In this document: positions 1 through 64,000 of the stretch, in pieces | Layout of the letters: each line of letters begins with the position of its first letter | Position numbering within the stretch: the stretch's first letter is position 1 | Source of the DNA: Eledone cirrhosa | Lineage: Eukaryota | Reading direction: 5' to 3' | Assembly (NCBI GenBank): GCA_964016885.1 | Contig: OZ024766.1 | Location: forward strand, 16,864,001-16,928,000 | Length of the DNA: 64,000 nt | Made by a program: the position numbers and the translations under genes | The notes under the pieces: model-generated | The model's input: the letters and a program-made list of their open reading frames with translations, nothing else | Databases searched by the model: none | What the model was told of the DNA's origin: nothing

Positions 1-426
1 ATATATAGAGTAATGTAAATGCTAAAGGGTTAAAGTGTTTATATTTATCTAAAAACCTTCCATCATAATTTTATGTAACAATCTTTAAGTTATGTTCCAT
101 TAGAAATATGGTAATGAAAGGGTTAAAGTGTTTATATTTATCTAAAAACCTTTTATCATAATGATATAAATCATGAAAATTATTGTGTACAGTGCTCAGG
201 TGCACTACAACTCATCAAAGGTGCATGTATAGTACATCGAATAATATACAAATGTCAGGAAAGTGAACTGTGTATGAGTTGTAATATACACACAGATACT
301 TCTTACACCTTCACTCCCACCCTAGGACCTTCAATATGCCCAATCTCAAATTTATTTTTATCTAGAGACATTTTTTTTCCAATTCCAACCCACCCGTACC
401 CCCAAACTATTTTATTTCTCATTCTT

Positions 427-462
427 TCTTCTGATGAAGGACTACCGTCTGAAACGTTAAGA
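427..462 (+). ncRNA. Minimal type I hammerhead ribozyme motif (Penelope-like element fragment ~355-510)
   Basis: tctt-CTGATGA-a-GGAC tacc GTCT-GAA-ACGT-T-aaga: catalytic core boxes, stem II, palindromic stem III and 4-bp stem I. A homologous copy is at 44265-44300. Confidence 0.7.
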
Positions 463-1049
463 CCCTCTTCCTGCTATATCAAGCGTTAACCTAATATATC
501 CCTTCCATATACTGTATCGATTGTGTTGTTATTTCTGTTTACCTTTTACATACATGTCTTGTTATTTCTGTTTACCTTTTATATACATGTCTTGTTATTT
601 CTGTTTACCTTTTATACACATATATGTATATTTACACCTACACGACCTCATTTATTTCGGACTGGATGTTGTGGTACCAACATAACTTTACAGAGAAAGG
701 GGTGGTGTGGATGGGGTTGGGGTAGTGGGATTGGGGTGTATATTTGATTAAGAGGTGCCTACTCACTGTAGGTTTTGCTTTGTACATAGGCAAGGCGGGT
801 CTTCTGTATTACTGCGTAGCGCCAGAGGTCACAGTCCTGTGTCATCGCCTTTGAGAGGTGCAATTGGGTAAGGTCGGCTTTTGTCAACCTCATCCCACCT
901 ACATGTGAGAAACGGTCACCGTCGATTTTGCTGAGACTAGGTATGTAATGGAAGTCACTACTTTAAAATTCATAGCAAATGGTCTTCAAAATGTTTTAAA
1001 ATAAACATACAGTATATTATATCTATATCTAGGGAGGGTAAAATTCCAA

Positions 1050-2820
1050 GATCCATGGACAAGTTCTCTCCAGCGGTCTCTGTCCCTCATTATCGCTGCC
1101 ATGTCCTGCGTCTCTAAGAGACCAGTGTCTGTCCTTAGGGCATCAACATACGTTAACCTCGGTCTTCCTCTTCCAGTGTGTCCATGCAGGGGCTCCCACA
1201 GGAGAACTGAGTGCAGTGTCAACTCTGGATGTCGGTGAGCATGTCCAGCTAACCTCAGTCTCCCTCTTCCAGTGTGTCCATGTAGGGGCTCCCACAGGAG
1301 CACTGAGTGCAGTGTCAACTCTGGATGTCGGTGAGCATGTCCAGCTAACCCCAGTCTCCCTCTTCCAGTGTGTCCATGTAGGGGCTCCCACAGGAGCACT
1401 GAGTGCAGTGTCAACTCTGGATGTCGGTGAGCATGTCCAGCTAACCTCAGTCTCCCTCTTCCAGTGTGTCCATGCAGGGGCTCCCACAGGAGAACTGAGT
1501 GCAGTGTCAACTCTGGATGTCGGTGAGCATGTCCAGCTAACCTCAGTCTCCCTCTTTCAATGTGTCCATGTAGGGGTTCCCACAGGAGCACTGAGTGCAG
1601 TGTCAACTCTGGATGTCGGTGAGCATGTCCAGCTAACCTCAGTCTCCCTCTTCTAGTGTGTCCATGTAGGGGCTCCCACAGGAGCACTGAGTGCAGTGTC
1701 AACTCTGGATGTCGGTGAGCATGTCCAGCTAACCCCAGTCTCCCTCTTCCAGTGTGTCCATGTAGGGGCTCCCACAGGAGCACTGAGTGCAGTGTCAACT
1801 CTGGATGTCGGTGAGCATGTCCAGCTAACCTCAGTCTCCCTCTTCCAGTGTGTCCATGCAGGGGCTCCCACAGGAGAACTGAGTGCAGTGTCAACTCTGG
1901 ATGTCGGTGAGCATGTCCAGCTAACCTCAGTCTCCCTCTTCTAGTGTGTCCATGTAGGGGCTCCCACAGGAGCACTGAGTGCAGTGTCAACTCTGGATGT
2001 CGGTGAGCATGTCCAGCTAACCCCAGTCTCCCTCTTCCAGTGTGTCCATGTAGGGGCTCCCACAGGAGCACTGAGTGCAGTGTCAACTCTGGATGTCGGT
2101 GAGCATGTCCAGCTAACCTCAGTCTCCCTCTTCCAGTGTGTCCATGCAGGGGCTCCCACAGGAGAACTGAGTGCAGTGTCAACTCTGGATGTCGGTGAGC
2201 ATGTCCAGCTAACCTCAGTCTCCCTCTTCTAGTGTGTCCATGTAGGGGCTCCCACAGGAGAACTGAGTGCAGTGTCAACTCTGGATGTCGGTGAGCATGT
2301 CCAGCTAACCTCAGTCTCCCTCTTCCAGTGTGTCCATGTAGGGGCTCCCACAGGAGCACTGAGTGCAGTGTCAACTCTGGATGTCGGTGAGCATGTCCAG
2401 CTAACCTCAGTCTCCCTCTTCTAGTGTGTCCATATAGGGGCTCCCACAGGAGCACTGAATGCAGTGTCAACTCTGGATGTCGATGAGCATGTCCAGCTAA
2501 CCTCAGTCTCCTCTGTATCACTTTGGAGCTGACTTTTGGGATGCTCCCATACAGCTCTGAGTTCTTCATCCTCAGTGTATACTGATTAATGTTCAGAGCC
2601 ATCCTCAGCATTCTCATGTAGCACCCCTCCACCATCTGAGTGAGTTTCTTGGCCAGTGTCCAAGTCTCAGACCCGTACAGCAGCACAGACTCCACCACAG
2701 CAATGAAGAGGCGGATCTTCAGGTCTTCACGAAGGTCCGACTTCCACACCGATCTCAAACTGTGGCACGCCGCGCAGGCTCTGCTCTTCCTCTTGACCAC
2801 ATCATCTTCTGTATTCCCAA
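1050..2820 (-). mobile_element. RTE-clade LINE, 3' part of ORF, with internal 96-bp tandem expansion
   Basis: VESVLLYGSETW, RMLRMAL, RLRLAGH, RGRPRLTY and DRDRWR motifs are typical of the RTE post-RT C-terminus. Confidence 0.85.
1165..2510. repeat. 96-bp in-frame tandem repeat, ~14 copies, inside the LINE ORF
   Basis: 32-aa unit RLRLAGHAHRHPELTLHSVLLWEPLHGHTGRG repeated. Confidence 0.95.
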
Positions 2821-2821
2821 T

Positions 2822-3255
2822 CTTTGCTCCCAGATGCCTTACTCGAGTGGCACCAGTAAGGTATCATCAGCCATTGAAAAGAACCATTGAGAGTGTATTT
2901 AACAGCACTAGGGTTAGAGCCCCTAACTACCCTGTCAAAGAGCAGTCTGGTTGTTATACTTCTGCTGGCTTAGAGCCAGAAGGAGGGCCAGTGGATGATG
3001 GATCAGCTGTCTCTGAGACAAATATAAAGAATGCAGTTTTGTCCTGCAGAAGAGCCAATAAAATGGGCACTTTGAATGTGAGGACTATTCGGACGCTGGA
3101 GAAGAGAGAGGAGTTGGGACATCTGTTCGAGGAGAGTGGTATACAGATACTTGCGATCCAAGAACACAGGATCCTACACGATGAGCCCGTGAGGAGTGTG
3201 ATGATTGAGAAGAGGAGCCAGCTCATAACCACATCAGCAGTGAGGAATACAGTCG
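2822..3255 (+). mobile_element. LINE 5' fragment encoding the N-terminus of an APE-type endonuclease
   Basis: GTLNVRT and ILAIQEHR motifs (EEP/APE endonuclease blocks I-II). Confidence 0.8.
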
Positions 3256-3710
3256 GTAGAGGGTCGGACGCCATGCTTTCCAGCATAGTTACGTCCCTTT
3301 ATGATCTGAGTTCAAATCCCGCCGAGGTTGACTTTGCACATTCACTTGCAATCGAAAATAAAGGGAAAGGGAAAGGTTGGACTCAGAGAGCTAGAATGAA
3401 TACCGCAAATTATTCTGTCAGACGACAGACGGCCATCTTGCCTCTTTGAAAATTGCTAAAAGAATTTTTCAAATGAAGGAAAGTTGGAAAGAGGTGGAAA
3501 TCTGCCAAGAAAGACAACCCATGCTATCACACGTCATACGTTTTAACAGAGTAGCGTCCCTTGGTTTTGTAGCGTCACTGCCTGAGAAGATGGGTTTGTC
3601 TCTCTCTCAGAGCGGTCACTGCATGTGCTAGAAATAGCAGCCAAATATCCGTCGAATTGAATGCCGTACCATTTAGTGTCTTCGAATCCGCCTCTGCCCC
3701 CCCCCCCCAA
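3256..3710 (+). mobile_element. Degenerate tRNA-related SINE fragments
   Basis: ctgagttcaaatcccgccgaggttgactttgc (B-box plus SINE body), seen inverted at ~34680-34725. gctagaaatagcagccaaat also recurs at 6918, 10763 and 24520. Confidence 0.55.
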
Positions 3711-3764
3711 ATAACGGATAGTCACGGATGGAATGTCTCTGATCATAATCCTGCCATAATAAAA

Positions 3765-5930
3765 TACACCCCGTACACTCTGTAATGTGTTGGTGTCATG
3801 ATATAATACACCCCGTACACTCTGTAAAGTGGTAGTGTTGGTGACATGATATAATACACCCAGTACACTCTGTAAAGTGGTAGTGTTGATGTCATGATAT
3901 AATACACCCAGTACACTCTGTAAAGTGGTAGTGTTGGTGACATGAGATAATACACCCAGTACACTCTGTAAAGTGGTAGTGTTGGTGTCATGATATAATA
4001 CACCCAGTACACTCTGTATAGTGGTAGTGTTGGTGACATGGTAAAATACACCCAGTGCACTCTGTAAAGTGGTAGTGTTGGTGACATGATAAAATACACC
4101 CAGTACACTCTGTAAAGTGGTAGTGTTGGTGACATGATGTAATACACCCAGTACACTCTGTAAAGTGGTAGTGTTGGTGTCATGATAAATACACCCAGTA
4201 CACTCTGTAAAGTGGTAGTGTTGGTGTCATGATATAATACACCCAGTACACTCTGTAAAGTGGTAGTGTTGGTGTCATGATAAAATACACCCAGTACACT
4301 CTGTAAAGTGGTGGTGTTGGTGTCATGATAAAATACACCCAGTACACTCTGTAAAGTGGTAGTGTTGGTGACATGATATAATACACCCAGTACACTCTGT
4401 AAAGTGGTAGTGTTGGTGACATGATAAAATGCACCCAGTACACTCTGTAAAGTGGTAGTGTTGGTGTCATGATATAATACACCCAGTACACTCTGTAAAG
4501 TGGTAGTGTTGGTGTCATGATAACATACACCCAGTACACTCTGTAAAGTGGTAGTGTTGGTGTCATGATATAAGACACCCAGTACACTCTGTAAAGTGGT
4601 AGTGTTGGTGTCATGATATAATACACCCAGTACACTCTGTAAAGTGGTAGTGTTGGTGTCATGATAAGATACACCCAGTACACTCTGTAAAGTGGTAGTG
4701 TTGGTGACATGATAAAATGCACCCAGTACACTCTGTATAGTGGTAGTGTTGGTGTCATGATATAATACAACCAGTACACTCTGTAAAGTGGTAGTGTTGG
4801 TGTCATGATAAATACACCCAGTACACTCTGTAAAGTGGTAGTGTTGGTGACATGATGTAATACACCCAGTACACTCTGTAAAGTGGTAGTGCTGGTGTCA
4901 TGATATAATACACCCAGTACACTCTGTAAAGTGGTAGTGTTGGTATCAAGATAAAATGCACCCAGTACACTCTGTATAGTGGTAGTGTTGGTGACATGAT
5001 AAAATACACCCAGTACACTCTGTAAAGTGGTAGTGTTGGTGTCATGATATAATACACCCAGTACACTCTGTAAAGTGGTAGTGTTGGTGTCATGATATAA
5101 TACACCCAGTACACTCTGTAAAGTGGTAGTGTTGGTGTCATGATAAATACACCCAGTACACTCTGTAAAGTGGTAGTGTTTGTGACATGATAAAATACAC
5201 CCAGTACACTCTGTAAAGTGGTAGTGTTGGTGACATGATATAATACACCCAGTACACTCTGTAAAGTGGTAGTGCTGGTGTCATGATATAATACACCCAG
5301 TACACTCTGTAAAGTGGTAGTGTTGGTATCAAGATAAAATGCACCCAGTACACTCTGTATAGTGGTAGTGTTGGTGACATGATAAAATACACCCAGTACA
5401 CTCTGTAAAGTGGTAGTGTTGGTATCAAGATAAAATGCACCCAGTACACTCTGTATAGTGGTAGTGTTGGTGACATGATAAAATACACCCAGTACACTCT
5501 GTAAAGTGGTAGTGTTGGTGTCATGATATAATACACCCAGTACACTCTGTAAAGTGGTAGTGTTGGTGTCATGATATAATACACCCAGTACACTCTGTAA
5601 AGTGGTAGTGCTGGTGTCATGATATAATACACCCAGTACACTCTGTAAAGTGGTAGTGTTGGTGACATGATAAAATACACCCAGTACACTCTGTAAAGTG
5701 GTAGTGTTGGTGACATGATAAAATACACCCAGTACACTCTGTAAAGTGGTAGTGTTGGTGTCATGATAAATACACCCAGTACACTCTGTAAAGTGGTAGT
5801 GTTGGTGTCATGATATAATACACCCAGTACACTCTGTAAAGTGGTAGTGTTGGTGTCATGATAAATACACCCAGTACACTCTGTAAAGTGGTAGTGTTGG
5901 TGACATGATATGATACACCCAGTACACTCA
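3765..5930. repeat. 48-bp minisatellite, ~45 copies
   Basis: Unit cacccagtacactctgtaaagtggtagtgttggtgtcatgatataata. Confidence 0.95.
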
Positions 5931-6182
5931 CCACCACCATCACCACCACACCACCCCATCACCACACCAACACCACCACCACATCACCACCACCACCACC
6001 ACACTACCACACCATCACCACCACCACATCACCATCACCAAATTCCTCAATATTTACCATTATTTCTACGACGTAAAAAGCTTTTGCTACCACCACTACT
6101 ACTACTGCTGTTACTACTACTACTACCACCACTATTACTGCTGCTGCTACTACTACTACCACCACTATTACTACTGCTGCTG

Positions 6183-6217
<35 letters not shown>

Positions 6218-6870
6218 GCTACTACTACCACCACTACTATTACTGCTACTACTACCACCACTACTACTACTGCTACTACTGCTACCACTACTACTACCAC
6301 CACCACCACTACTACTACTACCACCACCACCACCACCACTACCACCACCACCACCACCACCACTACCTATACAATAGAGAGACAGACAGAACTTCGCTAG
6401 CAACTACCACCACCACCACCACCACTACCACTACCACCACCACTACTACTACCTATACAATAGACAGACAGACAGAACTCCGCTAGCAACTACTACTACC
6501 ACTACTACTACTACTACTACTACCACTACCACCACCACTACTACCACCACTACTACCACCACCACACCACCACCACCACCACTACTACTACCTATACAAT
6601 AGACAGACAGACAGAACTCCGCTAGCAACTACTACTACTACCACCACCACCACCACCACTACTACTACCTATACAATAGACAGACAGACAGAACTCCGCT
6701 AGCAACTACTACTACTACTACTACCACTACTACCACCACCACCACCACTACTACTACCTATACAATAGACAGACAGACAGAACTCCGCTAGCAACTACTA
6801 CTACTACTACTACCACTACTACTACCTATACAATAGACAGACAGACAGAACTCCGCTAGCAACTAGTGCT
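5931..6870. repeat. (CAC)n/(CTA)n microsatellite with interspersed ~40-bp unit
   Basis: cctatacaatagacagacagacagaactccgctagcaact repeated between trinucleotide runs. Confidence 0.9.
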
Positions 6871-6969
6871 ACTACTAATCGTACCAAAGACAGAACCCCT
6901 CAGTGGTCGTTTGGGTTGCTAGAAATAGCAGTGAAATACACCATCTTAAAAGGAAATTGAAGGACAAAT

Positions 6970-7007
<38 letters not shown>

Positions 7008-7010
<3 letters not shown>

Positions 7011-7117
7011 AAAATGTAAGACCCCGACGGCAGAGCTCAAGCCGTTCCGACGGCTGTTTCTGGTCCAGAAATAGCCGTCGAAACGGCTTGAGCTCTGTCG
7101 TCGGGGTCTTACATTTT

Positions 7118-7173
<56 letters not shown>

Positions 7174-7343
7174 AAAATGTAAGACCCCGACGGCTGTTTC
7201 TGGTCCAGAAACAGCCGTCGAAACGGCTTGAGCTCTGCCGTCGGGGTCAAACATTTTCCTATTACCCACTCTACTACCCTAAGTATTGAGTACTCTGGTG
7301 CGTTATGGTCCATCTGGTTCCTTACCACATTTCCTTCGTTATA
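7008..7343. mobile_element. Unclassified fold-back element in (TA)n; 113-bp palindrome at 7008-7120 (family also at 8444-8500 and 51537-51870)
   Basis: aggaaaatgtaagaccccgacggcagagctc...gagctctgtcgtcggggtcttacattttcct, flanked by TA runs. Confidence 0.75.
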
Positions 7344-7567
7344 TATATGTATATATATATACATATATATATTTATATATAGATTATTTCTGAAGACAGC
7401 ATATATATGTGTAGGTATGTATATTCCCTCTGATAGTTTGTAAAAATTTTACATAGATCTGTGTGATATACATACCAACACACACATATATCCTAGAAAC
7501 GATCGTAAAATGATGAATTTTTTAATATAAGGAACTGTTTCTTTGTTTTTATTCATTGTTTTTATTA

Positions 7568-7637
<70 letters not shown>

Positions 7638-7642
<5 letters not shown>

Positions 7643-7712
7643 GTCCCAAAAAATGTATACACGCTTCAATAGCATTCTAATGAAAATGTATATACATTTC
7701 TGGGGGACACTC
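7638..7712. mobile_element. Tc1/mariner-type MITE (~75 bp); further copies at 8881-8955 and 27198-27280
   Basis: TIRs (ca)gggtgtcccaaaaaatgtatac ... gtatacatttttggggacac, inserted in TA context. Confidence 0.65.
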
Positions 7713-7833
7713 TTTAAATATTCTTTTCCCCTTTTACTGGTTCCGGCTGAGGCCATGCTGGGGCATTGTCTTTATATATATATATTAAGAGAGTAAAACA
7801 AAGAAGCCTTCAATACATCAAAAGTTTTTATTA

Positions 7834-7871
7834 GCCGACAATGTTTCGTCCTATTAAGGACTCGTCAGGGC
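7834..7871 (-). ncRNA. Minimal type I hammerhead ribozyme motif
   Basis: Minus strand reads gcc-CTGACGA-GTCCT taat AGGAC-GAAAC att GTC-ggc: canonical core, 5-bp stem II, GUC cleavage triplet and 3-bp stem I. Confidence 0.8.
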
Positions 7872-8072
7872 AATTAAATTTAATTCATTTAATTAAATTT
7901 AAATTCATTTCTATAATACGAAGAGGGTGTTTAACTCCAACACGCTCCAGTATTTTAACCCTTATATATATATATATATAGAAGTTATATTTAATTTGTT
8001 GGGATACAACAAGCTAAAAATATTTTTATAACAGATATAAAGCACTCAACAAATTATTGGAGTAAAAATACG

Positions 8073-8423
8073 ATATATTAACAAATGGAAACTATATTTA
8101 TAAAACCATATTTATTTCATTATACATATTTCAAGGACACCAAAGCAAATTATGGTGCGCTTTCATCAGATAAAATATAATATAGATCAGTTTTATAAAT
8201 AAATATTGACCTACCCTTAAAGAATGCGACCATGTCGGACTACCCGGGAGCTTCCAACCGACATGGTCGCATTCTTTAAGGGTAGGTCAATATTTGTTTA
8301 TAAAACTGATCTATATTATATTTTATCTGATGAAAGCGCACCATAATTTGCTTTGGTGTCCTTGAAATATGTATAATGAAATAAATATGGTTTTATAAAT
8401 ATAGTTTCCATTTGTTAATATAT
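8073..8423. mobile_element. 351-bp palindrome (166-bp arms, 19-nt loop), Penelope-like inverted terminal structure
   Basis: Arms 8073-8238 and 8258-8423 are reverse complements with one mismatch seen. Each arm carries a hammerhead-like motif. A single-arm relative lies at ~53747-53930. Confidence 0.8.
8319..8383 (+). ncRNA. Hammerhead-like motif with long stem II (mirrored on the minus strand in the left arm of the palindrome)
   Basis: tattttat-CTGATGA-aagcgcacca..tggtgtcctt-GAA-ATA tg TAT-A-atgaaata: 8-bp stem I. Confidence 0.6.
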
Positions 8424-8489
8424 TGTATATATGTATATATGTAGTCCAGAATTAGCCGTCGAAACGGCTTGAGCTCTGCCGTCGGGGTC

Positions 8490-8507
8490 ATACTTGTTCC
8501 TATATGT

Positions 8508-8546
<39 letters not shown>

Positions 8547-11545
8547 TGTATACATATATATATATATATATATACATATATGTATACATATATATATATA
8601 TATATACATATATGTATACATACATATATATATATATACATATATGCATACATACATACATATACACACACACACACATATATATGTGTGTGTGTGCTTG
8701 TATGTATATATATATATATATATGCGTGTGTGTATATGCATGTGTATATATATATGCGTGTGTGTATGTATGTATGTATGTATGTGTGTGTGTATATGCA
8801 TGTGTATATATATATATATTTTTGGGGGGGACACCCTGTGTGTGCGTATATATATATATATATATATATATACGCACATACAGGGTGTCCCCCCAAAAAA
8901 TGTATACACTTCGACAGCAGGTAATCAAAATATGTATACATTTTTGGGGGACACCATATATATATGTGTGTGTGTATATATATATATATATAATATATAT
9001 ACATATATATTAAATTACATATATATCACACTGGATGGTCATTTTTGGACTGTATTTGATCATATCTGCTGCTATTGATGCAGTGTTGACCTAGGGTTAA
9101 ACCAACAGACGACTACTGCTACCACCATTACTTTTTATTACTCTTACTACCACTACTGCCACCACCATTACTTTTATTACTCTTACTGCCACTTCTGCTA
9201 CCACTATTACTTTTATTACTCTTACTACAACTACTGCTACCACCATTACTTTTATTACTCTTACTACCACTACTGCTACCACTATTACTTTTATTACTCT
9301 TACTACTGCCACCACCACTACTATTATTACTGTTACTACTACTAATATAAACGTATAACAAAGGAAGGGCCAGACTCTCCCTTTCTCTTTCTACTATTCC
9401 TTCTCCTCTAACCCTTTATTTCCCTTATTGTATCTATTACGTTTTCTTTCTTCCTCTCTCTCTCTCTCGTCTTCTCTCCCCCTCCGCTTATTATGTCTAC
9501 TATCTCGCCCTTCCCCTCATCTTCTCTACCCCTCCGCTTATTATGTCTACTACCTCGCCCTACCCCTATCTTCTCTCCCCCTCCTCTTATTGTGTCTACT
9601 ATCTTGCCCTTCCCTCTCTCCTTATTGTGTCTACGTTCTCTCCCTCTCCTTCATCGCCATTCTCTTCCCCTCTCCTTATTATGTTTGCTGCTCTCTCTCT
9701 TCCTTCTCCCTATTGTGTCTGCTACCTTTCTTGTCTCCACGCCCCCCCCCCCCCTTTTCTTTATTGTCTTTCTCCTCTCCCTCCGGTTATTGTGTCTGTC
9801 ACCTCTTCCTCCTCCTCCCTTATTTTGTCTGCTATCTCTTTCTCTCCCCCTCCATAATAGCTTAGTTACCTTTTACCTCGCTCCACTTCCCTCATTGTGT
9901 TACCTCTATCTTTTTTTCCCTCCCCTCTCTTTCGTATTAGTCTTCTCTCACCACTACCACGTCTATCTCGCCACCACCTTTATTCGTCACCTCGGACTAC
10001 TCCTCACATTGAAACTCGACCATCACATCTATTCATCTACTCTGCCTACACCTCTCAATACTGGACCCCCCTCCCACCACCAACTGCAACCACGTTTACC
10101 CGCTTCCTCTCGCTACCACTCCTCTTACAACATCACCACCACCTTTACTCGTCTCCTATCACTACTACTCCGGCTACAAGTTCACCACCTCTACCTCCAC
10201 TGGTCTCCTATCCCTCCTACTCCCACTGCAATAATACCACCTCTACCGGTCTCCTATCACTACTACTCCCCTTACAAGATCACCACCACCACCACTACGT
10301 CTACCGGTCTCCTATCACTACTACTCTCCTTACAAGATCACCACCTCTGCCACCACGACGTCTACCGGTCTACTATCACTACTACTCCCCTTACAAGATC
10401 ACCACCACCACCACATCACCACCTCTACGTCTAACGGTCTACTATCACTACTACTCTCCTTACAACATTACCACCTCTACCACCACCACCACATCACCAC
10501 CACTACGTTTACCGGTCTACTATCACTACTACTTCCCTTACAAGATCACCACCTCTACCACCACCACCACACTACGTCTAACGGTCTCCTATCACTACTA
10601 CTCCCCTTACAAGATCACCACCACCACACTACGTCTAACGGTCTCCTATCACTACTACTCCCCTTACAACATTACCACCTCTACCACCATCACTACTACT
10701 ACTACTATACACATATTTACGTGGTGGAAACAGAACTCCGACAACAGTACCTGTATCGGGCTGCTAAAAATAGCAGCCAAATCTCCTCTTCTTCTCTGTC
10801 TGTCTCGTACAGAAATAGTAGCTAAAAACTTCCCTCATCCTAGATTTCGGAAAGGACTTACAAACATCACGCGAAGGACGTTTTTACGTATGTCGCTGCT
10901 GCCTTCCCCGCACCCTCGAACCGACCTCCCACGCCGCTTCGGTGATGGTCACGGCTGAACTGCTTTCTCGTTGATCACAGCTAGGTCTGTCTGTCTATCT
11001 ATCTAATCTGTCTATCTATCTATCTGTCTGTCTGTCTGTCTATCTATCTGTCTCTCGCCCTTTCTCTCTCTCTGTCTGTCTCTATTTTTCTTACCATCTC
11101 TCTCTCTTTCTTCCACTCTCTCTCTCTCTCTCTCTCTACCTACTTCCATCTGTCTATCGCGTTATCTCTCTCTCTCTCGCTCGCTGTCTCTCCATCTTTC
11201 TTACCATCTTTCTCTCCCTCTCTATTTATCTCTCTTTCTTCCTCCCTCTCTCTCTCTCTCTGTCTCTCCATCTTTCTTACCATCTTTCTCTCCCTCTCTA
11301 TTTATCTCTTTTTCTTCCTCCCTCTCTCTGTCTCTCCATCTTTCTCTCCCTCTCTATTTATCTCTCTTTCTTCCTTCCCTCCCTCCCCTCTCTCTCTCTC
11401 TACCTGTCTATCGCGTTATATCTCTATATAATATATCTGTCTGTCTATATTAGGGTTCTCGTCTCTTTCCCCCTCTCTATATATATATATCTGTCACTGT
11501 CTCCCTCTCTCTTCTACCAGGGTTCTCTCCCCTTTTCCCTTTCTG

Positions 11546-11579
<34 letters not shown>

Positions 11580-11744
11580 ACTCAAGCACTGTCCAACCGC
11601 CACTTCCTTCTACTAGGGTTTTCTACTCTTCTCTCACTCTTCTACCAGGGTTCTCTCCCCCTTCCTTTCTCTCTCTCTCTATATATATATATATCTCACT
11701 CACCGTCCCCTCTCTCTTTTACCAGGGTTCTCTCCCCTTTCCTT

Positions 11745-11779
<35 letters not shown>

Positions 11780-41647: not shown

Positions 41648-44216
41648 TCACCCCTATTCCACTCTTCCTCACCCCCAGGTCTCACCCCTATTCCACTCTT
41701 TCTCGCCCCCAGGTCTCACCCAGGGCCAAGTGTGTCCCCACCCCAGGTCTCACCCCTTTTCCACTCTTTCTCGCCCCCAGGTCTCACCCAGGGCCAAGTG
41801 TGTCCCCACCCCAGGTCTCACCCCTATTCCACTCTTTCTCGCCCCCAGGTCTCACCCAGGGCCAAGTGTGTCCCCACCCCAGGTCTCACCCCTTTTCCAC
41901 TCTTTCTCGCCCCCAGGTCTCACCCAGGGCCAAGTGTGTCCCCACCCCAGGTCTCACCCCTTTTCCACTCTTTCTCGCCCCCAGGTCTCACCCAGGGCCA
42001 AGTGTGTCCCCACCCCAGGTCTCACCCCTTTTCCACTCTTTCTCGCCCCCAGGTCTCACCCAGGGCCAAGTGTGTCCCCACCCCAGGTCTCACCCCTTTT
42101 CCGCTCTTTCTCGCCCCCAGGTCTCACCCAGGGCTAAGTGTGTCCCCACCCCAGGTCTCACCCCTTTTCCACTCTTTCTCGCCCCCAGGTCTCACCCAGG
42201 GCCAAGTGTGTCCCCACCCCAGGTCTCACCCCTTTTCCACTCTTTCTCGCCCCCAGGTCTCACCCAGGGCCAAGTGTGTCCCCACCCCAGGTCTCACCCC
42301 TATTCCGCTCTTTCTCGCCCCCAGGTCTCACCCAGGGCCAAGTGTGTCCCCACCCCAGGTCTCACCCCTTTTCCACTCTTTCTCGCCCCCAGGTCTCACC
42401 CAGGGCCAAGTGTGTCCCCACCCCAGGTCTCACCCCTATTCCACTCTTTCTCGCCCCCAGGTCTCACCCAGGACAAAATCTACCCCAGGTCTCACCCAGG
42501 GCCATGTTTGTCCCTACCCCAGGTCTCACCCAGGGCCATGTTTGTCCCTACCCCAGGTCTCACCCAGGGCCATGTTTGTCCCTACCCCAGGTCTCACCCA
42601 GGACAAAATCTACCCCAGGTCTCACCCAGGGCCATGTTTGTCCCTACCCCAGGTCTCACCCAGGACAAAATCTACCCCAGGTCTCACCCAGGGCCATGTT
42701 TGTCCCTACCCCAGGTCTCACCCAGGACAAAATCTACCCCAGGTCTCACCCAGGGCCATGTTTGTCCCCACCCCAGGTCTCACCCAGGACAAAATCTACC
42801 CCAGGTCTCACCTAGGGCCATGTTTGTCCCCACCCCAGGTCTCACCCAGGACAAAATCTACCCCAGGTCTCACCCAGGGCCATGTTTGTCCCTACCCCAG
42901 GTCTCACCCAGGACAAAATCTACCCCAGGTCTCACCCAGGGCCATGTTTGTCCCTACCCCAGGTCTCACCCAGGGCCATGTTTGTCCCTACCCCAGGTCT
43001 CACCCAGGGCCATGTTTGTCCCTACCCCAGGTCTCACCCAGGACAAAATCTACCCCAGGTCTCACCCAGGGCCATGTTTGTCCCCACCCCAGGTCTCACC
43101 CAGGACAAAATCTACCCCAGGTCTCACCTAGGGCCATGTTTGTCCCCACCCCAGGTCTCACCCAGGACAAAATCTACCCCAGGTCTCACCCAGGGCCATG
43201 TTTGTCCCTACCCCAGGTCTCACCCAGGGCCATGTTTGTCCCTACCCCAGGTCTCACCCAGGGCCATGTTTGTCCCTACCCCAGGTCTCACCCAGGACAA
43301 AATCTACCCCAGGTCTCACCCAGGGCCATGTTTGTCCCTACCCCAGGTCTCACCCAGGACAAAATCTACCCCAGGTCTCACCCAGGGCCATGTTTGTCCC
43401 TACCCCAGGTCTCACCCAGGACAAAATCTACCCCAGGTCTCACCCAGGGCCATGTTTGTCCCTACCCCAGGTCTCACCCAGGACAAAATCTACCCCAGGT
43501 CTCACCCAGGGCCATGTTTGTCCCTACCCCAGGTCTCACCCAGGACAAAATCTACCCCAGGTCTCACCCAGGGCCATGTTTGTCCCTACCACAGGTCTCA
43601 CCCAGGACAAAATCTACCCCAGGTCTCACCCAGGGCCATGTTTGTCCCTACCCCAGGTCTCACCCAGGACAAAATCTACCCCAGGTCTCACCCAGGGCCA
43701 TGTTTGTCCCTACCCCAGGTCTCACCCAGGACAAAATCTACCCCAGGTCTCACCCAGGGCCATGTTTGTCCCTACCCCAGGTCTCACCCAGGGCCATGTT
43801 TGTCCCTACCCCAGGTCTCACCCAGGGCCATGTTTGTCCCTACCCCAGGTCTCACCCAGGACAAAATCTACCCCAGGTCTCACCCAGGGCCATGTTTGTC
43901 CCCACCCCAGGTCTCACCCAGGACAAAATCTACCCCAGGTCTCACCTAGGGCCATGTTTGTCCCCACCCCAGGTCTCACCCAGGACAAAATCTACCCCAG
44001 GTCTCACCCAGGGCCATGTTTGTCCCTACCCCAGGTCTCACCCAGGACAAAATCTACCCCAGGTCTCACCCAGGGCCATGTTTGTCCCTACCCCAGGTCT
44101 CACCCAGGGCCATGTTTGTCCCTACCCCAGGTCTCACCCAGGGCCATGTTTGTCCCCACCCCAGGTCTCACCCAGGTCACTCCTTTCCCACTCTTTTTCA
44201 CCCCCAGGTGTCACCC
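41648..44216. repeat. C-rich minisatellite, ccccaggtctcacc core (68-bp units, then 27/34-bp subunits)
   Basis: Direct reading; starts immediately after the exon 6 donor. Confidence 0.93.
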
Positions 44217-44264
44217 ATATGGAAGGGATATATTAGGTTAACACTTGATATAGCAGGAAGAGGG

Positions 44265-44300
44265 TCTTAACGTTTCGGACGCTAGTCCTTCATCAGAAGA
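44265..44300 (-). ncRNA. Minimal type I hammerhead ribozyme motif (element ~44217-44365, same family as 355-510)
   Basis: Minus strand reads tctt-CTGATGA-a-GGAC tagc GTCC-GAA-ACGT-T-aaga. Confidence 0.72.
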
Positions 44301-44403
44301 AAGAATGAAAAATAAAATAGATTTAGGGGACGGACGGGTTGGTATTGCAAGAAATGTCTTTAGATAAAAATAACAGGTCCTTTCATGTTGCCACCTCTGA
44401 TAG

Positions 44404-44470
<67 letters not shown>

Positions 44471-44475
44471 TATAG

Positions 44476-44762
44476 GGATAGAATGTAGTGTACGGGAGAG
44501 GAGACTGAGGTGGTATGGACATGTGATGCGCATGGAGGATGACCGATGGGTGAAGAAGTGCCAGGAAATGCCAGTTGAAGGAAGACGTAGTAGAGGTAGA
44601 CCACGAAAAACATGGGCGGAGGTGGTGAGAACAGACCTCAGATCATTGAAGCTCACGGTGGAGATGACGAGGGACCGTGACGAGTGGAGAGATGCTGTGC
44701 TGAATAAGACCCGTCCCACCCTTGCAAGCAGGGAAAAGCGAACGTAAAATGATGATGATGAT
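44476..44762 (+). mobile_element. 5'-truncated RTE-clade LINE 3' end with (ATG)n tail
   Basis: RLRWYGHVMRM...RGRPRKTWAEVV...DRDEWR then stop and gatgatgatg. Confidence 0.88.
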
Positions 44763-44777
44763 AGAGAGAGAGAGAGG

Positions 44778-44993
44778 GGCACATGGCTTAGTGGTTAGAG
44801 CATTGACCTTGCAATCGAAAGGTTGTGAGTTCAATTCTCAGACCGGGTGATGTGTTGTTTCCTTGAGCAAGACACTTTATTTCACATTGCTCCAGTTTAC
44901 TCAGCTGTAGAAATGAGATGATAGGGACTGGGGTCCCTATCATTCCACTGCAAAGTGGTCGTGGAGGTGCCACAGCAAAAAAAGTACCCAGCA
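44778..44993 (+). mobile_element. tRNA/CORE SINE 5' half, interrupted by the L1/Tx1-like stack
   Basis: A box TGGCTTAGTGG, B box GAGTTCAATTC, CORE-like domain and one 49-bp unit. Confidence 0.85.
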
Positions 44994-47211
44994 TTTATGA
45001 TAATATTTTACACGTTTTTATTGTATGTAAACTTCCACCTTTGTATTTGTCCCCTTCTTTTGTGCCCCTGTGGCTAATAAAGAAACATATCTATCAGGAT
45101 GGAGAGAGAGGTGCTGTACCCTAGCAAAATTCATGAAAGGTGGGTGAATGTGGCAAAGATGGCCCGAGTGAATGGGCCTTCTCTCTATATCAGCCTGTAG
45201 GTTGAGGAAAAAGAGGAGGAGAGGAAAGGGGTACAAACTCTTTGTACTCCTGGAGATGAGGGTTGCACATTTTTTCGGGGGGTATGTGTTACCCATATGT
45301 AATGTCTCCCCTTATTGGGGAAAATCAAATTGCATTTGTGATAGTATTTTACACGTTTTTATTGTATGTAAACTTCCCCCTTTGTATTTGTCCCCTTCTT
45401 TTGTGCCCCTGTGGCTAATAAAGAAACATATCTATCTATCTATCTATCTATCTATGTAGAACGACTATTGTCGCGGGTGGGACCAATCCAGTTGACCACC
45501 GAGTCCATTGTAATGATCAAACCTCCCACCTCCTTCAAAAACGAAGGAGAGGCGGTTTTCCTATGTGTGATAGCTATGGCGAAAGAGGTTGTATGGTGGA
45601 CGAGGTTAAAAGGGCTGAGGTCAGACACCTTTCTCTCCGGCCAACAACTGATTCTTTTTTTCAAATATCATTTTGGAAGAAGAGTCAGGATGGAGAGAGA
45701 GGTGCTGTACTCCAGCAAGTTCTATGAAAGGTGGGTGAAAGTGTTGAGAATGGCCCGAGTGAATGGGCCTTCTCTCTATATCAGCCTGTAGGTTGAGGAA
45801 AAGGAGGAAGAGAGGAAAGGGGTACAAACTCTTCGTACTCCTGGAGATGAGGGTTGCACATTTTTTCGGGGGTATGTGTTAGCCATATGTAATGTCTCCC
45901 CTTATTGGGGAAAATCGATTAACTTTTAAATTGCATTTGTGATAACATTTTACACGTTTTTATTGTATGTAAACTTCCCCCTTTGTATTTGTCCCCTTCT
46001 TTTGTGCCCCTGTAGCTAATAAAGAAACATCTATCTATCTATCTATCTATAATTGCGTGCGTCACGAAGAAACCGTTGCGCACGCATTGGTGCAATGTCC
46101 GGGCGTGGCTGATCTGTGGGGCTACGCCGAACGACTGCTGTCGCGGGTGGTACCGATTCAATTGACCGCCGAGTCCGTCATGACAATCAAACCGCCTCCC
46201 CTCTTCACAAAGGAAGCAAAGGCGGTTTTTCTGTGCGTAATAGCCATGTTGAAAGAGGTTGTTTGGTGGACACGATTGAAAGGTCTGAGGTCAGGCAACT
46301 TCCTCTCTGGCCATAGTCTGGTCTACTTCTTCCGATATCACTTCGGAAGAAGGATAAGAATGGAGAGAGAGAGAGGTGCTTGGCCACCGGCAGTTTTATG
46401 AAAGGTGGGTGATAGTGGCGAGAATGGCTCGTGTAAATGGGCCTTCTCTGTATACCATCCTGTAGGTAAAGAAGTAAAGGAGAGGGGAGCACCTTCTCCA
46501 TGTGCTCCCCGGGCAAAGGATTGCACACTTTTTCGGGGGTGTGTGCAACCCCCATCACGTCCCCTCCCTTTTGAGGTTATTTTCATGTTATACCCTTTTT
46601 ACTCGATTGTATGTAAACTCCCCCTTTGTATTTGTCCCTTCTTTTTATGCCTTTATGGTAAATAAAGAAACATATCTATCTATCTATCTATCTATCTATC
46701 TCTTTCAAAAACGAAAGAGAGGCGGTTTTCCTCTGTACGGTGGCTATGGTGAAAGAAGTTATATGGTGGACGAGGTTGAGAGGACTGAGGACAGATGCCT
46801 TTCTCTCCGGACAACAATTGATTCCCTTCTTTAAGTATCACTTTAGAAGGAGAATCAGGGTGGAGAGAGAGGCACTGCACCCCAGTAAATTTACTGAAAG
46901 GTGGGTGAATGAAGCGAAAATGGCCCGAGTGATTGGGCCTTCTCTGTTTATAAGCCTGTAGGTTGAGGAAGAGAGCACAAGGAAGAAAGGAGCACTTGCA
47001 CAACACGCTCCTTGAGTTGAGGGTTGTTCTATCTACGGGGTATTAAACAACCCATTTGTGGCGCCTCCCCCCTATTGGGGATTTCGATTGTTGAAATTGT
47101 TTGTTTTTATATTTTTTACACGACTGTATGTAAAATCCCCGGCATGTCTTTGTATTGTCCCCTTTCTTGTTGCGCCCTTGTGGCTAATAAAGAAATCTAT
47201 CTATCTATCTA
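44994..47211 (+). mobile_element. Five head-to-tail 5'-truncated L1/Tx1-like retrotransposon 3' ends
   Basis: Each ends AATAAAGAAA + (TCTA)n (~45095, 45454, 46050, 46700, 47211). C-x3-EETVAHALVQCP zinc-knuckle and VVWWTR motifs of an ORF2 C-terminus. Confidence 0.82.
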
Positions 47212-47217
47212 TTTCAG

Positions 47218-47317
47218 GCTGAGAAGTTATTCAAGCAGGCCTACAAATACGCAGAAATCAACTACAAGAAGTCACAGCAGTCTTGTCAACAGTCGCTTGT
47301 ACATGATACAGCACACA
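47218..47317 (+). CDS. ST7: ST7 exon 7: AEKLFKQAYKYAEINYKKSQQSCQQSLVHDTAH
   Basis: tttcAG / GTGAGT, 100 nt, phase 0 to 1. Matches AEKLFKQA...SQQ. Confidence 0.93.
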
Positions 47318-47714
47318 GTGAGTGTGAGTGGAGTGTGGCTGGTGCGAGTGGAGTGTGGTTGGCTGGTGCGAGTGGATTGTGGCTGGTGCGAGTGGAGTGG
47401 AGTTTAAGTGGGGTGTGGATATTGTGCTGTGTATATCTAACTTTATATCTGTGTGATGATGACATGCAGAAATCCAGTCCACACTGTAAAGTGGTCATGT
47501 AGGGGTCACAACAAAAAGTACCCAGTCCACACTGTAAAGTGGTCATGTAGGTGTCAACAAAAGTATGCAGTCCACACTGTAGAGTGGTCATGTAGGTGTC
47601 ACAACAAAAAGTACCCAGTCCACACTGTAAAGTGGTCATGTAGGTGTCACAACAAACCGCACCCAGTCCACACTGTAAAGTGGTCATGTAGGTGTCACAA
47701 CAAAAAGAACCCTT

Positions 47715-47940
47715 TGCAGTGAGTGGTGGGTGCTTTTTTGCCGTGGCACCTCCACCACCACTTTGCAGTGGAATGATAGGGACCCCAGTCCCTATCATCT
47801 CATTTCTACAGCTGAGTAAACTGGAGCAATGTGAAATAAAGTGTCTTGCTCAAAGAAAAAACACATCACCCGGTCTGAGAATTGAACTCACAACCTTTCG
47901 ATTGCAAGCCCAATGTTCTAACCATTAAACCATGAGCCTT
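47715..47940 (-). mobile_element. tRNA/CORE SINE 5' half, inverted relative to 44778-44993
   Basis: Reverse complement of the head, CORE-like domain and hairpin. Confidence 0.85.
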
Positions 47941-48014
47941 CATATATATATATTTATATTTATACACACAAATACCACCATCACCAACACCTGGATATAT
48001 ATATATATATATAT

Positions 48015-48740
48015 CATCATCATCATCAACGTTTAACGTCCGTGTTCCACGCTTGCATGGGTTTGGACGGGGGTTTTCCCACTTGAGGCAAGAGTGGTTG
48101 TCTTGCTCAGGACTGTCTGGCGGGTTTTCTACAGTTGGATGCCCTTCCTAACACCAACCACATTTACAGTGTGGGTCTGGGAGGTTTTTACTGTGTTGCC
48201 TACACGGCCACATTACAGCGTGGACTGACTGGCGGGTTTTCTACAGTTGGATGCCCTTCCTAACACCAACCACATTTACAGTGTGGGTCTGGGAGGTTTT
48301 TACTGTGTTGCCTACACGGTCACATTACAGCGTGGACTGTGTGGCGGGTTTTCTACAGCTGGATGCCCTTCCTAACACCAACCACATTTACAGTGTGGGT
48401 CTGGGAGGTTTTTACTGTGTTGCCTACACGGTCACATTACAGCGTGGACTGACTGGCGGGTTTTCTACAGCTGGATGCCCTTCCTAACACCAACCACATT
48501 TACAGTGTGGGGCTGGGAGGTTTTTACCGTGTTGCCTACACGGCCACATTACAGCGTGGACTGTGTGTTTTTTTGTCGTGACACCTACACGATCTCATTT
48601 GTTTCGGCCTGGATGGTGTGGCACCAACATAACTTTACATAGAAGGGGGCAGTGTGGATGGGATGGGGATGTATTTTGTTAGAGATGCCTACTGACTGTA
48701 GTAGGTTTTACTATGTATTTAGGTAAGGCGGGTCTTCTCT
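48015..48740 (-). mobile_element. Related RTE-tailed non-autonomous element with ~113-bp internal tandem (4 copies); distal part similar to 635-810
   Basis: catcatc...aacgtccgtgttccacgcttgcatggg tail; ggatgcccttcctaacaccaacc repeated. Confidence 0.65.
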
Positions 48741-48828
48741 ATATATATATATATATACACATACCACCCCCGCCACCTATATATATCTATATTACCTCCA
48801 TATACATCCTGTCTATATATATTTCTAG

Positions 48829-48926
48829 GAAGAGACACTAACGTGTTAGTCTACATCAAAAGGAGGCTTGCCATGTGTGCCCGAAAGTTGGGCAGGACAA
48901 AAGAAGCTGTAAAAATGATGAGAGAT
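48829..48926 (+). CDS. ST7: ST7 exon 8: [33 protein letters not shown]
   Basis: ttctAG / GTAAGT, 98 nt, phase 1 to 0. Near-invariant ST7 motif. Confidence 0.97.
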
Positions 48927-49959
48927 GTAAGTTAGCCTTTAGCACGCTTCAAATTTTTATGAATTGCCTCCCTTGACACTGTGTTATGTATTGAGGGGAG
49001 TTTACTCAATTGGTGACATAATGTGCCTATAGCATCCAGAAAGTTAAAAATGTGTGAGTGATGTAATTTTAACCCTTTAGCATTTAAACTGGTTTTATCC
49101 AGTCAGAATTTTCTCACCTCTTTCTGTTCAAACTGGCTGTAACAAGCTGCCCATACTGATGTTAAGGTATTTTTCTCAAAATACATAACTTCAAAATCTC
49201 ATAGATTCGATATTATGTGAGGTAAAGCCTTTACTGTGACAATACAATAGTATATATAGAGTAATGTAAATGTTATGTGAGATATTATGTGAGGTAAAGC
49301 CTTTACTGTGACAATACAATAGTATATATAGAGTAATGTAAATGTTATGTGAGATATTATGTGAGGTAAAGCCTTTACTGTGACAATACAATAGTATATA
49401 TAGAGTAATGTAAATGTTATGTGAGATATTATGTGAGGTAAAGCCTTTACTGTGACAATACAATAGTATATATAGAGTAATGTAAATGTTATGTGAGATA
49501 TTATGTGAGGTAAAGCCTTTACTGTGACAATACAATAGTATATATAGAGTAATGTAAATGTTATGTGAGATATTATGTGAGGTAAAGCCTTTACTGTGAC
49601 AATACAATAGTATATATAGAGTAATGTAAATGTTATGTGAGATATTATGTGAGGTAAAGCCTTTACTGTGACAATACAATAGTATATATAGAGTAATGTA
49701 AATGTTATGTGAGATATTATGTGAGGTAAAGCCTTTACTGTGACAATACAATAGTATATATAGAGTAATGTAAATGTTATGTGAGATATTATGTGAGGTA
49801 AAGCCTTTACTGTGACAATACAATAGTATATATAGAGTAATGTAAATGCTAAAGGGTTAAATGGATTCTGTGGAATCTTTGGAAATTTCCAGAAAAATTG
49901 TCGGAAATTTCCAGAATTTCATTGGAAATCTCTGGAATATTTTCTCATATTTTTCATTT

Positions 49960-51378
49960 TCAATTCAACTCATCTCAGTTCTTGTCTAATTTCTTCTCAT
50001 TTCATTTCACATCTCATTCATCTTTCATCTAATTTCATTGCATCTCATTTTCATTTCATTTCTTATCTAATATCATCTCATTACAATGCATTCTTCATCA
50101 AATTCTTCACATCTCACCTCACATTTCATCTCACATCTCACCTCACATCTCACCTCTATGCCTGTCGTTTCAGCTAATGAATGTATTTCCCATCATAAAT
50201 GTATTTATAATCCATGAGAATCTAATGTTCCTTTCATCACATCACATCACATCTCACATCTCATCCCTCATCACATCACACCTCTCTCTCTCTCACATCA
50301 CATCGCCTCACAACACACCACTCCCTCTAATCTCCCATCACATCTCATCTCATCACATCACATCTCATCACATCACATCTCATCCTTCATCACATCACAC
50401 CTCTCTCTCTCATCTCCCATCACATCACACATCTCCCATCACATCTCATCTCATCACATCACATCTCACATCATACATCACATCTCATCCCTCATCACAT
50501 CACACCTCTCTCTCTCATCTCCCATCACATCACACCTCTCTCTCTCATCACATCTCATCACATCACATCACATCTCACATCCGCCTTCATCACACATTTA
50601 GACCTCACATCTCTCTCAGCTGCTCACCTTACATCTCTCTTTTCTCCCCTCACATCACATCACATCACATCTCACCATTACATCTCTATCTCACATCTCT
50701 CTCTCACCATCACATCTCTCTCTCTCACATCTCACATCACATCTCACCATCACATCTCTCTCTCTCACATCTCTCTCTCACATCTCACCATCACATCTCC
50801 CTCTCACCATCACATCTCTCTCTCTCACATCTCACCTCACATCTCACCTCTCTCACCATCACATCTCTCTCACATCTCACCTCACATCTCCCTCTCACCA
50901 TCACATCTCTCTCTCACATCTCACCATCACATCTCCCTCTCACCATCACATCTCTCTCTCTCACATCTCACCTCACATCTCCCTCTCACATCTCACCATC
51001 ACATCTCTCTCTCACATCTCACCATCACATCTCCCTCTCACCATCACATCTCTCTCTCTCACATCTCTCTCACCCTCACATCTCACATCACATCTCACCT
51101 CACATCTCACCTCACATCTCTCTCTCACATCTCACCATCACATCTCACCATCACATCTCCCTCTCACCACACATCTCACCTCTCTCACCATCACATCTCT
51201 CTCTCTCACATCTCACCATCACATCTCACCATCACATCTCACCTCACATCTCACCATCACATCTCCCTCTCACCACACATCTCTCACCACACATCTCACC
51301 TCTCTCCACACATCTCACCTCTCTCACCATCACATCTCACCTCACATCTCACCTCACATCTCACCTCACATCTCACCG
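49960..51378. repeat. (CTCACAT)-like low-complexity tract
   Basis: Almost G-free CA/CT tract. Confidence 0.9.
50174..50227 (+). pseudogene. Degenerate partial duplicate of ST7 exon 9 with intact acceptor
   Basis: ctatgcctgtcgtttcAG|ctaatgaatgtatttcccatcataaat... versus ctatgtctgtcgtttcAG|ctaatgaaagagtttcccatgataaat... The peptides are LMNVFPIINVFIIHENLM versus [18 protein letters not shown]. Confidence 0.85.
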
Positions 51379-51396
51379 CTATGTCTGTCGTTTCAG

Positions 51397-51511
51397 CTAA
51401 TGAAAGAGTTTCCCATGATAAATCTATTTACAATCCACGAAAACCTGATCGAGGCCCTACTGGAGCTACAGGCATACTCGGAGGTGCAAGCAGTGTTAGC
51501 GAAATATGATG
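51397..51511 (+). CDS. ST7: ST7 exon 9: [38 protein letters not shown]
   Basis: tttcAG / GTTAGT, 115 nt, phase 0 to 1. Conserved [15 protein letters not shown]. Confidence 0.96.
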
Positions 51512-51877
51512 GTTAGTACACACACATATATATATAGGAAAAAGTAAGACCCCGACGGCAGAGCTCAAGCCATTTCGACGGCTATTTCAGTCCAGAAATA
51601 GCCGTCGAAACAGCTTGAGCTCTGCCGTCGGAGTCTTACTTTTTCCTATTACCCACTCTACTACTCTAAGTATTGAGTACTCTGGTGCGTTATGGTCCAT
51701 CTGGTTCCTTACCACATTTCCTTTGTTATATACGTCCAGAAATAGCCGGCGAAACGGCTTGAGCTCTGCCGTCGGAGTCTTACTTTTTCCTATTACCCAC
51801 TCTACTACCCTAAGTATTGAGTACTCTGGTGCGTTATGGTCCATCTGGTTCCTTACCACATTTCCTTTGTTATATAT

Positions 51878-53620
51878 ATATGAAGAAGAAGTTTATGAAA
51901 CGGAAATGCGGGTATAAAGAAATTATTAGGTAACAATTGTTTCTATAGTGTGTGGATTACCTATACCTCGCTATTTGTATAATATAAAAATATTATCATA
52001 AATCGTAGGTACACTGTAAGAGAACACACCATGTCGTCAGACCTTTATGGTAGAATAAAGGTCTGACGACATGGTGAGTTCTCTTACAGTGTAAATCGTA
52101 GGTACACTGTAAGAGAACACACCATGTCGTCAGACCTTTATTCTACCATAAAGGTCTGACGACATGGTGAGTTCTCTTACAGTGTAAATCGTAGGTACAC
52201 TGTAAGAGAACACACCATGTCGTCAGACCTTTATTCTACCATAAAGGTCTGACGACATGGTGAGTTCTCTTACAGTGTAAATCGTAGGTACACTGTAAGA
52301 GAACACACCATGTCGTCAGACCTTTATTCTACCATAAAGGTCTGACGACATGGTGAGTTCTCTTACAGTGTAAATCGTAGGTACACTGTAAGAGAACACA
52401 CCATGTCGTCAGACCTTTATTCTACCATAAAGGTCTGACGACATGGTGAGTTCTCTTACAGTGTAAATCGTAGGTACGCTGTAAGAGAACACACCATGTC
52501 GTCAGACCTTTATTCTACCATAAAGGTCTGACGACATGGTGAGTTCTCTTACAGTGTAAATCGTAGGTACGCTGTAAGAGAACACACCATGTCGTCAGAC
52601 CTTTATTCTACCATAAAGGTCTGACGACATGGTGAGTTCTCTTACAGTGTAAATCGTAGGTACACTGTAAGAGAACACACCATGTCGTCAGACCTTTATT
52701 CTACCATAAAGGTCTGACGACATGGTGAGTTCTCTTACAGTGTAAATCGTAGGTACACTGTAAGAGAACACACCATGTCGTCAGACCTTTATTCTACCAT
52801 AAAGGTCTGACGACATGGTGAGTTCTCTTACAGTGTAAATCGTAGGTACACTGTAAGAAAACACACCATGTCGTCAGACCTTTATTCTACCACAAAGGTC
52901 TGACGACATGGTGAGTTCTCTTACAGTGTAAATCGTAGGTACACTGTAAGAGAACACACCATGTCGTCAGACCTTTATTCTACCATAAAGGTCTGACGAC
53001 ATGGTGAGTTCTCTTACAGTGTAAATCGTAGGTACACTGTAAGAGAACACACCATGTCGTCAGACCTTTATTCTACCATAAAGGTCTGACGACATGGTGA
53101 GTTCTCTTACAGTGTAAATCGTAGGTACACTGTAAGAAAACACACCATGTCGTCAGACCTTTATTCTACCACAAAGGTCTGACGACATGGTGAGTTCTCT
53201 TACAGTGTAAATCGTAGGTACACTGTAAGAGAACACACCATGTCGTCAGACCTTTATTCTACCATAAAGGTCTGACGACATGGTGAGTTCTCTTACAGTG
53301 TAAATCGTAGGTACACTGTAAGAGAACTCACCATGTCGTCAGACCTTTATTCTACCATAAAGGTCTGACGACATGGTGTGTTCTCTTACAGTGTAAATCG
53401 TAGGTACACTGTAAGAGAACTCACCATGTCGTCAGACCTTTATTCTACCATAAAGGTCTGACGACATGGTGTGTTCTCTTACAGTGTACCTACGATTTAT
53501 GATAATATTTTTATATTATACAAATAGCGAGGTATAGGTAATCCACACACTATAGAAACAATTGTTACCTAATAATTTCTTTATACCCGCATTTCCGTTT
53601 CATAAACTTCTTCTTCATAT
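51878..53620. repeat. Array of 16 x 93-bp hairpin units bracketed by 216-bp inverted repeats
   Basis: Units 52001-53488; each is a 9-nt spacer + 39-nt arm + 6-nt loop + 39-nt arm. 51878-52093 is the reverse complement of 53405-53620. Confidence 0.95.
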
Positions 53621-53822
53621 TTTCTCCGGATTTTAAAGCTTATTTTATTATACGTTGAGCAAACTCCGATGTCGGTTGACTCCATCCAATGAGACTACCT
53701 AGTAACATTGGAGTACAGATATAAATATATATATATATATATATATACTATCCAGGAAGCTCCAACCGTTAAGGTTGTCTTTTTTTCTGGGTATGTCAAT
53801 ATTTATTTATAAAACAAATCTG

Positions 53823-53888
53823 TATTTTATCTGATGAAAGCGCACCATCATTTGCCTTGGTTGCCCTTGAAATATGTATAATAAAGTA
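53823..53888 (+). ncRNA. Hammerhead-like motif, diverged paralogue of 8319-8383, sense in ST7 intron
   Basis: tattttat-CTGATGA-aagcgcacca..tggttgccctt-GAAATATGTATA-ataaagta. Stem I pairing is retained despite substitutions. Confidence 0.6.
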
Positions 53889-53939
53889 AGTACGGTTTTA
53901 TAAATATAGTTTCCATTTATTAATATATTGTATATATAT

Positions 53940-55643
53940 CATCATCATCATTTCATTTTACGTCCGCTTTTTCCCTGCTTGCAAGGGTGGGACGGGAACT
54001 GATTCTGGCTTGATTTCTACAGCTGGATGTCCTTCCTAACACCAACCTCATTTACAGTGAGTGCTGGGTGCTTTTTTTGCTGTGGCACCTCCACGACCAC
54101 TTTACAGTGTGGGCTGGGTGCTTTTTCGTGGCGCCTACACATCCACTTTACAGTGTGGGCTGGGTGCTTTTTTGCCGTGGCACCTCCATGACCACTTTAC
54201 AGTGGAATGATAGGGACCCCAGTCCCTATCATCTCATTTCTACAGCTGAGTAAACTGGAGCAATGTGAAATAAAGTGTCTTGCTCAAGGAAACAACACAT
54301 CACCCGGTCTGAGAATTGAACTCACAACCTTTCACATTGCTCCAGTTTACTCAGCTGTAGAAATGAGATGATAGGGACTGGGGTCCCTATCATTCCACTG
54401 CAAAGTGGACGTGTAGGCGCCACGAAAAAAAAGCACCCAGCACTCACTGTAAAGTGGTCGTGGAGGTGCCACAGCAAAAAAGGACCCAGCACTCACTGTA
54501 AAGTGGTCGTGGAGGTGCCACGGTAAAAAGCACCCAACACTCACTGTAAAGTGGTCGTGCAGGTGCCACGGTAAAAAAGCACCCAGCCCACACTGTAAAG
54601 TAGTCGTGGAGGTGCCACGGCAAAAAAAGCACCCAGCCCACACTGTAAAGTAGTCGTGGAGGTGCCACGGCAAAAAAGACCCAGCACTCACTGTAAAGTG
54701 GTCGTGGAGGTGCCACGGCAAGAAAGCACCCAGCACTCACTGTAAAGTGGTCGTGGAGGTGCCACGGCAAGAAAGCACCCAGCACTCACTGTAAAGTGGT
54801 CGTGGAGGTGCCACGGCAAAAAAGCACCCAGCACTCACTGTAAAGTGGTCGTGGAGGTGCCACGGCAAAAAAGCACCCAGCACTCACTGTAAAGTGGTCG
54901 TGGAGGTGCCACGGCAAAAAAGCACCCAGCACTCACTGTAAAGTGGTCGTGGAGGTGCCACGGCAAAAAAGCACCCAGACCACACTGTAAAGTGGTCGTG
55001 GAGGTGCCACGGCAAAAAAGCACCCAGCACTCACTGTAAAGTGGTCGTGGAGGTGCCACGGCAAAAAAGCACCCAGCACTCACTGTAAAGTGGTCGTGGA
55101 GGTGCCACGGCAAAAAAGCACCCAGCACTCACTGTAAAGTGGTCGTGGAGGTGCCACGGCAAAAAAGCACCCAGCACTCACTGTAAAGTGGTCGTGGAGG
55201 TGCCACGGCAAAAAAGCACCCAGCACTCACTGTAAAGTGGTCGTGGAGGTGCCACGGCAAAAAAGCACCCAGCACTCACTGTAAAGTGGTCGTGGAGGTG
55301 CCACGGCAAAAAAGCACCCAGCACTCACTGTAAAGTGGTCGTGGAGGTGCCACGGCAAAAAAGCACCCAGCACTCACTGTAAAGTGGTCGTGGAGGTGCC
55401 ACGGCAAAAAAGCACCCAGCACTCACTGTAAAGTGGTCGTGGAGGTGCCACGGCAAAAAAGCACCCAGCACTCACTGTAAAGTGGTCGTGGAGGTGCCAC
55501 GGCAAAAAAGCACCCAGCACTCACTGTAAATGAGGTTGGTGTTAGGAAGGGCATCCAGCTGTAGAAATCAAGCCAGAATCTGTTCCTGTCCCACCCTTGC
55601 AAGCAGGGAAAAGCGGACGTAAAATGAAATGAATGAAATGAAA
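53940..55643. mobile_element. Head-to-head pair of SINE copies (minus 53940-54333; plus 54330-55643 with ~23 x 49-bp units)
   Basis: Both RTE-type tails point outward; the junction shares TTTC. Confidence 0.85.
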
Positions 55644-55698
55644 ATATGTGAAGGCGCATGGCTTAGTGGTTACAGCATTGGGCTTGCAATCGGAAGAG

Positions 55699-55917
55699 GG
55701 CATCTGTTGTACTCTTCCCAGGCACAAAACCAAACTGCATCTCATCTTTCTCTAATTAGTTGCGCTAATATCCTTTCTGCCACTTTCATAACTTGATCCA
55801 TCAGTTTTATACCCCTATAATTGCTCCTCTCCAAAGCATCCCCTTTACCTTTGTAGCAATTTATGAGAATACTGCTGCACCAGTCTTTGGGTATGACACC
55901 ACCATATATAGCCTGAT
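55699..55917 (-). mobile_element. RTE-clade reverse transcriptase fragment
   Basis: Minus strand translates IPKDWCSSILINCYKGKGDALERSNYRGIKLMDQVMKVAERILAQLIRE.../EMQFGFVPGKSTTD. It abuts an isolated SINE tRNA head at 55652-55698. Confidence 0.85.
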
Positions 55918-56024
55918 CGATGATGCATGCAACCAGTTTAGGGCCTACGTCCCCTGATGATGATATAAAATATTTTGTGAAAAAATCTGTGTGAAGATTC
56001 TAATAATTTACTTTCTCCCTCCAG

Positions 56025-56097
56025 ATATAAATTTACCCAAATCAGCCACAATATGTTACACTGCTGCACTGTTGAAAGCTAGGACTGTAGCAGATAA
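56025..56097 (+). CDS. ST7: ST7 exon 10: [25 protein letters not shown]
   Basis: ctccAG / GTAAGT, 73 nt, phase 1 to 2. Conserved [17 protein letters not shown]. Confidence 0.96.
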
Positions 56098-57524
56098 GTA
56101 AGTTGCTGCTGCTGCTGTTGTTGTTGTTGTTGTGATGATGTTTGTTTGTTTTTTTTGCCATATTTCTAATGGAACATAACTTAACAAAGGATCTCCTCAA
56201 ATTATAGTGGAAGGACTTTTTAGATAAATATAAACACTTTAACTCTTTCATTAACATATTTCTAGTGGAACATAACTTAACAAAGGATGGAAGGTTTTTA
56301 GATTCGATATCATGTGAGGTAAAGCCTTTACTGTGACAATACAATTGTATATATAGAGTAATGTAAATGTTATGTGAGATATTATGTGAGGTAAAGCCTT
56401 TACTGTGACAATACAATAGTATATATAGAATAATGTAAATGTTATGTGAGATATTATGTGAGGTAAAGCCTTTACTGTGACAATACAATAGTATATATAG
56501 AGTAATGTAAATGTTATGTGAGATATTATGTGAGGTAAAGCCTCTACTGTGACAATACAATAGTATATATAGAGTAATGTAAATGTTATGTGAGATATTA
56601 TGTGAGGTAAAGCCTTTACTGTGACAATACAATAGTATATATAGAGTAATGTAAATGTTATGTGAGGTATTATGTGAGATAAAGCCTTTACTGTGACAAT
56701 ACAATAGTATATATAGAGTAATGTAGATGTTATGTGAGGTAAAGCCTTTACTGTGACAATACAATAGTATATATAGAGTAATGTAAATGTTATGTGAGGT
56801 ATTATGTGAGGTAAAGCCTTTACTGTGACAATACAATAGTATATATAGAGTAATGTAAATGTTATGTGAGGTATTATGTGAGGTAAAGCCTTTACTGTGA
56901 CAATACAATAGTATATATAGAGTAATGTAAATGTTATGTGAGATATTATGTGAGGTAAAGCCTTTACTGTGACAATCCAATAGTATATATAGAGTAATGT
57001 AAATGTTATGTGAGGTAAAGCCTTTACTGTGAAAATACAGTAGTATATATAGAGTAATGTAAATGTTATGTGAGATATTATGTGAGGTAAAGCCTTTACT
57101 GTGACAATACAATAGTATATATAGAGTAATGTAAATGTTATGTGAGATATTATGTGAGGTAAAGCCTTTACTGTGACAATACAATAGTATATATAGAGTA
57201 ATGTGAATGTTATGTGAGGTAAAGCCTTTACTGTGACAATCCAATAGTATATATAGAGTAATGTAAATGTTATGTGAGATATTATGTGAGGTAAAGCCTT
57301 TACTGTGACAATACAATAGTATATATAGAGTAATGTAAATGTTATGTGAGGTATTATGTGAGGTAAAGCCTTTACTGTGAAAATACAATAGTATATATAG
57401 AGTAATGTAAATACTAAATGGTTAAGCATTTTTTCTGTCCGTGAACAAAATATACTCTTAAGCCTTTCTAATTTCTCTGTCAGTTGTAACATCTTGTGTC
57501 TGCATCTGTTGGTCTTTTCTCTAG

Positions 57525-57627
57525 ATTTTCACCAGATGTAGCATCTAAAAGAGGGCTCAGTTCGGCAGAAATGGCAGCAGTAGAAGCAATACACAGAGCA
57601 GTTGAGTTTAACCCACATGCACCTAAG
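57525..57627 (+). CDS. ST7: ST7 exon 11: [34 protein letters not shown]
   Basis: ctctAG / GTAGGA, 103 nt, phase 2 to 0. Conserved [14 protein letters not shown]. Confidence 0.97.
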
Positions 57628-57680
57628 GTAGGACTTGTTTTTTTTAAAACTCTGGCTATATACATCTCTCTATACATGGA

Positions 57681-59135
57681 GGCACATGGCTTAGTGGTTA
57701 GAGCATTGGCCTTGCAATCGAAAGGTTGTGAGTTCAATTCTCAGACCGGGTGATGTGTTGTTTCCTTGAGCAAGACACTTTATTTCACATTGCTCCAGTT
57801 TACTCAGCTGTAGAAATGAGATGATAGGGACTGGGCTCCCTATCATTCCACTGCAAAGTGGTCGTGGAGGTGCCACGGCAAAAAAGCACCCAGAACTCAC
57901 TGTAAAGTGGTCGTAGAGGTGCCACGGCAAAAAAAGCACCCAGCACTCACTGTAAAGTGGTCGTGGAGGTGCCACGGTAAAAAAGCACCCAGCCCACACT
58001 GTAAAGTGGTCGTGGAGGTGCCACAGCAAAAAAAGCACCCAGCACTCACTGTAAAGTGGTCGTGGAGGTGCCACGGCAAAAAAGCACCCAGCACTCACTG
58101 TAAAGTGGTCGTGGAGGTGCCACAGCAAAAAAGCACCCAGCACTCACTGTAAAGTGGTCGTGGAGGTGCCACGGCAAAAAAGCACCCAGCCCACACTGTA
58201 AAGTGGTCGTGGAGGTGCCACGGCAAAAAAGCACCCAGCACTCACTGTAAAGTGGTCGTGGAGGTGCCACGGCAAAAAAGCACCCAGCCCACACTGTAAA
58301 GTGGTCGTGGAGGTGCCACAGCAAAAAGCAGCCAGCACTCACTGTAAAGTGGTCGTGGAGGTGCCACGGTAAAAAAGCACCCAGCACTCACTGTAAAGTG
58401 GTCGTGGAGGTGTCAAGGCAAAAATGCACCCAGAACTCACTGTAAAGTGGTCGTGGAGGTGCCACAGCAAAAAAGCACCCAGCACTCACTGTAAAGTGGT
58501 CGTGGAGGTGCCACGGCAAAAAAGCATCCAGCACTCACTGTAAAGTGGTCGTGGAGGTGCCACGGTAAAAAAGCACCCAGCCCACACTGTAAAGTGGTCG
58601 TGGAGGTGCCACGGCAAAAAAGCACCCAGCACTCACTGTAAAGTGGTCGTGGAGGTGCCCCGGCAAAAAAGCACCCAGCATTCACTGTAAAGTGGTCATG
58701 GAGGTGCCACGGTAAAAAAGCACCCAGCACTCACTGTAAAGTGGTCGTGGAGGTGCCACGGTACAAAAGCACCCAGCACTCACTGTAAAGTGGTCGTGGA
58801 GGTACCACGGCAAAAAAGCACCCAGCCCTCACTGTAAAGTGGTCGTGGAGGTGCCACGGCAAAAAAGCACCCAGCACTCACTGTAAAGTGGTCGTGGAGG
58901 TGCCACGGCAAAAAAGCACCCAGCCCACACTGTAAAGTGGTCGTGGAGGTGCCACGGCAAAAAAGCACCCAGCACTCACTGTAAAGTGGTCGTGGAGGTG
59001 CCACAGCAAAAAAGCACCCAGCCCTCACTGTAAATGAGGTTGGTGTTAGGAAGGGCATCCAGCTGTAGAAATCAAGCCCGAATCAGTTCCCGTCCCACCC
59101 TTGCAAGCAGGGAAAAGCGGACGTAAAATGAAATG
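57681..59135 (+). mobile_element. Full-length tRNA/CORE SINE with internal 49-bp VNTR (~24 units) and RTE-derived 3' tail
   Basis: A/B boxes, CORE-like domain, hairpin atgataggg..ccctatcat, array, ggttggtgttaggaagggcatccagc, and tail cccgtcccacccttgcaagcagggaaaagcggacgtaaaatg. Confidence 0.88.
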
Positions 59136-59505
59136 TTAAAAAAAAAATGTTGTCCATCGTAAACGATGATGACATCGTCTTTATTTTAGTTCCCGTCTGC
59201 CGTGGGCACGAAGGTGGATGTGGAGGCCATCGCCGTGGGGCTTTGTGAGTGCACGCTAAAGAAGAAACCTGTGTGTGTGTGGGGGGGGGGGGGGGGGGGG
59301 GGCAGTTAACAGTGACGGTCCCACTCACTCGGCCCACCCACATGACCAGGGACTTCCTTGGCTGCAGAGGATGGCCACGGCGTCTGTAGTGCCTTGCCCT
59401 GCCCCAGGGCTCCACATAAATCACTATATATACACCCTCTCTATGTCTATACACCCTCTCTATGTCTATACACACCTCTATCACACCCTCTCTTCTCTAT
59501 TTCAG

Positions 59506-59656
59506 TATCTGTTAGAAATGAAAAGCCTCATACTACCACCTGAACACATCCTCAAGCGCGGGGACAGCGAGGCAGTAGCCTACGCATTCTTCCACCTACA
59601 ACACTGGAAGCGGGTTGATGGGGCCCTAAACCTGCTGCACTGCACATGGGAAGGCA
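59506..59656 (+). CDS. ST7: ST7 exon 12: [50 protein letters not shown]
   Basis: ttcAG / GTAAGT, 151 nt, phase 0 to 1. Near-identical to known ST7. Confidence 0.97.
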
Positions 59657-59677
59657 GTAAGTAGGATTGTATTGTAG

Positions 59678-61515
59678 TACACTACACTACACCACACTGC
59701 ACTGCACTGCACCTCACTACACTACACTGTACCACATTACACTACACTACACTGCACCACGCTACACTACACTGCACTGCACCACTCTGCACCTCACTAC
59801 ACTGCACTGCACCACACTACACTACACTGTACCACATTACACTACACTACACCACACTGCACTGCACTGCACCTCACTACACTACACTGTACCGCACCAC
59901 ACTACACTACACTGCACCACGCTACACTACACTGCACCACGCTACACTACACCACACTGCACTGCACCACTCTGCACCTCACTACACTGCACTGCACCAC
60001 TCTGCACCTCACTACACTACACTGCACCACGCTACACTACACTACACTGCACCATGCTGCACTGCACCACTCTGCACCTCACTACACTGCACTGCACCAC
60101 ACTACACTACACTGTACCACACTACACTGCACTACACTACACCACACTGCACCATTACTACACTGCACTATACTGCACTACACTACACTGCACTGTACCA
60201 CATTACACTACACTACACTGCACCACACCACACTGCACCTCACTACACCGCACCACACTACACTGCACTGTACCACATTACACTGCACCACGCTACACTA
60301 CACCACACTACACTGCACTGTACCACATTACACTACACTACACTGCACCACGCTACACTACACCACACTACACTGCACTGTACCACATTACACTACACTG
60401 CACTATACTGCACTATACTGCACTACACTACACTGCACCATTACTACACTACGCTACACTGCACTACACTACACTGCACTGTACCACATTACACTACACC
60501 ACACTGCACCTCACTACACCGCACCACACTACACTGCACTGTACCACATTACACTACACTACACTGCACCACGCTACACTACACCACACTGCACCACACC
60601 ACACTGCACCTCACTACACCGCACCACACTACACTGCACTGTACCACATTACACTACACTACACTGCACCACGCTACACTACACCACACTGTACCACATT
60701 ACACTACGCTACACTGCACCACACTACACTGCACTGTACCACATTACACTACACTACACTGCACCACGCTACACTACACCACACTGTACCACATTACACT
60801 ACGCTACACTGCACCACACTACACTGCACTGTACCACATTACACTACACTACACTGCACCACGCTACACTACACCACACTGTACCACATTACACTACGCT
60901 ACACTGCACCACACTACACTGCACTGTACCACATTACACTACACTACACTGCACCACGCTACACTACACCACACTGTACCACATTACACTACACTACACT
61001 GCACCACGCTACACTACACCACACTACACTGCACTGTACCACATTACACTACACTACACTGCACCACGCTACACTACACCACACTACACTGCACTGTACC
61101 ACATTACACTACACTACACTGCACCACGCTACACTACACCACACTACACTGCACTGTACCACATTACACTACACTGCACTATACTGCACTATACTGCACT
61201 ACACTACACTGCACCATTACTACACTACGCTACACTGCACTACACTACACTGCACCACACTGCACTACACTACACCACACTACACTACACTACACCACAC
61301 TACACTACACTGCACCACATTACACAACACTGCACCACACTACACTACACTACACCTCACTACACTGCACCACACTACACCGCACTACACTACACTACAC
61401 TGCATTACGCTACGCCGCACCACGCCGCCCCGCACCACACTGCACCATAACACCCTACGCCACACTATGCTACACTGCACCACACCACCATGCCACACTA
61501 CACCACACCACCGCA
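59678..61515. repeat. (CACTA/CACCA/CACTG)n pentanucleotide satellite filling an intron
   Basis: Direct reading; the 626-aa ORF is its translation. Confidence 0.95.
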
Positions 61516-61547
61516 CCGTTCTTATACACCTGTGTTTTCTCTCCTAG

Positions 61548-61640
61548 CGTTCCGTATGATCCCCTACCCCCTGGAGAAGGGCCACCTGTTTTACCCCTAC
61601 CCCACATGTACAGAGAGCATCGACAGAGAACTTCTTCCAT
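61548..61640 (+). CDS. ST7: ST7 exon 13: [31 protein letters not shown] (gene continues past window end)
   Basis: cctAG / GTAAGT, 93 nt, phase 1 to 1. Conserved [18 protein letters not shown]. Confidence 0.96.
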
Positions 61641-61667
61641 GTAAGTAACACCCTTATCTCATATACA

Positions 61668-63797
61668 CAGGGTGTCCCCTAAAAATGTATACAGACTTCC
61701 ACAGCATTCTGATAGATATAGCCTGTATGAAGGGGCTACATGTGAGTGTACATCTTTTAGGGACAGCCTGTATGAAGGGGCTCAATGTGAGTGTACATCT
61801 TTTAGGGACAGCCTGTATGAAGGGGCTCAATGTGAGTGTACATCTTTTAGGGACAGCCTGTATGAAGGGGCTCAATGTGAGTGTACATCTTTAGGGGTCA
61901 GCCTGTATGAAGGGGCTCAATGTGAGTGTACATCTTTTGGGGACAGCCTGTATGAAGGGGCTCAATGTGAGTGTACATCTTTTAGGGACAGCCTGTATGA
62001 AGGGGCTCAATGTGAGTGTACATCTTTTGGGGTCAGCCTGTATGAAGGGGCTCAATGTGAGTGTACATCTTTTGGAGACAGCCTGTATGAAGGGGCTCAA
62101 TGTGAGTACATCTTTTGGGGTCAGCCTGTATGAAGGGGCTCAATGTGAGTGTACATCTTTAGGGGACAGCCTGTATGAAGGGGCTCAATGTGAGTACATC
62201 TTTTGGGGACAGCCTGTATGAAGGGGCTCAATGTGAGTATACATCTTTAGGGGACAGCCTGTATGAAGGGGCTCAATGTGAGTGTACATCTTTTGGGGAC
62301 AGCCTGTATGAAGGGGCTCAATGTGAGTGTACATCTTTTGGGGTCAGCCTGTATGAAGGGGCTCAATGTGAGTGTACATCTTTTGGGGACAGTCTGTATG
62401 AAGGGGCTCAATGTGAGTGTACATCTTTTGGGGTCAGCCTGTATAAAGGGGCTCAATGTGAGTGTACATCTTTTGGGGACAGTCTGTATGAAGGGGCTCA
62501 ATGTGAGTGTACATCTTTTGGGGTCAGCCTGTATGAAGGGGCTCAATGTGAGTGTACATCTTTTGGGGACAGCCTGTATAAAGGGGCTCAATGTTAGTGT
62601 ACATCTTTTGGGGACAGCCTGTATGAAGGGGCTCAATGTGAGTGTACATCTTTTGGGGTCAGCCTGTATGAAGGGGCTCAATGTGAGTGTACATCTTTTG
62701 GGGACAGCCTGTATGAAGGGGCTCAATGTGAGTGTACATCTTTTAGGGACAGCCTGTATGAAGGGGCTCAATGTGAGTGTACATCTTTTGGGGACAGCCT
62801 GTATGAAGGGGCTCAATGTGAGTGTACACCTTTTGGCGACAGCCTGTATGAAGGGGCTCAATGTGAGTGTACATCTTTTGGGGACAGCCTGTATGAAGGG
62901 GCTCAATGTGAGTGTACATCTTTTGGGGACAGCCTGTATGAAGGGGCTCAATGTGAGTGTACATCTTTTGGGGACAGCCTGTATGAAGGGGCTCAATGTG
63001 AGTGTACATCTTTTGGGGACAGCCTGTATGAAGGGGCTCAATGTGAGTGTACATCTTTTGGGGACAGCCTGTATGAAGGGGCTCAATGTGAGTGTACATC
63101 TTTTGGGGACAGCCTGTATGAAGGGGCTCAATGTGAGTGTACATCTTTTGGGGACAGCCTGTATGAAGGGGCTCAATGTGAGTGTACATCTTTTGGGGAC
63201 AGCCTGTATGAAGGGGCTCAATGTGAGTGTACATCTTTTGGGGACAGCCTGTATGAAGGGGCTCAATGTGAGTGTACATCTTTTGGGGTCAGCCTGTATG
63301 AAGGGGCTCAATGTGAGTGTACATCTTTTGGGGTCAGCCTGTATGAAGGGGCTCAATGTGAGTGTACATCTTTTGGGGACAGCCTGTATGAAGGGGCTCA
63401 ATGTGAGTACATCTTTTGGGGTCAGCCTGTATAAAGGGGCTCAATGTGAGTGTACATCTTTTGGGGTCAGCCTGTATGAAGGGGCTCAATGTGAGTGTAC
63501 ATCTTTTGAGGACAGCCTGTATGAAGGGGCTCATTGTGAGTGTACATCTTTTGGGGTCAGCCTGTATGAAGGGGCTCAATGTGAGTGTACATCTTTAGGG
63601 GACAGCCTGTATGAAGGGGCTCAATGTGAGTACATCTTTTGGGGACAGCCTGTATGAAGGGGCTCAATGTGAGTCTACATCTTTTGGGGTCAGCCTGTAC
63701 AGGTAATCAATGTGAGTGTACATCTTTTGGGGACAGCCTGTATGAAGGGGCTCAATGTGAGTGTACATCTTTTGGGGACAGCCTGTATGAAGGGGCT
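61668..63797. repeat. 45-bp minisatellite (~46 copies) grown from a MITE right end
   Basis: Left TIR cagggtgtcccctaaaaatgtata at 61668, then unit gcctgtatgaaggggctcaatgtgagtgtacatcttttggggaca containing the right TIR. Confidence 0.9.
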
Positions 63798-64000
63798 TGA
63801 AAAAGTCTGTGGGAAAACGTAGATAGCTAAAAATCATTTGCAGGAATCTTGATCACTATGTACCAGAACATTCTCTTATTAATGTGTCATAGCATGTTCT
63901 AACTAGCACCCTTAAATACATGTTGCAACGTGGCATTGCCAGTCACAAGTAAGGACCGGCTCAAGCGACATGGACTCCACCAAAACATAAAATACACAGT

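Follow-up and report, generated by a model that had tools for sequence, protein, structure and literature searches.

Sixteen tandem hairpins in an ST7 intron of Eledone cirrhosa probably grew between two mirror-image ends of a putative hammerhead-bearing Penelope-like element

An intron of the ST7 gene of Eledone cirrhosa carries 16 tandem hairpins framed by a long and perfect inverted repeat. This insertion probably consists of two mirror-image 3′ ends of a hammerhead-bearing, non-autonomous Penelope-like element (PLE) set in a (TA)n tract, the central 93 bp of which were multiplied later by slippage or unequal exchange. The window, that is, the whole 64,000-nucleotide stretch of DNA analysed here, holds the animal-type ST7 gene on its + strand, and the 16-hairpin element lies in a 4.5-kb intron (51512-56024) between the upstream exon at 51397-51511 (+ strand; PF04184, E 9.4e-15) and the next, downstream exon at 56025-56097 (+ strand). 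These flanking exons bear out the intronic position given in the original prediction, which had been made from the letters of the window and a list of its open reading frames.

In the assembled sequence the 16 units follow one another with a period of 93, starting at 52001, 52094 and so on to 53396, with the last ending at 53488, and TRF returned 16.0 copies with 98% match for the array. Each 93-bp unit runs from a 9-nt spacer through the first strand of a 39-bp stem and a 6-nt loop to the second strand of the 39-bp stem. As DNA, a single unit folds at -42.9 kcal/mol (z -16.3), a value reached by 0 of 200 shuffles; stems with two or three mismatches number four of the 16, and the hairpin exists in two registers, one with a 6-nt and one with a 9-nt loop. 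Two markers sort the units into three types: unit 1 (type A, 52001-52093, + strand) has an A/A mismatch at stem position 17 and the loop GGTAGA, units 2-14 (type B, 52094-53302, + strand) have the A/A mismatch and the loop TCTACC, and units 15-16 (type C, 53303-53488, + strand) have a T/T mismatch and the loop TCTACC. The type C hairpin is the reverse complement of the unit 1 hairpin. Among the 13 type B units nine are identical in sequence, and a few private changes recur, one being common to units 6 and 7 and two to units 10 and 13. Because the spacer occurs in reverse complement only once, at 53486, the units join head-to-tail at each of the 15 internal junctions.

The array is framed by 51878-52093 and 53405-53620, which are exact reverse complements at 216 of 216 positions; the first mismatch falls at offset 217, and the inverted repeat has no outward extension. 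The right arm (53405-53620, + strand) is a direct copy that reaches the short end of a dispersed family, and the element itself extends for about 100 bp beyond 53620, as far as a (TA)n run at 53719-53747. This one-sided tail (53621-53720, + strand) is family sequence present on the right only and leads to the long family end. The left arm (51878-52093, - strand) is an inverted, tail-less copy of the element 3′ end that includes hairpin unit 1, and beside it lies a second (TA)n run (51871-51881), which would be the target and in which no unique target-site duplication is readable. The original prediction had described 16 units of 93 bp with a 39-bp stem, 6-nt loop and 9-nt spacer, a loop that reads GGTAGA in unit 1 and TCTACC in all others, a mismatch swapped in units 15-16, a last hairpin that is the exact reverse complement of the first, and inverted repeats of 216 bp, and each of these proved exact on recount.

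The arm belongs to a high-copy dispersed family that is present in runs of three organisms. Seven of ten runs contained part of the stretch, and records from four of them were aligned to 53390-53770, which spans the last unit, the right arm and the flank only. The aligned records number 138 in X1 and 203 in X8 (both organism A), 1450 in X5 (organism B) and 2 in X6 (organism C). They are mostly 80-99% alike, and their depths sum to tens to hundreds of thousands, a measure that is not a copy number. Over this repeat the contigs in the runs were short. In all four runs there are loose ends before 53442-53455, those listed showing one and the same other upstream sequence, and the majority of family copies are without the hairpin. 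The loose ends imply that the hairpin is not the normal end of the family and that TCTACC is the native loop orientation; the junction with native family sequence lies at 53442, where a 2-bp AT match closes the 6-nt loop (53442-53451, + strand) and served to close the fold-back.

The family has two alternative ends, at 53620 and at about 53720. Copies ending in (TA)n behind 53620 are represented by at least three contigs in X1 and seven reads in X8, and family depth also runs on to 53714 in X1, X8 and X5. The left arm stops at the same point as the short family end (53620), and given the two ends the insert can be described as a short inverted copy joined to a direct copy that has a tail about 100 bp long, the whole lying between (TA)n runs. 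Depth over the inverted stem is found in X1 alone (70-453 at 53403-53441), which may be the assembly's own sample, and one 85-nt X1 contig (53422-53506) crosses the loop, with 22 letters on its short side, below the 31-letter bridging rule. Among the aligned runs no palindromic donor was found, depth before 53442 being zero in X8 and X6 and 48.6 as against 54,969 in X5. The joints listed for the last unit, right arm and flank (two, both from X5) include no tandem junction, and a metagenome scan gave 59 exact 17-mer matches, the best extending to 21 nt, all of which were judged to be chance.

The native upstream sequence is loosely complementary to 53496-53520, and at 53442 it forms the word TCATTC, with its A at the fold-back point. 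We take this word to resemble the initiator consensus, which would suggest a transcript 5′ end. This is only a weak lead: the same word precedes the hammerhead of another family, which runs well upstream of it, and the TATA-like word lies only 19 nt upstream.

A non-autonomous PLE is the likely source of the insert, because an inverted short copy, a tailed direct copy, a (TA)n setting, a junction palindrome and a hammerhead motif occur together. PLE insertions are described in the accessible part of PMC8557442 as having an inverted 5′-truncated copy, a tail at one end and a (TA)n target without readable target-site duplication. In addition, palindromes of 18 or 38 bp at the 5′ ends of pLTRs about 200 bp long have been read as self-priming (PMC3846280, in the portion available), and purified PLE protein nicks and extends both strands, its reverse transcriptase (RT) starting at two tail-bounding sites (PMC11167929, likewise in part). 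Judged against EN+ PLEs, the insert shows an inverted 5′-truncated copy beside a direct copy with a palindrome at the junction, a tail at one end with two alternative 3′ ends, AT-rich (TA)n on both sides and behind the family ends, and a predicted type I hammerhead, with an atypical helix II, on the pLTR sense strand near the 3′ end. The non-autonomous Penelope-like origin proposed in the original prediction thus gains support from the dispersed arm family and the PLE-type hammerhead motif.

These features, together with the high copy, are those of EN+ PLEs of the Penelope/Poseidon, Neptune, Nematis and Hydra clades and of their solo or truncated pLTRs (available portions of PMC8557442, PMC3846280 and PMC4209133). 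The insert differs from them in that an ORF is unlinked, the tail is about 100 bp long whereas 30-40 bp is quoted in the text available on PLEs, helix II spans about 90 nt, and the junction palindrome is amplified 16 times. Six read-through frames of the arm gave no Pfam match, and 122 non-repeat frames of the window matched ST7 only (in eight), with neither RT nor GIY-YIG found; a search for protein relatives of the tail frame returned two candidates, none with E <= 10. Because the element end is truncated, an RT/GIY-YIG ORF is expected to be absent.

Within the PLEs, Hydra-clade hammerheads (Hydra-1_Obim, Penelope-n_HM and Penelope-2_NV), as far as the accessible text and Files S1/S2 of PMC8557442 describe them, share with the motif here a preference for (TA)n, an unpaired helix II foot, a 4-bp palindromic helix III, often a U at the cut, and a position within about 200 nt of the 3′ end; the sequence differs, however, and loop 2 has 3-10 nt there as against 70 nt here. 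By eye, the arm gave no match to the hammerhead of Hydra-1_Obim and no likeness to the 3′ ends of Naiad_Obim, Naiad_Ovul and Naiad_Omin, and a 15-nt stem word is absent from the available portion of the PMC8557442 supplement. The Naiad clade was rejected, as a whole hammerhead motif is present here whereas Naiads, whose ORF has an N-terminal EN, have no canonical hammerhead. Non-LTR retrozymes are likewise non-autonomous and tandem, bear a type I hammerhead and have been proposed to derive from PLEs (PMC7229834; bioRxiv 10.64898/2026.07.22.740005; both in part). In the same partial sources, however, their monomers measure 150-450 bp and carry one whole hammerhead each, whereas the unit here has 93 bp and half a core; with whole motifs only in the two arms, this assignment was also rejected.

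Two other families of similar build occur in the window. One has inverted 171-bp arms (two mismatches) around a 19-nt centre at 8068-8432, with a hammerhead-like core in each arm, and a single direct copy at 53747-53940 that begins directly after the (TA)n run following the target. The other, at 51534-51870, 7002-7345 and 8443-8503, has a hairpin with a 55-57-bp stem, an 84-bp tail, (TA)n flanks and a partial tandem copy; by eye it retains a degenerate hammerhead in which helix III and GUC are kept and the core is changed. It adjoins the target directly upstream. Immediately downstream of the ST7 exon, three such inserts follow one another in TA runs.

The predicted type I hammerhead of the right arm (53454-53570, + strand) was delineated by a descriptor, by folding and by variant sites, and its mirror image lies in the left arm at 51928-52044 (- strand, core at 52040). 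The whole motif therefore occurs twice, once per arm and on opposite strands, whereas a 93-bp unit contains no more than the first half of its core. The predicted parts are helix I (53454-53457 with 53567-53570), the core CUGACGA (53458-53464), helix II (53466-53474 with 53545-53553), GAAA (53555-53558), a palindromic helix III (53558-53565) and GUU, with the predicted cut after 53566. Helix II would comprise 9 bp and a folded 70-nt extension, about 90 nt in all, and the pair G10.1-C11.1 is absent from the arm motif. An intron within helix II and an ORF start at 53466 were considered by eye and dropped, since stops remain.

The descriptor, which was written after the motif had been seen, reports seven motifs over the window, two of them in the arms (53458 + and 52040 -). 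Among 20,000 dinucleotide shuffles of the arm, 18 passed the loose descriptor and none passed with a helix I of at least 4 and a helix II of at least 3. The motif region folds at z -3.2; pairing probability is 0.85-1.0 for helix II and only 0.21-0.28 for helix I, and the hammerhead-constrained fold, at -26.2 kcal/mol, is 3.8 kcal/mol above the minimum free energy (MFE) of -30.0. Among 40 of the 60 variant rows, none of the 36 variable sites falls in the 29-nt core (P ~0.01). Of the 19 letter changes in these rows that fall within the motif, 18 leave the fold intact, where the null has a mean of 8.0 that break it. The remaining change, at 53502, lies opposite 53520, and between organisms A and B the majority letters at these two positions are interchanged. 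Rfam gave no hammerhead match for the arm or for any of the similar motifs elsewhere in the window. Its matches in 50000-56000 were sub-threshold hairpins of miRNA type, with nothing relevant in the arm, and over the window it gave one weak tRNA.

Several traits of the motif have parallels among PLE hammerheads, which in the accessible parts of PMC8557442 (File S2) and PMC4209133 have a short helix I, a palindromic helix III, often a U at the cut site and an unpaired base pair at the helix II foot, in one case with the same C and A. They cleave slowly in vitro (PMC4209133, in part). The longest helix II domain among 32 motif rows of the available File S2 of PMC8557442 is about 53 nt, and the standard core search allows 7-17 nt for helix II (PMC8557442, in part). 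In the literature searched, which covered neither Repbase, Dfam nor most subscription papers, no PLE hammerhead with a 90-nt helix II was found. Further type I hammerhead-like motifs lie in the window at 431 (+), 44296 (-), 7868 (-) and 7390 (+); those at 431 and 44296 form one family, that at 7868 looks canonical, and that at 7390, with a 99-nt spacer, may be chance. An alignment of the window's hammerhead regions gave no family likeness, and the cores did not align.

A history that accounts for the markers would begin with an earlier round in which a cDNA snapped back at 53442 on the 2-bp AT match and copied itself, giving a donor in which the 5′ end was a palindrome and the stem had one mismatch. 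That the non-native mismatch letter is identical at the two ends suggests a single such donor, since fold-backs arising independently would not yield this. PLE RT/endonuclease supplied in trans would then have made a nick in each strand of the (TA)n target, and two cDNAs would have been primed, one at the short start and one at the long start. Joined at the self-complementary TA, they would give an arm-A-C-arm-tail arrangement with 216-bp inverted arms and the tail on one side. In this arrangement A and C would also be 93-bp direct repeats, permitting in-register slippage or unequal exchange, by which type B could have been produced and then expanded to 13 copies, with one template-switch inversion of the loop as an option. 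Loop inversion by template switching at hairpins has been described (PMC8794818, in part). In a search over marker states, A-C was converted to A-B-C-C in four in-register unequal exchanges, or in three steps with one loop flip; starting from a single hairpin took five to six. With ends that are inverted copies of each other, a single loop inversion, or even none, is enough to account for the flip/flop pattern, and because the arms are identical the copy should be young.

The array probably grew by ordinary tandem duplication after insertion. The private changes common to units 6 and 7 and to units 10 and 13 argue for stepwise tandem or block duplication, and with three to four exchange steps sufficing, the statement of the original prediction that the array is "not simple slippage" is not supported. 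Its view of the locus as a fossil of self-priming gains support in part, namely for one fold-back event, but not for repeated fold-back copying across the 16 units. With head-to-tail units that have variants in common, the array is a minisatellite (VNTR). It resembles transposon-derived minisatellites in this, in its intronic position and in variants common to adjacent or periodic units, and differs in its near-perfect palindromic unit and its frame of a perfect long inverted repeat. As such it is not special, being one of 19 minisatellites in the window, which make up 48% of it; tandem repeats together make up 76%. No PLE-derived hairpin minisatellite was found in the literature searched (again excluding Repbase, Dfam and most subscription papers).

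The same PLE-type family can also be combined with another origin of the repeats, in which the RT made most of the array in one event, running round a 93-nt dumbbell (a 39-bp stem with the 6-nt loop at one end and the 9-nt spacer at the other), and later slippage only edited it. The existence of both hairpin registers, the identity of nine of the 13 B units, the uniform direction of 15 of 15 spacers, as a rolling dumbbell would give, and the self-priming proposed for PLEs (PMC3846280, in part) are all in its favour. Copying one dumbbell, however, would give one unit type and not A, B and C, the changes common to units 6/7 and 10/13 require later duplications anyway, ordinary exchange suffices in three to four steps, and most other repeats in the window are tandemly expanded too; we therefore regard this origin as unlikely. 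An extended version has a Penelope-like RT, related to telomerase, assemble most of the array in the course of integration and takes the family hammerhead to be active, of a new long-helix-II type that escapes standard descriptors, and locked in the host pre-mRNA by the inverted arm; we hold it to be just as doubtful. The perfect 216-bp inverted ends, the TA flanks and the family copies that end at 53620 could instead suggest a DNA transposon of the foldback or MITE type, bounded by 216-bp terminal inverted repeats, with internal tandem repeats and inserted at TA. But on one side alone the family continues beyond 53620, for about 100 bp, and its native sequence upstream of 53442 is another one, for which reason the 216 bp are not a terminal inverted repeat of the family, and no family-wide terminal inverted repeats are found at both ends. 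The conserved RNA fold with its predicted hammerhead core points, moreover, to an RNA intermediate, and such a transposon is very improbable.

Fold-back chimeras arise at palindromes, and the array or its length might accordingly be an artefact of assembly or of chimeric reads at a strong hairpin. The lack of a tandem junction among the joints listed for the last unit, right arm and flank would fit, as would the lack of this copy's letter in every X1 contig at 53576, 53640, 53663, 53670 and 53692, although contigs drop rare variants. The structured substitutions common to units 6/7, 10/13 and 15/16 are unlike polishing or chimera error, and X1 has depth 70-453 at 53403-53441 with one contig across the loop, which makes an artefact a shade less probable still than the transposon. 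The original prediction had favoured repeated hairpin copying of the parvovirus or poxvirus type, and the end hairpins are indeed exact flip/flop isomers, a parvovirus feature (PMC1131931, in part). As in the flip/flop ITRs of AAV, an imperfect hairpin occurs as two sequence isomers, each the reverse complement of the other. Here, however, there is no T-shape and no rep/cap body, the hairpins are internal, and the concatemer is head-to-tail, whereas AAV dimers are head-to-head or tail-to-tail (PMC1131931, in part). In a toy model, fold-back copying of the whole molecule alternates the orientation of spacer and arm; in the array the spacers fail to alternate, 15 of 15 internal ones pointing one way, which speaks against the repeated copying that had been claimed. 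The hairpins also face inward without a unique coding body, and no Rep/NS1 or capsid gene lies between them; the 122 window frames hold no viral ORF, IMG/VR gave no match to a 22-nt stem word, and the arm is a very high-copy family with a predicted hammerhead. A fossil of rolling-hairpin replication, whether parvovirus-like or from another hairpin-ended replicon, is scarcely credible.

Two mirror-image PLE ends with a later tandem expansion remain the preferred reading, and the insert would have consequences for the host transcript. At all 8 positions checked in the whole-insert MFE structure, the core included, each base of the left arm is paired with its counterpart in the right arm. The ST7 pre-mRNA is predicted to contain a 216-bp perfect duplex and 16 hairpins. 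As the left arm pairs with the right, the predicted sense-strand hammerhead would be locked in the pre-mRNA, and the arm duplex is a possible substrate for editing or small RNAs. Read on the ST7 sense strand, every unit in 52001-53488 contains a pyrimidine run that ends in CAG and resembles an acceptor; in types A and B it is preceded, 17 nt upstream, by a donor-like GTGAGT. A 76-nt pseudo-exon in the hairpin units is conceivable, though the stems would bury it.

Most of the ST7 introns in the window are filled by minisatellites, and a 65-bp unit is repeated 155 times at 14335-24429 (10 kb of the window). The ST7 exon at 51397 is represented a second time at 50107-50226, where its 5′ half and the end of the intron before it recur as a degenerate, incomplete copy (88% across 120 bp) that keeps the acceptor intact. 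Translations at about 44400-44640, 45900-46100 and 55600-55950, which by eye we take to be decayed LINE fragments of RTE and L1/Tx1 type, gave no Pfam score.

How PLEs form tandem and inverted insertions is a question still under debate (PMC8557442 and PMC11167929, in the parts available). This copy, with its three orientation markers, gives what looks like a snapshot of priming at both ends from the two sites where RT starts. The predicted 90-nt helix II is, in addition, conserved in structure in three organisms, and a search with a 7-17 nt spacer would miss hammerheads of this kind. This suggests that some PLEs recorded as having a "half core" or as ribozyme-free may have whole hammerheads.
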